DNA of 64,000 nt from a virus (taxonomy: Duplodnaviria > Caudoviricetes): positions 192,001 through 256,000 of the IMG/VR virus record IMGVR_UViG_3300028888_000047; one strand, written 5' to 3'. The position numbers and the translations under genes were made by a program. Every line of letters begins with the position of its first letter. Within the stretch, counting starts at the first letter, position 1. The notes beneath the pieces are model-generated. The model saw nothing but the letters and a program-made list of their open reading frames with translations. It made no database searches and was not told the origin of the DNA. Below, in pieces: positions 1 through 64,000 of this stretch.

Positions 1-93
1 TTTCTTTTTTAATATTTTATTGAATTCATCACCAGATAATTTTTTTTCTTCATCGGTGATTCCTAATATTTCATAATAATTTTTATTATTCAT
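1..93 (-). CDS. dnaJ: DnaJ-like J-domain chaperone, 5' part only (runs off window edge)
   Basis: Manual translation MNNKNYYEILGITDEEKKLSGDEFNKILKKK. The YYEILG J-domain start lies just downstream of dnaK. HPD motif is not in the window. Confidence 0.7.
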   Translation of the reverse strand, partial: MNNKNYYEILGITDEEKKLSGDEFNKILKKK

Positions 94-527
94 AGCTTAT
101 GTATGTCATTAATATCTTTTTTAAACCCCCAACCATTTTCAAAATCAATTGGTTTGCTATTTACCAAAGAGATTCTAAAAATAGGTATTCTATTACCTCC
201 TTCAGTAAACACATAAAATTTATCCAAATCAAAAATAAATAGTACAACTTTGTATTGAAATTCATATTTGTTGTCTGGTGTTCTTACTGTTATAACATCT
301 CCTATATTAATTGAATTATTTTCCGCCCATTCGTATATGAATTCTTGTGGAATACCATTATACCCCCAAGACATAGCTTCTTTGTTGAAAATGCCATCGA
401 TTTCATGCAAAAAACGAATTGGGCAATCATTCCAATGTTTAAGAATAGATAAATTTTGTTGCTTGTTAATTAATGAGTAATATCCTTTTTCTTTAAGATA
501 CCTAAAAACCAAAGTTCCAAATCTCAT
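90..527 (-). CDS. hypothetical protein
   Basis: 145-aa ORF with TATATTTG promoter element 6 nt upstream. Confidence 0.7.
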   Translation of the reverse strand: MRFGTLVFRYLKEKGYYSLINKQQNLSILKHWNDCPIRFLHEIDGIFNKEAMSWGYNGIPQEFIYEWAENNSINIGDVITVRTPDNKYEFQYKVVLFIFDLDKFYVFTEGGNRIPIFRISLVNSKPIDFENGWGFKKDINDIHKL

Positions 528-533
528 TTGTTA

Positions 534-541
534 CAAATATA
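534..541 (-). promoter_or_regulatory. Bacteroidota sigma-ABfr-type -7 promoter element (TAnnTTTG)
   Basis: TATATTTG preceded by a T-rich tract. Same motif at 3208-3215, 6454-6461, 37707-37714, 39528-39535, 44628-44635, 56977-56984 (-) and 63072-63079 (+), always upstream of gene starts. Confidence 0.7.
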
Positions 542-586
542 CACATTTTTTTCGAAAAAAAGAAATCTTTTTAAAAAATAGTTAAA

Positions 587-616
587 GCTCCAAAACAGAA
601 ATAACCATTTTGGAGC
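587..616. terminator. hairpin/terminator after dnaK
   Basis: GCTCCAAAA...TTTTGGAGC inverted repeat. Confidence 0.55.
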
Positions 617-643
617 AAATAACTACCTATTTGTTAGTTTTCA

Positions 644-2539
644 TCATGATACCTCTTCAAAATCAGCATCTTGAACTTGATTATCAGCATCTACAGTACC
701 TGTATTAACTGTATTATCTGTAGGCTGCTGTTGCGTCTGATTATTGGCGTACACCCTCTGAGAAACCTCGTTCCAAACGCTATTAATTGAAGTTTCCAAT
801 TCGTTAATCTTGTTAACGTCCTTTGCCTTAACAGCATCCTTCAATTGACCAATAAAGCCGTTGAGCTTTTCCTTCTCAGAATCGTTAAGGTTATCCTTCT
901 GCTCATCAATCAATTTCTCCTGAGCAAAAATCAATTGGTCGCCCTTGTTAACAGCATCAGCTATTTCTCTCTCCTTTTTATCAGATTCGGCATTAGCTTC
1001 TGCTTCAGCCTTCATGCGTTCAATCTCTTCCTTAGAAAGGCTACTTGAGCCTTCTACACGAATTGATTGTGCTTTACCTGTACCTTTATCGGTTGCGCTA
1101 ACCTCAACAATACCATCAGCATTAATCTTTATCTTAACTGCAATCTGTGGCACTCCCCTTTTTGCGGGTAGTATGCCGGTCAAATTGAATTTACCAATCG
1201 ACTTATTTTGACTTGCCATTGGTCTATTTCCCTGTAATAGATTAACCGTTACCTCCGTTTGGTTGTCTGATGCCGTTGAAAAAACTTCCTCTTTTTCACA
1301 TGGAATTGTTGTATTGGCTTCAATCAAAGTTGTCATAACCCCACCCATTGTTTCGATACCCAAGTTAAGAGGCGTTACATCAAGAAGTACAATATCGCCA
1401 ACTCCTTTTTCTCCACCAAGCACAGCACCCTGTATAGATGCGCCAATAGCAACAGCTTCATCAGGATTTACAGCCTTAGATGGCTCTTTGCCAAAAACAG
1501 ATTTTGCTGCTTCAACCACTTTAGGAATACGGGTAGAACCTCCAACAAGAATAACTTCGTCTATATCCTTTACATCAAACTTAGACAGCTCAAGAGCTTT
1601 CTTACACAACTCAACCAACCTGTTGTATAAAGATTCAGAAAGTTGTTCAAATTTTGCCCTAGAAAGAGTTACATTAAGATGTTTAGGAACTCCACCTACA
1701 GGTGCAAGATATGGAAGGTTAATATCGGTAGATGTAGCTGTAGATAATTCAATCTTAGCCTTTTCTGCTGCTTCCTTCAAACGCTGCATCGCCATAGAGT
1801 CATCACTAATATCTACACCCTCTTGCTTCTTGAATTCATCAATAAGCCAATTCACAATAACTTGGTCAAAATCTTCACCTCCGAGGTGAGAATCACCGTT
1901 TGTTGAAATCACCTCAAACACACCAGCGCCAAAATTGAGAATTGAAACATCTGACGTTCCTCCACCGATGTCATAAACAACAATATTCATATCCTTGTCT
2001 GACTTATCGATACCATATGCAAGTGCAGCTGCTGTTGGCTCATTTATGATACGCTTAACATTTAATCCTGCAATTTGACCAGCTTCGCTTGTTGCCTTAC
2101 GTTGGTCATCATCGAAATATGCAGGTACTGTGATTACAGCCTCAGTTACTTCATGACCAAGGTAATCTTCTGCTGTTTTCTTCATCTTTTGAAGAATTGT
2201 GGCAGAAATCTCCTGTGGTGTATATTTTCTGTCTTCAATGCTTACACGTGGATAACCACCTTCATTTACAACATCATAAGTCACACGCTTAGCTTCTTTT
2301 TCAGCCTTATCATATGTAAGACCCATAAAACGCTTAATAGCATATACAGTGTTTTTTGGATTGGTTATTGCTTGCCTTCGTGCCGCATCACCGACTTTTC
2401 TTTCTCCTTTTGAAAAACCAACAACTGAAGGAGTTGTACGATTACCTTCGCTATTAACAATTACTGTTGGCTGACCGCCCTCAAATACTGAAACGCAGCT
2501 AGTGCTAGTTCCTAAATCGATTCCAATTACTTTTCCCAT
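644..2539 (-). CDS. dnaK: Hsp70 chaperone DnaK
   Basis: [41 protein letters not shown] motifs and C-terminal DADFEEV. Confidence 0.98.
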
Positions 2540-2566
2540 AACTAAATTATATTTTTTTAAAAAAAT

Positions 2567-2851
2567 TTATTTTCTTATTAATTCGTTATATTTTTCAAGC
2601 AATGTCTTATATTCATTACTTTCTATTATATCTCTTTTTGCTTTTATAAGGTCATCAAGTAACCTGTCATTTTCTAATTTTAACTTTTTCTTTTCATCTT
2701 CTAATCTTTTTATTTTTTCATTACTTCTTCTTAATTCTACATTTTTGAACTGAATGGATTCGTTAGCAATCCTTAGTTCTCTTCTTTTCTTGTCAAGTTC
2801 CTTTGACTCTTTTTTGAAAAGATGTTTAAAAATATATTCTCTAAGTTTCAT
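2567..2851 (-). CDS. coiled-coil hypothetical protein
   Basis: 94 aa, K/E/L heptads, in operon upstream of dnaK. Confidence 0.65.
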   Translation of the reverse strand: MKLREYIFKHLFKKESKELDKKRRELRIANESIQFKNVELRRSNEKIKRLEDEKKKLKLENDRLLDDLIKAKRDIIESNEYKTLLEKYNELIRK

Positions 2852-3080
2852 GAATTAAAACATATCTTTCACATAATTTACCGTCTTTATCCTTATAAGG
2901 CATTGATGAGCCTCCTCCGAACACAAGCCTTACAATTCCGTTGTTTAAGTGATATTCCTTTGCAATTTGTTCCTTTACGCTATTTAAGCCAACAAATGCA
3001 ACCTTAAATGTACCATCATCCTCTTCTATTATTATATTATAACAAGGATTTGGTTCTTTGCCGTATCTGTACACTTTCAT
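2841..3080 (-). CDS. hypothetical protein
   Basis: 79-aa ORF overlapping the next gene. Confidence 0.55.
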   Translation of the reverse strand: MKVYRYGKEPNPCYNIIIEEDDGTFKVAFVGLNSVKEQIAKEYHLNNGIVRLVFGGGSSMPYKDKDGKLCERYVLIHET

Positions 3081-3081
3081 T

Positions 3082-3177
3082 TCAAATATCGTGCCAAAAT
3101 TAATTATCTGCCATTTTGTCAGTTTATTTTTAACATATATTATTTTTTTATGTCATATTCAAACTGACAATTTGTCA
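3082..3177 (-). promoter_or_regulatory. sigma54-like -24/-12 element with upstream TGACA-N3-TG(T/G)CA inverted repeats
   Basis: TGGCACG-ATAT-TTGA at 3082-3096, TGACAAAATGGCA at 3109-3121, TGACAATTTGTCA at 3165-3177, all upstream of the dnaK/dnaJ operon. Confidence 0.45.
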
Positions 3178-3272
3178 TACCTTATATATTATAATACGCA
3201 TTTTCCACAAAGATACACAAAAAACGTGGAATAACCAAATATTCCACGTTAAACTTTGTTAAAACTATACAA

Positions 3273-3680
3273 TTAAGATAAATAATCATTGATATTATTG
3301 GTCACAAAAGTAAGCTTTGTAATCAACTCACCCATAATTGCATCTTCTGTAAGCATTGTCACATCATTTGTTTCAATCATTCCGGCATCTTTTCCTTGTT
3401 CAATTCTTGCCTTTGCCAATTCAATGCCGAATTCTTCATCAAATTCATCCAGTGGATGACAGATTGAAATTCCAATTGTTAATGTTCTATGTAAGGTTCT
3501 CTTATTAAATGTCAACTTTCCGTTAACGAATGAACCTGGCTTTACTTCTACAGGTACTTCCTGTGTAATTTCCTTCGGTACGTAATTTTGTGTAAACTTA
3601 CCGACAACTGTTACTACATGCTTCTCGCCACCTTCGTCATATGCGTCTGCATAAAGGTGATAGTACTTAATTTTGCTCAT
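3273..3680 (-). CDS. conserved phage hypothetical protein
   Basis: 135 aa, GISICHPLDEFDEEFGIELAKAR phage-type motif. Confidence 0.75.
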   Translation of the reverse strand: MSKIKYYHLYADAYDEGGEKHVVTVVGKFTQNYVPKEITQEVPVEVKPGSFVNGKLTFNKRTLHRTLTIGISICHPLDEFDEEFGIELAKARIEQGKDAGMIETNDVTMLTEDAIMGELITKLTFVTNNINDYLS

Positions 3681-3711
3681 AACTTTGTATTTATTAATTA
3701 GTTTATTATTT

Positions 3712-3930
3712 TCAAACTTTATTTTTTATAACATTCTCAGTTCTTATATATTCTTTCAAGAACTTTTCATCTGTAAATAGTTTTCTAATATCTGACGCAT
3801 AAGGTTCGGGTATCATTATACCATCTATAAATAACATATTTCTAAACGCTGTTATTTCTCTTCCTTCATCTATTTTACCTAATGCACAATCATATCTCTT
3901 TTTAAAGACATATCTTTTCTTTTCATCCAT
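3712..3930 (-). CDS. hypothetical protein
   Basis: 72-aa ORF in operon. Confidence 0.65.
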   Translation of the reverse strand: MDEKKRYVFKKRYDCALGKIDEGREITAFRNMLFIDGIMIPEPYASDIRKLFTDEKFLKEYIRTENVIKNKV

Positions 3931-3932
3931 AC

Positions 3933-4484
3933 TTAATAACTGTAATCTATTTTTACGTATTTATTTTCCTCATAAGCAAGCCTTTTTGCTTCTAACACTC
4001 TTTCTTCTACTTCTTCAACTCTTTTACAAACCTTTCTTAAAATTGGTGTCATATACATATCTAACACTTCCCAATTAACGTATGGTCTTCCATCTTTAGG
4101 ACAAATTAATGGAATCATACAGTTGCGGTCATCTATATCCCATATTCCCCAACATTTGCAAGATAAATCTCCATCTGAATCTTGTAATGGGTTTCTGCCA
4201 ATTCCAAAGAATTCTATTCCTTTTGACTTACAGAAATCTATTGCCGGCTGAATGTGGTTTTCTCCCCTCATTGTTTCCAAGATAAATTTAACGCCAAACT
4301 CTTTTTCCCACCTTTTCATTATTTCTATACAATGGTCATTTTCTGTAAATGTTCCGTGTAACCAAGAAGAAGCCTTTGTAATAGTAAAGTCAAAATCTAT
4401 AACAATTGGTATAATCCATTTATTGTTTTTTTCATCTTTTTTCGAATACCATACTATTTCTTCGCAAATTTTATCTACATTCAT
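3933..4484 (-). CDS. HAD-superfamily hydrolase
   Basis: IVIDFDFTI motif I and IDDRN motif IV. Confidence 0.75.
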   Translation of the reverse strand: MNVDKICEEIVWYSKKDEKNNKWIIPIVIDFDFTITKASSWLHGTFTENDHCIEIMKRWEKEFGVKFILETMRGENHIQPAIDFCKSKGIEFFGIGRNPLQDSDGDLSCKCWGIWDIDDRNCMIPLICPKDGRPYVNWEVLDMYMTPILRKVCKRVEEVEERVLEAKRLAYEENKYVKIDYSY

Positions 4485-4502
4485 TTCTGTTTAAAATTTA
4501 AG

Positions 4503-4643
4503 TTATTTCTCAATAAAGTCAACACAATGCCTACCATACTCAAGTATAAAAAGTTCATACATGTCGTCGTATGCTTCCTCATTTGCTCCTTTTAATATTG
4601 GGCAACCCGGAAACCTAATGCAATTAAAACAGCTTCTACTCAT
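4503..4643 (-). CDS. small Cys-rich protein (46 aa, not in ORF track)
   Basis: Manual translation MSRSCFNCIRFPGCPILKGANEEAYDDMYELFILEYGRHCVDFIEK fills the operon gap; CxxC-x5-C...C pattern. Confidence 0.6.
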   Translation of the reverse strand: MSRSCFNCIRFPGCPILKGANEEAYDDMYELFILEYGRHCVDFIEK

Positions 4644-4649
4644 GTATTA

Positions 4650-5267
4650 TTATTTATTTTCATTAAGTTTATATGCTGCTCTATTTCTCTCCCTATTTAT
4701 TTCAACAATTTTAGGGGTGACTAAATCTTTTGGATAATCAACATCGTTGTTTTCGTATTGATTTAAACCATGTTTTTTCCAATAAGCGTGATTGAGTCTT
4801 AAAAGAACGCCATTATTATACATTGTTGTATAGTCATTCCTGTCTGCATATTCTAATTCTATGTTGTTTTCTTTGCAATATCTGTATATAAATTCTGCAA
4901 TGGCTCTGGAACGACTCATGCCGGCTCTACAGCAAATTCTAAAATATGTTACACCATTTACTATATTATTTTCAATGAAATCTATTGTTTTTTCTGCTTG
5001 CTCCATTGTCATTGTTTTAAAATGATGCCCATTATACATAACATCATCACCAATATCATCAAACTCTAAATTAAGAACATTTTGATGGCCTTTGAAATAA
5101 TGTTTTGTATCTGCTTCATCAAGATAATATATCAAGCATTCTCTAGTGCCGATAATATCAATAAAAGCTTTATTTTTTTCATTTTCGACATTTTCATCGT
5201 TTAAGTTATCTTTTTCACACATTTCTTCAAAATAACAATGTGAAAAAACATCAATTTTTATTTTCAT
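4650..5267 (-). CDS. Cys-based (dual-specificity/tyrosine) phosphatase-like protein
   Basis: CX5R motif CRAGMSRS with upstream FDD loop. Confidence 0.8.
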   Translation of the reverse strand: MKIKIDVFSHCYFEEMCEKDNLNDENVENEKNKAFIDIIGTRECLIYYLDEADTKHYFKGHQNVLNLEFDDIGDDVMYNGHHFKTMTMEQAEKTIDFIENNIVNGVTYFRICCRAGMSRSRAIAEFIYRYCKENNIELEYADRNDYTTMYNNGVLLRLNHAYWKKHGLNQYENNDVDYPKDLVTPKIVEINRERNRAAYKLNENK

Positions 5268-5467
5268 AATAATTCAATTTCAGACATATTTAAATTAACA
5301 ATACTTGCGTTTAATCTTTCTTGTCCGTTTTTACCGTTGGTTATTTTTCCATCCCTCATTAAAACAATTGTGCATAAATCTCCTTTTGAAACGCTATATA
5401 GATACCAAGGTCTTTTTCCTTTCCAATCCTTTTTATAATAAACAATATCACCAACATTCATTATCAA
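5264..5467 (-). CDS. small hypothetical protein
   Basis: MNVGDIVYY SH3-like start; overlaps next gene by ATGA. Confidence 0.6.
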   Translation of the reverse strand: MIMNVGDIVYYKKDWKGKRPWYLYSVSKGDLCTIVLMRDGKITNGKNGQERLNASIVNLNMSEIELL

Positions 5468-5582
5468 TGGAAAAAATTATACATTTTTTTTAATATACCA
5501 TTTTTATCAAAAATTTTTAATTCTATCGAATTAGAATTATCCCAAAGTTCTTCCAAATATGTTTTTCTAAATGTTTCGTCAA

Positions 5583-6437
5583 TCATAACACTTCTCTTAA
5601 TTGTTTAGTCACATCCTTAACTGGAATTAATTCATATGTTCCATCATCTTTAAGCCATATGATTCTCCTTGCAATTACCTTTAACCCAATATCCTCTAAC
5701 GGTAATTGGTAGCAATTTAATTGGAGTACATACGTACTATAACTTTCTGAGAACATATCATTAAATGGCGCATACATCATAACTCCATTATTCCTATTGA
5801 AGTCATTATAAAGGTCTTTATTTGTCTTATAGTCCATAATTACGAGTCCATTTTTTTCGCTATTGTTTGGGTCAATGTAATACATCAATAAGTCAAATGT
5901 TCCTGCATAATCTTGTTTCAAATTGGTTATTTCTTTGTTTTTTCCTGTATATACCTTTGTTTCCGCCAAAACAAAATGAAGATTATTATTGAGCTCATCA
6001 TAGAACTTGTTTATGGCTTCTTCCTTTGGTCTCGTAGGTATTAGCCATCCTTTTTCTTCAATGTATTTTGTTTTACACGATTCGGTTATAAACTCAGGAT
6101 GGCCATTCTTCAACCAACCCAATGATTCACCATGCTCATGAACAAGGCTTCCTGTTGTGGTTGCTTTTAGATTATTGAATTTCCATTGGTCAAGCCAATA
6201 CTCCTTTGTCATGCCATTTTTCTCAGCATATCTTTCAGCAACCCCATCACTATCAAACGGAACCGAAAATTGGTGTGTTACATGAGATACACTCGGTAAT
6301 TCAATTCCATTTAAGTAGTATTTATGCGGGCCTTCTTCAAACTTCAAGTCCTTAAATTCATTCAATATTTTGTTCCTTATTTCTGTAACCTCGCTTGGTT
6401 CATTTGGAACAACTATTTTACTTGTTTTTTTAGTCAT
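5583..6437 (-). CDS. PD-(D/E)xK (Cas4-like) exonuclease
   Basis: LPSVSHV, G-S-L-V-H, AGTFDLL, MDYKT, QLNCY motifs. Confidence 0.85.
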   Translation of the reverse strand: MTKKTSKIVVPNEPSEVTEIRNKILNEFKDLKFEEGPHKYYLNGIELPSVSHVTHQFSVPFDSDGVAERYAEKNGMTKEYWLDQWKFNNLKATTTGSLVHEHGESLGWLKNGHPEFITESCKTKYIEEKGWLIPTRPKEEAINKFYDELNNNLHFVLAETKVYTGKNKEITNLKQDYAGTFDLLMYYIDPNNSEKNGLVIMDYKTNKDLYNDFNRNNGVMMYAPFNDMFSESYSTYVLQLNCYQLPLEDIGLKVIARRIIWLKDDGTYELIPVKDVTKQLREVL

Positions 6438-6484
6438 TTAAATGATTTTGTTACAAATATACAAAAAATATTGATAAAAAAGAA

Positions 6485-6492
6485 ATATTTAT
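6485..6492 (+). promoter_or_regulatory. putative phage late promoter motif ATATTTAT
   Basis: Same motif on the coding strand upstream of genes at 7882, 12750, 17724, 23994, 26006, 35667, 38497, 40558, 51945, 52992, 59870 and 63041, mostly virion-type genes. Confidence 0.65.
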
Positions 6493-6511
6493 TAAAAAAT
6501 GTTTAAGTAAT

Positions 6512-6898
6512 ATGCAAAAAACAATTATACTATCAGAATCTAAGTTTTCAAAAATAATGAATTTGGTAAACGAAAATACAATACGTCTTCAACTGATTAA
6601 TGGCTTTTTCTACCCAACAGATAGCATAAGCAGAGATATACTGTATGACGATTATAATTTATCAAGAATTCCGGAAGATAGTTTTGATAGATGGAGTCCA
6701 AGGATGGTTCGGGATGGCTATAAATTGGCTATAAATGATTATAATCCACCTACAACACAAGATTTTAACCCGCCAAGAGGAAGCAAAATTGGTGGAGAGC
6801 CACACCCTTCAAAAAATCCATGTATAAAATGCAAAATGAATGGATTATGTGATTCTGATGAATGCGGAAATAAAATAAAAAAGAATATAAAAAGATAA
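6512..6898 (+). CDS. hypothetical protein with LTESDL-like N-terminus and C-terminal Cys cluster
   Basis: MQKTIILSESKFSKIM start; CIKC...C...C. Confidence 0.7.
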   Translation: MQKTIILSESKFSKIMNLVNENTIRLQLINGFFYPTDSISRDILYDDYNLSRIPEDSFDRWSPRMVRDGYKLAINDYNPPTTQDFNPPRGSKIGGEPHPSKNPCIKCKMNGLCDSDECGNKIKKNIKR

Positions 6899-6923
6899 AA
6901 GGACAGTTAAAATACTGTCCTTT
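6898..6923. terminator. bidirectional intrinsic terminator
   Basis: AAAGGACAGT-N6-ACTGTCCTTT between convergent genes. Confidence 0.75.
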
Positions 6924-6966
6924 ATTTATTATATATTAATATATTTCTAGTTTATTTATATATTAT

Positions 6967-7776
6967 TTAATCCCATTTTTGTAATATTTTAGTTATTAAA
7001 CCGTTTCTAACAATATCATCATCAGTGAATTCTGTTATTGATACTTCTTCCATATCTTTTAGCCTTTCAACAGAATAGTCCAAACCTGATACATCATTTT
7101 TGTTTTTAATGCTTTTTCTATTAACCTGTTTTGAATCTCCGGTTATTACTATTTTACTATTTTCTCCTATTCTTGTTAAAATAAGTCTAAGGTTATCTTT
7201 TGTATATTGTTCACATTCATTTACCAATATCAATGAATTATCCAATGTTTTTCCAAGCAAGAAATTGACATATTCATGTCTTATAATTCCAGTATTAATT
7301 AACATATTTGTAATTTCATTGTAAGAAATGTTTTTGCTTATCTTCAATATTTTATTGATAGTTTCCTTATCAGCCTCTGTAAACATTCTTGTCTTGTCGT
7401 AGAAATCACCTTTTAAGTACCCCAGTGATAAATCTTGCCCTCCTGCTTGCGCTGTTGGTATTATCATGACAATATTTTCAAATTCGCCGTCTTTTAATGC
7501 TTTTAAGCCGTAGGTTAATGAAATAAATGATTTTCCTGTTCCTGGAGAACCTATCCCAAAACATATTTCTTTATTTTTGTTTTTAAGACAATTTAAAAAT
7601 TCTTTTTGTTTTTCGGTTTTACATTTCACATCCAACCTGTAATTCAATGCTTTCAATGCCGTCGCACTAACCACATCATCAGGATTAATGTAATCTGTAA
7701 CGCTTTTTCCTAATTTTTCATTGATTAAATCAAGTTCAAATTCTTCTAAACCTTTAAGATTTTTCTTTTTTCCCAT
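6967..7776 (-). CDS. phoH: PhoH-family ATPase
   Basis: GSPGTGKS Walker A, LGYLKG, LTRIGENSKIVITGD..Q, DIVRN motifs. Confidence 0.9.
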   Translation of the reverse strand: MGKKKNLKGLEEFELDLINEKLGKSVTDYINPDDVVSATALKALNYRLDVKCKTEKQKEFLNCLKNKNKEICFGIGSPGTGKSFISLTYGLKALKDGEFENIVMIIPTAQAGGQDLSLGYLKGDFYDKTRMFTEADKETINKILKISKNISYNEITNMLINTGIIRHEYVNFLLGKTLDNSLILVNECEQYTKDNLRLILTRIGENSKIVITGDSKQVNRKSIKNKNDVSGLDYSVERLKDMEEVSITEFTDDDIVRNGLITKILQKWD

Positions 7777-7794
7777 AAAAAAATAATTTTAATG

Positions 7795-7863
7795 AAAAAA
7801 GCGAGACATTCCCTATACCGGAAACGCTCGCTTATTATGTTTATTAGTTAGTTCAAAATGCAT
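7795..7863 (-). promoter_or_regulatory. phoH 5' leader: 16-codon uORF overlapping an intrinsic terminator
   Basis: uORF 7813-7863 MHFELTNKHNKRAFPV*; hairpin AAGCGAG-CGTTTCC-GGTATA-GGGAATG-T-CTCGCTT-TTTT lies between the ATATTTAT motif (7882-7889) and the phoH ATG. Confidence 0.5.
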
Positions 7864-7979
7864 TTTGTGTTAACTTTATTAATAAATATTTAATTTAAGT
7901 TAATTTTAACGTATTTTATCAATAATTTCTTCTTTTTTACCAATTTATTTTGTATCTTTACCAAATAAAATAATATAAT

Positions 7980-8333
7980 ATGAAAAGAAGTAATCTTAAA
8001 AGGCTTGCAAAAGCAAGAATTGAATTGAAAAAGATGCGCAGATGGGCAATAATTGGTTTAGAAACCATATTATGTTTAATTTGTTATTCATTTGTGTCGT
8101 TCATTATTCTTACAATATTGTACTATACAATAAAGTTGGTTAATGAAAATGAAGCGTTTAGATGGTATATTTTGGGTATATTAACCATTATTGCCACGGT
8201 GTTGTCTATTATGTATATTAAAAAATATAATAAAAAATATAGAATAAATGATAGTGATTCATCCGAAAGACAAAACTACTTCCTTTTTGAGACAGATATA
8301 CGCAGGGAAGAGGAACGTTACTTTAATAGATGA
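7980..8333 (+). CDS. membrane protein (2 TM)
   Basis: Two hydrophobic segments. Confidence 0.65.
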   Translation: MKRSNLKRLAKARIELKKMRRWAIIGLETILCLICYSFVSFIILTILYYTIKLVNENEAFRWYILGILTIIATVLSIMYIKKYNKKYRINDSDSSERQNYFLFETDIRREEERYFNR

Positions 8334-8787
8334 GACTTGGAATAGTCGAAACATACGAGAAGCAATTGGTTCTTCTCCAAAGGAAGAAGAAATAATGATG
8401 CTTGGACATGGCTGTGATGACGGATTATTTGCTCCTTATGGGGCAAAGCAATTTGCCAGGAAAATAGTTGATAGCAAATTAGTATACCTTCTTAGGGAAC
8501 ATACTTGCATTGGCATTTGGTGTTATGCAAATCAATTTGCTGAAAAATATGGGCTAAAAGGATTGTTCACAGGAATGGTTATTAGTGATATTGATGAGGC
8601 ATATAACAACTGTATAGATATTACAGGTGAAAACATAGACCGTTGCAATGAACAATACGCAAGTGACCTTGAATATTGTATGCGTAGATATTCTTTAGAC
8701 CTTGTTCCAAAAATGATGTTGGAGTTGCAAGATTATCATTCAGAATTAAAAGATTTTAATTATAAAAGTTTTTACTACTATGAGTAA
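8248..8787 (+). CDS. hypothetical protein
   Basis: 179 aa, MMLGHG and GIWCYAN motifs. Confidence 0.75.
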   Translation: MIVIHPKDKTTSFLRQIYAGKRNVTLIDETWNSRNIREAIGSSPKEEEIMMLGHGCDDGLFAPYGAKQFARKIVDSKLVYLLREHTCIGIWCYANQFAEKYGLKGLFTGMVISDIDEAYNNCIDITGENIDRCNEQYASDLEYCMRRYSLDLVPKMMLELQDYHSELKDFNYKSFYYYE

Positions 8788-9106
8788 TATAACATATTTA
8801 GCACCAACGTCAATATCTTCTATTTCGACAGAAGATATAGAATTTAAATATCCTGAACCAAAAAATATATTTCTAATAAAAATCATTTCTGGTGGCGTAT
8901 CTACAGCAGGATATGGAGGATTTTGTGAAAAAGTTTATTGCCTAAGTTTTGACTTTTCAAAAGAAGGGTTTAAAATAAAAGAAAAAACCGATGCAATTGT
9001 TAAAAAATTGTTGGAAATAATCAAACACCCACTTACATCAGATTCAATTGTAAAACTAACATTGATAGAAGGGAGCTATGGAAATTATAAGATAGAATTT
9101 ATTTAA
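8780..9106 (+). CDS. hypothetical protein
   Basis: 108-aa ORF in operon. Confidence 0.6.
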   Translation: MSNITYLAPTSISSISTEDIEFKYPEPKNIFLIKIISGGVSTAGYGGFCEKVYCLSFDFSKEGFKIKEKTDAIVKKLLEIIKHPLTSDSIVKLTLIEGSYGNYKIEFI

Positions 9107-9107
9107 A

Positions 9108-9136
9108 AAAAGGCAGGATTAATCGTCCTGCCTTTT
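9108..9136. terminator. bidirectional intrinsic terminator
   Basis: AAAAGGCAGGA...TCCTGCCTTTT between convergent genes. Confidence 0.8.
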
Positions 9137-9143
9137 ATTATTT

Positions 9144-10163
9144 TTATACATCTTCCCTGGTCCAACCATCAGGTATTCCACTTATATCATCAATGGTCCA
9201 ATTAGTTGAACTTTTACACTTGAATGTTCCGCTTGAAGCAACCCCATCAACCCAATCGTTTGTGCAATTATCTGCACTAATATTTTCTGCAAGGCAAGTA
9301 ATCTCATTCAATGATTCACACCCATAAAACATTTGTTCATAACAGCTCTCTTTTAATACTTTAGCTGGTAGAGTTGGTGCTTTTGTTAATGCTGTGCAAC
9401 CTTCAAACATATACGAATAGCAATCATTAGCCAAATATATTGCTGGTAATAAATCACTTGGAACAGTCACTAAATTTTCGCACCCTAAAAACATTTGATA
9501 ATAACATGCTTGAGATACTATTAAAGGAAGTTTTAAATCAGCTATGCTTGTTAAGCCTGTACATCCATAAAATAAATTTTCAAAAGCATGAGGAACCGTA
9601 TCAAATTCTGTATCTGCAATATCAAAATAATCATCATACAACAATGTTGCTATTTTACCCCCAAGAGTAAATGTTCCTGTTGTACTGCCGAACTCGCCAA
9701 TTCCATTATTAACCCCAAGGCCAACGTGGTCTTGAGGTCCACGAAGCCTTATTTTATCCCCCGACGCAACGGTAACGCCAGTGCTGGGCAAACTTGTCCA
9801 CGAACCTCCATTTTTTGAATATCTAGGCATTGCGTTAGTTGTGGAATCAAACACTAACTTCCCGCTACTTGTAAACGAAAACGTAAGCCAATCTGAATTA
9901 TTTTTTTGTATAATTTCAGCATCTTTATCGGCGCATAATGTTCCATCAACATAGCTATTGAGCGTTGCTGTTCTCTGTGAATCTCCATTGTTAGTTTGCG
10001 CTGAAATTGTTACGGTTTTAGTACTTGTATTTGCTGTAAATGAATACCATGTGTCGGCAGCACTGGCCTTTTGGAAAGTAACGTTGCCACCATCGCAAGA
10101 AAAATTATATGTAAAATTTTTTGTGCCTCCGCTATGAGACATGTTAACAGTTATTGAAGCCAT
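9144..10163 (-). CDS. BACON-like domain plus BspA-type leucine-rich-repeat protein (putative adhesin/receptor-binding protein)
   Basis: N-terminal W...N..RTATL BACON-like module; repeats CY..MF.GC..L...P.LPA. Confidence 0.75.
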   Translation of the reverse strand: MASITVNMSHSGGTKNFTYNFSCDGGNVTFQKASAADTWYSFTANTSTKTVTISAQTNNGDSQRTATLNSYVDGTLCADKDAEIIQKNNSDWLTFSFTSSGKLVFDSTTNAMPRYSKNGGSWTSLPSTGVTVASGDKIRLRGPQDHVGLGVNNGIGEFGSTTGTFTLGGKIATLLYDDYFDIADTEFDTVPHAFENLFYGCTGLTSIADLKLPLIVSQACYYQMFLGCENLVTVPSDLLPAIYLANDCYSYMFEGCTALTKAPTLPAKVLKESCYEQMFYGCESLNEITCLAENISADNCTNDWVDGVASSGTFKCKSSTNWTIDDISGIPDGWTREDV

Positions 10164-10190
10164 CTATATTAATTTTTAATTTTATTTTAA

Positions 10191-11219
10191 TCAAAAAGTA
10201 TATGTAATACTACCCCAATCATAATAGTAATCTGAATTAGGTAATCTACGATATACTCTTATAGTGTTATTATAATGATATTGATAAGGGTTGTAAGGCT
10301 GTACTTTAATGATTACATCCATAGCACCTGGATTAGAAGCATCTGGCAAGAAATCTATACTATCAATTCCATAAGAGCTGTAATCTTTTGTGTATCCTGT
10401 CTCACTAGAAACATAAAGGTCTGGTTGGTCAGTACAATCCCAGTAATAACCAAAGTGAATAATATTTTTACCTTTATCTTCCTTTGGAGAACATCCATCA
10501 ATCCCACTAGGAGAAGGCCAAATATATTTACCATCTATATCTACATAAATGCCACCACAACCTCCATAGTGGCATGGGTCATCTGCCGCTGGTTGATTGA
10601 TTGTTACCTCTTTGCCGCTACAAGGAGAGCCATCAATATATGGCGTAATTGTTATAGTTCTATCATCACCAGTAGATGGGTTTTCTGTTAATGTGACAAA
10701 TACATTATTACCGCTTTTTTGAATTCCTCCGGTGGTTCCAGAACCGCTAATTCTAAATTCAAAAGCATTGAAACAACTTGGCTCATTTAATGTATATATA
10801 TTAATAGAGCCTCCTTGAGAATCTGCGTTCATTGTAGCACTAACTCTCGATATTGAATCACAACCACAAGTTGGAGGTTCTGGTGTTGGTTCTGGACTTG
10901 GTTGATTCAAAGTCAATGCTGAGCATGGGCAACTTGGTGTAGGCTCTTGCCCTTGTTGTGTAACAGTAATAGTACTGTTTGAACATGAGTTAGAGCCTAT
11001 CTTTGGAGTTAAAGTAACCGTACGAGTGGAATCAGCACTTAACTCCCCCGCACTAATTTGAACCGTGCTATTTGAATCATTAAATGTTACGTTAAAATAA
11101 CCAGTTTGGCTTTGTGTGACAACCCAATCACTTGAAGTCAACGAACCATAGCAATCAGATAAATTCCACGAGTAAGTTACGCTACCGCCAGAAGATGGAA
11201 ATGTTTTATTATATGCCAT
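10191..11219 (-). CDS. Cys-linked BACON/Ig-like repeat virion protein
   Basis: RT.T.TP...C...ITVTQ modules with CPC and CGC linkers. Confidence 0.65.
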   Translation of the reverse strand: MAYNKTFPSSGGSVTYSWNLSDCYGSLTSSDWVVTQSQTGYFNVTFNDSNSTVQISAGELSADSTRTVTLTPKIGSNSCSNSTITVTQQGQEPTPSCPCSALTLNQPSPEPTPEPPTCGCDSISRVSATMNADSQGGSINIYTLNEPSCFNAFEFRISGSGTTGGIQKSGNNVFVTLTENPSTGDDRTITITPYIDGSPCSGKEVTINQPAADDPCHYGGCGGIYVDIDGKYIWPSPSGIDGCSPKEDKGKNIIHFGYYWDCTDQPDLYVSSETGYTKDYSSYGIDSIDFLPDASNPGAMDVIIKVQPYNPYQYHYNNTIRVYRRLPNSDYYYDWGSITYTF

Positions 11220-11229
11220 TTTTTATTTA

Positions 11230-12735
11230 TTATGTATATTTGTTATTAATGTCATCCACAATATTAAAATGTAAAACGTCATGGTGAATTATTTCTTCCA
11301 TGCCGTATTTTATTTTAATATCCAAATAATATTTCTGCGGTATTAAAATATTTGTATCAATAAGAATATAGTTTTCAAGGAATGTTTTATTGACTGGTTC
11401 CCAATGTAATACATCAAATTCTCTTGTTCCGTCCTTAATATAAAGTCTTGTTTCCATTCCATTTATTAATTCATATTCCTTTGTTTCATATTCAACGCGA
11501 GCCAATATATTAACCTTTCTAATATCACCACGTTTAATATCTTCATCTGTGTTTATTCCTGAAACATTTGGAATGAATCGTTTATTATTTTCCAATTTAT
11601 TACCAATGTTGAAAAACATATTTGGAGATTTCAATGTAAAATCAAGTTCAACCGGAGATAATTCGCTTCCTTCATATTTTATATTTTTCCAAGTATCATA
11701 TAACATTGTATCTTCTTCTCTATTTGATATTTTCAAATCAATGTAATATATACCTTTTGAAAAATGCTTCGCCTCAACATTTTCCAATAAATTTCCTGAA
11801 GCGTCTTCAACAACATCTTCATTTGAATCAGTTATTGTAACTGTAGGTAATTCATCCAAATCAGTTAATTGGCCTCCTAAGTTACAATATAGATATAGTT
11901 TATTATCTTTATTCAAAATGAAGTTTGCCCTATCATCATCAACGTAATCATGATATTGTGTTTCAACAAATGGTTCAAAAAATGTATTAGTTTTATTCGT
12001 GAACCATGATGAGTAGTGTTCTGTTAAACTTATAACTCCATTTTTAGCCCCACCAGAGCGTTCTAACATTGGAGAGTAAGCAATACCAATGCCATAGTTT
12101 TCTAACTCACCAGAGACGAATTTGTTAACAATATCAGTTATATCCAAATCTATGCTTTCTCCGCCAACTTCAAACCTTTGCCTTGCGAATATAATATCGC
12201 TTCCTTCATCTGAGGAAAACTTATCATATTCCTTTGTTAATGTTTCGTTTGTATAAACACCTTCTTCATCCCAATTAAGACCATTTCTCCTTTGATACCA
12301 ATTGCAGCCGTCTGTGGAAACCAATCTATTTCCCCAAAATTCACTCTTGGTGTCATAATAATCTTCCTGAAATTTGTTTCTTGAATAATCGAAGCCTTTT
12401 CCAGCATCCCATCTTTTTGGAATTAAAAAGAAAATAAGGTCAAAAGATGAAGCCCTTCTGCTTTTGCATTCATTAACAGAGCTACATTTTTGACTATGCA
12501 ATATGGTAAAGTCAACGCTGCCTGCGTTTGTTATCTTAAGTCTATGTGTTATCTTTGACTTATCAGGCATTGTACCATCTTCCATCATTTTCTTTATCTT
12601 GCTATGGTCAAAATAAAGCAACATTCTTGAAACATTTTTACCATATAAGATTTCAGATACAGGATTCAAACTTGTATTAATATTTGAACCCTTTATGATT
12701 GTATTGATTTTTTCTATAAACGTTTTATATATCAT
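11230..12735 (-). CDS. putative virion structural protein
   Basis: 501 aa, late-type motif upstream, adjacent to baseplate spike. Confidence 0.6.
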   Translation of the reverse strand: MIYKTFIEKINTIIKGSNINTSLNPVSEILYGKNVSRMLLYFDHSKIKKMMEDGTMPDKSKITHRLKITNAGSVDFTILHSQKCSSVNECKSRRASSFDLIFFLIPKRWDAGKGFDYSRNKFQEDYYDTKSEFWGNRLVSTDGCNWYQRRNGLNWDEEGVYTNETLTKEYDKFSSDEGSDIIFARQRFEVGGESIDLDITDIVNKFVSGELENYGIGIAYSPMLERSGGAKNGVISLTEHYSSWFTNKTNTFFEPFVETQYHDYVDDDRANFILNKDNKLYLYCNLGGQLTDLDELPTVTITDSNEDVVEDASGNLLENVEAKHFSKGIYYIDLKISNREEDTMLYDTWKNIKYEGSELSPVELDFTLKSPNMFFNIGNKLENNKRFIPNVSGINTDEDIKRGDIRKVNILARVEYETKEYELINGMETRLYIKDGTREFDVLHWEPVNKTFLENYILIDTNILIPQKYYLDIKIKYGMEEIIHHDVLHFNIVDDINNKYT

Positions 12736-12756
12736 TTTCTTTTTTAATAATAAATA

Positions 12757-13677
12757 TTAGGAAATTCTAACATGTTTTGATAATATGTCATCCAATTTAT
12801 TCAGCCAATCAGCATTATCCTTTACATACTCTGCCATTGATGGCGGCATTCCTGCAAATGGATGAACATGTGTAATAATTGCCTTAATCATTACATCCAA
12901 CACTTTAACCAAAACATCACCCATTGGAACTTGATGTAATTTTGACATCATTTTATCAAGGTCTTCGTTTTTAATTAATTGCTCCGTATCAGTTAAATCA
13001 AATGCATTATCGTCTTTATTGCTTATTATATTGATTTTATCAGCGACCAAGTTAATAACGCTATTTGCTTCTTGATTATATTCTTTTGTTAATGCTTTTT
13101 TATATTTCAATTGAATATAAGCCGGGTCTAATTTATTAAATACAACTTTTCCAACCACAGCTTCTCCATTTCTTGAATCTCCAAGTGTTGAATCGTTTCT
13201 GATTCCGCACCTAATGTCAATTTCATCACCAACGTCTTTTGAATCCCTTAATATAATATCTTGGCTTGTTCTGCCCAATACAGCCACATCATCAACTGTC
13301 GGAAAAGAGCCAAAAGTTTCCTTATAATTTGATATTTTCTCAAGTGGTTCTATTGTTCCTCCATCTATTAATGATGTTGCGTTTCCCCTTCCATAAGAAT
13401 ACTCACATTTTTCTTGAAATTGAGGTTGTGATATAATCGGTCCAAGGTAATATCGTTGACTTTCAGCATTATCTGACATTGTTGTTATGACAAATGCCCC
13501 TTCTCCTATTTTTGGAACAGATTGAAACGTTTTTGGCAACAATGGAAATGAATAAGGTATTTGTTCCAATGGTTTTGTTCCATCCTGTTGAATTCTCACC
13601 TTAATTCTTAATCCATCAGCTGTATCTTGGACCATTTCAACTTGTCCTTTTTTAATTATTGACTGACCGTTATCCAT
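12757..13677 (-). CDS. baseplate central spike (gp5/gpV-like)
   Basis: N-terminal OB-fold-like RIKVRI...PK.GE and C-terminal THVHP metal-binding HxH. Confidence 0.7.
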   Translation of the reverse strand: MDNGQSIIKKGQVEMVQDTADGLRIKVRIQQDGTKPLEQIPYSFPLLPKTFQSVPKIGEGAFVITTMSDNAESQRYYLGPIISQPQFQEKCEYSYGRGNATSLIDGGTIEPLEKISNYKETFGSFPTVDDVAVLGRTSQDIILRDSKDVGDEIDIRCGIRNDSTLGDSRNGEAVVGKVVFNKLDPAYIQLKYKKALTKEYNQEANSVINLVADKINIISNKDDNAFDLTDTEQLIKNEDLDKMMSKLHQVPMGDVLVKVLDVMIKAIITHVHPFAGMPPSMAEYVKDNADWLNKLDDILSKHVRIS

Positions 13678-13862
13678 TAAAATATACCTTTATTCCTATT
13701 GCTTATTTCTTGTTTTGTCTTTAAATATAGAGTATCAAGCTCTTTCATTTTTTCCATTAATTCAAGAACTTTTATTTTTGTACTTTCATATTCATTTTCA
13801 AGTTTTTTTAACTCTATATTTAATTCATCATTGGTTAGATTTTTGTAATCAATTGTTCTCAT
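13677..13862 (-). CDS. small coiled-coil protein
   Basis: Start reassigned to MRTIDY. Confidence 0.6.
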   Translation of the reverse strand: MRTIDYKNLTNDELNIELKKLENEYESTKIKVLELMEKMKELDTLYLKTKQEISNRNKGIF

Positions 13863-13863
13863 A

Positions 13864-14256
13864 TTATTGTACAATAGCTTGTCCTTTACTAAAATTAATA
13901 TTAATTCCTTGTGATACAACTGGTCCCGCTGAATTAGCACCAGTTGTTAATACAGATATTGCTCCCGGCATATGCGCAACTTGTATATTAGCGTCTTCTT
14001 TAATTGCTCTAAACACTTCTTCAACAATTGCTATCACCAATGCAACTGTTTTATTTTCACTTCCATCTGGCATTGCTTCTGTAGGTATACTATGTTTGCT
14101 TAATGCTTTTACAATATTTCCTGTGGATATAACAGAAGACAATCCGGGTTTTTGCGTACAGCCTATTGCCATAAGCATTCCTGGAATTTCGGGCGCTGGC
14201 TGCCTTGTTATGTTAAATAATGCTTTAATTGCATTAGATATTTCAGATATACTCAT
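13864..14256 (-). CDS. hypothetical structural protein
   Basis: Start MSISEI; in baseplate operon. Confidence 0.65.
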   Translation of the reverse strand: MSISEISNAIKALFNITRQPAPEIPGMLMAIGCTQKPGLSSVISTGNIVKALSKHSIPTEAMPDGSENKTVALVIAIVEEVFRAIKEDANIQVAHMPGAISVLTTGANSAGPVVSQGININFSKGQAIVQ

Positions 14257-14258
14257 TT

Positions 14259-16757
14259 TTAACAATTATTATTTATTGGTGCATTATCTTTATTATCACT
14301 AGGATATATGTCAGCGTAGAATACGTCATCAAGAATTGTTGCCAAATCTGTATCTGTCATATTGCTAAAGTCATAATTATTACCGTATTTATCATTAAAT
14401 CTGCTTGCTACTGAAGATAATATAGAACTTGCTCTTCCTACAGTATCAACTCCTTTATTAAACCACGATAATAACAATCTTATGATTGCCATATATGCAG
14501 CAAATTGTTCTGAAAATACTTTTGCTTGAATTTGTAATGCCATTGGGGTTAAATATTTTAATATATAATCCAATATTTTTTGCATTATTAAATCACGCAC
14601 TTCTCTCACCAACGATTTAATTACGCTTTTCAATAGTTTCATCAAATCTTCTGCATTTAATGGTTCTTCATCCATTCCATTCATCAGCTCATTATTAATG
14701 AATAACAACATTAATAATTTTGGACTAAACAGCGCATCAACCATTGCTGCAACTAATTGCTGCAAAATATTTGTCAGGAAATCAATTTCAACCGTGCTAT
14801 TGTCTGTTGACAATGTTGTATTGTTTTTATTTCCAATACCATTACATGCGGCAATTAATGCTTTATTGATTACTTCTTTCTTTTCCTCATCAGTACCGTT
14901 TTCGGGGAATGTTTCTAATATTTTATTAACTTCAGTAAAATCTATTGTTATCCCCTCGTTATAGCCTTGATTATATGGTAATTGTCTATACCTTATCTCT
15001 TCAGTTTTTTTTAGCATTTCATCATATTGCTCATTGGAAAAGGTATAAAAGCAATCCATAATTTCATCCCCATCTTCTTCAAGGATTTCTTTAACTATTT
15101 CAACAATGTGTTGTTTTCCTGTTATAAATGGGTGTTGTTTTTTATTCTTAAGTTTGTTTAAAGTAAATTGAAAGTCTGCATCGTAGTAAGGGTTTGCTGC
15201 ATTATCAAAAATTCTTTGGCACACAACTTTTGGGTCAAATAATTTCATACCCATTATATAGTCATAGTTAAATTCATATACTGTTAAACCCGGATAACAT
15301 TCAACAAGAATTGAACTTAAATTGGTGACATTATCTAAATAATATTTACCTGTTTTTGTGTTTACATATAATTCTCCTCCTTTTTCATGTATTCCGCCTT
15401 GTGTAATTCCATAAACATCATATTTAATAAAATCACCATCAACAACCCCACGACTCAAAGTTGGCTGTAAATCATATGTTTCTGAAATTAAAGAGAATTT
15501 TCCTTTTTGGTCAGGATTACCATCAGCATCAAATAGCAATCTGATTGGCCTCCATTGTAATTTTACGTCTCCTTCTGATGTTTTATTCACAGAAGGTCCT
15601 AGTACATATGGTTTTGGCAATATTGTAAATCTAAAGTTATATGGTGCTCTTGGTATTTCATGACCCTTATAATCATATTGTGGGCAAAATCTTATATTAC
15701 AAATGGCTTTTTCTTCAGAATAATTTCTATTAGACTTTTTCCTATATCCAAGATTTGAATTATAATAATTTGTTTTATCAACATACCAATTGCAACTAAA
15801 CCAATCTGATGACACTGGAACCAAAGTATTGCTTATCACATTACCTTCATCGTCAACATTACTCTTAATGCAAATTGCTATGTTATTTGGACTTTTATAT
15901 TCAAATAACGTAGTTCCTGCAATAATATTAGATTCGCCATTAATTGGTCTTACTGTAACTTCTCCCAATAAAGATGTGCCTCCACCAATTATTTCATAAA
16001 TGATGTCGTTTATAGAGAAAGTGCCATCACCTGATATGTTTATCCCTATAGGGTTTTGTTTATTTCCTTTATGAACAACATACCATAGGAAAGCATTAAA
16101 ATCATCTGCCCTAACCAATTTTGCTGTTCTTGAATTACCTCCGCCGACAACTTTAACCTCATCAAGCAATATGCTATCATCATACTTTGATATTACTTTT
16201 TTAATTGAATCATCTAAATCTTTATCATTACCACAGCCAAAATAATACAATTTGCCAGGATAAGTAAATGGTGATAGGTCAAGAATACCTTCGGGGTCAA
16301 TTGCGTCAATATTTATGTATAGTCCTCTATCTTCATTTATACCTGTTAATATGTTTGTATAAACAGAATCAGACACTTTCTTCCTCAAACGTTGTGGTAT
16401 TCTTGGGTCTGTATTACAAGAAACTAAAGCTTTTATATTAGATAAAAGAGATGCTTTTACTCCTGTTTCAACAGCCGGTAGTGTATAAACTAATATCTCT
16501 ACAATCCATTCTCTTAATGTATCTCTATCAACCCCAAGAGTTCTTAATATGTTGAATAAAAATCCCAATGGGCTTGCTGAAAACGTAAAAGAATTTGCAT
16601 TAATAATATCAAGCGTAGAATCAACAAAATCTGGCAATGTTTCTAATATTGCCATAGTTGCGTCAATTCTACTAAACACTTCACGTTGTTTATTTACCGC
16701 TCTATTATAATTCCTAACGTTTAAAGTTCCTTTACTGTTTATAAGAGGATTAGCCAT
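14259..16757 (-). CDS. large hypothetical protein, probably structural
   Basis: 832 aa with helical termini; in operon with the spike gene. Confidence 0.7.
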   Translation of the reverse strand: MANPLINSKGTLNVRNYNRAVNKQREVFSRIDATMAILETLPDFVDSTLDIINANSFTFSASPLGFLFNILRTLGVDRDTLREWIVEILVYTLPAVETGVKASLLSNIKALVSCNTDPRIPQRLRKKVSDSVYTNILTGINEDRGLYINIDAIDPEGILDLSPFTYPGKLYYFGCGNDKDLDDSIKKVISKYDDSILLDEVKVVGGGNSRTAKLVRADDFNAFLWYVVHKGNKQNPIGINISGDGTFSINDIIYEIIGGGTSLLGEVTVRPINGESNIIAGTTLFEYKSPNNIAICIKSNVDDEGNVISNTLVPVSSDWFSCNWYVDKTNYYNSNLGYRKKSNRNYSEEKAICNIRFCPQYDYKGHEIPRAPYNFRFTILPKPYVLGPSVNKTSEGDVKLQWRPIRLLFDADGNPDQKGKFSLISETYDLQPTLSRGVVDGDFIKYDVYGITQGGIHEKGGELYVNTKTGKYYLDNVTNLSSILVECYPGLTVYEFNYDYIMGMKLFDPKVVCQRIFDNAANPYYDADFQFTLNKLKNKKQHPFITGKQHIVEIVKEILEEDGDEIMDCFYTFSNEQYDEMLKKTEEIRYRQLPYNQGYNEGITIDFTEVNKILETFPENGTDEEKKEVINKALIAACNGIGNKNNTTLSTDNSTVEIDFLTNILQQLVAAMVDALFSPKLLMLLFINNELMNGMDEEPLNAEDLMKLLKSVIKSLVREVRDLIMQKILDYILKYLTPMALQIQAKVFSEQFAAYMAIIRLLLSWFNKGVDTVGRASSILSSVASRFNDKYGNNYDFSNMTDTDLATILDDVFYADIYPSDNKDNAPINNNC

Positions 16758-17158
16758 TACTTCTTATTTAATTCAATTGTTTTAGTTTGTTCCTTTTCTT
16801 CGTGCATGCTTTTTACCATTTCCTTAATCTTCGAAAGGTCAAATGCCTGTTTTCCTGCTGATTGCGCATCTGATAACGCAGAACCAACATTGCCATTATG
16901 ATGCAATATTTCGGTCATTAACTTGGCTATTTCAACCTTTTTTGAAATTGCCTTATCAATAATTCCAAGGTAATCGTTTATGGATTTTGCATATTTGCTT
17001 TTAGAATCCATTACCTCATTTTGTAATTGTGTTGCATTTGCCAATTTGTTAATCTCATTTTGTGCTTGAACTATTTGGGCATCTGATAAATCATATGCCA
17101 TCTGTAATACGTCTCGTACATTTTGAGAATCATTTAATTCTATTTTAAATTTTGCCAT
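16757..17158 (-). CDS. hypothetical helical protein
   Basis: 133-aa ORF coupled to next gene. Confidence 0.7.
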   Translation of the reverse strand: MAKFKIELNDSQNVRDVLQMAYDLSDAQIVQAQNEINKLANATQLQNEVMDSKSKYAKSINDYLGIIDKAISKKVEIAKLMTEILHHNGNVGSALSDAQSAGKQAFDLSKIKEMVKSMHEEKEQTKTIELNKK

Positions 17159-17170
17159 AGTTTTATATCT

Positions 17171-17719
17171 TTAAAAAGGTGATTCAAAATCTTTTAAAAA
17201 TGGATGTTTAGTGTCTTTTTCTGATAATATGGCTTTATCTGTAGGTATTTTCCAATCAATACCCAATGATTCATCAAGAATGTTAATTCCTCCATCTGCT
17301 TCTGGATGATAAAAATTATCACATTTATATTGGAATATTGCCTCATCACTTAATACCGCAAAGCCATGCGCAAAACCCTTTGGAATAAATAATTGCCTAT
17401 GGTTATCTTCTGTAAGCTCTACGGCAACGTGTTTGCCATATGTTGGACTATCCTTTCTCAAATCAACAGCAACGTCTAATACAAAACCTTTAACGCATCT
17501 TACAAGCTTTGCTTGTGTATATGGCGGCCTTTGAAAATGAAGCCCTCTCATAACGCCATAAGTGGATTTTGATTCATTATCCTGTATGAAGTCAACAAAT
17601 TTTACTTTGTTAATAAAATTCAAATCGTTGTATGATTCAAAAAAATAGCCCCTTGAGTCATTAAATATTTTTGGTTCTATAATGACCACGCCATCCAATT
17701 CAGTTTCAATTACGTTCAT
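17171..17719 (-). CDS. rfbC: dTDP-4-dehydrorhamnose 3,5-epimerase
   Basis: DSRGYFFES, QDNES, RGLHFQ, DVAVDLR, GFAHGF, YKCD motifs. Confidence 0.95.
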   Translation of the reverse strand: MNVIETELDGVVIIEPKIFNDSRGYFFESYNDLNFINKVKFVDFIQDNESKSTYGVMRGLHFQRPPYTQAKLVRCVKGFVLDVAVDLRKDSPTYGKHVAVELTEDNHRQLFIPKGFAHGFAVLSDEAIFQYKCDNFYHPEADGGINILDESLGIDWKIPTDKAILSEKDTKHPFLKDFESPF

Positions 17720-17739
17720 TACAATAAATATTACGATAA

Positions 17740-18480
17740 TTATTCTTCAAGCATTTGTTTTTTTAATAAATAATATGACGCTTTGAACCCCTTCATTGAG
17801 TCTCTTATGTCCTTTGTGGATAAAAGCGTTGTTTCTTTTAAAAAAAACAATATTGAGCTTTTATTAAATTTATCACTACCTGTTCTTGCAAATAATTCTT
17901 CCCAATTTGTCAATATCTCAACCAATGCTTTTCCTACCTTAATTTGGTTATCTGTTAATTTATTCTTAACCGGGTCATCCAATTCATTTTGAATATCTTT
18001 TGCTGTTTTTCTCATCAGTTCATTAAGAAACTCTAAATTATTTTGTCCACCGTTATATGAATATCTTAATGCATCTGTAATATCTGACATTTCTTCAGTA
18101 TTATATGCATCATATGAACTATTCCTCTTTTGGTTTTTAACAAATTGATTTATTTTATATATTAAATAATTTTTAATTATCGTTCCACAGTAGGAATAAC
18201 TTTTATAACCACTGTCGGGGTCAAAATTTTCAATTTTTGTCATTAAAAATGACATTGTATCATCAAATGTCTCTTGAAAGCTTTCGTCAGGTGGGTATAA
18301 ATTATATCGCCTGATAATAGATTCTGTCATTTTTGTAAAAGCAGGTTTTAATACTGTGTTAAATATCTTTTCCTTTTCTTCCTTGTTTTCGCATCTAAGA
18401 TATTCTCTGAATTTTTCCTCCTGCTCCTCATACCAATATCCTTTTCTGGATTTTCCCGGTTTTCTACCTCTTTTTGCCAT
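17740..18480 (-). CDS. phage late-transcription sigma factor (T4 gp55-like)
   Basis: Region-2-like KIENFDPDSGYKSYSYCGTIIKNY. Confidence 0.6.
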   Translation of the reverse strand: MAKRGRKPGKSRKGYWYEEQEEKFREYLRCENKEEKEKIFNTVLKPAFTKMTESIIRRYNLYPPDESFQETFDDTMSFLMTKIENFDPDSGYKSYSYCGTIIKNYLIYKINQFVKNQKRNSSYDAYNTEEMSDITDALRYSYNGGQNNLEFLNELMRKTAKDIQNELDDPVKNKLTDNQIKVGKALVEILTNWEELFARTGSDKFNKSSILFFLKETTLLSTKDIRDSMKGFKASYYLLKKQMLEE

Positions 18481-18547
18481 TTTAATTTGTAAGAATTTTT
18501 ATTTAAAAAATGGCATTAATAATTATTAATGCCATTCCACTTTTTCA

Positions 18548-19339
18548 TTAGTCCTCAGCCTCTTTATCGGCATTATAAACATATTTTGATTTATCTCTCT
18601 CTTGTTTAAAAAATTGTTCTTTGCGTGCAACATTTACCCAGAAGTTGCTTTCTTTTTCATCAATAGTTGTTTTATATCCTTCTATTAAAGAACCCTTTCT
18701 TCCAAGTTTATGCGCATATCCTATCTTTGGTATAACATATATTTTTTTACCATTGTGTGTTGCTCTCAGCAACCACTCATACCAAAATGTAAGCTTTATT
18801 GATGGTTTTAATCCTCCAACTTCTTTCCAATCTTCGGTATTAAATATTCCACCTGTTAGATAGAAATCAAAAAAGTTTTGAAGACAGTCATTATCAATAT
18901 ACCCAATTTCATTTGAGAAAGAACTTGCCCATACAGCCTCATTACCAACGCCAACAAATTTATTATCGTTTGCGTCAATCAAATCTTCCAATGGTAAGAA
19001 TACACTAATGTCTGAATAGAAATCAACATATTTCTTAAAATTATCAAACCAAATTGGTGTATATTCGTCATCATATTCAAGAATGCTAAACCACTTTGAA
19101 TCTCCAACAGCTTGATTTACAAGGCTACAGAAATCACTAGGTGCGTCAGCGGCTTCGCTTTCATATATGACAATATTTTTATTTTTCTTATATGCCTTTT
19201 TAATATCTTCGCTAAGACCATTCTTACAAGAAATCCTTATTTCAAGGTCTTTTGGAACTGAATTGATTGCCTTTGTAAGAAGTTCCTCAACGTCTTTATT
19301 AAATTCATGTAACGGTATAATTATTACTAAATCTTTCAT
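18548..19339 (-). CDS. GT-A fold glycosyltransferase (GT2-like)
   Basis: VIIIPLH start and LEYDDEY DxD-like motif. Confidence 0.7.
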   Translation of the reverse strand: MKDLVIIIPLHEFNKDVEELLTKAINSVPKDLEIRISCKNGLSEDIKKAYKKNKNIVIYESEAADAPSDFCSLVNQAVGDSKWFSILEYDDEYTPIWFDNFKKYVDFYSDISVFLPLEDLIDANDNKFVGVGNEAVWASSFSNEIGYIDNDCLQNFFDFYLTGGIFNTEDWKEVGGLKPSIKLTFWYEWLLRATHNGKKIYVIPKIGYAHKLGRKGSLIEGYKTTIDEKESNFWVNVARKEQFFKQERDKSKYVYNADKEAED

Positions 19340-19344
19340 ACGAA

Positions 19345-19860
19345 TTACTTTTTATTTTTTTTGTTATTGAAATAGTTTTCAATTATAAGCGATAATAATG
19401 CACAAAATTCTGCTTCTATATCACATTTGCCCATAAAATCGTAACCATCATAATTAATCGCCAAAAAAGAGAATTTTTCAAGGTATGTTAAAAATTCGTC
19501 ATAACTAAAATTATCAACTTTGCATATTACTCTTCTAAGTATTGGGAAAACAATAACGTCAAAATTTACCCCTATTTTTGTTTCATCATCAGGCATACAA
19601 TTGAATTCGTATTTCTTTTTAATCTTAATTACTCTTTCATTTTCCGTTAGTAAATCATGTGAGATATTATCAAATGCAACGGCTATAATCTCTTTCTTTT
19701 CTTCTTCTATTATACCATTAAGGAAACCCATATTTTCCCAACGATTGACTGCTTCTTTAATTACAGCTTCTCCAACATTCCACTTAGACAAATCTTCATA
19801 TCTAAGAGAAGTAACATTTTCTATATTATCCAATACGTATTCTTTTAAAAACTCTGTCAT
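19345..19860 (-). CDS. short protein resembling the N-terminal part of a T4-type major capsid protein
   Basis: RWENMGFLNGI...AVAFDN...FDVIVFPILRRV. Confidence 0.45.
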   Translation of the reverse strand: MTEFLKEYVLDNIENVTSLRYEDLSKWNVGEAVIKEAVNRWENMGFLNGIIEEEKKEIIAVAFDNISHDLLTENERVIKIKKKYEFNCMPDDETKIGVNFDVIVFPILRRVICKVDNFSYDEFLTYLEKFSFLAINYDGYDFMGKCDIEAEFCALLSLIIENYFNNKKNKK

Positions 19861-19863
19861 GGT

Positions 19864-20991
19864 TTACTTTTTATTTTCTTTTTTATTATTGTCTTCCTTT
19901 TCAACATTTCTAATCAATGCCTCAAGCTCCATCTTTCTACCGTTAATATATGCATTTAAAGCATCTTTAAACTCTTTAATTGTTCTTTCCTCTGAATATC
20001 TATCTGTTACCTTCTTTGCTTCGTCAGAAATTTCCTGTGGCACATTATCTGTAATCCAAGAACGAACAACACTTGCAATTTGCCTATGAACATTATTGAA
20101 GTCATCAAACCATACACAACAGTTTCTTAATGTTCCAACATTTTCATCACCGTCAGCATCAATCCATTCAAGAGGAGTATTTGGAACTTTTGCAATTACA
20201 ATAGAACCACTTTTCATGGCTTCTATTGCACTATAACCAAAGCTTGTATCAGTATCTACCCAAATGGTTATTGCAGCATCTCTGAGGGCATTTGCAAAGC
20301 CTTCTTTTGAAAAACCTCTAAGGTCTCTAAAAGACACCCATTTAAATGTCGGATATTTCCAATAGAAAGGTTTAATAATCTTATTAATATCAGATTGGTC
20401 TTTCGCAACAATATTTATTACCATCTTTTTTGGCTCAATTGTATTTCCAAATTTTTTATCAATATACGGTGTAACAACCTTTGTTTTAACATATGGGAAA
20501 ATGTCTTTTATTAGTTCAGCGTTATACTCTGTATTTGTTAAGCAATCCAATATTGCAAAATCCCCCCATTGTGCTGCAAATGGCATCTGTTCGATTAAAT
20601 AGTCATAATTTTGTAAAATTGCAACTCTCTTACATGGCAATTTCTTTGTCTGATTCATAACATTTGAAAAAATCTCAGGTATAAATACAATATCAGAAGG
20701 CGTAATTTCTACCTCGTCTTTTGAAACGTTATAATGTGGTAAGTTTGCATATTCTTCTCCAAGCCATTCAGATACGCCTACAAACTCATCGTTTTTTTCC
20801 AATTGATATAACATTCCGGTTTCATAACCTTCATTTTTCGCAATCATTGCAAGTTTATAGATATACTCCAATGACCCTGAAGCAATGCCTTTGGTATCCA
20901 AAACAAAGAAAAATACTTTATTTTCCTTCTTATCTATTTTTGCAATCTCTTCTTTAACTTTATCTAAAGCCTTTAATTTCTTTTCATCCAT
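19864..20991 (-). CDS. GT-B fold glycosyltransferase (GT4-like)
   Basis: DIVFIPE and SFGYSAIEAMKSGSIVIA motifs. Confidence 0.8.
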   Translation of the reverse strand: MDEKKLKALDKVKEEIAKIDKKENKVFFFVLDTKGIASGSLEYIYKLAMIAKNEGYETGMLYQLEKNDEFVGVSEWLGEEYANLPHYNVSKDEVEITPSDIVFIPEIFSNVMNQTKKLPCKRVAILQNYDYLIEQMPFAAQWGDFAILDCLTNTEYNAELIKDIFPYVKTKVVTPYIDKKFGNTIEPKKMVINIVAKDQSDINKIIKPFYWKYPTFKWVSFRDLRGFSKEGFANALRDAAITIWVDTDTSFGYSAIEAMKSGSIVIAKVPNTPLEWIDADGDENVGTLRNCCVWFDDFNNVHRQIASVVRSWITDNVPQEISDEAKKVTDRYSEERTIKEFKDALNAYINGRKMELEALIRNVEKEDNNKKENKK

Positions 20992-20997
20992 ATTTTA

Positions 20998-21333
20998 TTA
21001 GTTTTCAATTTCTTTAATTAATCCATAACTTCCCATTGTGTTTAATACCATTTTTTGACCCAATGACAATGGTGCAATTTCTTGGTCAAGTTCTACATTA
21101 TCAAGAATATCCATGAACATCTTAATCATATCATATCTTATGGTCTGTCTATTGCTATCTGTACTTTTAACCTCTCTTGTGACTCTCGTTTCGGTTTCAA
21201 GTTTTCCGTCTTCGTTTTTAACCTGTGTCTCGGTGATTTCAACATCACTGCTTCTACCGTCTTCATCGCCAAAGATAAAATCTTTAATTCCATCTAAATC
21301 GTAAATTAAATTTGAATTAATTTGTTTTGCCAT
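20998..21333 (-). CDS. hypothetical protein
   Basis: Start reassigned to MAKQIN. Confidence 0.65.
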   Translation of the reverse strand: MAKQINSNLIYDLDGIKDFIFGDEDGRSSDVEITETQVKNEDGKLETETRVTREVKSTDSNRQTIRYDMIKMFMDILDNVELDQEIAPLSLGQKMVLNTMGSYGLIKEIEN

Positions 21334-21961
21334 CTGCAACATTTTTATTTCTTTTATTATTAACAAAGTCTTGCAAAGTTTCAAGCAATTTTTCATCTTT
21401 AATTACACTATCTAAAGAATCATATTCCTTATCAGCTTTACATTCCTTATCTACATTATTTAAAACTTTAATTACATACGTATTATGATTTGTATTGTTA
21501 AAATATTCAATTATTTCTTTATTTCCAGTAATTACAACATCATACTCATCACGTATTTCATCAATAGATTTAGGGAATATTATCTTTCTTACTCTTGTTC
21601 CAATCTTACTTAAAAAGAAATAACTTGATTGGATTGTTAATGAATCTTCCTTTAAGCTAAAGAATGAAATCTCAACTTCATCTTCCTCATAATTTGTAAG
21701 TTCAGATAACCAATTATTTATCAGTACAGGCAACTCCTTGCTCATTGTTTTGGCGCAACCATATAACTCATATGGATAATCAATATAAATGAAATCATTT
21801 TTCTCATCCAACGAATTAAACTTGGCATATTTAAAAACATCATCCTTTTCGTCAATATCTTCAATTTCCAATGTTGGGTCAATATCCTTTTGATAATATT
21901 TCAAAATCTGTTTGTTTATATTTCTTACAACATGATTTAATTCTATTCCTATTTTAATCAT
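21317..21961 (-). CDS. HAD-fold 5'(3')-nucleotidase-like protein, catalytic Asp motif degenerate
   Basis: MIKIGIELNHVVRN in place of IGIDxDGV. Confidence 0.5.
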   Translation of the reverse strand: MIKIGIELNHVVRNINKQILKYYQKDIDPTLEIEDIDEKDDVFKYAKFNSLDEKNDFIYIDYPYELYGCAKTMSKELPVLINNWLSELTNYEEDEVEISFFSLKEDSLTIQSSYFFLSKIGTRVRKIIFPKSIDEIRDEYDVVITGNKEIIEYFNNTNHNTYVIKVLNNVDKECKADKEYDSLDSVIKDEKLLETLQDFVNNKRNKNVADGKTN

Positions 21962-22013
21962 TTTTCTATTTTTATTTTATAAAAAATATTATTAATTATT
22001 TTCAAGTAAATAA

Positions 22014-22877
22014 TTATTCTTCAACAATCGGTCCATTAATAAATTCTTTTTTTTCCTTCTTCTTATACTTTTCTTCCAACTCTGCGTTAAAAAACTTATC
22101 AGTCAAATCTATTACAGTATAATCTTTCCATTGATATAACAATTTAAATTCTCCATTTTCATGATGTACGCCAATTAATTCAGGAGATACAAATGAATAA
22201 GAAACCACGTCAGGTTGCCTATCGGTAGCCTTAAATGTTGTGAAATTCATGCACATAATTGATGAGGCAAAATCATTTCTGCTCAAACCATACGTATCAT
22301 TCCTATTGAAGATTTCTTCCAATTTTTCAAGCTCAGTTACAAATGGTTTTGACTTGAATTCCTGTGGATTTCTAACATCACTAAAATGTAACGTGGTTAC
22401 TGCTTTTTCTCCATCTTTAATCAATACATCAACCAAAGTCAAAAACTCTTGAAGCTTAAATCTAACAGGAGAGATATAATCAATTCTTACTGTGTATTTA
22501 TCAACACCATATGAATCAACTCTACTTAATTCAGTTAAAACATCATCACAAATTAATTTATTTTCTTGAGAAAACTTAATTGTTTTATTATTTTCTTTTT
22601 TTTCTTCTTTCTTAACAGCCACCCCATGGCCAACATATTCGTAGTTATTAGTCTCTCTATCAACCTTATATGTTCTATACCTTAACTCTTCTACCTCTTT
22701 GGTTATTTCTCCCTTTAAAAGGTGCTTAGCAACCCTTTTATCATTCACTTGTTGCTGAACAACAGTGTCATTACCAATACCTGAATTATTTGAACCCATA
22801 ATTTCAGTATCAGCAGCCTTTAAACCAAACGGAAGAGAATAAAATATATTTTTTAATTTATTAAATAGTTTATTCAT
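22014..22877 (-). CDS. hypothetical protein
   Basis: Start reassigned to MNKLFN. Confidence 0.7.
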   Translation of the reverse strand: MNKLFNKLKNIFYSLPFGLKAADTEIMGSNNSGIGNDTVVQQQVNDKRVAKHLLKGEITKEVEELRYRTYKVDRETNNYEYVGHGVAVKKEEKKENNKTIKFSQENKLICDDVLTELSRVDSYGVDKYTVRIDYISPVRFKLQEFLTLVDVLIKDGEKAVTTLHFSDVRNPQEFKSKPFVTELEKLEEIFNRNDTYGLSRNDFASSIMCMNFTTFKATDRQPDVVSYSFVSPELIGVHHENGEFKLLYQWKDYTVIDLTDKFFNAELEEKYKKKEKKEFINGPIVEE

Positions 22878-23124
22878 ATAATTTAAACAATTTATCTTCA
22901 ATAATTGCATTTATGCTCATTAAAAGTCCTGATAACTTATTTCTCCTATCATGCATCGCTTTAACTTCTGTTGGCATTTTCAAAAATGCCCTATCGTCAT
23001 TTAATGTGGCATAAGTTGTTAAATTCTTATCATAATCATTGCATATAGAAGCCACTAAAGCCCTCAATGATGCCAAATCTTCAATAGATTTATTTGACAA
23101 ATATTTATTTAATTTTCCATCCAT
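22870..23124 (-). CDS. hypothetical protein
   Basis: 84-aa helical ORF. Confidence 0.65.
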   Translation of the reverse strand: MDGKLNKYLSNKSIEDLASLRALVASICNDYDKNLTTYATLNDDRAFLKMPTEVKAMHDRRNKLSGLLMSINAIIEDKLFKLYE

Positions 23125-23247
23125 ACAAACATTTTATTAAACTTTTTATTTCTTCTTCCTTTGTTTTTGAAGGATAAAACTTCATTTCCCACTTTCCGCC
23201 ACATCGTATTGGCTCATATTCTATATTTAACTTCATCAACAAATTTT

Positions 23248-23949
23248 TTATTTATTCTTTTTATCCTTTTCAACATCAATTGGATATACATCTTTATATT
23301 TCTCATTAATATATTCCCTTGTTGTATACCAACCTTCTCTCATTTGGCCAACAGAATTATGGGCAAGCCTGATGTTAGTTGTTACACCAATCTTAGTCTT
23401 ACCATCCAAATAGTTATCCAAACACATTGAAATATCATAAAAATCAAAACGTGTGTTTTGGTCAAACTCCTTTGTTATCCTCTTTCTATGTACAGCCATA
23501 AATAAACCATCAATCACGCAAACTTCTTGCAAATCTTTATCCAACAATGGGGAGAAAGATGTTAACCATGACTTTCCTTCGTGACGATGCAAAACCTGTC
23601 CATATTTCTTATCATATTGCCACCATGCCGCCCTTTCATCAAACTGTGCGGAACCGGCAACTCCAATAATGCCATAATCCTCGTGGTCGTTGAATAACTT
23701 TAATATTTCTCTACCCCAACCTTTTCTGAGAAATTCAATATCATCATGAATGAACACAATAATATCATTTTCTGTTTTTTCCGGTGATAATAAAGAATTA
23801 TATATCTCAGATAAACCTACACCATCCGGATTGAACATAAAATACGTGTGAGCATTGCATTCACAAGTATCTTTTATGTGTTCAACAATTTTTTTCTTAA
23901 CCTCATCATTGTTTCTTGAACAAACTACAACTGAAATACTATTTTCCAT
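23248..23949 (-). CDS. glycosyltransferase-like protein (GT-A)
   Basis: ISVVVCS, VFIHDD, IIGVAG, IDGLFMA, FDFYD motifs. Confidence 0.8.
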   Translation of the reverse strand: MENSISVVVCSRNNDEVKKKIVEHIKDTCECNAHTYFMFNPDGVGLSEIYNSLLSPEKTENDIIVFIHDDIEFLRKGWGREILKLFNDHEDYGIIGVAGSAQFDERAAWWQYDKKYGQVLHRHEGKSWLTSFSPLLDKDLQEVCVIDGLFMAVHRKRITKEFDQNTRFDFYDISMCLDNYLDGKTKIGVTTNIRLAHNSVGQMREGWYTTREYINEKYKDVYPIDVEKDKKNK

Positions 23950-24019
23950 TATATACTTTTTTATAAAAAATAAAAATTATTTCAAAAAAATAAATATTTA
24001 TGAATAAATAATACGTATT

Positions 24020-25918
24020 ATGAATACAATAGAATTAAACGAAGGTAAATACAAAGTAAGCATAAGTAATGTTATAAGTAACGCTTGCAAAAATAATATT
24101 TCAGCATATTCAACACAAGGTTGGATTACTGGTATAAATTTTAACAATTCAAACACGTTAGAATTTAATGTAAGCCGTAACACCGGTGCCGCTACAAGAA
24201 ATGGACAAATAACCCTATCTGTGAATGGAAATAGTTGTGCAAATAGCGGTGGCATAATAAACATAAGGCAGAAAAAAGGAAGTGATACGTGTAGTGCCAC
24301 GATAAACCAAACAGTTGAAACATTGGCTAAAACCGGTGTCCCTGCTGATACAGAAGTAGGAACATGTACATTTATATGTGATAATTTAACAATTACTGAT
24401 TATGAATTTGTAACAAGATATGGAAGCGACAGCTTTAAGTTAAAATTGGTAAGCATTCCTTCCGGCAATAAGCAATATTTCATAAAAACAGTAAATTATT
24501 TACCACAAAATGACTCATCTATACTTAAAACATTTGCGTTAGATTTAACTCATATACCTACAGGACAACAAATTGGTGATACATTATGGTTCTCACAAGA
24601 TTGTATGAGTTGTTCAGATGGTTGCAGTGGAAGTAATATAACATATACACCGCAAACAATTGCTTTAGACCCATGCGGCGCTGAAAGTACTGGTCCGTTG
24701 GCTTATTTCAGCTTTTCTGAATGCGATTCCAGTACGGTAGATGCCAGCAAACTCGAACTTGTTGTGTCTAATAACTCATGGAATGATTTTTATGTTAGTT
24801 GGAATGCCGGTATGAACGCAGGAACAATAGCGGCTCATAGTTATGAGCGTAACATCAACGCAAAAAGAAGCGTAATAGTTTGGCCTAGATATGATGGGGT
24901 ATATGCGCCAGGAGAAGGGTTTACATTTGAACAAGAAAAATGCGAACTTGTTTGTAATGCTACAATAGACCAAGACATAGAAACATTAAGCAAAGATGGT
25001 GTTCCTGAAAACGTTGTGCTTGGAACTTGCACTTTTATATGCGATACATTAGTTATTGGAGATTATGAATTCGTCAGAACAAGCGGGGATAGCTCTTTAA
25101 CACTAAAGTTGGTGAGCACGTCTTCTGGTACAAAGCAATATCTTATAGAAACAGCAGCATATTTGCCACGAAACGAAACCGGAGGTGAAAGAGCGTATTC
25201 TTTTGACTTAACACATACGCCAACAGGCCAAAAAATTGGAAGCACATTAAATTTCGTTCAACAATACGAACACGAGCCAATACCATGTACGGCTGATGAT
25301 ATAGTATATGATGCTACACCAGTTGCACTAGATTGGGAAGGTCTATCTGCCGGTGGCGCTCGCCAAAAAATATGTGAATTCACATTCAATAGATGCGAGA
25401 GTGTTGACAAAACAAAACTTGGTGTAAGTGGAGAAGAATCGTGGATGAACTTCGAGGTTGAATGGGATTCAGTTGCTGGTCACGCTAACGTTTATGCCAC
25501 TCACTATGATGGATATACATCTTCTAAAGGAGCAGGAAATTATAGAATATGGCCAGAATATGATGGAGAAGACGCTGGCGGCGGAGAAATTAAATTATCT
25601 TATTTATTTGACGTAAATATAACACAAACGATTGAAACATTGGCTAAAACCGGTGTCCCTGCTGATACGGTAGTAGCAGAATGTGTATTTAACAACGGAA
25701 ATGCTGTTAATCTTACTAATTACGAAATAGTTCCAAAAGGCGGTAGTAGCGCGTTAAAACTCGGATTTGTACAAAGATATAGCGGAACTTATAGCATTGT
25801 GTTGACTGAAGCCTTGCCTCAAAACACCACAACAGGTGCCATACAATTTGGAATGATAATAAAACAAACGGTTTTAGACCAACAAGTTGGGGAAACAATG
25901 TGGTTTACACAAAATTAA
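24020..25918 (+). CDS. BACON plus internally repeated adhesin-like virion protein
   Basis: N-terminal BACON-like NTGAATRNGQIT; three copies of an I.QT.ETL.K.GVP module alternating with a second module. Confidence 0.75.
   Translation: MNTIELNEGKYKVSISNVISNACKNNISAYSTQGWITGINFNNSNTLEFNVSRNTGAATRNGQITLSVNGNSCANSGGIINIRQKKGSDTCSATINQTVETLAKTGVPADTEVGTCTFICDNLTITDYEFVTRYGSDSFKLKLVSIPSGNKQYFIKTVNYLPQNDSSILKTFALDLTHIPTGQQIGDTLWFSQDCMSCSDGCSGSNITYTPQTIALDPCGAESTGPLAYFSFSECDSSTVDASKLELVVSNNSWNDFYVSWNAGMNAGTIAAHSYERNINAKRSVIVWPRYDGVYAPGEGFTFEQEKCELVCNATIDQDIETLSKDGVPENVVLGTCTFICDTLVIGDYEFVRTSGDSSLTLKLVSTSSGTKQYLIETAAYLPRNETGGERAYSFDLTHTPTGQKIGSTLNFVQQYEHEPIPCTADDIVYDATPVALDWEGLSAGGARQKICEFTFNRCESVDKTKLGVSGEESWMNFEVEWDSVAGHANVYATHYDGYTSSKGAGNYRIWPEYDGEDAGGGEIKLSYLFDVNITQTIETLAKTGVPADTVVAECVFNNGNAVNLTNYEIVPKGGSSALKLGFVQRYSGTYSIVLTEALPQNTTTGAIQFGMIIKQTVLDQQVGETMWFTQN
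24315..25668 (+). repeat. 37-bp perfect direct repeat inside the adhesin gene
   Basis: TTGAAACATTGGCTAAAACCGGTGTCCCTGCTGATAC at 24315-24351 and 25632-25668. Confidence 0.85.
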
Positions 25919-25924
25919 CAGCAA

Positions 25925-25963
25925 AAAAAATGAGCAACCAATCAAGGTTGCTCATTTTTATAT
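25925..25963. terminator. terminator hairpin; left copy of a 39-bp inverted repeat
   Basis: AAAAATGAGCAACC-AATCAA-GGTTGCTCATTTTT; exact reverse complement of 28598-28636. Confidence 0.85.
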
Positions 25964-26035
25964 ATTGTTCCCTTTTTTAACAAAACATTAAATGAAATTT
26001 CTATAATATTTATAATTAAAAATTAATGTTTATTT

Positions 26036-28576
26036 ATGAGCTATTTTTATAATATAGTAAAAGGACAGACATTAGTGTTAAAATGGTCTGTCGATTCTAG
26101 TAGTTGTAGCGGAACTTCTGTATCATGGAGTATGAGTGATATAGTGGAAAGCCCTCCTACAGCACAAGGAGAAGAATTTTTTGCTGTTTCAATAAACACC
26201 ACAACAAGTACAATAACCATAAGTAGTGACTCTGAGGATACTGTAGCGCATGAGGTGTATTTAAGTCCTTCTATCAACAGCAATAAATGTGAAAGCCTTA
26301 TAACAGTAAGACAAGAAGGAACAACACCTACGCCAGGTTGTGAGTGTATAAGCACAATACAAATTCCTACAATAAATGCAAGTGGTGCTTCAGCAAATAG
26401 CGTCATAGGTACTATGACATTAGCTGAAGGATGTTCATTTAGCAATGTTTCATTCACATCATCAACACTTTCACTTTCAGTTGATGGAAACGGTAATGTA
26501 AAAACACTAAATGTAATTCCAGAAACAAATACCGGAGCTTCTTTCAATGTAGAAGTATATTACAATGGAACTAAATGCCGTGATATTACAATAACACAGA
26601 CAGCGGCAGAATGTGGCTGTTCAATGGCAGCATACTATATAGACATGTTCCAATCATCATGGGGCGTATCTGGAAGTTGTGAAAGTTCTGGATGTAATAA
26701 TGTATTGATTGGAAGCGGTCATACTGAATGTGGTTATTTAGTGCCGACATGTAACTCTGATATGCTAGATGGCGGAGAAATGACGTACTCTCATGATTCA
26801 AATGGATTTTATTTCTACGGCACGATTTTGAAAAATAATACAGGACTCGTTCGTGCTGCTGGTGTTACATTTACGTTAGTTGGTAATGATGGACAAATAA
26901 TAGAAAGTGGATGTAATATTAACGCACAGCTAATACAAGCAAGAGGAACAAATTCTTCATGTAATTGCAAAAATTTCGAACATAAAAAATATCCATATGA
27001 TGCTGATACTGCTGACTTTTCATCTGAGTATCGCTATTATTTTTGCTTTTATAAATCGCAAACATATAATCCAACATACTACTTCCGTGCTCTTAGATTT
27101 TCTAAAAATAATTGGAACAATTTTGTAAATAAATTTGGTCATGGAGGAGAATATGAGGGAAAACTATTTATAGGTACTACTCCATATTCTGAATATACTA
27201 TTTGCGATGGACGTGCTATTGGAACTGAAATAGCATATATAGACCCATATATAGAAAATCTGTTTGACCACGTAGAAAGCGCAAGCGGTATTACACTTTA
27301 TCCAAAACATTTGGAAAGCGAAGAACTAAATGAATATTTCGACCAATCAAATTGCAATCCAGATTATTCAGACTATTCAAGCGGTCATAAAATAACTCTA
27401 AAGCATAGAGTAGACGCACAAATTAATGGTGATGAAATCGTATTGGGAACTTTATGTGATAAAGAATATGATTATTACCTATATTTTGATGTATGCGCGG
27501 TTTGTTACTGTGTGTTTGAGAAACAAAATGATATGATTTCTCAATATCCAATCGACCCTGTTGTAATTGGACCAGACTATAATTTCCTCTACTATTATGG
27601 AGACGAAAACTGGCTGACGGATAATAACTTATGGGATAATGATTCGTGGGATTCATCTGAGCACGCATATACAGAACACCCCTCATGGCTTCATGTTGAA
27701 AAATTAACAAATCCAGATTACCCAGATGAGCCTTACTATATGATTAGCGCACAAACAAATGACACTGGAGAAGAAAGAATAGCTTTAGTTTTACTACCTG
27801 ATAAATGTGATGATGATTATTTCTTTAGGTTCACACAAGAGCCGTGCGATTGCGGCGAGTTCTATCAATATACTGATGGAAAACATGATGAAGGGTCAAG
27901 AACTTGGTATTGCGATGATGTATCAGAAAGTCTTGTATGGCAAAGAGAGTATTGTGTTAAAAAACAAGTGTTTCTTGTACCGGTTAGTGGAGATACCACT
28001 CATTGGAATTTTAATATTACCACCAATGATGTTGGTAAAAGTAAAATTTTGGCAAAGCCAGTATCAAAAGCCACTACAGATGACGGAAGTACTTACTACA
28101 GGGGGCATTGGAAAGTTAAAATGGACACGGCTCCAATTTATGCTGCGCCAAATCATGAAGAGTACGTATGCCCAGATGGCACTCACTACGAAGAGGATTT
28201 GATATTGGAACATTATGATTGTTACATACCACCTACGCCAACTGCTGTATGCTCTTGTAACGACTTTAGAATAACAGGTAATGTTTCTGGTGGAGGAAGC
28301 TACAGTAATACGCCTCAAACAATAAATCTTGGTAATTTATCAATAAGTTGTATTAACGATAGGTGTGATGGAAGTGATGTTTATTTGTTTGCCACAACAA
28401 CGCAGTCAGAATATATATATCCAGACATCGATAGTAGCGGAAATGTCACTGTGAACATTTATGGTACTACTTTACCTATACCATCACAAAATGTAGCATT
28501 TGACATCCATTATGCGTATGATGGCGGAAGTAAAACATGTTATTATAGAAGCGTATTCTTCACATTAAATCAATAA
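26036..28576 (+). CDS. large Cys-rich modular adhesin-like virion protein
   Basis: 846 aa, repeated Q...CxC linkers, BACON-like segment NDTGEERIA. Confidence 0.75.
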   Translation: MSYFYNIVKGQTLVLKWSVDSSSCSGTSVSWSMSDIVESPPTAQGEEFFAVSINTTTSTITISSDSEDTVAHEVYLSPSINSNKCESLITVRQEGTTPTPGCECISTIQIPTINASGASANSVIGTMTLAEGCSFSNVSFTSSTLSLSVDGNGNVKTLNVIPETNTGASFNVEVYYNGTKCRDITITQTAAECGCSMAAYYIDMFQSSWGVSGSCESSGCNNVLIGSGHTECGYLVPTCNSDMLDGGEMTYSHDSNGFYFYGTILKNNTGLVRAAGVTFTLVGNDGQIIESGCNINAQLIQARGTNSSCNCKNFEHKKYPYDADTADFSSEYRYYFCFYKSQTYNPTYYFRALRFSKNNWNNFVNKFGHGGEYEGKLFIGTTPYSEYTICDGRAIGTEIAYIDPYIENLFDHVESASGITLYPKHLESEELNEYFDQSNCNPDYSDYSSGHKITLKHRVDAQINGDEIVLGTLCDKEYDYYLYFDVCAVCYCVFEKQNDMISQYPIDPVVIGPDYNFLYYYGDENWLTDNNLWDNDSWDSSEHAYTEHPSWLHVEKLTNPDYPDEPYYMISAQTNDTGEERIALVLLPDKCDDDYFFRFTQEPCDCGEFYQYTDGKHDEGSRTWYCDDVSESLVWQREYCVKKQVFLVPVSGDTTHWNFNITTNDVGKSKILAKPVSKATTDDGSTYYRGHWKVKMDTAPIYAAPNHEEYVCPDGTHYEEDLILEHYDCYIPPTPTAVCSCNDFRITGNVSGGGSYSNTPQTINLGNLSISCINDRCDGSDVYLFATTTQSEYIYPDIDSSGNVTVNIYGTTLPIPSQNVAFDIHYAYDGGSKTCYYRSVFFTLNQ

Positions 28577-28597
28577 TAACATAATAATTAAAAACAC

Positions 28598-28636
28598 ATA
28601 TAAAAATGAGCAACCTTGATTGGTTGCTCATTTTTT
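28598..28636. terminator. bidirectional terminator hairpin; right copy of the 39-bp inverted repeat
   Basis: AAAAATGAGCAACC-TTGATT-GGTTGCTCATTTTT between convergent genes. Confidence 0.85.
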
Positions 28637-28666
28637 ATTTTAGTAGATAACAAAATCATTTTATTG

Positions 28667-31054
28667 TTAAGTTTGTTCTGTTATAGTAATATTTCCGCAA
28701 TCACATGGACGAGCGTCTTGAGATAAACTAACAGTCTTTGTACAATCTGGATGTGAGCCAGATGTGAATGTAACTGTCAATGTTGCAGTTCTAGGTGTGC
28801 CTGAATTGTTTTGACTATTTGGAGTTATTGTTATTTTACCAGACCCGAGAGTTGCGGTGAAATTGCTAGGATTGCTTAATGATATATTACTTACGCAATT
28901 AGATGATGAAATAGTTACATCCTTAGCGGTTGTCGAACTCCAATCCCAAGTTAAACTTGTAGGGCTAAGAGACAACGCTCCGCAATCGCAATCGCAATCA
29001 GAAGGTCTTTGTTGTGTTACATTCCAATTAACTGTTATGTCACTAGAATTACAACCATTACTTCCACAAGACTTGTGGTTTGTCCACGTAAAGCTTCCAC
29101 TCTTTGCATAGTTATCGCAAGTTGCTGCCGCAAACGTAACTGTTGTGCTGCTTGTTCCATTACTTGTTAAAGCACTTGATACAGCACAAGTTGATGCTGT
29201 TGTCCAAGTAATGGCGCTGTATGCCCACGTTACAGATGCAGATGTGGCTGTAGAAGAAACAGTGCTTGCCGTTGCATTACCAACAAGATAACATACACAT
29301 GTTGTTGATGGGCAAGTACGAGGATTCTGTTTTACTTCGAAAGTCTTGTTGGTACAGCTACCACCATTTGCCGTATACACTACGGTAACGGTATCAGTAT
29401 AAGCTGTGGTATCTGTGTTATTACCCTTTGGACTAATATTTATAACGCCGTTTCCAAGACTAACATTAAAGTGTGTTGTGTTACTTACTGACATACTAAT
29501 GCAAGAACCAGAACTAACAGAAACTGTTTTAACATTTGTTTCATTATATTCCCACGCACTAGGAGCTGAACCGATAGATAGGTCATCACAACTACAGCAA
29601 CAAGGTCCTGCTGCTTGTGTTACTAAAGGTCTTGAAAGTTCAAGCGTGCCACCAATTATTCTTGATTGAATTTCTCTAGAAGAACTATTAGGGTTACAAC
29701 TGACAGCTGGTATTGGTGTATTAGTATTTGTGCCAGGTATTATTGATGTTGTACCATCGGCATTATGTACTTCACAAGTCCACCCTACTGACATTAAAGT
29801 GCTACTAGCTGCTGAGCAATTAACTACTACGTCATCATAAGTATATGCTGAAGTTACTTGGCAACAAGGTGCTCCTGTCACATAAATATGGCCATCTATC
29901 CATCCGCCGGCAGTGCTACAATTCCATGTTTTTGTATATGATACGTTTGTTCCCGCAGATGTCCATCCTACACAATTACCGCTACCGTCAATGTAGCCTC
30001 CGCTAAATGTATATGCTGTTGCTCCTACTGTTGCCGTTCCTGCTGTACAAGCAACTGTAACATCAGTATACGATGTAAATGGCTTTGGTGGGCAATCTGC
30101 ACACTGAGAGCATACTTGCCAACAAGAATCGCTATCATATAAGCCATCATATGTTGCCTCAAATGTAAATCTACTATCAGCAGCCGTAGTTACTTGGCAT
30201 TCATATGTATATGATGTTGCATTAAGATTAGAACTTACATCAAGAGTATTATCTTTTACTATGTTAACGTTTTCCTGCTGATAATCTCTGTTACATGTGT
30301 CAATATAATGTCTTTCAGTCCACGTGGTATAGTAGTATAACGCACTTGCGTATGAAGTTCCTCCCTTACAGTCAAAACTATATGGATAACATGACACGTC
30401 AACGCTTTGTCCACTAGACATTGAGTAGTCGTTGTAATGACTAAATTCTCTTACTTTTTGGCTTACTGCAACAGAATTTGATGTATAGTTGCACCCCCTC
30501 CAACTGATTGTACAATAGACAGAAGATGCATGTGTATCAGTGAAACTATCATTTATAGGGTATGTCTTCGTACCAGTACCACTACCATCAGTTCCATGCC
30601 AAGTTACGCCAAGTACGGTATCTACCTGTGTAGTAGAAGTGGCTGTCTTATTGCATTCCTTAGTGTATTTTCTGAAAGTAAGTGCCTTAGTTGTGGTGGT
30701 AGCGCCTCCACACTCTGAAACTATAGGAGAAGAGTTTGTTGTCACAAGACTCTCAAATGCCGTATATATCAATTTTAAGTCTTTCTTTGCAACACATTGG
30801 TTATTTGAATAACCGGGATTTATTACAATACCATCGACGTTATTTGACCAAGCATTATTACCACCATCACTGAAGTTTGGAATCAGAGTACCACCAGTTA
30901 GTTCGCCGTATGTGGGGCAGTATGAGTCATTACCAGTCACAGTTATAGTTGTACAACATGCACTTGGTATAGCTGCCACCAATTCTTTAAGATAACCAAT
31001 TGTAACGTTATGGTTACATGTTACCTCAAGGGAATTACAAGGTTCGCAATTCAT
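28667..31054 (-). CDS. Cys/Thr/Ser-rich BACON-repeat virion protein
   Basis: Start reassigned to MNCEPC; C-terminal BACON-like modules with CDCG linkers. Confidence 0.75.
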   Translation of the reverse strand: MNCEPCNSLEVTCNHNVTIGYLKELVAAIPSACCTTITVTGNDSYCPTYGELTGGTLIPNFSDGGNNAWSNNVDGIVINPGYSNNQCVAKKDLKLIYTAFESLVTTNSSPIVSECGGATTTTKALTFRKYTKECNKTATSTTQVDTVLGVTWHGTDGSGTGTKTYPINDSFTDTHASSVYCTISWRGCNYTSNSVAVSQKVREFSHYNDYSMSSGQSVDVSCYPYSFDCKGGTSYASALYYYTTWTERHYIDTCNRDYQQENVNIVKDNTLDVSSNLNATSYTYECQVTTAADSRFTFEATYDGLYDSDSCWQVCSQCADCPPKPFTSYTDVTVACTAGTATVGATAYTFSGGYIDGSGNCVGWTSAGTNVSYTKTWNCSTAGGWIDGHIYVTGAPCCQVTSAYTYDDVVVNCSAASSTLMSVGWTCEVHNADGTTSIIPGTNTNTPIPAVSCNPNSSSREIQSRIIGGTLELSRPLVTQAAGPCCCSCDDLSIGSAPSAWEYNETNVKTVSVSSGSCISMSVSNTTHFNVSLGNGVINISPKGNNTDTTAYTDTVTVVYTANGGSCTNKTFEVKQNPRTCPSTTCVCYLVGNATASTVSSTATSASVTWAYSAITWTTASTCAVSSALTSNGTSSTTVTFAAATCDNYAKSGSFTWTNHKSCGSNGCNSSDITVNWNVTQQRPSDCDCDCGALSLSPTSLTWDWSSTTAKDVTISSSNCVSNISLSNPSNFTATLGSGKITITPNSQNNSGTPRTATLTVTFTSGSHPDCTKTVSLSQDARPCDCGNITITEQT

Positions 31055-31120
31055 TTTATTTATTTTCAGTTTTTTGGTAAGAGCCACACAGAAACCCATG
31101 TGGCTCATTATTATTTTTAT

Positions 31121-34100
31121 TTATTTTTCTTCATCAAATTTGTTTTTGAGTATTGAAATTTCCTTTTCAAGTGCTGCTATCTTAAGTAGAAGAAGACCAG
31201 TATAATCAACTGACCTTATACCATTCTCATCATAATGCACAAGTTCCTCAAGTCCAAGACGTTCTACATCCTGTGCTATAACACCGTATACCTTTCTTCT
31301 AGAAGGGTCGCTCTTATAGTAGAATGACTTAAGTTCAACCTTGCTTACTCTTGAGATTTCCTCACCTCTTATGTAGTGTATGTCATCCTTAAGAGTTTCA
31401 TCTGAAGAAGTATACATACCACCGGTTGATGTGATTGTACCGTTGACACAAAGATTATTACTTATGTTTAAGCAACTAGAAGACCAATCACTAAGATGAG
31501 AAAGACTGCTTGGTATCACAATATTAGTACCGCTATTAGTGTTATCACAACTAGCTCCTGGGTCGTAAGTACCAGTATTTGCGGAACCATTAGACCAAGT
31601 AAGTGTTCTCCTATTCAAATGACTAACACATGTAGGTATGCTAATATTTTTATCGGCAGATGTATTGAACGTAACGCTTCCACTCTTTCCACTTGTTGCT
31701 TCATATGTTGCGGTTAATGAATTGTGAGGTGCTGTCAAAGAAGTTGATGCACCAGGAATATAATCATACGATAAACCATTATGAACAAGAGTTAATTTAC
31801 CTCTACTTCCCAAATCTCCTAACTTAGAAGGAATATCAACAGTGGTAGCCGCTGAAGTATTGTAAGTGGTAGAAGAACTTCTATCACCAACATTTACGCC
31901 ATAATTAATTGTTAATGCGCTGTGAGGCGACGTAAACGTTGCGTTAGATGCAGGGTCAAATGTTCCACTAAATCCATTATGACTATATGATAATGTTCCT
32001 CTACTAATGTGTGACACAGCAGTTGGGACTGAAACTGTTTTATTTGCCGATGTGTTATAAGAATCATTTGTCTTACTTGTAACATCCACACCATACTCAA
32101 TGGTTAATGCACTATGAGGCAATGTAACTGACTTGTCACTTGCAGGGTCAAACGTATCTGTTAAACCATTGTGAACAACTGTAAACTTACCTCTATTTAA
32201 GTGGTTAACTGCTGTTGGTATACTTATTGATTTATCTGCTGATGTGTTGAATGAATCAGTACCACTCTTTCCACTTGTTGCTTCATAAGTCCAAGTTAAT
32301 GAACTGTGAGGTAAAGTTAATGCGGTAGATGCCTTAAATGGGTCAAATTCTGCGTTTGTTAAGCCATTATGTGTAATGTTTAACTTATAAGAATTCAAGC
32401 TGTGTACAGCGTTACTCTTAGAGAATGTCTTATCGCCATTTGGGGTTACAATTTTCACCGTTGTATCGGCTGAAACATGTATCTTTTGTCCATCATAATC
32501 AGTGGTGAAATTAATCGCGTTAGTATCATCGAAAGAATGGTCTTGAACAAGATTATTAGCTGGAAGATAAACAGTCTTATCGTCAGAATGACCTGTAGAT
32601 GGATTAAATACGTTCCACACTAATTTAATATACCACTCGCAAGTTTTATCGCCAGCTGTACAAGCAGTGAATGAGCTACCACTTGCATGGCCATTTACAA
32701 TTGCTACATCCTTCAAAATATGGTCCTTTGGTATATCAATCCTTACTGTATTACCATTTTGGTCTTTGACCTGCTTTCCATTTTGCCAAAGTTCATACCA
32801 CTTAAGGTTCTCATCTGTTGCAGCATAATCGCCAACCTTAAACGTGACTTCGCCTCTATTCATTACCTCACACAATGCAGCGTTGACGGTTGTAGAACTC
32901 AATTCGCTTGTGCAATCTGGTGTAAAATAAAGCTTTTTACCATTATCTATGTATACATCATTTTTAAAATGAGTAGTGCCGCTAATATTTGTATTACCAG
33001 TAACATTAAGATTATTAGTTATGTTAGTATTACCTGTAATATTTGTGTCTCCACTAATATTAGTTGTACCACTTATGTTAAAATTAGTTACTTTATTATT
33101 AATGGTTGTAGTTGTATTATTGATTGTTGTGAAGTTGTTGTTGTTAGTAGCACCACCTTCATTAATAGTTGCGCCTGATATGTTTACAGTAGTTGCGGTT
33201 GTAGAACCGTTACAATCAATACCAACATTTGTTGTAGCACCATATACATTAGCTTTAGTAGAGCCGCTTACACAAATATTTGCACCATTCAAATCATAAT
33301 TTGTGATGTTAAAATTACCATTAGTGAAGTTTTCATTTAAAGTAGTTCCGCCTTCATTAATAGTTGTACCAGATACATTTATTGTAGTAGCTGTAGTACC
33401 ACCGCAATCAACGCCAACATTTGTTGTAGAGCCATAGAAGTTAGCCTTTGTTGAGCCACTTACACAAACATTAGTAGCATCAAGGTCGTAATTAACAGCA
33501 TCAACGTTAATTGTTGTTCCTGATACATTAATTGTTGTACCTGTTTCGTTAATTGTAGTACCATTGATGTTCAACGTAGTAGTTTGACCGCCATCAGCGC
33601 AATTCTTACCTATATTAGTCTTTGTTGCACCAACAAATGCTGCTGTTGTTCCTGCACTTTCACAAAGTGTATCTTTTGCAAAAACCTCAACATCACCACC
33701 ATTTCCTGTAGACTGAATGGTAACTTTATTATTTTCACCATTTGTTTCAATAGTGGTTGAACCAGTAGAAACCACTGTGGTGTTTCCTGTTGTATTAACA
33801 TTGTAATTACTACTATTGTTCTCTGTTAATACACCTGTTGTGTTTTCAGTCTTAGCAGAAAGATTATTTTCTATAACAATACCCTTCTTATTTTCTGTAG
33901 TAGTGCCACTGTGGTTTTCAGTTACGTTACCAATCTTAGTTTCGGTAGTTGCGCCGCTTGTAACAAGTGTGTATGTGCTTTGGTTATTTTCAGACACAAT
34001 TCCCTTTCTATCAATTGTTGTCGTGCCACTGTGACTTTCTTTTACGTTACCAACCTTAACTTCGGTTGTGGTTCCTGTTGTGTTAACAATAACATCACCT

Positions 34101-35599
34101 GTTGTGTTGACAGTATATCCTGACTGATTATTCTCAGTAACTTGACCTTTGAATGTTTCTGTAGTAGTGCCACTTGTGGTTCTTACAACATTGTTCTTAT
34201 TATCCTCGGTAACGATTCCTGTACGTGTTATATTTGTAGCACCAGTAGTATTAATATTATGGGTGCTCTTGTTGTTTTCTGTTACAACACCGTCAGTTGT
34301 TTCCGTTTTAGTTGCATTATTGGTAATTGTAACAGCCCCAACCCTTGTTAAGTTAGTTGTACTACTGTTAGTTTCTGTAACCGCGCCAGTCTTTACTTCA
34401 GTTGTAGTACCAGTAATGTTAACATTTACATTACCTTTTACGTTTTCTGTAGTATTACCACTTGTATTTACAGTTTTATTAGATAGGTTAGTTTCTGTTA
34501 CATTACCATCATTTGTAGATGTCTTAGTACCTACAGTATGTGTTGTAATATTACCACTTGTGTTTATAGTTTTATCAGCAAAATTGTTCTCAACAACATT
34601 CCCCTTTTTATTTTCTGTTGTTGAACCACTGTGGTTTTCTGTAACGTCACCTATCTTGGTTTCAGTAGTTGTGCCACTTGTAACAACTGTAACAGCACTA
34701 CTATTATTCTCAAACACATTGTTGAATCTATTAACGGTAGTTACGCCTGTTGTATTTTCTGTTACATTACCTTTTTTATTTTCAATTGTATCACCTGATG
34801 TATTTGTGGTTACGCTTCCATTAGTGGTAACTGTTTTGCTGTTAACGTTTGTTTCAGTTACATTACCTCTTCTAACTATGCTTGTAGTTCCTGTGATGTC
34901 TAAGCTTGAATCGCCACTTACTTTTGTAGTATCAGTTCCGATAGTTGCTGTTCTTGTCGTAGCTGTTTGCTTATAATCATCATTACTAAACGTTGCGTTT
35001 GTGGTAGTAACCATTAAAGTGTGACCTGTACGAGTACCTGTACCATCACCATTTGTGATTGTGGTATTACCACTAAGGTCTGTTTTATCAGTAACAGTTA
35101 ATGAACTAAACGATGGGTTAGCGCCAATCATAGCATAACGAGACATATCAATAGCAAAACCTGCGCCATCAGTATACCCACTATCGGATGTTGGGTTAAC
35201 TGACTTATTATATATATCCTTAGAACCGTTAATATCTCCATGTTTTGGGGTATTACCGGCAACTACTTGGTTAAGCTTAATCACAATATTAGATTTATTG
35301 CCAATAAGGTCGTTATTGGTTATACCATATGAACCAAAACTATCGACAGTGCCTTCAGGACCAACTTCACCACGAACTTGACCTTTATAAGGCACAACTT
35401 CTTTCTTCTCCACCCAATCAATTATTTGTTCGTCTGAAGAAAACCTAACAACTTTGTCATTTGTGTTTTTAATTGAAAGAAATTCTTTATCTTCTGCGTT
35501 GTTAACCGCAATTTCACCAACCTCAAGAGTGGAAGGTGTTGGCTGCTTATCAGGAACACTACTATGTATGTGTTGCAGCTTTTTTCTGTCTTTTGCCAT
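31121..35599 (-). CDS. long tail fibre/spike with beta-helix repeats and C-terminal intramolecular chaperone (peptidase S74-like)
   Basis: 8-residue T/N/G/V repeats resembling the gp5 triple beta-helix; SSDETLKDDI...GVIAQDV...VDY then coiled coil. Confidence 0.85.
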   Translation of the reverse strand: MAKDRKKLQHIHSSVPDKQPTPSTLEVGEIAVNNAEDKEFLSIKNTNDKVVRFSSDEQIIDWVEKKEVVPYKGQVRGEVGPEGTVDSFGSYGITNNDLIGNKSNIVIKLNQVVAGNTPKHGDINGSKDIYNKSVNPTSDSGYTDGAGFAIDMSRYAMIGANPSFSSLTVTDKTDLSGNTTITNGDGTGTRTGHTLMVTTTNATFSNDDYKQTATTRTATIGTDTTKVSGDSSLDITGTTSIVRRGNVTETNVNSKTVTTNGSVTTNTSGDTIENKKGNVTENTTGVTTVNRFNNVFENNSSAVTVVTSGTTTETKIGDVTENHSGSTTENKKGNVVENNFADKTINTSGNITTHTVGTKTSTNDGNVTETNLSNKTVNTSGNTTENVKGNVNVNITGTTTEVKTGAVTETNSSTTNLTRVGAVTITNNATKTETTDGVVTENNKSTHNINTTGATNITRTGIVTEDNKNNVVRTTSGTTTETFKGQVTENNQSGYTVNTTGDVIVNTTGTTTEVKVGNVKESHSGTTTIDRKGIVSENNQSTYTLVTSGATTETKIGNVTENHSGTTTENKKGIVIENNLSAKTENTTGVLTENNSSNYNVNTTGNTTVVSTGSTTIETNGENNKVTIQSTGNGGDVEVFAKDTLCESAGTTAAFVGATKTNIGKNCADGGQTTTLNINGTTINETGTTINVSGTTINVDAVNYDLDATNVCVSGSTKANFYGSTTNVGVDCGGTTATTINVSGTTINEGGTTLNENFTNGNFNITNYDLNGANICVSGSTKANVYGATTNVGIDCNGSTTATTVNISGATINEGGATNNNNFTTINNTTTTINNKVTNFNISGTTNISGDTNITGNTNITNNLNVTGNTNISGTTHFKNDVYIDNGKKLYFTPDCTSELSSTTVNAALCEVMNRGEVTFKVGDYAATDENLKWYELWQNGKQVKDQNGNTVRIDIPKDHILKDVAIVNGHASGSSFTACTAGDKTCEWYIKLVWNVFNPSTGHSDDKTVYLPANNLVQDHSFDDTNAINFTTDYDGQKIHVSADTTVKIVTPNGDKTFSKSNAVHSLNSYKLNITHNGLTNAEFDPFKASTALTLPHSSLTWTYEATSGKSGTDSFNTSADKSISIPTAVNHLNRGKFTVVHNGLTDTFDPASDKSVTLPHSALTIEYGVDVTSKTNDSYNTSANKTVSVPTAVSHISRGTLSYSHNGFSGTFDPASNATFTSPHSALTINYGVNVGDRSSSTTYNTSAATTVDIPSKLGDLGSRGKLTLVHNGLSYDYIPGASTSLTAPHNSLTATYEATSGKSGSVTFNTSADKNISIPTCVSHLNRRTLTWSNGSANTGTYDPGASCDNTNSGTNIVIPSSLSHLSDWSSSCLNISNNLCVNGTITSTGGMYTSSDETLKDDIHYIRGEEISRVSKVELKSFYYKSDPSRRKVYGVIAQDVERLGLEELVHYDENGIRSVDYTGLLLLKIAALEKEISILKNKFDEEK

Positions 35600-35769
35600 A
35601 ATTTTATTTAACTAAATAGTTTATTAAGAAAAGCAAGTAAGGACTTGCTTAAATTATTATTTAATTATAAATATTATGCCAATAACAAAAGAACATTATA
35701 AATTGTAAGGTTTATAACGTTTTTTCAAATATTGAAAAAAACATTATTTTTCCTATTTTTTATATAAAA

Positions 35770-36087
35770 ATGGGATACGTTTATTTAATTGGGGAAAAGG
35801 AAAATCCGGGAAGATTTAAAATAGGTTCAACAAGAGCAAAAGATGTTAATAAGAGATTGAAGCAATTGCAGACAGGAAGCTCATCAGAATTATATATAAA
35901 AGATTGTTTTGAAACAAGTCAGCCGTTTAAGCTTGAAAAAATGCTCCACAATCACTTTAATTCATCAAACATTATAGGTGAATGGTTTGAACTATTTGAA
36001 AGCGATACAGAGGCTTTTAGAGGCATCTGTGAGGAAAAAATGACTATCATTGAGTCATTGAAAGATAATCCATTCTATTTTAAATGA
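35770..36087 (+). CDS. GIY-YIG-like T5orf172/MUG113 domain protein
   Basis: GYVYLI...FKIG.T...RLKQLQTG...LH.HF...GEWF. Confidence 0.85.
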   Translation: MGYVYLIGEKENPGRFKIGSTRAKDVNKRLKQLQTGSSSELYIKDCFETSQPFKLEKMLHNHFNSSNIIGEWFELFESDTEAFRGICEEKMTIIESLKDNPFYFK

Positions 36088-36243
36088 AAAAAGCAGTTTG
36101 GTCACGGTCCAAACTGCTTAATTTCTTCGTCTATATCTTCTAATATTTTCTTTCCTTTTTTCTCCCCATAATAATGAAGAATCATTCTATTGCTTTCTTC
36201 ATCTTCAGAATTATACAACCATTTAAGACCTCTATATATTTCT

Positions 36244-36681
36244 TTAATCAAGTCTTTGTTTATTTGTGTCGTCATGTGTGTTTTTTTCCAAATTAATTCG
36301 CTTTCTTTCTTCTATTTGTTCTTTTCTCTTTTCTTTTATCAGTTTTTGTTGCAACTTTTTTGCAATAATATCTGCGTGGCATTTACCAGGTTTACAAAAG
36401 CACCCAAGATACACATCTTTTCCTGTTTTATAGAACTCATATATTTCATCAAATGCTTTTGTGAATTCTTCATCATACCCATACATTTCATCGAAATACA
36501 TTTCATAAGCCGCAATGGCTTGTTCTACCGTTGGAAAAGACCTTTTTGCAATATTTGTTCGTTTTCCTTGATGCGTGAATGGATTTCCAAGCGGTGAATC
36601 ATTATATTTGCTTCTACCTACATAGAAGTACCCATCTTCGCCTGTTTTGTCTTCCGTTTTTATGTTTATAACATGAATCAT
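36244..36681 (-). CDS. DUF4326-like protein
   Basis: YVGR...SPLGNPF...LGCFCKPGKCHAD. Confidence 0.8.
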   Translation of the reverse strand: MIHVINIKTEDKTGEDGYFYVGRSKYNDSPLGNPFTHQGKRTNIAKRSFPTVEQAIAAYEMYFDEMYGYDEEFTKAFDEIYEFYKTGKDVYLGCFCKPGKCHADIIAKKLQQKLIKEKRKEQIEERKRINLEKNTHDDTNKQRLD

Positions 36682-37091
36682 TATTCTTCCTTCCAAGTAA
36701 AATTAAACTTTCTTGTTTTTGTCCAATACTTTTTAAAATCTTCCGCTTCATTTATATGCTCGGATAAAAACGCTTTCCATTTGCAAGATAGTCTATTTTC
36801 TATGCTGACTTGATTAGTTCCATATAAATAATTATACATCCAGTGGTATCTATAATGGAAAAAATGTCTTATGAACCCATTTAAAGTGTATTTACGATTA
36901 TATAGAAAATCATCAACAAATGTTTTTGATGTTTTTCTTCTTTTTCGTATAGTTCCTGGAATGCGTTCGCTTGAGAGCCTATTATACCTTAATTCATTTT
37001 TCCAAAATTTTAGCAACCTTGGTTTAACGCTGCCGTCAACATTTCTATATTCGCTTTCAATAAAACGCAAGAAAACTTGAGTTGCCGTCAT
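36681..37091 (-). CDS. hypothetical protein
   Basis: 136-aa basic ORF. Confidence 0.65.
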   Translation of the reverse strand: MTATQVFLRFIESEYRNVDGSVKPRLLKFWKNELRYNRLSSERIPGTIRKRRKTSKTFVDDFLYNRKYTLNGFIRHFFHYRYHWMYNYLYGTNQVSIENRLSCKWKAFLSEHINEAEDFKKYWTKTRKFNFTWKEE

Positions 37092-37093
37092 AA

Positions 37094-37303
37094 TTATTTT
37101 AAACTTTTATCAACCAAATCCAACAATGAATTAATCTCATCGGGCGAAAGCTTTGACACCTTATCTCCAACTTTTTTGAGTTTGTTTGTATCAATCTTCC
37201 CACTCTGAACTGCTGTCAAAAAGCTCTGAGTCATTGTAAATTGCTCCGGTGTCATCATTGACTTTATTGCTTTTTTTACAAAAACGTTGTCTAAAATACT
37301 CAT
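37094..37303 (-). CDS. hypothetical protein
   Basis: 69-aa ORF in operon. Confidence 0.65.
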   Translation of the reverse strand: MSILDNVFVKKAIKSMMTPEQFTMTQSFLTAVQSGKIDTNKLKKVGDKVSKLSPDEINSLLDLVDKSLK

Positions 37304-37770
37304 ATTCGTCTTTTAATTTAATTATTAAACCGTGTATAAATTCTATTATAAAATCTATATTCACAACAATCAAAAATAAACAAAACAAAACAGTTAGAAT
37401 CAATACGCCATCAAAAAATAGTCCTATTATTCCTCCCATAATTTTATTAACTTAGTTTTTTATTTTATTTTTTTCAATCCATCGATAATATCTTCCATTT
37501 GTTCTTCCGTAATAAATACATCTGAATCAAAATGTCCATATTTATCATATAAAGTTAGTCTATATGCTGGTAAATCATTTTTCAATCTATCTTCAGAATA
37601 ATCAAGACTAACCCTTTCAGTGTCTACAAAATATTCCATATCTATTCAATTTTAAATTATTATTTTGAATAAATATGTCATAAACGTAAAAAAATACCAT
37701 ACTTACCAAATATACAAAAAAAACCTTAAAGAAACAAATCTTTAAGGTTAAATAATGTTAAAATAATCTG

Positions 37771-37858
37771 TTATGAGTGCAAGATTCGAACTTGCGGTGA
37801 GTTATTAACTCACACCGGAGCCAGAATCCGGCGCCTTAAACCCCTCGGCCAACTCACA
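37771..37858 (-). tRNA. tRNA-Gln(CUG) with a class-II long variable arm
   Basis: Acceptor TGTGAGT/ACTCATA plus A73; D arm GCCGAGGGGTTTAAGGC; anticodon arm CCGGA-TTCTGGC-TCCGG; variable arm GTGAGTT-AAT-AACTCAC; T arm GCAAG-TTCGAAT-CTTGC. Confidence 0.85.
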
Positions 37859-37863
37859 ATTTA

Positions 37864-37970
37864 AGCTGAAACCCTAGCTAGTTAAATGATTACTAAACAT
37901 CTTCATCGCCCTTGGGATGACTATCTACGACCTCTCGTACTATCAGCACTTTCACCATTTGGCTTCAGCT
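37864..37970 (-). ncRNA. unassigned ~107-nt multi-stem structured RNA
   Basis: Closing stem AGCTGAAGCC/GGTTTCAGCT, nested AAATGGT/ATCATTT, hairpins TACGA-GAGG-TCGTA and TCATC...GATGA; no ORF. Confidence 0.5.
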
Positions 37971-37979
37971 ATATTATAA

Positions 37980-38216
37980 CTAATCCCACCCCCATATTTC
38001 ATGTGACATTGGAAACCTCATTGACATTCTTTTCACAAAACTATCATTATACCATTTTTTCTTCCTGAAATACCATTTAAATTTACTATGATTTCTTCCT
38101 AAGACATGAGCAGTTGTTTTTCTCCATGACTGCCTGGCATACCAAGGTCTCTTTGTCTTTTTCAACATTTTTCTCCAAAACTTTTTTGGGGTGTTGAATT
38201 TTTTGCCTTTACTCAT
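37980..38216 (-). CDS. small very basic K/R/W-rich protein (78 aa)
   Basis: Start reassigned to MSKGKK because the longer ORF overlaps tRNA-Gln. Confidence 0.6.
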   Translation of the reverse strand: MSKGKKFNTPKKFWRKMLKKTKRPWYARQSWRKTTAHVLGRNHSKFKWYFRKKKWYNDSFVKRMSMRFPMSHEIWGWD

Positions 38217-38221
38217 ATTTG

Positions 38222-38296
38222 CCGGGGCAAACCGAGTCGAACGGTTTCTAGGAGTTCCAAAGGCTCCTGTGACATTTGCCGATACACCATACCCCG
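38222..38296 (-). tRNA. tRNA-Gln(UUG)
   Basis: Acceptor CGGGGTA/TGCCCCG plus G73; anticodon arm GGAGC-CTTTGGA-ACTCC; T arm AACCG-TTCGACT-CGGTT; enlarged D loop. Confidence 0.85.
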
Positions 38297-38306
38297 TTAT
38301 TTGAAA

Positions 38307-38326
38307 TGCCATTACACCATAGGGCA
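38307..38326 (-). pseudogene. 5' fragment of a canonical tRNA-Gln
   Basis: TGCCCTATGGTGTAATGGCA resembles the acceptor strand and D arm start of bacterial tRNA-Gln; no 3' half follows. Confidence 0.5.
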
Positions 38327-38344
38327 GTCCTATTACTCATATAC

Positions 38345-38376
38345 AAAAAATCCCATCAGTATTTCTACTAATGGGA
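38345..38376 (-). terminator. intrinsic terminator of the putative Gln attenuator
   Basis: TCCCATTAGTA-GAAA-TACTGATGGGA-TTTTTT immediately upstream of the tRNA-Gln genes. Confidence 0.85.
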
Positions 38377-38418
38377 ACATTTTATGAAAACATCCTTGGA
38401 AAAGGTCAATACAATATC

Positions 38419-38448
38419 TGTATCAACCGTTCCCATATGGTTGATACA
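38419..38448 (-). promoter_or_regulatory. protector hairpin holding the anti-terminator strand
   Basis: TGTATCAACC-ATATGGGAAC-GGTTGATACA; the loop ATGGGAAC is complementary to GTTCCCAT (38371-38378), which overlaps the terminator 5' arm. Confidence 0.7.
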
Positions 38449-38450
38449 AC

Positions 38451-38489
38451 TTAAATCTGTTGTTGCTGTTGTCGTACTATATTCTTCAT
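38451..38489 (-). CDS. poly-Gln leader peptide MKNIVRQQQQQI
   Basis: ATG AAG AAT ATA GTA CGA CAA CAG CAA CAA CAG ATT TAA, 7 nt downstream of the ATATTTAT motif (38497-38504). Confidence 0.75.
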   Translation of the reverse strand: MKNIVRQQQQQI

Positions 38490-38521
38490 CTTATTTATAA
38501 ATATTAAATTGTTTTAAATTG

Positions 38522-38605
38522 TGCGCCTAGTCAGATTCGGACTGACACGCATATTTCAGCACAAGTTCCTAAGACTTGCGAGGCTACCGGTTACTCCATA
38601 GGCGC
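38522..38605 (-). tRNA. tRNA-Leu(UAG)
   Basis: GCGCCTA/TAGGCGC plus A73; CAAGT-CTTAGGA-ACTTG; long variable arm; atypical T loop TCCGAAT. Confidence 0.85.
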
Positions 38606-38610
38606 AAATT

Positions 38611-38894
38611 ACTGTTAAACGAAATTAAGTCATAGAATCATACACTGTTTATTTTGGATTCGGTATCAAGCTCCAAAGCACACAACGGTTGCATTTTCGA
38701 TTCAAGCTTTTGCCACTTTCACTAGGAAAGTCGGATGCGTATACACCTAGGTATACGGTTACGGTTCGTGTCTTCCGATTTTATCGCAGGAGAGTGTGTC
38801 GAGGTGTTTTATCTTATCAATACTCCCTCAGTAAAGGTGAATAACTTCTTTACCTATTGTGCAGGGAGACCTTTTCAACTTTCCGCTTAACAGT
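38611..38894 (-). ncRNA. unassigned ~285-nt structured RNA
   Basis: Terminal helix ACTGTTAAGCGGAA/TTTCGTTTAACAGT, internal hairpins such as CGTATAC-CTAGGT-GTATACG, raised GC, no ORF of 60 aa or more, located between tRNA genes. Confidence 0.5.
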
Positions 38895-39027
38895 TATTTT
38901 CTCCTTGGATGGGCTTTTTATTTTGCATATTAGCCCACCTAGTCTCTATTTTTTCCCTTAATCTCTTTTGGCGATTAATCTCATTCTGCCAAATTACAGG
39001 GTTTTCTACATCTAGTAAAACTTTCAT
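38887..39027 (-). CDS. small protein (46 aa, not in ORF track)
   Basis: MKVLLDVENPVIWQNEINRQKRLREKIETRWANMQNKKPIQGENNC with A-rich leader. Confidence 0.5.
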   Translation of the reverse strand: MKVLLDVENPVIWQNEINRQKRLREKIETRWANMQNKKPIQGENNC

Positions 39028-39062
39028 TTTTTGCAAAAATTTTAGGAAAGAATTTTATATCT

Positions 39063-39163
39063 ACCGCCGTGTCTACCAATTCCACCATACTACGGATAGA
39101 TATGGTTGTCTATTTCCCGTAGCAATGGGATTCGAACCCATACGGCTCATTTCGTCCAGCGGT
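39063..39163 (-). ncRNA. circularly permuted tRNA-Leu-like RNA lacking an anticodon loop (YrlA-like topology)
   Basis: Order is 3' half (ACCGC-variable arm-ATGGG TTCGAAT CCCAT-TGCTACGG), 20-nt hairpin linker, then 5' half (CCGTAGTA-TG-GTGGAATTGGTAGACAC-G-GCGGT). The halves are mutually complementary. Confidence 0.75.
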
Positions 39164-39199
39164 TTCCTTGCTTAATTATTACTTGCTGTTACTTTCCTT

Positions 39200-39385
39200 G
39201 TTTTATATTTTAACCTTTGCCAAGGTTGAGAATTTTCAATGTTGCCTAATATACGCGATTTCCGAAGTCCTCGTTTAAATTAGGCACTTGGGGTGAACTT
39301 GATTTTCCTAGCCGCATTGAGGAAACTCTCCCAGGTCTAACGACCACCAAACACCCATAAAACTCATCGCGTTGCCCTAGTTAGT
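39200..39385 (-). ncRNA. possible structured RNA
   Basis: GC-enriched non-coding stretch with TGCCTAAT/ATTAGGCA, GGGTG/CACCC, GGTC-GTTA-GACC and AACCTT-GGCA-AAGGTT stems. Confidence 0.35.
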
Positions 39386-39389
39386 AGCG

Positions 39390-39473
39390 TAGCCCTAGTA
39401 GGACTCAAACCTACACTCATATTTCAGAACCTGAGTTTGAATCAGGCGGGTCTATCAATTCCCCCATAGAGCC
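39390..39473 (-). tRNA. tRNA-Leu(CAA)
   Basis: GGCTCTA/TAGGGCT plus A73; CCTGA-TTCAAAC-TCAGG; long variable arm; atypical T loop TTTGAGT and D loop TTGATAG. Confidence 0.8.
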
Positions 39474-39559
39474 ATTTTTGGTAGGGTATGTTACCTATAT
39501 AGTTCCTTACCCCACCATTTTCATTTACAAAGATACAAAAAATAATTGAAAAAAAGAAA

Positions 39560-39916
39560 TTAATCGTTAAATAAATCAGAAAATTCACCAAAATTAACAT
39601 TTATAGGCTTAAAATCTTCATCCATTAACATATTTTTATAGTAATCTGAGAAAAGTTTCTGAATATCGTCATCAACATTCACATTTATATCTTCATTTTC
39701 TATATTATCATATGCGTTAATTGATAACACTTTCAACTTTTTACCCATTTTAATCTCTTCATCTTCTTCGGTAATTACATCACTTTCTTCAAGAGAATAT
39801 GCAACAGTAAATGAATAGTCATCTATTTCGAATTCCAATTCATTTTCCCCTTCCATGAATACCAAGTCTAAATCATCAATATTATTTAATAATGTTGTTT
39901 TTGGAGAATCAATCAT
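39560..39916 (-). CDS. acidic hypothetical protein
   Basis: 118 aa, D/E-rich; resembles 40092-40532. Confidence 0.65.
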   Translation of the reverse strand: MIDSPKTTLLNNIDDLDLVFMEGENELEFEIDDYSFTVAYSLEESDVITEEDEEIKMGKKLKVLSINAYDNIENEDINVNVDDDIQKLFSDYYKNMLMDEDFKPINVNFGEFSDLFND

Positions 39917-39922
39917 ACTTAT

Positions 39923-40060
39923 TTATCTTATTTCTCTTTTAATTATTCTCATACCGTTTACGGTTTTTTGTGGTTTTGACTCCTGTTTAGTAACAGAAGG
40001 ACTTGATTTTACCACACTATTACCTGCATTTGCTCCTTTGTTTTTACATCCACATGCCAT
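39923..40060 (-). CDS. small MACGCK-type protein (45 aa, not in ORF track)
   Basis: Manual translation MACGCKNKGANAGNSVVKSSPSVTKQESKPQKTVNGMRIIKREIR. Confidence 0.6.
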   Translation of the reverse strand: MACGCKNKGANAGNSVVKSSPSVTKQESKPQKTVNGMRIIKREIR

Positions 40061-40091
40061 GTTATTTAAATATTTTATATATAAAATTATT

Positions 40092-40532
40092 TTACCAATC
40101 TAAATCATCATCATCCTGATAATATTCTAAATCACTATCATCCGGATTAACCAAACTCTTTAATGCATTTGCTACCATACCATTATCTTCAATTTGGGTT
40201 TGATTTCCATTATCATCCAATACAATGCTTGTTATAAATATCTTATAATCTCCCTCCATAGTATCTGGGTCATTTACCTCGAAATCCCTTCTACCTCTTA
40301 TTAAATATCTTCCATCTTCTATTTCATAATCAATACAAGCAATTACATTACCCTCATCATCAAGAGGAACATCAACATAGTTTTCTCCCTTTTCTGATGG
40401 AACTTCTACCGTAGATAAACGCTCAACTATTCTGCTTAATAGCTCGTTATTTTCTATACCTTCTTTTATAATTTTTTTTACGGTTGAAGAAATTAACCCG
40501 TATAAATCCGATTCTAACAATCTCAATACCAT
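40092..40532 (-). CDS. acidic protein with LTESDL-type N-terminal motif
   Basis: MVLRLLESDLYGLISSTVKKIIKE; late motif upstream. Confidence 0.7.
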   Translation of the reverse strand: MVLRLLESDLYGLISSTVKKIIKEGIENNELLSRIVERLSTVEVPSEKGENYVDVPLDDEGNVIACIDYEIEDGRYLIRGRRDFEVNDPDTMEGDYKIFITSIVLDDNGNQTQIEDNGMVANALKSLVNPDDSDLEYYQDDDDLDW

Positions 40533-40625
40533 ACTTATTAAATTTTTGTTTTTTTTAATAAATATAGCGATGTTTTTAAAAAAATAAAGGAGAATTACTT
40601 TAACTCTCCTTTATTATGAAGGTTT

Positions 40626-41306
40626 TTACTTTTTAGTGTTTGTAATTATGGTATCGATGAACCCAGCTTCAACGGCCTCTTTACCTTTATACCATTTATC
40701 ACCGTTTTCGCACAGTTGAATTATTTCTTCTACAGATTTTCCACTGTTCTTTGCAAGCACTTCGTACAAATCATTTCTAATTGATTCCATTTCCCTAAAT
40801 GCAATTTTGCTGTCGGTAAATTTAGTATATCCATTAAAGCTTGATGGCTGATGTATCATGAACCTTGAATATGGTAGGGCATATCTCTTACCTTTCGCAC
40901 CATTTGACGCTATTACTGCCCCCATAGAAGCAGCCATTCCCAAAACAGTTGTTGCGACATCACTTTTAACAAAATCCATTACGGAAACAAGTTGAAGTCC
41001 GCTATAGCAATCGCCTCCAGGCGTCGACAGATACAAATTAATATCTCTTTCATCAGTTGAATCAAGATAAAGCAATTGTGCTGTTATTACATCCATTGAT
41101 TCTGGTGTTACCTCTCCACTAAGGAAAATAATTCTGTCTTGGATTAACCTTGAAAATACATTCATTTCATTTACCCTCATTGAAGAATTTCTTTCTTCTA
41201 TGATTGTTGGATATACGAAATCTTTAACTTTATCATCAAAAACTGATGGAGAAACGTTTGTCTTATCAATTGCAAACTTTCTAAAATCTTCAATAACCTT
41301 ATTCAT
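40626..41306 (-). CDS. clpP: ATP-dependent Clp protease proteolytic subunit
   Basis: FSRLIQDRIIFL, AQLLYL, G.AASMG (catalytic Ser), MIHQP (catalytic His). Confidence 0.95.
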   Translation of the reverse strand: MNKVIEDFRKFAIDKTNVSPSVFDDKVKDFVYPTIIEERNSSMRVNEMNVFSRLIQDRIIFLSGEVTPESMDVITAQLLYLDSTDERDINLYLSTPGGDCYSGLQLVSVMDFVKSDVATTVLGMAASMGAVIASNGAKGKRYALPYSRFMIHQPSSFNGYTKFTDSKIAFREMESIRNDLYEVLAKNSGKSVEEIIQLCENGDKWYKGKEAVEAGFIDTIITNTKK

Positions 41307-41505
41307 ATTCTATTGTATAATTTAATTCTATATTGTTTTGCTTAAGCCATGCATCAACTGCAAGTTTAACAGCAGTTCTTGTCATTTCATTATTTGGATA
41401 GCCTATAAATGTGTCTAAAATTCTTTGTATGCTTTCTTCTTGTTTTTTTGTTAGACGACCATAAAGAAAAGCATAATCATAATGTTCGTAATTAAAACCT
41501 TTCAT
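41299..41505 (-). CDS. small protein resembling a tail-sheath C-terminal motif
   Basis: FIGYPNNEMTRTAVKLAVDAWL. Confidence 0.45.
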   Translation of the reverse strand: MKGFNYEHYDYAFLYGRLTKKQEESIQRILDTFIGYPNNEMTRTAVKLAVDAWLKQNNIELNYTIEYE

Positions 41506-41675
41506 CGTTTATATTAATCCAATGTTGTATAATGCCTTTTAAGTTCATATTTTGTTCCATTAGCGCCCTTTTCTTTTGTTTTTTAATTTCGTCTCTCCTT
41601 AGAAGTTCTAACGCCTCATAAAAAACCGTATTTAATTCATTTTCTCCCATAATATTATTGAAAGTCTTCTATTGC

Positions 41676-41909
41676 CTAACCAAAACAATTAAATAAAAAA
41701 TTGTATTTTTTTGTTACCGCTCCATCATAATACTTCCTATTTTCCCTCTCCCTTCCTTTTTTATTTAAATTAAAGCTTTTCTTCAAAGAAAAGGAAAATG
41801 CCACAAAAGATTTTTTAAGAGTGTCAAAATCAACAATAACCTTCCCCGATGGCTGATAATGAAATTCTTCTTTTAACGTTTTTATTATTTTTTCTTCTGT
41901 TAATTCCAT
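41676..41909 (-). CDS. hypothetical protein
   Basis: 77-aa ORF with TAG stop. Confidence 0.5.
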   Translation of the reverse strand: MELTEEKIIKTLKEEFHYQPSGKVIVDFDTLKKSFVAFSFSLKKSFNLNKKGRERENRKYYDGAVTKKYNFLFNCFG

Positions 41910-42086
41910 ACTACTTTAAGCATTTTTTCATATCAATTATGATTATTCATCCAACTATTAACTATACCTGCAGTATTCATATTCCTCTGCATTAATAATT
42001 CTTTTTTCCTCATCTTTATTTCTTTTTCATGTTGTGGAAAAATAGGTATAAAATCCTCCAAATCAATTTCATTATCCCCCATAGCC

Positions 42087-42326
42087 TTATGTTATTTTTA
42101 TTATGTTAACAGTGTTTAAGAAATCATCATTTCTTTTAATTAATTCTCTGGTTAATGCCTCACGTTGCTTATCTGATAAATTTCTCATGTTATTCATTAC
42201 TCCGCATATTTTAATAACTTTAATATATGCATTAACAAAAGTCTTTTCGTCTGTTATGCATTCTAAACGAAATGGTCTTGAGCCTCCTTCAGTAAATTTT
42301 TTTAATATTTTTTCCCTTGTTATCAT
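42087..42326 (-). CDS. small hypothetical protein, paralogue of next gene
   Basis: DEKTFVNAY...NNMR vs DEKVVKAY...ENMR. Confidence 0.6.
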   Translation of the reverse strand: MITREKILKKFTEGGSRPFRLECITDEKTFVNAYIKVIKICGVMNNMRNLSDKQREALTRELIKRNDDFLNTVNIIKIT

Positions 42327-42553
42327 AAATGAGTTGGTGTCATTAAAACATTTTTTACAATTACTTCTGCTGCATTAGTAATCTTGTTTTGCAAATATGT
42401 GGGCGTTTTACGCATATTTTCTCTTGCGCACTTACACTTTTTAAGCGCCATATATGCTTTAACTACCTTTTCATCGTCATTGCTTTTATTGACGAAAGTA
42501 TATTCCTTTATTGTTTTGTTTAAATCATTTATGACTTTATCTATTGTAAGCAT
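42323..42553 (-). CDS. small hypothetical protein
   Basis: Tandem paralogue with ATGA coupling. Confidence 0.6.
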   Translation of the reverse strand: MLTIDKVINDLNKTIKEYTFVNKSNDDEKVVKAYMALKKCKCARENMRKTPTYLQNKITNAAEVIVKNVLMTPTHL

Positions 42554-43334
42554 CTGTGATTCGTTTTAAAGAAATGTTATAATATTCTTCAACCTTTTCA
42601 ATTCCAACAAAATTCCTATTATTAAGAATTGCCATTTTACCAGTAGTTCCACTTCCCATAAATGGGTCAAACACCAAATCATTCTCATTTGACCAAGATA
42701 TTATTTGGTCTTCAGCCAATTTATCAGGAAATACAGCAGGATGCCCCGTTTTCTGCCCTCCAACGGTATACGTAAATACATTTGGATGATATTTAGTTTC
42801 CCTCGTTGCTTTATATGTTGTTTCTTCAGGATTTCTCATTGCTTGATTTTCATCCAATACCCTTCTCCTTTTTCCGCCATAACTTTCTATTTTACCTGCG
42901 TTTTTACAAGGTACTTTTATTGGATTAAATGTCTTCGGTCTACCTTTTGAAAAACAAAACATATATTCAAAGGTCTGCTCATATCTATTATGAGTTAACG
43001 GTATATAATTTGCCTTTTGAAATATCATTGTATCATGCAAATTAAAACCAATTTCCTTGAAATACAACGCTTGCTTAAAAGATGTTCCGCTCTCAGAACC
43101 TTTTATAACTGAATCATTTACAACCCATATAACAACACCTCCATCTGCTGTTATTTCATATAATAAATCAGCACACTGTTTGAATACATCAAAATTCCAT
43201 TCCAACGTTCCATCATACGAACGAGTTGTATCATATGGCGGTGATGTAATTGTTAAATCAACCTTTACTCCATCTTTTATTAGTTCTTGCATTTTTTCCC
43301 TGCAATCGCCTAAATATAAATCATACTTTGCCAT
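42537..43334 (-). CDS. N4-cytosine/N6-adenine DNA methyltransferase (beta class)
   Basis: TSPPY, HPAVFP and DPFMGSGTTG motifs; start reassigned to MAKYD. Confidence 0.92.
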   Translation of the reverse strand: MAKYDLYLGDCREKMQELIKDGVKVDLTITSPPYDTTRSYDGTLEWNFDVFKQCADLLYEITADGGVVIWVVNDSVIKGSESGTSFKQALYFKEIGFNLHDTMIFQKANYIPLTHNRYEQTFEYMFCFSKGRPKTFNPIKVPCKNAGKIESYGGKRRRVLDENQAMRNPEETTYKATRETKYHPNVFTYTVGGQKTGHPAVFPDKLAEDQIISWSNENDLVFDPFMGSGTTGKMAILNNRNFVGIEKVEEYYNISLKRITDAYNR

Positions 43335-43400
43335 AAATAATTCTAAACCAATATGGGAGTTTATTAAAAAACTCCCATATTCAATCCACACAAATAATAA

Positions 43401-44099
43401 TTAATCTATTGTAGCACTGCTGCTTGTATTAGTTAAATCAATACCGGTATCTGCCTTATATTCCTCATTAAGAGAAGCCATAGACTTTTCAATGCTTGCA
43501 TCCAAAGCCAAACTTGCTGTTGCAATATCTGCTGCACATCTATAAGCAGTAACACCAGTACTAATTACATCATAGTTGTTATAAAACTTCTTCTTGGTGG
43601 TGAAACCTTTAAATTTGAAATTAAGATTGTCCGCATCTTTTGCATCTGATAAATCATTTCCCAAGTAAATGAAGCTCCAATTGTATTTTTCAGTTTGTTC
43701 TTTAATTCTATCCTTAATATCTTTAAGTCTATATTCAGTAGAAGAGTTTTCTCCACCATCTGTAATAACAACAATAAGGTTCTTTGAAGGTCTTTCTTCC
43801 TCGGGCATATCAGCAAGCCACTTGCCAACATCATCAATTGCCGTTCCTAAGCCATCCCACAACTTAGTCATGCCTCCTACTTTATAGTCAATATCCTTTA
43901 CCTCATCAAGTTTCTTACCCAAGTAAATTTGCTTTACGTCGCTTGCAAATTCATAAAGAGATACAATACATTCTCCATCCTTAACTGCTTTCTGTTCCTC
44001 AATGGTTTTCTTGAAACCTCCAACGACATCCTTTTCGCTACCTGCCATTGAACCCGATGAGTCTATGACAAATGCAACATGTATAAGTTTTTCTTTCAT
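43401..44099 (-). CDS. von Willebrand factor A domain protein
   Basis: MIDAS DSSGSM, GMT.L.D, VITDG.EN motifs. Confidence 0.9.
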   Translation of the reverse strand: MKEKLIHVAFVIDSSGSMAGSEKDVVGGFKKTIEEQKAVKDGECIVSLYEFASDVKQIYLGKKLDEVKDIDYKVGGMTKLWDGLGTAIDDVGKWLADMPEEERPSKNLIVVITDGGENSSTEYRLKDIKDRIKEQTEKYNWSFIYLGNDLSDAKDADNLNFKFKGFTTKKKFYNNYDVISTGVTAYRCAADIATASLALDASIEKSMASLNEEYKADTGIDLTNTSSSATID

Positions 44100-44112
44100 T
44101 TTCTATTTTTAT

Positions 44113-44571
44113 TTATTTATTATTTTTCTTTTCTTTCTTTGCCAAACGTTCCTCTTCCTTTCTTCTTTTTTCCTCATCTTCAATTTGCTCAATAACAATG
44201 TACGATTGTTCAGCTACATCAACATAATTTGGATATTTCCTTCTCATTCTAAAAATTTCCTTTGAAAAATCACTTTCCACAAGAAGTTTATCCTTTTCTG
44301 TATCATATGATATATTTGATATTGCACCTTCCATTAACAGGTGTTTATGTTCGTCTGTTAACCTATCGAAAGCTTCTTCGTAAACTGTTAACACAACATC
44401 TTTCTTCGTTAAGAAATGTGTTGTTGCATTTGCCCTTTGTACCTTAAGAATTGATTTTGCTTTTGTTGTTGAAATGACTTTTAAATCAATTCCCATTTGT
44501 GCCAATGATGTATCTTCAAATTTTTCTTGTGCCAATTCTGCAATATCGGCTGATGTTTCAAATAACTTCAT
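44113..44571 (-). CDS. hypothetical protein, possibly an inactive phage metallopeptidase-like fold
   Basis: 152 aa, no HExxH. Confidence 0.55.
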   Translation of the reverse strand: MKLFETSADIAELAQEKFEDTSLAQMGIDLKVISTTKAKSILKVQRANATTHFLTKKDVVLTVYEEAFDRLTDEHKHLLMEGAISNISYDTEKDKLLVESDFSKEIFRMRRKYPNYVDVAEQSYIVIEQIEDEEKRRKEEERLAKKEKKNNK

Positions 44572-44674
44572 ACTTATATTATCTATTTATTTTAACTTAA
44601 ATTAACGAATATTTTATATGTTTGTTACAAATATACACAAAAAAATTTAAAAAAAGAAATAAAATCGTTAAAAA

Positions 44675-45361
44675 ATGCCAAAAAGACCACTTAGGAATAT
44701 TTTTCAAATTATTCTGACCAATAATGGTAAAATGCTTAAGACAATATATAATTGCGCATCAGAAACTCTTGTAAACAAGAAATTCAAAGACCTTATTGAA
44801 GAGAATAAGAAGGTCAGATTTCCTGTTAGATACGTCAATATTGGAAAGCTTGTTGACGCTCATTATGAGTTATATATAATAAGGAGAAATGATGATAATA
44901 CGAAAGCAACAAAATTAAAGGATGAAAATGGAAAGATAATAAACTTTGAAACAAATGATGAAAATTGGATAATATATGACCGTGAAAATTATGATAAGGA
45001 AGAATCATTTTGGGTATATGGTTATCATCCGGTATTTCAAAGAAAAAACTTTAATTGGATATTTGATAATCTAATTTCAAATAATAATAACAAATATAAT
45101 TTAAAACAGGTATTGGTATATCAAAATAAATTACTTATATCTTCTACCAATAATCTTGATATGGTTTTATGTAAAAATGAATCTGACTGCATTAGATTAT
45201 ATAATGAATTGGAAATTGAAACAATAAATAAAAAAATAAAACATGTGTTATTCTCAGGTGATGCTTTTCATAGCAAAATAAGAAAAACATGGTTTGAAAA
45301 AATTAAAAAGCTAACAAATTGGTCAAATTTAAAAATCCGGAGAAACTCATTAAGACCGTGA
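44675..45361 (+). CDS. hypothetical protein
   Basis: 228-aa ORF. Confidence 0.7.
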   Translation: MPKRPLRNIFQIILTNNGKMLKTIYNCASETLVNKKFKDLIEENKKVRFPVRYVNIGKLVDAHYELYIIRRNDDNTKATKLKDENGKIINFETNDENWIIYDRENYDKEESFWVYGYHPVFQRKNFNWIFDNLISNNNNKYNLKQVLVYQNKLLISSTNNLDMVLCKNESDCIRLYNELEIETINKKIKHVLFSGDAFHSKIRKTWFEKIKKLTNWSNLKIRRNSLRP

Positions 45362-45383
45362 GAAGCAATAAAACCTGAAGATA

Positions 45384-45644
45384 TTATTCTTCAGGTTTTT
45401 CTTCTTCAACTGTAAATATAATATTAAGGTTCTCAAATTTTACAATCACATCATTATCTGATGGCGTGAATTCTTTTCCTTCCGGTTTATTTCTATAATA
45501 AAGGTCTTCATCTATTTTTCTTAGTTCCTCTTTTGAAACCTTTACAACGAGGTCATTTTCCCTATTTAAACCGTTATCATGTAGGAACTTGGATATATAT
45601 TCTCCAAGTTCATATATTTTAATACTATTCAATGTTAATTCCAT
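45384..45644 (-). CDS. hypothetical protein
   Basis: 86-aa ORF in operon. Confidence 0.7.
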   Translation of the reverse strand: MELTLNSIKIYELGEYISKFLHDNGLNRENDLVVKVSKEELRKIDEDLYYRNKPEGKEFTPSDNDVIVKFENLNIIFTVEEEKPEE

Positions 45645-45652
45645 ACATCTTA

Positions 45653-46237
45653 TTAGTTTATTCTAAATGTTATTACCCATGCAGATGTATTATCAACAAA
45701 ATCATTAGATAAATCTGTTACGCTTCTCCATATTACTCCTGCTTCTTTCATATTATCAAGATACTTGACAACGTTTTTCATATCATCATCAACAAAATCG
45801 CCATATCCATTCTTTCCTTCATTAATCAAGAAGAAATATTGATATTCACCTCCTATTTTAATTGCAAATACTGTTGTAATTTTCTTTCCAACAGCCTTTA
45901 TTACCTTTGAAACCCTTAATAGTTCCTCGTCGTTTATAAAGTCATTTTTAAAACTGTTGAAATAATACAATTTAAAGCCATAATCATCATATAGTGTGTA
46001 TTCGCTTGACGGCATAAATGCATTTGGTTTACCGTTGCTAAAATACACTCCTTTAATTGAATTGCCGATTTCAATTAAATCTTGTACAGAAGCTGTGGAA
46101 CTTAATAGTCTAATTGCTTCTTCTGCTGTATCTATTCTATTTTTAAATGCTTCTCTTGTATCTTTTAATAATAAATTACCGTGAAATAAAAATCTTTCTA
46201 TAACGTATTTAACTTTTTCAAATAGTGTTGTTTTCAT
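45653..46237 (-). CDS. hypothetical protein
   Basis: 194-aa ORF in operon. Confidence 0.7.
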   Translation of the reverse strand: MKTTLFEKVKYVIERFLFHGNLLLKDTREAFKNRIDTAEEAIRLLSSTASVQDLIEIGNSIKGVYFSNGKPNAFMPSSEYTLYDDYGFKLYYFNSFKNDFINDEELLRVSKVIKAVGKKITTVFAIKIGGEYQYFFLINEGKNGYGDFVDDDMKNVVKYLDNMKEAGVIWRSVTDLSNDFVDNTSAWVITFRIN

Positions 46238-46469
46238 TTTTCACAAACATTTTTTTAAATTTATTTTTATAAAATTTCAGTTTATATTTAATAACCTCAT
46301 TAAATGTTAATTTAACTTTCTTTTTTCCTGATAAAACATCTTTAATGTCTTGCCCTGTACTTCCTTTAAGAATTTCAGCCCATCTATTCTTTTCTGATTC
46401 GACAGCTCGTTCTGTCATTAACTTATCGTTTTTTAAGCCTCTAAGCTCTCTATTTAATTCGTAATCCAT
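46218..46469 (-). CDS. hypothetical protein
   Basis: 83-aa ORF in operon. Confidence 0.65.
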   Translation of the reverse strand: MDYELNRELRGLKNDKLMTERAVESEKNRWAEILKGSTGQDIKDVLSGKKKVKLTFNEVIKYKLKFYKNKFKKMFVKNENNTI

Positions 46470-46474
46470 ATTAT

Positions 46475-46834
46475 TTAATTATTATTACTACGTTCTAATG
46501 ACTCTTGTAATGTGTGTATTAGCCAATTAACACCACTTCCAATTGCCCCATCCAAGAATATTATAAATGGAAATAACATCTTATCTGATATAGCATAATT
46601 CATTGGCGTTATTGGAAATATCGGAAAAAATAATATATTTATTACACTTATAATCATTCCATTCCACCACGGACAGCATATCATACATGACAGCCCTTCA
46701 TTTAACATTGGATGTGTTTTTTCAAGATATTCATGCATTTTTTTAAATATATGAAATGGTCCATTAGCAAACACAATTGTATTGCTAATCCCATATACTG
46801 CCAATGAAAAAATAAATATTATAATTAGCTCCAT
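46475..46834 (-). CDS. DUF1360-like membrane protein
   Basis: TM helices around LSCMICCPWW. Confidence 0.6.
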   Translation of the reverse strand: MELIIIFIFSLAVYGISNTIVFANGPFHIFKKMHEYLEKTHPMLNEGLSCMICCPWWNGMIISVINILFFPIFPITPMNYAISDKMLFPFIIFLDGAIGSGVNWLIHTLQESLERSNNN

Positions 46835-46837
46835 AGT

Positions 46838-47317
46838 TTAATCATCTTTTGCTTCTACTACTTCAACATTATCAAGTACTGATGTTGATTCATTTAATTT
46901 ATTTTCTTCTTCAGTTTTCTTTTTCTTTGTATACTTTCTCTTTGGCTTCTTCTCTTTTTGTTCTTTTTCAATTACAAACACCAATTTTGAAAGTTTTTCA
47001 TATGTTTCCCTTTTAAAAAGTTCCTTAAGTTCATTAACCTTATCATTAAGCAACTGTATCTTAAGTTCAGCATCCTTATTAGCCTCAATCGTTTCTTTTA
47101 TAATGGCAAAAATATCGTCAAGAGACACTTTATTCATATCGCCATAGTAAAAGTATTCGCCAATAGATTTCTCGCTTTTAGCAGGCTTTATATTGCCATC
47201 TACGGAAGGATATACCTGCCATCTTGGTGGGAAATTAACCTTTACAATAAGAGCATTATTGAAATATTCAATTCCTCTAAAGTAATCTCCCAATTTCATT
47301 ATTTCATCTTGCAACAT
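46838..47317 (-). CDS. hypothetical protein
   Basis: Start reassigned to MLQDEI. Confidence 0.7.
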   Translation of the reverse strand: MLQDEIMKLGDYFRGIEYFNNALIVKVNFPPRWQVYPSVDGNIKPAKSEKSIGEYFYYGDMNKVSLDDIFAIIKETIEANKDAELKIQLLNDKVNELKELFKRETYEKLSKLVFVIEKEQKEKKPKRKYTKKKKTEEENKLNESTSVLDNVEVVEAKDD

Positions 47318-47390
47318 TGTATATATACTTTTATAAAAAATAAAAAAAATGCTTAACAAATAAAGGTTTTGTCAAGCATTTATTTAAAAA

Positions 47391-48062
47391 TTATTTTGTT
47401 AAATCATATGTGATTGAAGCCCCAGCCATTATTCCAAATTGTTTATTGGTTAAATCATATCCTGCTGTAATGCTTGGACCAACTGAAAATCTTTTCCAAA
47501 ATGTTTTTTTATCTTTTTTAAAGACTGTAACATTTGATATATCAGAATTTCCTGTATTTCCGCCAATTGTGATATGGTTTTGTCCGTTTTCTCCTTCTTT
47601 ATTAACAATTGTATATTGTGTATTTGTTTTAATTTTTAAAGAATACCAATTTGGTTCTTCTGGGGAGTTTATTTTAAGGTTATAAGTCATTGTGTCATTT
47701 GGAGATACATTTGTATATTCAAATGTTCTTGGCACTTTAATTGAATCCTTATATATAGTATCTGTTACTTTTTTAATTATAACCTTACCCGTATTATATT
47801 CTTGTTTTGAGTTAAATTGAACTAGGTAGTCTATTTTATCTTTTGAAGCTTCTAAAGAATCATATAGTTGTCTATTTGTTTTCTTTAGTTCTTTAATAGT
47901 TGTTTCATAATAGATTTTATTATATCTATTTAGACTATCTTTATATTCAATTTCTTCAATTTTCTTTCTTGATTCATACATTTTGTAATGTGTGAAACAA
48001 ATTAACCCCAACACAATTAATAGTAGAGATAAAACTAATATTAAACATTTTTTACTTTTCAT
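47391..48062 (-). CDS. putative spanin-like lysis protein
   Basis: N-terminal TM, coiled coil, C-terminal amphipathic beta-hairpin FSVGPSITAGYD...GASITYDL. Confidence 0.55.
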   Translation of the reverse strand: MKSKKCLILVLSLLLIVLGLICFTHYKMYESRKKIEEIEYKDSLNRYNKIYYETTIKELKKTNRQLYDSLEASKDKIDYLVQFNSKQEYNTGKVIIKKVTDTIYKDSIKVPRTFEYTNVSPNDTMTYNLKINSPEEPNWYSLKIKTNTQYTIVNKEGENGQNHITIGGNTGNSDISNVTVFKKDKKTFWKRFSVGPSITAGYDLTNKQFGIMAGASITYDLTK

Positions 48063-48065
48063 AAG

Positions 48066-48869
48066 CTAATCATTTTTCTTTAATTGTGCGCTCAAATCAA
48101 GAAGCGGGGTTATTATTTTTCCATATTGCTCAATCTTTTCCTTTATTACATTTTCAGCCATTTGAGGCTTACCATGAAATGATATGCATAAGAAACCAAG
48201 TGGCAAACCTCTTGTTGTTAAATACATCATTCCAAGATATTGTCCTCCAATTCTTTCAACATGTTTTGCAAAACCATTGTCTATCTCAGCAAATTCATTA
48301 ACATTACTATAAACATACCTATGTTCAGCAAGATAATGAGGGTATTTATAAAGTGTTAATGGAATATCCTGGAATTGCATTGCAACACTTTCAACATTTT
48401 TTTCCTCATTTGTTTCCTCATATGACATATCTGCATATCTAAAGGGTAATCCACTTGCGTTTCTTTTTCCATTATGTAATTCAAATATAAATGCCCTATC
48501 TGCGTTTAATGAATAACACAGCATTGCAAGTTCTCTTTGAATTTTTGGCGTTACTTTATCTGTTCTAATATCTAAATGTATTTTTTCTTGTTCGTTTTTA
48601 GTACTTTCAATTTTTTGAACAAACATATTTATGAACTCATCATTGTTCACAGCGTTATAAGCAAACCTAAACGATATAATTAAGAACAATGAAACAGCTA
48701 CAAAAACAATCACTTTTATTGCCTTCAAAACAGGTACATCTGATAAAAAATTCAACACCTCTTTAAATGGATTTAAATACTTTACTATTCCCTTACTTTC
48801 ACCTTTTGATGGAGCAGAAACATTTACATTAATAACGTTCTGCTCCACCTGTTTTTTATCTTTTCCCAT
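48066..48869 (-). CDS. putative holin (single TM plus GAF-like periplasmic domain, T4 T-like architecture)
   Basis: TM segment then ADRAFIFELHNG...YE; adjacent to spanin-like gene. Confidence 0.5.
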   Translation of the reverse strand: MGKDKKQVEQNVINVNVSAPSKGESKGIVKYLNPFKEVLNFLSDVPVLKAIKVIVFVAVSLFLIISFRFAYNAVNNDEFINMFVQKIESTKNEQEKIHLDIRTDKVTPKIQRELAMLCYSLNADRAFIFELHNGKRNASGLPFRYADMSYEETNEEKNVESVAMQFQDIPLTLYKYPHYLAEHRYVYSNVNEFAEIDNGFAKHVERIGGQYLGMMYLTTRGLPLGFLCISFHGKPQMAENVIKEKIEQYGKIITPLLDLSAQLKKND

Positions 48870-48900
48870 TTCGTTTTCAAATACTTTTTATATAAGGTTA

Positions 48901-49767
48901 TTATTTCATCAACTTCCTAGCCTTATCAATCATATCCGAAAACTCTTTATTCTCATTCATTCTTGACTTTGAGTTAGTGGTTGTGAAATAATCCTTACTC
49001 TTATATCCATAAAGAGCCTTGATTCTGTTCATTTCCTCATTAACCTGAGTCTTATTTAATCTCTTTGTAACATTAGGCTGTTTATTTGTCCACTCTACAA
49101 GATACTCATTATCAGCAGTATCTTTCATTATAAATGTTTTTCCTTCTACCTTAAATTCATCAGGAACTTTTGATAACATATGCCCTTCTGAAAGGAATTG
49201 TGTGTGCTTAAACTGTATTTTACTAATTTTCTTTGATTCAAACATAGTATCGCTATTTTTTTCTGTTTCATCTTTATATTTGCTGCTAACCAAGCCATCG
49301 GTCTTACTCTTATCACTTTCCTTCTTGGCTTCTTTAGCATGGTCGGCAATATCTTTACTTAGATTGTTTGAATCATAGTAAGCATTACCAAATTCCTTAT
49401 CATCCTTGTGGAGTTTTTCATTTTCTGCTGAAGGATAGCCTTTAATCTGTGCCTTAACCCTATCTTTAAATGGTTTTGATATTGAATCATAATCGAGGTC
49501 AGACATACCCCTGTTATTAGCAGGCGTTACGCTTTCTCCCTTTTTACGTTCAGAACCAAGACCACCGTCATATTTTTCAGTTTCTTTGGTAATGTCCTTA
49601 TATGCATCAGAATTTATTTTCTTATTATCCTGTGGTACATTCTTACCAAATACAGGCTCAAATTCATTCTTAGCCTCAAGTACACTTTTCTTGGAAACTG
49701 ATTTACTTCTCTCAAGATTCTCCCTGAGTCTTGCCTTTAAATCACCTAATTTGTACTTTCTTTCCAT
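48901..49767 (-). CDS. hypothetical charged protein, probably virion-associated
   Basis: 288 aa, VNEEMNRIK.L.GY motif; late-type motif variant upstream. Confidence 0.65.
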   Translation of the reverse strand: MERKYKLGDLKARLRENLERSKSVSKKSVLEAKNEFEPVFGKNVPQDNKKINSDAYKDITKETEKYDGGLGSERKKGESVTPANNRGMSDLDYDSISKPFKDRVKAQIKGYPSAENEKLHKDDKEFGNAYYDSNNLSKDIADHAKEAKKESDKSKTDGLVSSKYKDETEKNSDTMFESKKISKIQFKHTQFLSEGHMLSKVPDEFKVEGKTFIMKDTADNEYLVEWTNKQPNVTKRLNKTQVNEEMNRIKALYGYKSKDYFTTTNSKSRMNENKEFSDMIDKARKLMK

Positions 49768-49960
49768 GTTTTTATTTATTTTATATATTATAAATAGTCT
49801 TGAACTTGCGTTAAATACAATCCACGCAACATTTGTTCAAACATTAATTGCGTTCTCTTGTTTTTATCAGTCTCTGTTTTTAATTTTTCATCTATTTCTT
49901 TAACGGCATTTATTACTTTTTTATCATCAAATAAACCGTTTTCTCCATAATAATCAATCA

Positions 49961-50593
49961 TTATTTTCTGTTTTTTGGAATTGATATTGAACCACCTTTA
50001 CCATCCTTACGATTCATAGCAGGAGTCATATCAACATTACTTGATTGCTTTGTTACATCACCACCTGCGCTTTTATCCTTTGGTTGATATATCTTTCTTC
50101 TCTGTACCTTTCCAAACGGAACCGTATACTGCCCACTTTCAGGATTGGTTCCCAATGGTGCATTTCCACTACCTGTTTGCATTGCTCCAGCACAGTTTGT
50201 TGCGCCACCATCTTCTTTAATAACACTTTCTCCCACTTTCATTTTCATGGCTTCACTTTTCTTAACCAAAAAATAATATCCAGCTCCATAATCTTTATAC
50301 ATTTCTGAGCCAACTTCAGGAATTTCCATTATAAATTGTCTATAATGAGGCATTTGATTTTCTTCGAATTCACCATCTGCTGCAACATCCTTAAACCATT
50401 CAGCAGCAGCTTCCTCTTCAGATAAACCATATTCTTCAGCAATTTCTTGTGCTTTATAATCTTCAATTATCCCATTGTAAATCAAAGCAATAGAATCATC
50501 TGGTTCACCATGATACTCTTTCAATATTTTTTTTACAGATTCTTTGATAACTCTATGTAAATCTGATTCTGTAAGTTTAATTATCTGTTTCAT
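49961..50593 (-). CDS. LTESDL-motif protein (putative internal head protein)
   Basis: MKQIIKLTESDLHRVIKESVKKILKE. Confidence 0.7.
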   Translation of the reverse strand: MKQIIKLTESDLHRVIKESVKKILKEYHGEPDDSIALIYNGIIEDYKAQEIAEEYGLSEEEAAAEWFKDVAADGEFEENQMPHYRQFIMEIPEVGSEMYKDYGAGYYFLVKKSEAMKMKVGESVIKEDGGATNCAGAMQTGSGNAPLGTNPESGQYTVPFGKVQRRKIYQPKDKSAGGDVTKQSSNVDMTPAMNRKDGKGGSISIPKNRK

Positions 50594-50596
50594 ATA

Positions 50597-50893
50597 TTAT
50601 TTTTTCATTAATGTGTGTAATTTTCCATCAGGATATTTAATTATTGCATCTACAAACAAATCAGTATTTTTGTTAGTATAATATCCTTCTAGATAGCGTT
50701 TATCAGGATATACATCGCCTTTAATTATCTCAATCCCCCTATCAAGTATTTCTTTCCCTAAAACAGGAGTAAATGCTTTTTCAAGAGCACTTAAAGACCT
50801 GTCACTAATAAATGATTCTTTTATTATTTTTTTTACTGATTCATTAACTATTTTACGCAAATCTTGCTCTGTTATTCTTATTATTTGCTTCAT
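50597..50893 (-). CDS. LTESDL-motif protein
   Basis: MKQIIRITEQDLRKIVNESVKKIIKE. Confidence 0.7.
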   Translation of the reverse strand: MKQIIRITEQDLRKIVNESVKKIIKESFISDRSLSALEKAFTPVLGKEILDRGIEIIKGDVYPDKRYLEGYYTNKNTDLFVDAIIKYPDGKLHTLMKK

Positions 50894-51714
50894 AATGAGT
50901 TCACTATATTATATATGTTTTTATCTTGGTTAAATGCCCAAATATACATTTTTATTTCAGTTACGGGAATCCATTTGAATGGTTCATTTTCACCATCACC
51001 AATTCCAGGTTTATAATTATCTGTTGTTCCATTTAAAACCGTCATAAAATTCTTACCAAGATTAACCCCATAACGGCTTGTATATTCTTCATCGCCAATA
51101 TCCTTTAATATAGATTGGCCTATATTTATTCCACTTTCCTCTCGTACTTCTCTAACAGCAGCATCCTCTACTGATTCATCAAAAATTTTATCGCCTACTT
51201 GCCCTGTAGGAACATTATATAAGCCACCATTATTATTTCCTCTTCTTTTACCTGCAAGAACACATAAATCTCCATTTTTATCTTTGCAAAAAATATATAC
51301 TGCTACAGAATCATATTTTTGAGGCTTTACATCATCGAAAAGTGATTCATTTATTTTTTTACCTTTTCCATTTTCAAAAAAATATGAATAAAGTCTTTTA
51401 ATCTTTTGTTCAAAATTCTTTCTTGGAACTCTATATTGTAAATGATGCATTGATTTCATATTTCCATCAGCATCATTTGGTTCGTCTATATTCTCTTTCT
51501 TGGAAACAATATCTCTGTCAAGCATTTTATTTAAAAGAATGCTTTTGCTAATACCATGTGCTTTAAAAAAGCCACTTGGCTTTGCCCCAATTGGGTCATC
51601 TAACAAATCTTTTATAAAATTCTTAACTTCAGTGAAAAACTTATAAAAAGTAACCTCTTCTTCCTCACTCTCTTTTATAAGAATGAGTTTACTTTCATCC
51701 AAATATATTTTCAT
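50890..51714 (-). CDS. NUDIX hydrolase with N-terminal extension
   Basis: Nudix box G.....ESVEDAAVREVREESG. Confidence 0.85.
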   Translation of the reverse strand: MKIYLDESKLILIKESEEEEVTFYKFFTEVKNFIKDLLDDPIGAKPSGFFKAHGISKSILLNKMLDRDIVSKKENIDEPNDADGNMKSMHHLQYRVPRKNFEQKIKRLYSYFFENGKGKKINESLFDDVKPQKYDSVAVYIFCKDKNGDLCVLAGKRRGNNNGGLYNVPTGQVGDKIFDESVEDAAVREVREESGINIGQSILKDIGDEEYTSRYGVNLGKNFMTVLNGTTDNYKPGIGDGENEPFKWIPVTEIKMYIWAFNQDKNIYNIVNSL

Positions 51715-51936
51715 TTATACTCTTGATACTGTTGATTTCCAAAAATTATTTCTCTGCCATAATATCTTAAACAATTCACTTACAACCTCAGAACTTAACT
51801 CCTTAACCTTCTGCTTAAATTCACGAGAAGATAATGTAGAGTTTAACTTGGTGCTAATCATAGAATTAACATCAGACTTGCTAAGTTCCTCACTTATTAT
51901 TTGTTGTAATTTCTTCTCGTTTTCGTTCATACACAA
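51715..51936 (-). CDS. hypothetical protein
   Basis: 73 aa, EKKLQQIISEEL; late motif upstream. Confidence 0.65.
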   Translation of the reverse strand: MCMNENEKKLQQIISEELSKSDVNSMISTKLNSTLSSREFKQKVKELSSEVVSELFKILWQRNNFWKSTVSRV

Positions 51937-51965
51937 TTTTTTATATAAATATCTACATAAAAGAA

Positions 51966-51991
51966 AAAAGCCCTTTAGGCAAAGGGCTTTT
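51966..51991. terminator. intrinsic terminator
   Basis: AAAAGCCCTTT-AGGC-AAAGGGCTTTT. Confidence 0.8.
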
Positions 51992-51992
51992 G

Positions 51993-52568
51993 TTATTTAT
52001 TCTTTTCTGCTGCTTTTTTAAGCTTTTCCAAAAGGTCTCCATCTTGTATAAGTCCTTGCTTCCAATTGAGAAAGCTATCAAGTATTTTACCTATATTTCT
52101 TGAATTTTCATCAGTTAATTGTAATCCATCACAGAATATATAAGCGCCCCGGCCAGAGGGGTCGTTGTATCTGAACTGAAATGTTGTATTCATTGAAGGT
52201 ATTTCTCCATTAAACACAAGGTCATCAGCATCTGGATAATAAAGAAGCGATTCATCATTAAATTTAACTTGTTCTCCTATAGTTTTAAGAATTGCTTCTT
52301 CTTGCGAAACTCTAACATCACCAAATTGTGGTGTACTCTTGGTTATAGGAAAAGAGTTTCCATGTTTATCATCATTAAACCCTTTTTCTTCAGTTAAGTT
52401 TTTTTTTTGATTTTCAGCTTCTTCCATTAATATTTTTGAACGTGTCAAAAAATTGTCTTTTTCTATCGTTGCTTCTTCTACAATAAGTGGATTAACTGTT
52501 TGTTTTTTTGTTTTTTCAACATTTTCTCTTATTGTTTTAAGCATTTTTTTTGTAAAATCTGTTGCCAT
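51993..52568 (-). CDS. hypothetical protein
   Basis: Start reassigned to MATDFT. Confidence 0.7.
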   Translation of the reverse strand: MATDFTKKMLKTIRENVEKTKKQTVNPLIVEEATIEKDNFLTRSKILMEEAENQKKNLTEEKGFNDDKHGNSFPITKSTPQFGDVRVSQEEAILKTIGEQVKFNDESLLYYPDADDLVFNGEIPSMNTTFQFRYNDPSGRGAYIFCDGLQLTDENSRNIGKILDSFLNWKQGLIQDGDLLEKLKKAAEKNK

Positions 52569-52570
52569 AT

Positions 52571-52969
52571 TTAAAAATCTATTGCTTGTCCATTCCAAAG
52601 ATAACCAAAGCTTTGGTTAAACTTATTAATTATTTTTTTAACTCCACTTTCTTTTTTATCAACAACTTCTTCCTTTGGAGCAATTACTGCCGGGTCACCA
52701 TTAACAACTTCAACTTTCTTTTTATTTGTGACAACCACTTCATCATCATCTTTTAACTGATTGAAAACACTTTTAACTTCTTCTTCCGTTGCGTTTGTTA
52801 AGTCATATTCACCCTTTTCATCTTTAAATTTTTCAATATCAACTTCTTCAACTACTGTTTGTTCTTTAACTTCTTCTACTAATTTTGGAAGTTGAGTCTC
52901 TGTGACCTTAGTAACTTTCTTGTTTGAGTTATTTTTCTTAGTTACTTTCTTTTTCTTATCTCCTGCCAT
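52571..52969 (-). CDS. hypothetical K/E/V-rich protein
   Basis: 132 aa; late motif upstream. Confidence 0.7.
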   Translation of the reverse strand: MAGDKKKKVTKKNNSNKKVTKVTETQLPKLVEEVKEQTVVEEVDIEKFKDEKGEYDLTNATEEEVKSVFNQLKDDDEVVVTNKKKVEVVNGDPAVIAPKEEVVDKKESGVKKIINKFNQSFGYLWNGQAIDF

Positions 52970-52998
52970 TGTAACAACTTTTTATTCTAATATAAATA

Positions 52999-53724
52999 TT
53001 ATTTAAATATAAAATCTGCTCCTTCCATTAATAAAATATCACTTCTAAGTTTTGATAATGACACTTTTTTAATTTGTCTGACCCTTTCTTTGGTTATTCC
53101 AAGCATCTTTCCAATTTCTTCAAGATTTTTTTCTTTTTCGTTTATGCCATAATACTGTTCAATAATAAATCTTTCTCTCCAAGAAAGATTTGATAATAAT
53201 TCGTCAACAATCTTTTTTTGATTCTTATGCAATTCTCTTTTAGTTTCATCTTCTTCATTTGATAAAACCGTTTCTCTTTTTGTGACATAATCATCTTCGT
53301 CATCTACATTAAACGAATCTGTAATTACTGGTGAATTTAAATAGTCATCTTCCTTTTCAATATTAAGTGTTGTCTGTCTTTTCTTAATGAACTCTTGCAT
53401 CGCATTCCTAATCCACCACACAGCATAAGATATGAATTTTACATCTTTTTCCGGATTGAATTTCTGAATTGCTTTTACCAATCCCATATTTCCTTCAGAT
53501 ATTAAATCAGATATTGCTGCGCCATTTCCTTTATATCTGCTTGCAACGTTAAATACAAACCTTAAATTAGCTGTTAATATCTCATTTTGAGCATTTAAAT
53601 CTCCATTCTTAGCTTTTAGAATTAATTCCTTTTCTTTTGCCCTTGTAATTGGTTTATATTTTTTTAATTCATCGTAATAAGTCTTTACGGTGGTGCTAAA
53701 ATCATTAACATATTGATTTGCCAT
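52999..53724 (-). CDS. sigma70-family RNA polymerase sigma factor (RpoD/RpoS-like)
   Basis: ANLRFV..VA, DLISEGNMGL.KA, KFISYAVWWIR, region 4 LEEIG..LGITKERVRQI. Confidence 0.93.
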   Translation of the reverse strand: MANQYVNDFSTTVKTYYDELKKYKPITRAKEKELILKAKNGDLNAQNEILTANLRFVFNVASRYKGNGAAISDLISEGNMGLVKAIQKFNPEKDVKFISYAVWWIRNAMQEFIKKRQTTLNIEKEDDYLNSPVITDSFNVDDEDDYVTKRETVLSNEEDETKRELHKNQKKIVDELLSNLSWRERFIIEQYYGINEKEKNLEEIGKMLGITKERVRQIKKVSLSKLRSDILLMEGADFIFK

Positions 53725-53748
53725 TAAAATTAAACATTTTCCTAAACA

Positions 53749-54216
53749 TTATTTTTCAAATAAACCTGAAGACACCCACTCTTTTGAAAACCATACATTG
53801 TTTGGTATCTCATTGTTAAATTCATTAGTTGCTTCTTTAAACATTTCTATCATTTCTTTTCCGGTATATCCACATATTGTTGCTTCGTATGGCATATTTC
53901 TATATGCTACTTTAAAATTTTTTTCTTTATTTTCTAAAGCACATTTATACATGTTTTTAATATATCCTATTATTTCATTTTTTGGCATCCCTCTTTTAAT
54001 TGGTGGTAAGCGGTAATCTTCAAAGTTAAGATTTGTTGTTGGTAAACCATATGATGAACCTTGCAAGCCTTCTCCTTGGCCTTTTTTAGCCCCAAAAAAT
54101 ATTAATGCCACCTTTGCCGAGCCTGCTCCATGTATTCCTTGCGGATTAGAGCCGAAAACAAATATAGTGTCTTTTTCTGGTATTATATTACCAATGTAAT
54201 ACTTTGGATTTTTCAT
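53749..54216 (-). CDS. conserved phage protein (FVFGSN...HGAG family)
   Basis: IFVFGSNPQGIHGAGSA...GLQGSSYGLPT. Confidence 0.7.
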   Translation of the reverse strand: MKNPKYYIGNIIPEKDTIFVFGSNPQGIHGAGSAKVALIFFGAKKGQGEGLQGSSYGLPTTNLNFEDYRLPPIKRGMPKNEIIGYIKNMYKCALENKEKNFKVAYRNMPYEATICGYTGKEMIEMFKEATNEFNNEIPNNVWFSKEWVSSGLFEK

Positions 54217-54222
54217 AATATA

Positions 54223-56607
54223 TTAAACATTATTTTTAATAAGAGAAATTTTACTTATATTATCTACCTTTTCAACAATAACATTGCTTGTTGCCCAACT
54301 CTTGATTTGGTCCAAATGTGAAATCATAAATACGTAATCATGATTATTAAGTATTTTATTTATAAGATTATGAATGTTTTCAAGGTTTTCTTCTGCAACA
54401 CGCCCTGTTATTTCATCTAATAATATGCCATTCGCTTCCGGTATTGTAGATAACTCAGCAAGAACCGTTCTAAGTGCCAATGATGCTGCTGTTTTTTCAA
54501 ATCCACTTCCACTTGTTAAATCAGACTTTATGCCATCTTTAACTAAATAGAACATAACATCATTTTTTATGTTTATTCCAACTTCAACATCAAAATCACA
54601 AACATCACTTAATAATTGAGATAATTTAGCATTGATTATTGGCAATGTTTTTCTGAATACCATCTTAGAAATACCATTTTTACCAACCATTTCAAGATAA
54701 ATCTTCCAATTCTTAATTAATTTTTCTTCCTCAGATATTTTTGAAATAATTTCATCACGGTCATTAATTTCTTTCCTAAAATTCTCTATCTCATTACCTT
54801 TTGATAATATTTCCCTTAGATTTACTTCTTTTTGATTTCTTTTATTCTTAATATGTACTTCAGTATTATTAATTTCAATTGAAAGCTTGTTATTATTATC
54901 AATTGCTTCGCTGTTCTTATTATAGTCTTTCAAAACATTTTTTGAATCTTTAAGTTCTTCTCTTAACCTTGACATATTTAATTCAAGAGCCGCTTTCGTC
55001 ATTGACAATTTTGCTTTCTCGTTATATAAATCCCTGTTTGCTTTCATGGATTCAATATTCTTTTCAACTTTTGAAATGTTCTCTGAAATACTTTTTCCTT
55101 CTTTTACAATTTTTATTAATTCTTTTTCAGCTTCTTTTATTTGTTCTGTGTTGTCAACATTATCAAGTTTTCTTTTGCAAACCGGACAATATTCACTTGT
55201 TTTCAAATGTTCAAGATTATGTTTAATGTTTTTATGTTTTTCCAATAAACTTCCTCTTTTTTCTTTTAAAGAAGATAATTCCTGAACTGTATTGTCATAT
55301 TTTTCAACTGAAAAATCTATTTCTCCTATTTCATTTATTCTATTATCTATTGTCTCAACTTCATTCTTTTTCTTTAACCCTTCAGTTGTTAATCTTTCAA
55401 TTTTTGCATTTAACGTTGTAATATCTATTTTAAGTAATGATTCGTCAACGGTTTGTTTTGCCTGCATTAACGCATTTTTATTTTTCTCAAGTGTTTCAAT
55501 TTCCTTATCAATTTTTGAATTTACTTCTGTGAGTTCTCTTATGATTTTATCATTACTTTTTATTTTAACTTCAAATGCTATTTTTTCTTGTTTTAAAGTT
55601 TCACTGTTGTATCTATTAGACAGTAAATAAGGCTTTATTTCTCCATTAAATTTCTCCCTTGCATAAAGGTCTTTTTCTTCGATTGGCAGTAATCCAATCC
55701 AACGTGAAAGTATTCTACCCCTTTCGGTATCTTTCATATCAATTAACGCATCAAGGTTTGACTCTGTTATTGACATTACGAGGTCAAAATCACTTTCCTT
55801 ACCAATAGCTTCTTTAATGACCTTATTGGTTTTTATTGAATTTTCTTCCTGTTGGTTATCTATATATTCTTCAAGTTCCTCTTTATTTCCACCAACAATC
55901 TTATAATATTCAACCTTTTGAGTTACTTTGCTCTTTTCAGTTCTTTTATCTAATGATGGCCTTGAAAGTGTTCTTTTAATTATGTAATCCTCTCCATCAA
56001 TGTTTATACATCCTTCTACAACCACGTTTGTCGCTTCAGGAATATGTTTGTTAAATATTTTACTTTGAACTTCAGCCTTATCTGTTTTACCGAACAGTAG
56101 AAAGTGCAACAAATCAATAGCAAATGTTGTTTTGCCTGATTGATTTGAAGGCTTACCACTTAGCAAAACAATTCCATTAAGGTTTGTGAAATCAAAATAG
56201 TTGTCGGCTCCATAAGAGAGAAAATTATCCCATCGTACCCACTTGATAGAATATCTCCTATACTTGTCGTAAACTTGATAATCAATTTTTCCATTTATTT
56301 CAGAATCTATTTTTTTGATTAATTCAAAATCATACCCATCAATGTTGTTTAAGTTCAAATAATCTTTAAACAATTTTATTTGAAAATTTGGGTCTTGAAT
56401 GTTTTGAATAATATCCTTATTTATTGAAATCTCTGAACCATTTTCATCTACAGTTAAAAAATCCGGTATAACTCTAATATGTTCCTTTGGAATTGAGTAT
56501 TTTTTACTTGCCTTTGAAATGATATTATTTACCTTTTCCTTTGAATAATCATATGGAGATACCTTCCAATGAAAAGTTATTTTTGATGTATCTTTTATAT
56601 CAATCAT
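54223..56607 (-). CDS. sbcC: SbcC/Rad50-like ATPase (T4 gp46-like recombination nuclease subunit)
   Basis: NFLSYG, Walker A NQSGKTT, zinc hook CPVC, SGFE signature, LLDE, ISH. Confidence 0.9.
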   Translation of the reverse strand: MIDIKDTSKITFHWKVSPYDYSKEKVNNIISKASKKYSIPKEHIRVIPDFLTVDENGSEISINKDIIQNIQDPNFQIKLFKDYLNLNNIDGYDFELIKKIDSEINGKIDYQVYDKYRRYSIKWVRWDNFLSYGADNYFDFTNLNGIVLLSGKPSNQSGKTTFAIDLLHFLLFGKTDKAEVQSKIFNKHIPEATNVVVEGCINIDGEDYIIKRTLSRPSLDKRTEKSKVTQKVEYYKIVGGNKEELEEYIDNQQEENSIKTNKVIKEAIGKESDFDLVMSITESNLDALIDMKDTERGRILSRWIGLLPIEEKDLYAREKFNGEIKPYLLSNRYNSETLKQEKIAFEVKIKSNDKIIRELTEVNSKIDKEIETLEKNKNALMQAKQTVDESLLKIDITTLNAKIERLTTEGLKKKNEVETIDNRINEIGEIDFSVEKYDNTVQELSSLKEKRGSLLEKHKNIKHNLEHLKTSEYCPVCKRKLDNVDNTEQIKEAEKELIKIVKEGKSISENISKVEKNIESMKANRDLYNEKAKLSMTKAALELNMSRLREELKDSKNVLKDYNKNSEAIDNNNKLSIEINNTEVHIKNKRNQKEVNLREILSKGNEIENFRKEINDRDEIISKISEEEKLIKNWKIYLEMVGKNGISKMVFRKTLPIINAKLSQLLSDVCDFDVEVGINIKNDVMFYLVKDGIKSDLTSGSGFEKTAASLALRTVLAELSTIPEANGILLDEITGRVAEENLENIHNLINKILNNHDYVFMISHLDQIKSWATSNVIVEKVDNISKISLIKNNV

Positions 56608-56608
56608 T

Positions 56609-56959
56609 TTATTTTTTTATTATAGTGATTTTCTTTTTTGGCTTTATAGGTTCAACTTTTTCTTCCTTCTGTATGACGCTTTCTTCGTTAGTTGATTGTT
56701 GTTTTTTTGGCCTGCCCCTTCTTTTTGTTTCCTTTCTTTCCAATCCTTCAACGTTACTTTTTTCTTCTGTATCATATACTTCTATGTTTAATGGTTTATT
56801 TTCTTTATTAAAATTATCTTGCGGGGAAATGCCATATTTTACAATATTAAAGCCATTCCTCAAACAAATTGTTAAAAATCCATTGATGTCTTCAATTTTA
56901 TTTAATCTAACAAAACTCATTATGTCATTATCTAATGACCTTGGGATTTCTATGTACAT
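56609..56959 (-). CDS. hypothetical protein
   Basis: 116 aa with RRGRPKK AT-hook-like motif. Confidence 0.65.
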   Translation of the reverse strand: MYIEIPRSLDNDIMSFVRLNKIEDINGFLTICLRNGFNIVKYGISPQDNFNKENKPLNIEVYDTEEKSNVEGLERKETKRRGRPKKQQSTNEESVIQKEEKVEPIKPKKKITIIKK

Positions 56960-57104
56960 ACTTTTTTAATTTAAAACAAATATACAAAAAATATTTTTAA
57001 AAAAATAATTTTTCTTTATTTTTATTTTAAAATTATTATATTTTTTATAAATCCGGCATATTTTCCGGATTATATATAATATATTAATTAATATTTAAAA
57101 TATA

Positions 57105-57878
57105 ATGATAGATAATAAACCTGTATATATGGCACTTGATGTGTCAACAAAAACAATTGGTGTTGCTGTGCTGCTTGATGATGGGTCAGATTACGGAAAA
57201 ATAATAGAACTTACCCATATAAGCCCAAAAGTTTCATCAAAAATAAAAGGGATTGAACAATTATTTTTAAAGAAAAAAATTTTTGAAGAATACATTTCAA
57301 AATTCAAAGATTTCAACATTGATAAAGTTATAATTGAAGAGCCTTTGATGAAAAGCAACAATATTTCAACTTGTAGTGTACTTTTACGATTCAATGGAAT
57401 GGTTTCGGATTGCATTTATAATACTTTAGGTGTAGTACCTGAATATATTTCAAGTTATGACGCAAGGAAATATGCTTTTCCTGAACTAATGGCAATTAGG
57501 AAATATGGAAAAGATGGAAACCAATATGAATACAAAAAAATAATGAACGAAATAACAAATAACAAATTCGTTCTATTCGGAAGTTATAGTTGGGAAGTTG
57601 ATAAAAAAACTGTTTTACATGACAAGGTTTCAAAGTTATTTCCCGAAATTCAATGGGTTTATGATAAAAGCGGAGAATTGAAAAAAGAAAACTTTGACGC
57701 ATCTGATGCTTATGTTGCAATACGTGGATGGTTAAACCTCCAAAAATATGGAGAACTTGATATGAAATCTGAAAATATTATGTCAACAGCTTCAACAGAC
57801 CCGGAAGTTTCAACAAAAATAGAATATGACATAACATATTGGGACAAAAAAGAACACAGAATTACTTATATTGATTAA
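57105..57878 (+). CDS. RuvC-like Holliday junction resolvase
   Basis: ALDVSTKTIG, VIIEEP, FDASDA acidic triad. Confidence 0.75.
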   Translation: MIDNKPVYMALDVSTKTIGVAVLLDDGSDYGKIIELTHISPKVSSKIKGIEQLFLKKKIFEEYISKFKDFNIDKVIIEEPLMKSNNISTCSVLLRFNGMVSDCIYNTLGVVPEYISSYDARKYAFPELMAIRKYGKDGNQYEYKKIMNEITNNKFVLFGSYSWEVDKKTVLHDKVSKLFPEIQWVYDKSGELKKENFDASDAYVAIRGWLNLQKYGELDMKSENIMSTASTDPEVSTKIEYDITYWDKKEHRITYID

Positions 57879-57886
57879 TACTTAAA

Positions 57887-57919
57887 AAAAAGCGAGACTC
57901 TTTTTGAATCTCGCTTTTT
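57887..57919. terminator. bidirectional intrinsic terminator
   Basis: AAAAAGCGAGA...TCTCGCTTTTT between convergent genes. Confidence 0.75.
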
Positions 57920-57922
57920 ATA

Positions 57923-58897
57923 TTATTGGTTTCCTATACCTTGTATGTCCCTTTGCCCTCTATTTTGTGCATATGCTTGATTTATCTGAGACCTAGTAGG
58001 ACCTTCCCACTCTTTCCAATGTTGATTATATGTACGTTGGGCTTTAACATTGTTAGGGTCTTGCTTTAATCTGTTACTTGTTTTCAAATCGTTTCTTAAG
58101 GCTTGTAAATGCCTTTGGTTTTCTGTTGGGGCAATATTATGTTTTGTATAATAACCACCTGGTGTACCCCATCTTCCTCTTTGTTCTTCTCTATCATTGA
58201 ATTTTTTTTGCATTCCAATTGCTTTTTCCTTATTAATAATCGGAACAGATGTACCATCTTTAAAATTAACGGCGTTATCGGCGATTCCGGTAACTTTATC
58301 CATTTTACTAGCCTCATCACCAATCATATCATCAGTTAAATCTGCAATTGGAAAGTTATCACCTCCATAAAAACCATATCCTCCTTTTTTTATACCTCCA
58401 TGTTGCCTAGCCATAGTATCTAACTTAGGAGATTTAAAAGCTTCATTTATTTTTTTTTTAAAAATTCTCATCACAGATTCTCTTATAATTTGATGCAACT
58501 GTGATTCATTTACCTTATATTGTTTTGATTCTGCTGCAATATTATTAACTGGCTGTTCGTTGAAATCATCAAATTCATGTTCATCATATGATGGTCTACC
58601 ATATATATTCATCCCTTGAGCCATTTCAGCATCACTATATTCTTCTAAATTTTCTTCGCTCTGTTGAATTGGTTTTCTCTCAAAACCATTTTGAAATTCC
58701 TTACGTTGTGAATCATTCCATCTATCACGATTCATTATCTTCTGGGCTGCATTCCAAGGACCAATTTTACCTTGTTCCAAACCTCTAGCTGCACCCAAGC
58801 CTGCCATATGGGGGTCATATTCTTTAAGAATGCTTTGAACTGCTTCTCTTAAAGCATCCTTTAATTCTGATTCTGTCAATTTAATCTGTTGTTTCAT
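57923..58897 (-). CDS. LTESDL-motif protein with two motif copies
   Basis: MKQQIKLTESELKDALREAVQSILKE and internal VNESQLHQIIRESV. Confidence 0.7.
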   Translation of the reverse strand: MKQQIKLTESELKDALREAVQSILKEYDPHMAGLGAARGLEQGKIGPWNAAQKIMNRDRWNDSQRKEFQNGFERKPIQQSEENLEEYSDAEMAQGMNIYGRPSYDEHEFDDFNEQPVNNIAAESKQYKVNESQLHQIIRESVMRIFKKKINEAFKSPKLDTMARQHGGIKKGGYGFYGGDNFPIADLTDDMIGDEASKMDKVTGIADNAVNFKDGTSVPIINKEKAIGMQKKFNDREEQRGRWGTPGGYYTKHNIAPTENQRHLQALRNDLKTSNRLKQDPNNVKAQRTYNQHWKEWEGPTRSQINQAYAQNRGQRDIQGIGNQ

Positions 58898-58899
58898 AC

Positions 58900-59565
58900 T
58901 TATCTTCTAAATTTACCAGTATTATATGAAAATGCATCCCTACCTCTATCAAGAAGGTCTTGCATCTTTTTAATTTGTTTCTTTATCTCATCAATCCCCA
59001 TAAACGCATGATACATAATTGTTGATAATCCTACTCTCTTACCATCTTCAGAACCCGATAATGCATCAGTACCATCAAAATAGTTTTTAATATTTGATTT
59101 ATCAACCAATGTATTTAATGTCATCAATTGCTCCAAAATAGCATCAAGATTCCAAACAATCTGCTGCATTAATGGTCTTCCTGTTAATTTATTTTCACCA
59201 TAAATTAAATCAATGATTTTTCTATCTGCTTTGCTTATATTGTTAACTGCTGCTCTAATACTATCATCCTTTAATATATGATTAACAATATCTTTTGTGA
59301 GTCTACCACCATGCTTTACTGCTCCTTCTGGAGAAAAATATAAAACAAGTTGTCTAATAGCTTTATATGGGCTATTAACAGACACTCTATTGCCAAATGG
59401 TATCATAGCTTGTATGAAGTAGTTTATGCTTCTTGTATCTATACTATCAATACCATCAAGGAAATTCTTGTCATAAGCTATTTTAGCCTCATCAAACATT
59501 TCGTTAATAACACTATGAACTATGCTACTAATTCTTTCTTCTGATAAATTAATCTTCTTTACCAT
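58900..59565 (-). CDS. LTESDL-like motif protein
   Basis: MVKKINLSEERISSIVHSVINE. Confidence 0.7.
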   Translation of the reverse strand: MVKKINLSEERISSIVHSVINEMFDEAKIAYDKNFLDGIDSIDTRSINYFIQAMIPFGNRVSVNSPYKAIRQLVLYFSPEGAVKHGGRLTKDIVNHILKDDSIRAAVNNISKADRKIIDLIYGENKLTGRPLMQQIVWNLDAILEQLMTLNTLVDKSNIKNYFDGTDALSGSEDGKRVGLSTIMYHAFMGIDEIKKQIKKMQDLLDRGRDAFSYNTGKFRR

Positions 59566-59571
59566 AATAAA

Positions 59572-59850
59572 TTAATAATAATATAACCAAAGAGCCTTTT
59601 TAAGCCATTCAACCTGTGACTCTTCCAAATTATTTTCATCTAAAGAATTATCTTGCCATATAATTCCTTGCGTACTATCAAGAGAATGTTCATCAAATCT
59701 ATGCGTATGGTCATCTATAATTGCAGATTCTTCCGCAAGATTTGTGTAATAATAATGGCCATTATAACCATAAACTGTTGGTTCATAGTCAACCATCATT
59801 TCCATTCCTCTTAATAAATCACTATCTCTTATTACTTTTTTCCTATCCAT
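59572..59850 (-). CDS. hypothetical protein
   Basis: 92 aa; late motif upstream. Confidence 0.65.
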   Translation of the reverse strand: MDRKKVIRDSDLLRGMEMMVDYEPTVYGYNGHYYYTNLAEESAIIDDHTHRFDEHSLDSTQGIIWQDNSLDENNLEESQVEWLKKALWLYYY

Positions 59851-59941
59851 TTCAAAATAATATTTTAAAATAAATATCTACACCATTTTGTTTTTACATT
59901 TTTTTTATGTATATTTACCGACAAATTTAAAATTATAATTT

Positions 59942-60958
59942 ATGATTTCAGAATTAGATAAAATTTACAACATATTAGCATCATTTCTTGGGGAAGCAAA
60001 AAATGGATTTGATGGAAAAAATATGCAATTACAATTCCCCTGTCCAAGATGTATTGAAAATAAAGGTAGTAAAGAAGTTCTAAAATACAATTTAGAATGT
60101 AACATCAGTTCCCAAGTATTTAAATGTTGGTCTTGCTGTGATGAAGGTGATAAAATGAGTGGTTCTATACTTAAACTCATTAAATTATATGGCAATGAAC
60201 AATTACTAAAGGATTATAAAGAAGCAATACATTCATTTAGAGAAAGCAAACTATATAAACTCAACTTTTCTGATGATGAATTTAACATAGACACAAAATC
60301 AATAGAGATTGATGATTTAAAACTACCAAGAACATTTAAGTTTTTGCAAAAAGACAAATATGTTCCAAAACCTGTTGCAGCATATTTAAATTCAAGAGGT
60401 ATAGATTGGGATGTGATAGAAAAACATAATATGGGGTATACCGAATTTATAAAAGATGATTTTATGCCGTCTTATAGGTTATACATACCATCATATGACA
60501 AATATGGAGATTTAAACTATTGGACAGGAAGAGATTACCTAGATAGAAAAAACGTAGTTAAATATTTTAATCCAAAAATTGAAAGAAAAAATATAATATT
60601 TAACGAAGAAAAGCTTCAATGGGATGCTGATATAACATTGGTAGAAGGGCCATTTGACCATATAGTAGTTCCAAATTCAGTTCCATTATTGGGAAAAGTT
60701 TTAAATAAGGAGTTTAAATTGTTTTGGGAAATAATTAAAAATGCCAACAGTAAGGTTAATATATGGCTTGATTCTGACGCATTTGATTCAATAAAAGAAA
60801 TTTATAAAGAATTAAATCACGGAGATTTATATAATAGAATTAGGATAATTGAAACAGATTTGGGAAAAGACCCAAGTGAAATATATGAAAAATATGGATA
60901 TAAGGGTATAATCCATTGCTTAAAATCAGCAAAAAAAATTGAGGAAGTACGTTTATAA
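59942..60958 (+). CDS. DNA primase (zinc finger plus TOPRIM)
   Basis: CPRC...CWSC, YL..RG, LVEGPFD, LDSD, KDPSE motifs. Confidence 0.9.
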   Translation: MISELDKIYNILASFLGEAKNGFDGKNMQLQFPCPRCIENKGSKEVLKYNLECNISSQVFKCWSCCDEGDKMSGSILKLIKLYGNEQLLKDYKEAIHSFRESKLYKLNFSDDEFNIDTKSIEIDDLKLPRTFKFLQKDKYVPKPVAAYLNSRGIDWDVIEKHNMGYTEFIKDDFMPSYRLYIPSYDKYGDLNYWTGRDYLDRKNVVKYFNPKIERKNIIFNEEKLQWDADITLVEGPFDHIVVPNSVPLLGKVLNKEFKLFWEIIKNANSKVNIWLDSDAFDSIKEIYKELNHGDLYNRIRIIETDLGKDPSEIYEKYGYKGIIHCLKSAKKIEEVRL

Positions 60959-61135
60959 TACTTCCTCAATTAAATATTTTTCAGCGTTGTCATCAATAAC
61001 TGCACCATTTTCGTCAATCAATTTGTATTTTCTTACATCTTCTTTATTAGATAAAAATACACTAGCATTGAATATATTATATCCATCTATAAATGACCAC
61101 TTATACTTTTCATTAGGCAATCTTAATATCCACAT
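60953..61135 (-). CDS. small hypothetical protein
   Basis: 60-aa ORF downstream of the amidase. Confidence 0.45.
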   Translation of the reverse strand: MWILRLPNEKYKWSFIDGYNIFNASVFLSNKEDVRKYKLIDENGAVIDDNAEKYLIEEVL

Positions 61136-61156
61136 ACTTCACTATGTTTTAAAAAG

Positions 61157-61813
61157 TTATTTCTTTTTTCGAAAATTTATATAATCAATTATTCCTTCAA
61201 TATGTAATCTAACAACGCCATGAACTCCTTCATCAGATGTTAAATATTGTAAGTCATCCTTATTATCATAAAAGAAATTTTCAGTCAATACAGCAGCGCA
61301 TTTTGCCTTTTTAATAATATAGAAATCAACCTCTTTGTCTCTATCACCATCAGACCAATCTTCTCTTATTTTTCTTCCCTTAAGATTTTCATCCGCTCTT
61401 TTATAAAGGAAATTAGCCAATGTGTCTGAAATAGTTTTACCCCTTGTTGTATATGCTTCCCAACCTTTAGCATCTTGCCAAGACGAACCATCGCCCTTTG
61501 CATTGGAATGAACTGAAACTAACAAAACGTTTGCTGCGCCTTCCTTGTTACAAATAGTATTGATTCTTCTTATTCTTTCAGCTAATGAAGCATCAGCTTC
61601 TTCTGGAACAACAAGTCTTGCGTCATATCCCATAGAGATAAGTTTATTAACAACTAAATGAGATATTACTCTATTATATTTCCATTCACGGAACCTACCA
61701 CCATTGGTGAACTCAGAACCAATTTTTATAGAACTATCAAGTTTGGGGCTGTATTTTCCGTTTTGCTCTGTATTACAACCGTGTCCGTTATCAATTAGTA
61801 TTATCATTTTCAA
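61157..61813 (-). CDS. N-acetylmuramoyl-L-alanine amidase (Amidase_3), probable endolysin
   Basis: IDNGHG, RE...N, VSVHSNA, AVLTENFF motifs. Confidence 0.92.
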   Translation of the reverse strand: MKMIILIDNGHGCNTEQNGKYSPKLDSSIKIGSEFTNGGRFREWKYNRVISHLVVNKLISMGYDARLVVPEEADASLAERIRRINTICNKEGAANVLLVSVHSNAKGDGSSWQDAKGWEAYTTRGKTISDTLANFLYKRADENLKGRKIREDWSDGDRDKEVDFYIIKKAKCAAVLTENFFYDNKDDLQYLTSDEGVHGVVRLHIEGIIDYINFRKKK

Positions 61814-61816
61814 GTC

Positions 61817-63019
61817 TTAATTATTGATTTCTTCTATTGTTACATTATCATTACTCAATTCTATATCTCCACAACCACACGCAGTACTATTTGTAACTGT
61901 TACTCTAATTTTAATTGAGTCACAAGTTTGTTCACAAGTATTACATGTAAAGGAAACATTTACATAAGTAGAACCGGTCGCAATACCGGTGATTGTAATA
62001 GTATCACTATTAATTGTTGAAGACGCTATAGAACCATCACTTGACCTAACACGTGTATCAGTAATACAAGAGCCCGACTCATTTATTGTTACTGTTCTGC
62101 TTTCACCAACAGGTATAGATATTTCAGCCCTATCTAACTTCAAAGTATTACAATCACATTCAATAGGAGGATTAGGGTTAGCTGCTTGCGTCACACTTAA
62201 TATTTTACTGGTGCAAGGCTGAGCATTAAAATATGGAGTAATTGTAATATCGTTAAGTTCTCCTGTTTGATTTGGTTTATAACTTATAAAGAATCTATTA
62301 CCATTTTTACCATAATTCATTAAATCCCCATCAACTACAAAATTATATGAATTTGCACATTCATTATCAAACGTGTAAACATAATGACTTGATGATTCAT
62401 TGTAAGGTATTGGAGTAAAAATAGATGGATTATAAACTTTTTCTATATAATCACAGCCACATGTTGCTCTTTTCCCTTCTTGCTTAACTATAAATTCTTT
62501 AGAACATTCTGTGCTTGTTCCTTGTATAATACCACGAACACGTAGTCTTACTTCTCTATCCTCCGGGTCTACATTTTCTTCAAAGGTAGCAACAGGGTTT
62601 CCGTTAGAATTTAGGCCAATATCATCTACCCAATCAGGTAACGTTCCACCTACAGGATTTTCACGCCTTTCAATGAGGCAGCTCGGCCAATTAACTGTTA
62701 ATAACTGAGTAGGTGTACTATAGCCTTTAGATGGTACTGTAACAATATTAGTACTTAGAGTTAAATAATCGCAACTACAGCCAACTGGCTTACATCTTGT
62801 TACCGAAACTGATTGAGTTTTTGATACTTCTGAACATACAAATGTTACTGTACCATTTAAATCCGTTTCTGTTGAAGTTGTCGCCTCATCTGCTGTTATT
62901 ATAATATTCATATTTCCTGAACCGCTATTTATTTCATGTTGCCTATCGTTTCTATTATAAACATGAATCCAATTTTTATTTTTACTAACGGTCCAATTTA
63001 AGTTTCTAACTTCTGCCAT
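61817..63019 (-). CDS. Cys-linked BACON/Ig-like repeat virion protein
   Basis: Start reassigned to MAEVRN; CSC/CGC/CDC linkers and Big_2-like last module. Confidence 0.75.
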   Translation of the reverse strand: MAEVRNLNWTVSKNKNWIHVYNRNDRQHEINSGSGNMNIIITADEATTSTETDLNGTVTFVCSEVSKTQSVSVTRCKPVGCSCDYLTLSTNIVTVPSKGYSTPTQLLTVNWPSCLIERRENPVGGTLPDWVDDIGLNSNGNPVATFEENVDPEDREVRLRVRGIIQGTSTECSKEFIVKQEGKRATCGCDYIEKVYNPSIFTPIPYNESSSHYVYTFDNECANSYNFVVDGDLMNYGKNGNRFFISYKPNQTGELNDITITPYFNAQPCTSKILSVTQAANPNPPIECDCNTLKLDRAEISIPVGESRTVTINESGSCITDTRVRSSDGSIASSTINSDTITITGIATGSTYVNVSFTCNTCEQTCDSIKIRVTVTNSTACGCGDIELSNDNVTIEEINN

Positions 63020-63098
63020 ATCTTTAAAAACAATTTTATTATAAATATTTCCGTGTTTTATATTTTTTTTGTATATTTGTAATAAAATAAAAAATATT

Positions 63099-63923
63099 AT
63101 GATTAAATGCATTATACACTTAGCTGATGTACATATTAGACCATTCGTCAGATTGGAAGAGTACACGGTTAAATTGAACGAATTAAACAAAAAAATAGAA
63201 GAAGAAATTAAAGGTTTAGAACATGATGAAGTTAGAATTGTAATATCTGGTGATATAGTTCATTCTAAAAATAGTATAAGTAATGAATTAATAGCCTTCG
63301 TATCATCTTGGATTAGACAATTGGAACAATTTGGAAAAGTAATTGTGATAAGTGGTAATCACGACCTAATGGTTGGGAATATGTCTCGTGTTGATACGTT
63401 AACAGCAATATTTACAGCAGCACAATTTAACAATTCATTTCACCTTGATGAAATGTTAGGGTATGATAGTGGGATTGTGCCTGATGAGAATGTATGTTGG
63501 GCATTATATTCAATATTTGCTGATTATAAAAAGCCTAATATAGAACAAGCAAAAAAAGATTTTACAAATAATACAATTATAGGTCTGTATCATGGGACAA
63601 TAGTTGGTGCAACACTAAATAATGGCACAATTATAGATAGTGGAGTTACTGGTGATGTTTTTGAAGGATGCGACTTTGTGGCAGCGGGAGATATACATAA
63701 AAGGCAAGAAATAAAAAGAGGAAATGTTAAAATTGTTTATCCTGGTTCATTAATTCAACAAACATTTGGCGAAACGATTACACAGCATGGATTTGTTGTG
63801 TGGAATTTGGAAGATAAAACTCATAAATTTGTTGACTTATCAAATGATTATGCCCTCTATGATTTCGAAATAAAATCAGTAGAGGACATAGAAAATGATA
63901 AAGAAACATTAATCAATTACTAA
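63099..63923 (+). CDS. sbcD: SbcD/Mre11-like metallophosphoesterase (T4 gp47-like)
   Basis: ADVH, GDIVH, GNHD, YHG, GDIH, YPGS motifs; start MIKCII. Confidence 0.9.
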   Translation: MIKCIIHLADVHIRPFVRLEEYTVKLNELNKKIEEEIKGLEHDEVRIVISGDIVHSKNSISNELIAFVSSWIRQLEQFGKVIVISGNHDLMVGNMSRVDTLTAIFTAAQFNNSFHLDEMLGYDSGIVPDENVCWALYSIFADYKKPNIEQAKKDFTNNTIIGLYHGTIVGATLNNGTIIDSGVTGDVFEGCDFVAAGDIHKRQEIKRGNVKIVYPGSLIQQTFGETITQHGFVVWNLEDKTHKFVDLSNDYALYDFEIKSVEDIENDKETLINY

Positions 63924-64000
63924 ATATAACATTTATTAAATCTTCTTTGCATAAAGATGGTATTATCCTTAAACTTCCCTTTCCGGTAGTCGGGGATACT

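Follow-up and report, generated by a model that had tools for sequence, protein, structure and literature searches.

Two explanations have been offered for why phages carry tRNA genes, codon supplementation and the replacement of tRNAs depleted in the host, and phage tRNAs have been proposed to offset such host tRNA depletion (PMC10264068). A phage locus with two tRNA-Gln genes behind a short, glutamine-rich reading frame raises the question of whether tRNA-Gln could be an on-demand replacement, made only during slow decoding of Gln codons. The locus lies in a window of 64,000 nucleotides (the whole stretch of DNA analysed), part of a phage record of 317,464 bp (32% GC) with 36 ARAGORN tRNA calls and one tmRNA. 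We give a probability of about 0.68 to the reading that it encodes a ribosome-mediated, his-type transcription attenuator, by which slow Gln decoding would turn the phage tRNA-Gln genes on. Judging from its sequence, this is a real and conserved regulatory element, a variant of leader-peptide attenuation with the cognate tRNA as its output, for which we infer a pseudoknot, a polarity and an in vivo trigger as set out below.

The genome reads as code 11. TAG recoding was considered as the reason for Gln sensing and rejected, coverage being 0.795 under code 11 vs 0.81 under code 15 and TAG being a rare stop. Despite this lack of support for recoding, a conserved tRNA with a CUA anticodon, similar to an amber suppressor, is present in the otherwise code 11 genome (G000 154846-154923, minus strand; L183 15570-15647). 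The host is presumably a member of the Bacteroidota, because the phage ClpP is Lak-like and the tRNA unit starts behind a TAnnTTTG promoter element, a motif also enriched upstream of genes. The nearest ClpP sequences are those of Prevotella Lak phages at 43-44%, which makes Lak a distant relative at best. Among GenBank phages the sole match was a tRNA-Leu, and a search of the phage for GlnRS/GluRS returned no match.

All of the parts that the first-pass annotation had listed, namely the promoter motif, the leader, the 10-bp hairpin, the 11-bp terminator with its U6 tail and the downstream genes, were recovered on the minus strand (Table 1). Besides the one in the leader, the 317-kb genome has no run of at least five Gln codons, whichever strand is read, and folding of the leader region, a check proposed together with these parts, gave a z of -4.5 with 0/200 shuffles as good. 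Relatives were gathered through neighbouring proteins and an exact 28-nt motif, which yielded 17 distinct complete copies; none of the conclusions draws on the unpublished genome G094. The ATG, an Arg-CGA codon, four to five Gln codons, one further codon and the TAA are kept in all of them (17/17); the Gln codons differ at the third base only, giving seven patterns, each with both CAA and CAG, and exactly one codon has been lost in one homolog. CGA is rare in the phage (81/2569 Arg codons) yet invariant in the leader. The leader is a short ORF whose tandem control codons are under codon-level constraint, and it is probably translated, with ribosomes stalling on it.

Table 1. Features of the tRNA-Gln locus and of the related leaders (window positions unless a handle is given).
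Feature	Position	Strand	Basis
TAnnTTTG promoter element (-7) heading the Leu-Leu-leader-Gln-Gln unit	39528..39535	-	motif position kept in relatives
Phage promoter-like motif ATATTTAT	38497..38504	-	enriched before ATGs
Leader ORF MKNIVRQQQQQI and stop, 12 codons, five tandem Gln codons (38471-38457)	38451..38489	-	conserved in homologs
Helix A:B, no-ribosome or pause-type hairpin (38477-38471 pairs with 38450-38444)	38444..38477	-	alignment pairing
Hairpin B:C, 10 bp, 10-nt loop with ATGGGAAC (38436-38429)	38419..38448	-	folding
Hairpin C:D with extension burying GGGAA of the antiterminator strand (proposed protector)	38397..38435	-	folding, alignment
GTTCCCAT, antiterminator 3' strand overlapping the terminator 5' arm	38371..38378	-	invariant
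Intrinsic terminator E:F, 11 bp (38376-38351) and U6	38345..38376	-	terminator prediction
Remnant of a displaced class I tRNA-Gln, 20 nt of its 5' end	38307..38326	-	matches 5' end of intact L028 tRNA-Gln(UUG)
Atypical tRNA-Gln(UUG), first gene past the terminator	38221..38296	-	ARAGORN
Basic 78-aa ORF	37980..38216	-	conserved in relatives
tRNA-Gln(CUG), long variable arm, U1-A72	37770..37858	-	ARAGORN
Operon terminator past tRNA-Gln(CUG)	37715..37749	-	terminator prediction
Sibling codon-matched leaders	G000 173655-173460, 161497-161270; L183 1167, 10011	- (G000)	terminator each

The same alignment bears on the possibility that the region is a stand-alone small RNA or a constitutive terminator and its Gln run a by-product of an ACAGCAA motif repeated in the tRNA regions of this phage, which we consider very unlikely. 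Of the 17 homologs, 15 do have the motif in their leader, and elements like it lie elsewhere in the genome. Its register shifts among the homologs, however, it is missing in L010 and L029, and the reading frame is preserved together with the Gln codons, the ATG and the stop, on which grounds the motif explanation was rejected; the homolog that lacks exactly one codon argues in the same direction. A constitutive terminator would, moreover, cut off the tRNA-Gln genes, and the helices conserved here are mutually exclusive.

These helices overlap pairwise (A:B with B:C, B:C with C:D, and the helix between the B:C loop and strand E, loop:E, with E:F), and all are conserved. A:B pairs the Val-Arg-Gln codons with bases 3' of the stop; 99% of its cells are paired, and three of its seven pairs vary, by wobble only. 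B:C (-13.5 kcal/mol, z -4.4) has a 9-bp core that is 100% paired with a single wobble change, in L025, which preserves both A:B and B:C. C:D (-17.5 kcal/mol, z -5.1) re-uses the 3' arm of B:C, and its core is 96.5% paired with wobble variation in four pairs. The C:D extension pairs in 17/17 copies with differing sequences (p 0-0.06 each vs shuffled spacers) and its partner for the three G is in no copy a perfect run of three C: in 15 copies a G-U stands in for one of the three G-C pairs, at three different positions, and in the other 2 one G is left unpaired, so that the extension looks like a tuned competitor. GTTCCCAT is invariant in 17/17, including a first G that lies outside the terminator stem and whose 5' neighbours vary. 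The terminator itself (-14 to -17.6 kcal/mol) shows compensatory double changes at two of its pairs, each in seven sequences, and it stands between the leader and tRNA-Gln, which starts within ~50 nt; the D-to-E spacer ranges from 21 to 52 nt among homologs.

Taken jointly, A:B, C:D and E:F are 97.5% paired, as opposed to 28-46% when slid, with 14 double-change cells that are not independent events since the sequences are related; the variation in these helices is mostly wobble-preserving. The 8-bp loop:E helix is 100% paired and essentially invariant, an invariance that it shares with B:C and that is in part ascertainment, 10/17 homologs having been found by the exact 28-nt motif. The search for covariation between the loop and the terminator arm that had been advised at the outset thus gave a divided answer: the complementarity holds in 17/17, and because the helix never varies, covariation is silent on the pseudoknot. 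The wider expectation that the Gln run and the complementarity would be kept in relatives is borne out, and the 17 distinct homologs support the earlier view of a Gln-codon leader with a switchable terminator before cognate tRNA genes. It is hardly credible that all this is a chance arrangement in AT-rich intergenic DNA; loose Gln-run patterns are indeed common in unrelated DNA, but this arrangement is unique in the genome, is kept amid variable spacers, carries compensatory changes in its terminator and is always followed by tRNA-Gln(UUG).

How would the helices be wired? The first-pass annotation took the 10-bp hairpin as the protector, to be opened by a ribosome stalled on Gln codons. A ribosome covers about 9 nt past its A-site codon. 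The distance from the last Gln codon to the 9-bp B:C core is exactly 9 nt (one codon, the stop and three bases) in 17/17 homologs, so that a stall on any Gln codon would leave B:C closed; a ribosome at or near the stop alone would open it, which marks B:C as the stalled state, possible only with a ribosome on the Gln codons. Taken literally, the earlier wiring therefore yields the opposite output, and the likely protector is C:D, which had been overlooked. The trp/his-type layout assigned to the locus is accurate in that a his-like AB/CD/EF set alternates with BC, and incomplete in that it lacked helices A:B and C:D.

In the switch that we propose, ample Gln-tRNA would let the ribosome reach the stop and cover B, C would then pair with D, the extension would bury the antiterminator strand and E:F would form (OFF). 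With no ribosome, A:B, C:D and E:F would form, a state that would be OFF as well. A ribosome stalled on any Gln codon would cover A and leave B free; B:C would form first and be kinetically trapped, C:D would be blocked, and the B:C loop ATGGGAAC would pair with GTTCCCAT in an H-type pseudoknot (loop 1 = 2 nt, loop 2 = 0). This pseudoknot would block the terminator and allow tRNA-Gln(UUG), the basic ORF and tRNA-Gln(CUG) to be transcribed (ON). Since the output is the sensed tRNA, the circuit would amount to negative feedback on charged tRNA-Gln, a reading that assumes putative charging of the atypical phage tRNAs with Gln.

Computed energies are consistent with this order of events. B:C forms while D is still untranscribed, and leaving it for C:D would mean crossing a barrier of 11-15 kcal/mol. 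As a pseudoknot on B:C, the antiterminator helix has a net gain of about -5 kcal/mol (a rough, Dirks-Pierce-like estimate); in competition with the C:D extension it gains only -1.8 kcal/mol. The conserved extension supports the switch, as it is needed only if the antiterminator strand is hidden in the C:D state. For a stall to favour the antiterminator, the loop must pair as a pseudoknot, and nested folding allows the reverse: in pseudoknot-free equilibrium folding the antiterminator helix can form around the C:D core while F has yet to be transcribed (P 0.15-0.97). The antiterminator is 8 bp only and leaves the inner terminator stem free.

The nested fold gives rise to an unlikely alternative in which the same attenuator works with reversed polarity. 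On a stall, the B:C loop would hide the antiterminator strand (OFF); with the leader fully translated or untranslated, the C:D core would carry a nested antiterminator helix (ON), and tRNA-Gln synthesis would be shut down in glutamine starvation. With the ribosome at the stop and a transcript ending before F, the nested antiterminator has P 0.52-0.97 in 16/17 homologs (0.15 in L028), and this polarity has no need of a pseudoknot. Yet the nested helix is ahead of the C:D extension by merely 0.6-3.1 kcal/mol, the conservation of that extension opposes it, a 10-nt loop of such geometry is a poor hiding place, and the result would be positive feedback on tRNA shortage. A sibling leader that is stall-ON in a nested model argues against it too.

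Two such siblings precede other tRNA blocks (Table 1): a 31-codon ORF rich in Tyr, Glu, Gly and Pro lies before Glu, Tyr, Pro and Gly tRNAs, and a 47-codon ORF lies before an Asn-to-His block. Both have terminators, and both are conserved in the 401-kb relative G001 with peptides that have diverged and kept a similar composition. In a nested model of the first, the terminator arm is sequestered with a value of 0.82 upon an early stall vs 0.03 at the stop; the polarity of the second is less clean in the model. By parsimony, the stall-ON behaviour of the sibling favours stall-ON for the Gln element.

Stall-ON might also be reached without a stable pseudoknot, if the ribosome melted B:C, if a host or phage protein took part, or if slow initiation or Arg-CGA decoding were sensed. 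The invariance of the rare CGA codon speaks for this, as does the weakness of an 8-bp antiterminator facing a terminator of -14 to -17.6 kcal/mol. Whichever Gln codon the ribosome sits on, however, its usual footprint stops short of B, the CGA is accounted for by A:B pairing and the downstream tRNAs are for Gln and not Arg, and we regard this version, too, as improbable. The stall-ON switch with a pseudoknot remains our preferred reading.

Two promoter elements could deliver the leader transcript. The motif ATATTTAT has 17 copies 15-24 nt before ATGs in the genome vs ~0.8 expected and precedes the leader in relatives too, its gap to the leader ATG being 7 nt in the window and 4-8 nt in most homologs; because it lies so close to the ATG, the leader mRNA may be nearly leaderless. 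Alternatively, the leader may be read from a longer transcript that starts before two tRNA-Leu genes, an option that arises because no minus-strand terminator was predicted between the TAnnTTTG element and the leader. We take this element to be a -7 element of the Bacteroidota sigma-A type; it occupies an identical position in relatives and in a sister clade, and TAnnTTTG is enriched 15-39 nt upstream of start codons genome-wide. The promoter motif and the leader are separated by an inserted small ORF in L001 (6843-6993) and also in L012; the L001 ORF ends on a stop that shares bases with the leader ATG (ATGA), which suggests translational coupling.

Upstream of the leader, the window holds a permuted pair of tRNA-Leu-like halves, the 3' half leading (39175-39060, minus strand), with a perfect 7-bp acceptor and no anticodon loop; similar arrangements are seen in L001, L002 and L003 with other acceptor sequences. 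Between this element and tRNA-Leu(UAG) lies an insertion of ~430 nt (39050-38620, minus strand), absent from most relatives and shared with L025; a 281-nt part of it folds no better than shuffles.

Downstream of the terminator, the regulated genes match the amino acid of the control codons, though they are tRNAs rather than enzymes. The first gene is tRNA-Gln(UUG) in 17/17 homologs, with a mean pairwise identity of 61% (minimum 43%) vs 86% for the leader region, and both short-arm and long-arm bodies are found, a pattern indicating that the tRNA body is swapped repeatedly while the leader is kept. The window copy, which has C1-G72 and a 31-39 mismatch and was missed by Rfam, recurs in L018 and L030 with one 3'-end base different. 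Its sequence is preceded by the tRNA-Gln remnant, of which L018 and L030 have a comparable copy; the remnant marks a tRNA replacement event in the window. A tRNA-Gln(CUG) lies within 1.6 kb in 13/17 homologs and is lacking before the next conserved gene in L027; relatives differ in whether a class I or a long-arm body fills this slot. Long-variable-arm tRNAs with Gln, Met and Trp anticodons occur at 37770-37858 in the window and at 147543-147632 and 148502-148587 in G000; the long-arm tRNA-Gln bodies retain U1-A72 and trade places with short-arm ones from one relative to the next.

The basic 78-aa ORF between the two tRNAs, which had no match in Pfam, PHROG or the Atlas, ends in a conserved WGWD motif and lies near tRNA-Gln(UUG) in both clades; it is a candidate tRNA-binding or anti-nuclease protein. 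The structured RNA previously marked between this ORF and tRNA-Gln(CUG) (37975-37860) has a moderate fold (z -2.1) and was unmatched in any related locus.

The element is present in all 7 distinct protein-fetched loci that span the region; L003 has instead a transposase-like ORF after a truncated tRNA-Leu, where the locus ends. The sister clade, to which the basic ORF led, carries Leu-Gln tRNAs at the corresponding place and no Gln leader, so the attenuator is lineage-specific. Another conserved hairpin (a GGGTATTA-type stem) occupies the attenuator position upstream of tRNA-Gln(UUG) in L036, L037, L038, L042, L043 and L045. A covariance model detected neither a paralog elsewhere in the genome nor a copy in the sister clade. 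From the 151 Bacteroidia genomes sampled it returned ordinary 3' terminators only, among the 20 candidates scored per genome, a scope that does not amount to absence. When viral contigs and genomes were scanned with loose patterns, all matches were chance ones with no downstream tRNA, and a sequence look-up found, apart from this stretch, just one partial look-alike, which lies in another genome.

What could deplete tRNA-Gln in an infected cell? The retron Eco2 cuts host and T5 tRNA-Gln, among others (PMC12916289), and a tRNA-targeting defence such as a host anticodon nuclease is a plausible trigger; tRNA-targeting pressure would fit the rapid swapping of tRNA-Gln bodies. A broader and more tentative picture is that most tRNA genes of this phage clade may stand in blocks behind codon-matched leader attenuators; the Gln block, with its own single-amino-acid sensor and pseudoknot antiterminator, would detect a loss of functional tRNA-Gln and respond with often exchanged, resistant tRNA-Gln genes, as an inducible counter-defence. 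The element would offer a compact reporter for the replacement idea and for the hunt for a host factor that depletes tRNA-Gln. Term searches of the paper that discusses phage tRNAs as replacements found no conditional, codon-sensing expression of such tRNAs (PMC10264068). An attenuator controlling tRNA genes was not found in the literature covered, most subscription journals lying outside the search, nor was a Gln-codon attenuator or a pseudoknot antiterminator in leader attenuators, within the same incomplete coverage. If the reading is true, attenuation would be extended to a tRNA output, to glutamine and possibly to a pseudoknot antiterminator.

Neither at gathering score nor with E relaxed to 5 did Rfam return a match (His_leader, Trp_leader, other leaders and riboswitches). 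T-box riboswitches resemble the phage element as transcription attenuation that senses tRNA charging but differ in binding the tRNA directly, with no need of the ribosome (PMC4052509). No T-box match was returned by Rfam, and the alignment shows no T-box antiterminator bulge. A T-box review may, reportedly, mention T-boxes before tRNA genes. The closer likeness in layout is to hisL of Salmonella and E. coli, which has seven His codons in a 16-aa leader and hairpins AB, CD and EF, and with which the phage element has in common tandem codons for one amino acid near the leader end, a U-tailed EF terminator and, in the switch as proposed, an alternative fold when the ribosome sits on A (PMC10989985). 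The two have no sequence relation, as judged by the lack of an Rfam match; hisL senses His and controls biosynthetic enzymes, whereas the phage element would sense Gln and drive tRNA genes, and where a nested DE stem captures the terminator arm in hisL, the B:C loop would do so here, through the proposed pseudoknot. Leader attenuators are also known for synthetase genes, pheM-pheST being one case. The Cys uORF before cysS in Rhodobacterales is another (PMC8632094). Such leaders place feedback on one charged tRNA through a stall at cognate codons and terminator read-through, as the phage element would. They supply the charging enzyme, whereas the phage element would supply the tRNA itself, which helps against tRNA loss and not against amino-acid shortage.

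Follow-up and report, generated by a model that had tools for sequence, protein, structure and literature searches.

A conserved phage family of probable glutamine tRNAs on a serine-type, long-arm scaffold

The window analysed here, a stretch of 64,000 nucleotides from a rumen phage, contains at positions 37,771 to 37,858 of the minus strand an 88-nt gene that is probably a working, CAG-reading glutamine tRNA, one of a conserved phage family in which glutamine identity is carried by a serine-type class II scaffold. The family is apparently undescribed. Confinement of the long variable arm to the Ser, Leu and bacterial Tyr tRNAs, with tRNA-Sec as a further known case, is among the most stable rules of tRNA biology, and this arm is the main handle of seryl-tRNA synthetase (SerRS). 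How could a tRNA with such an arm serve glutamine? Is CAG read as glutamine in this phage at all? What is the extra arm for? The first-pass annotation, made from the sequence, had left two options: a tRNA-Gln that was given a new body, or a missense tRNA inserting Ser or Leu at CAG. The family, its conserved features and the meaning of CAG in phage genes argue for the former.

The source contig is a single piece of 317,464 bp with 32% GC, of which the window covers bases 192001-256000. It belongs to a 317-kb rumen phage; its phage protein genes include those for a head maturation protease and a DNA methyltransferase, and it also carries 36 tRNAs and one tmRNA. ARAGORN calls a tRNA-Gln(ctg) at 37770-37858 on the minus strand. 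The Rfam tRNA model RF00005 matches 37771-37858(-) over its full length (model positions 1-71) with 51.2 bits against a gathering score of 29, which is the top RF00005 score within the window, and the gene scores 102.8 bits against R1, the covariance model of its own family. It runs from U1 to A73 without an encoded CCA, as do most of the Bacteroidales tRNA-Gln genes examined. The acceptor stem (UGUGAGU/ACUCAUA) has U1-A72 and G2.U71 and is followed by the discriminator A73. The D arm, GCCGAGGGGUUUAAGGC (37833-37849, minus strand), is of the class II, Ser type, with G10, G15, G18G19 and extra D-loop residues. The anticodon CUG (37822-37824, minus strand) sits in the loop UUCUGGC, with U33, G37 and C38, on a CCGGA/UCCGG stem, and the T arm reads GCAAG-UUCGAAU-CUUGC. 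The variable arm occupies 19 nt (37796-37814, minus strand); its stem, GUGAGU(U)/(A)ACUCAC, has 6-7 bp and is flanked by one unpaired U on the 5' side and the unpaired C48 on the 3' side. The length of 19 nt agrees with the first reading of the sequence, but the 7-bp stem proposed there does not hold up so well: a seventh pair would leave a loop of 3 nt, 6 bp with a 5-nt loop is more realistic, and covariation backs five to six pairs across the family. The remaining features described in that reading (the cloverleaf, CUG, G37, U1-A72, A73 and the class II D arm) are all present, on the minus strand, which had been left unstated. The fold lies beyond chance (MFE z = -2.7). Its branch is not the 8/4 or 9/3 of the allo-tRNAs, as the acceptor stem has 7 bp and the T stem 5 bp, both with covariation.

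Does the gene have relatives? A synteny search via the neighbouring head protease gene led to 80 related viral loci, and the closest of these share a Leu-Leu-Gln tRNA island. The Gln slot of the island is occupied by long-arm tRNAs of 88-91 nt with the anticodon UUG or CUG in L001, L004 and L006, and by an ordinary tRNA-Gln of 72-73 nt in L002, L003, L005, L007 and L010. An exact-sequence search of IMG/VR for close relatives gave none, and degenerate patterns were needed. The first pattern combined the conserved D arm with a YUG anticodon and was searched in IMG/VR, metagenomes and bacterial and archaeal genomes. It matched 7 IMG/VR contigs and 40 metagenome stretches, which collapse to 33 distinct sequences; many of the metagenome stretches bear JGI sample prefixes also seen for related phages. 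Across 185,579 bacterial and archaeal species, each represented by one genome, this pattern had zero matches. A search of the INPHARED phage collection gave just a chance match to a Leu tRNA. The metagenome members were gathered with a pattern that requires YUG, and the sets unbiased with respect to the anticodon are the IMG/VR scan, the synteny set and the model search. The IMG/VR scan used a second, anticodon-blind pattern (D arm, T loop and A72-A73-C end): over 2.9 million viral contigs it returned the same 7 contigs only, and no member with another anticodon. The covariance model built from the family alignment was searched over 1.8 Mb of loci, where family members score at least 90.8 bits and are all YUG, including one (L234:103-192) whose D arm falls outside the first pattern; the best non-family matches are a class II Trp tRNA at 72.5 bits and phage Ser(GCU) tRNAs at 62-67 bits. 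The family counts 34 distinct homologues on related jumbo-phage and rumen metagenome contigs, and a Gln anticodon, UUG or CUG, is present in 34 of 34. Some metagenome contigs carry long-arm Gln tRNAs in tandem, CUG next to UUG (L231:1465-1650; L234:103-293). The homologue search suggested in the first-pass annotation, where Ser or Leu anticodons in relatives would have pointed to an error or a recent change, has thus been run and such anticodons are absent. A sequencing error in a Ser or Leu tRNA, or a recent point mutation of one, is ruled out by 34 divergent homologues that are all YUG.

The family alignment also tells what the extra arm is. Among 33 aligned sequences, 95% of the cells fall in standard pairs, compared with 75% after shuffling and 31-44% when the partners are slid. 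Two-sided changes are seen in 20 of the 26 pairs, including all six pairs of the variable-arm stem, and all five helices covary. Invariant positions are U1-A72, G2, U8, G10-C25, G15, G18G19, U33, U35, G36, C48, the TTCGAAT T loop and A73. The sequence and the loop of the variable arm are not conserved across the family, and pairing alone is kept. The extra arm is a maintained helix, and not an intron, an insertion scar or a misfold. The idea that it displays a copy of the anticodon loop was rejected, as the variable-arm loops have no common conserved sequence. A separate observation concerns a tRNA-Gln(CUG) of 73 nt at L232:2738-2808 (minus strand), which has G1 and combines a D arm of the class II type (GGCCGAGUGGUUUAAGGCG) with a short variable loop; it could represent an intermediate stage of the long-arm family or have derived from it.

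Which parts of the molecule resemble glutamine tRNAs and which do not? A sample of six Bacteroidales tRNA-Gln genes from five genomes (L379, L381, L383, L384 and L387) consists entirely of class I tRNAs of 72-74 nt, with U1-A72, G2, A73 (5 of 6), an anticodon loop UUYUGGU containing G37, and an A31.C39 mismatch closing the anticodon stem. The phage family shares U1-A72, G2, A73 and G10 with them, and usually also the missing CCA. The anticodon loops are alike as well: UUCUGGU or UUUUGGU with the A31.C39 mismatch in many family members, and UUCUGGC in the window copy. Class I tRNA-Gln genes of related phages have the same host-type acceptor end, loop and mismatch. The bodies, in contrast, differ. 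The Bacteroidales genes have a 4-nt variable loop and the D arm GGUGUAAUGGUAGCAC, whereas the phage tRNA in the window has 88 nt, a Ser-type D arm and the 19-nt arm. D arms of this type also occur in phage tRNA-Ser and giant-virus tRNA-Leu, the nearest outside the family being that of a phage Ser(UGA) tRNA. The phage tRNA-Ser type is seen in the D arm, in the T arm and in the layout of the variable arm, whose stem is preceded by one unpaired U and followed by C48, and the Ser(GCU) tRNA of L075 has D-arm and T-arm sequences identical to those of several Gln family members. As far as the sequences can tell, glutamine identity elements placed on a serine scaffold describe the molecule best. Identity would come from U1-A72, G2, G10, A73 and a U33-YUG anticodon loop of the host tRNA-Gln type, and the scaffold would supply the Ser-like D arm, a variable arm of 5-7 bp, G15-C48 and the Ser-like T arm. 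The re-bodied tRNA-Gln, the first of the two options offered at the outset, gains from the constancy of the Gln anticodons, U1-A72, G2, G10 and A73 in 34 homologues and from the host-type anticodon loop.

Which enzyme would charge such a tRNA? The GlnRS/GluRS catalytic domain (PF00749) is absent from all five phages compared (this phage, G000, and its relatives G001-G004), and neither a SerRS-type class II core over threshold nor a Leu/Ile/ValRS domain was found in them. A charging enzyme encoded by the phage was rejected, since the sole synthetase found in the five is a Bacteroidales-type TyrRS. This enzyme is full-length (G000:C1:183274-184170, minus strand); an RtcB RNA ligase is encoded as well (G000:C1:103617-104807, minus strand), and both occur in 5 of the 5 related phages checked. 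The phage TyrRS shares 54-59% identity with Bacteroidales enzymes, many of which come from rumen MAGs, and this likeness points to Bacteroidales as the likely host lineage. In five Bacteroidales genomes glnS exceeds the curated cut-off in all and gatB in none; with GlnRS present and GatB absent, tRNA-Gln is charged directly by GlnRS in that lineage. Most probably the long-arm tRNA-Gln is also charged directly by the host GlnRS.

Is the molecule a plausible substrate for GlnRS? The determinants of glutamine identity are the anticodon, acceptor stem, discriminator and 10-25 pair (PMC9976931), and the contacts of E. coli GlnRS are G2, G3, G10, positions 34-38, A72 and 73, a list from which variable-loop positions are absent (PMC5766645). 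The phage tRNA has a Gln anticodon with U35 and G36 (CUG here, YUG in 34 of 34), a weak first pair U1-A72 followed by G2 (33 of 33, with position 71 being U in 20 and C in 13), and G10 within an invariant G10-C25 pair. Its discriminator is of the host type, A73 being present here, throughout the family and in five of six Bacteroidales tRNA-Gln genes. E. coli tRNA-Gln has G73 at this position. Counting against a glutamine reading, the window copy departs from the E. coli GlnRS rule in having U3-A70 for G3-C70 and G2.U71 for G2-C71. Across the family, position 3-70 is G3-C70 in 24 of 33 and C3-G70 in 8, and host-lineage tRNA-Gln varies here too. The 19-nt arm also departs from the class I shape, with its variable loop of 4-5 nt. 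Class I synthetases approach the tRNA from the minor-groove side and leave the variable region to the solvent. The host GlnRS, a class I enzyme, would read the acceptor end, G10 and the anticodon, and the phage arm would face the solvent. As cited in PMC9976931, alteration of the 1-72 and 3-70 pairs turned a tRNA-Ser amber suppressor into a Gln acceptor (Rogers and Soll 1988, PNAS 85:6627), and thus GlnRS can, in the laboratory, accept a class II body. Some serylation is possible, as the long arm and the Ser-like core are the main SerRS handle.

An independent tie of the long-arm tRNA to glutamine is found upstream. On the minus strand the order is leader, alternative hairpins, terminator, tRNA-Gln(UUG), basic ORF, structured spacer, long-arm tRNA and final terminator. 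The leader is an ORF of 12 codons (MKNIVRQQQQQI, 38451-38489, minus strand) with five consecutive Gln codons (CAA CAG CAA CAA CAG). It is followed, ahead of both Gln tRNAs, by conserved alternative hairpins and a terminator region (38351-38450, minus strand), in which a terminator-like hairpin at 38351-38376 (minus strand) is the putative attenuator terminator. The partner tRNA-Gln(UUG) at 38221-38296 (minus strand) is called by ARAGORN and lies below the Rfam gathering score. It has a short variable loop and is atypical: U1-A72 and A73 are replaced by C1-G72 and G73, the D loop is enlarged and the anticodon stem contains a mismatch. Of the two tRNAs, the one with the long arm may decode Gln codons better. 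Between them, the RNA operon holds a short and strongly basic ORF (MSKGKKFNTPKKFWRK..., 37980-38216, minus strand), and the operon ends at an intrinsic-terminator-like hairpin with a U run (37722-37749, minus strand), 21 nt downstream of the long-arm tRNA.

This layout fits a trp-style attenuator that senses Gln decoding. The long-arm tRNA, as the last gene of the RNA operon below the poly-Gln leader and its terminator, would then probably be made when Gln decoding falls short. The placement of the gene under a Gln attenuator, already suspected in the first-pass annotation, agrees with the poly-Gln leader and terminator that precede the class II Gln tRNA in the window and at six further loci (L004, L224, L233, L248, L254 and L260, making seven with the window). 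The terminator of L254 stops 2 nt short of the long-arm tRNA, and no other gene lies under it. A poly-Gln leader within 700 nt is absent in 26 of the 33 family loci. MFE folds of the leader retained the terminator in both states tried; with no displacement of the terminator seen, simple two-state folding was set aside and the attenuator mechanism is hypothetical.

The glutamine tRNA has company. Throughout the clade, long arms recur on tRNAs that are usually short-armed. Beyond the window, this phage also encodes long-arm tRNAs for Cys (GCA, 97 nt; G000:C1:121423-121519), Met (CAU, 90 and 83 nt; 147543-147632 and 156365-156447) and Trp (CCA, 86 nt; 148502-148587), and the last of these shares the Ser-type D loop GAGUGGUUUAA. 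Related phages of 400 kb (G001, G002 and G004; L206-L221) have long-arm tRNAs of 80-96 nt with Arg, Thr, Lys, Pro, Asn, Val, Met, Cys and Trp anticodons. Class II Gln tRNAs often stand next to class I ones, with the same anticodon at about nine loci and with complementary anticodons at about nine. Neighbours with the same anticodon mean that the long-arm form is not merely filling in for a missing isoacceptor, and the proposal that class II tRNAs supply the anticodon missing in class I was dropped because it holds in about half of the loci. A further oddity of the window is found at 39063-39165 (minus strand), where a tRNA 3' half (T arm and acceptor strand) is followed by a spacer and a tRNA-Leu-like 5' half, in a circularly permuted layout.

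What would a phage gain from the arm? The presence of RtcB RNA ligase and TyrRS in all five phages is consistent with a conflict over tRNA integrity; a search for T4-type RNA ligases was also made, in which the controls gave no match. The anticodon loop often equals that of the host, so any escape would have to act through the shape of the body and not through changes in the loop. A factor that inactivates the usual type of tRNA-Gln could act poorly on a tRNA with this arm, and escape from tRNA-targeting factors, suggested in the first-pass annotation for tRNA-Gln-specific toxins, is a possible role for the arm. An adaptive role of this kind, whether escape or back-up, is well short of probable, and neutral capture of the scaffold from tRNA-Ser is about as likely. 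The most ambitious version would be that a clade of rumen Bacteroidales jumbo phages rebuilds its Gln, Trp, Cys, Met, Thr, Lys, Arg, Pro and Asn tRNAs on a Ser-derived long-arm scaffold while keeping their identities, and that the Gln version is a back-up decoder, induced through the leader attenuator when Gln tRNA is depleted and immune, through its body, to a host or phage factor that inactivates tRNA-Gln. This version is put forward tentatively and is doubtful as a whole.

Could the arm instead be there for no special reason? The tRNA would still be a functional glutamine tRNA, and its arm a neutral legacy of a tRNA-Ser-derived gene, acquired by recombination or by an identity switch in a crowded phage tRNA cluster and kept for the folding of the class II core. 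The near identity of the D and T arms to those of phage tRNA-Ser(GCU) or Ser(UGA) speaks for such an origin, as do the spread of long arms over many isotypes in the relatives, with no obvious pattern, and the conservation of pairing in the arm and not of its sequence or loop. On the other side, the arm was kept with compensatory changes over the deep divergence of 34 sequences, and the approximately nine loci at which a class II Gln tRNA adjoins a class I one of identical anticodon suggest that the two bodies are not equivalent. A purely neutral arm is a serious possibility, though less likely than not.

A greater departure from the preferred reading, that of a Gln-charged tRNA, is a missense or ambiguous decoder that receives, entirely or in part, Ser (from SerRS, via the arm), Leu or Tyr (from the phage TyrRS) and places the wrong residue at CAG. 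SerRS recognises mainly the variable arm and ignores the anticodon (PMC9976931), and the scaffold is Ser-derived, with the long arm and the class II core (G15-C48 and extended D loop) of a tRNA-Ser. However, bacterial tRNA-Ser has conserved G1-C72 and G73 (PMC9976931), and the phage's own Ser tRNAs keep GGAG...CCGC ends, whereas the window tRNA has U1-A72, G2.U71 and A73 in place of G1-C72, G2-C71 and G73, and a Ser anticodon is found neither here (CUG) nor anywhere in the family. With tRNA-Leu it shares A73, but it has G15 and a Ser-type D loop in place of the A15 and GAAUUGGUAGAC of the Leu type (the phage Leu tRNAs carry a GGAAUUGGUAGAC-type D loop), and its anticodon is not Leu. The resemblance to bacterial tRNA-Tyr is partial, and counts to that extent against the glutamine reading: A73, U35 and the long arm are common to both, and TyrRS is encoded by 5 of 5 phages. 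Yet positions 34 and 36 are C and G, unlike the GUA of Tyr, and the phage Tyr tRNAs are sequences distinct from the family.

The codon itself also opposes missense decoding. CAG is an ordinary Gln codon in phage genes. It is used 6.2 times per 1000 codons, which is 25% of the phage Gln codons, and it stands at invariant Gln sites: even in the phage TyrRS, the CAG codons 171, 196, 254 and 296 match Gln in 71-78 of 80 aligned Bacteroidales enzymes. An alternative genetic code was considered and rejected, as reading TAG or TGA as sense barely alters ORF coverage, stop usage is normal for code 11 and CAG aligns with Gln; TAG is the stop in 16 of 211 long ORFs. The phage does have a CUA-anticodon (amber suppressor) tRNA (G000:C1:154846-154923, minus strand), and the genome still fits the standard code. 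Together with YUG, held in 34 of 34 members across deep divergence, and the poly-Gln leader upstream as a putative control of the gene, this makes a missense decoder improbable. Deliberate insertion of Ser, Leu or Tyr is unlikely, and insertion of Ser or Leu at CAG, the other option in the first-pass annotation, is disfavoured by the same features. Least probable of all is a role outside translation, as a decoy or regulator in the shape of a tRNA that would titrate a nuclease directed at tRNA-Gln, or some other factor that binds tRNA: the permuted tRNA at 39063-39165 in the same genome and the RtcB ligase in all five phages, suggestive of tRNA conflict, lend it some colour, but all decoding features are intact and invariant (the 7/5 branch, U8, G18G19, the TTCGAAT T loop and the 7-nt anticodon loop with U33), as is the 7-bp acceptor stem with its identity-bearing end, and a decoy could do without this full set.

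How does a glutamine tRNA of this kind compare with known systems? Natural bacterial and phage tRNAs with long arms and anticodons outside Ser, Leu and Tyr have been described as allo-tRNAs, (8/4) tRNA-His and selC* tRNA-Cys (Mukai et al. 2017, PMC5389517). These have an 8/4 or 9/3 branch and mostly Ser identity elements (G73 or U73), whereas in the phage Gln family the branch is the canonical 7/5, with A73 and U1-A72 at the acceptor end, and PMC5389517 describes no Gln member. Nematode nev-tRNAs combine a long variable arm with class I anticodons (Hamashima et al. 2016, Mol Biol Evol 33:530, as cited in PMC5389517). They are eukaryotic, unlike the phage Gln family. Their bodies are reportedly of the Leu type, and they are said to be charged with Leu and hardly used in translation. 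A class II tRNA-Gln is absent from a 2020 review of non-canonical tRNAs (PMC7609411), and no description of one was found in the literature searched. The novelty lies in the Gln case, in the derivation of its scaffold from tRNA-Ser and in the association with a poly-Gln leader, long arms on unexpected anticodons being already known in the allo-tRNA group and the nev-tRNAs. The leader-attenuator link, if real, would provide a rare example of a tRNA gene that responds to how much of its own charged product is available.

Phage tRNAs that bypass defence offer a second comparison. Phage escape from tRNA-targeting defence is credited to mutations in the tRNA anticodon loop in the account of PMC10264068 and to the production of specific tRNAs in that of PMC11555353. 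As described there, phage substitutes for host tRNAs act amid tRNA cleavage, and the clade studied here has RtcB and a large tRNA set. Unlike the tRNAs of PMC10264068, as they are presented in that source, the anticodon loop here often equals that of the host and it is the body that differs; no defence system is linked to the tRNA here. The family provides material for asking what advantage tRNAs with new bodies give to phages when host tRNAs are contested, how GlnRS tolerates and SerRS rejects a class II body, and whether orthogonal tRNA scaffolds could be drawn from it.

The closest parallel is the engineered E. coli tRNA-Ser suppressor of Rogers and Soll (1988), as cited in PMC9976931, in which a class II Ser scaffold with U35 becomes a GlnRS substrate on changing the first and third acceptor pairs. 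Matching changes occur naturally in the phage family, with U1-A72 in all members and G3-C70 in 24 of 33. By that account the engineered tRNA is a laboratory mutant with a CUA anticodon, whereas the phage family is natural and conserved, has sense anticodons and is predicted to be charged with Gln. A natural, conserved Gln tRNA on a long-arm scaffold would mean that identity can be moved between tRNA classes in nature, as it was in that laboratory work.
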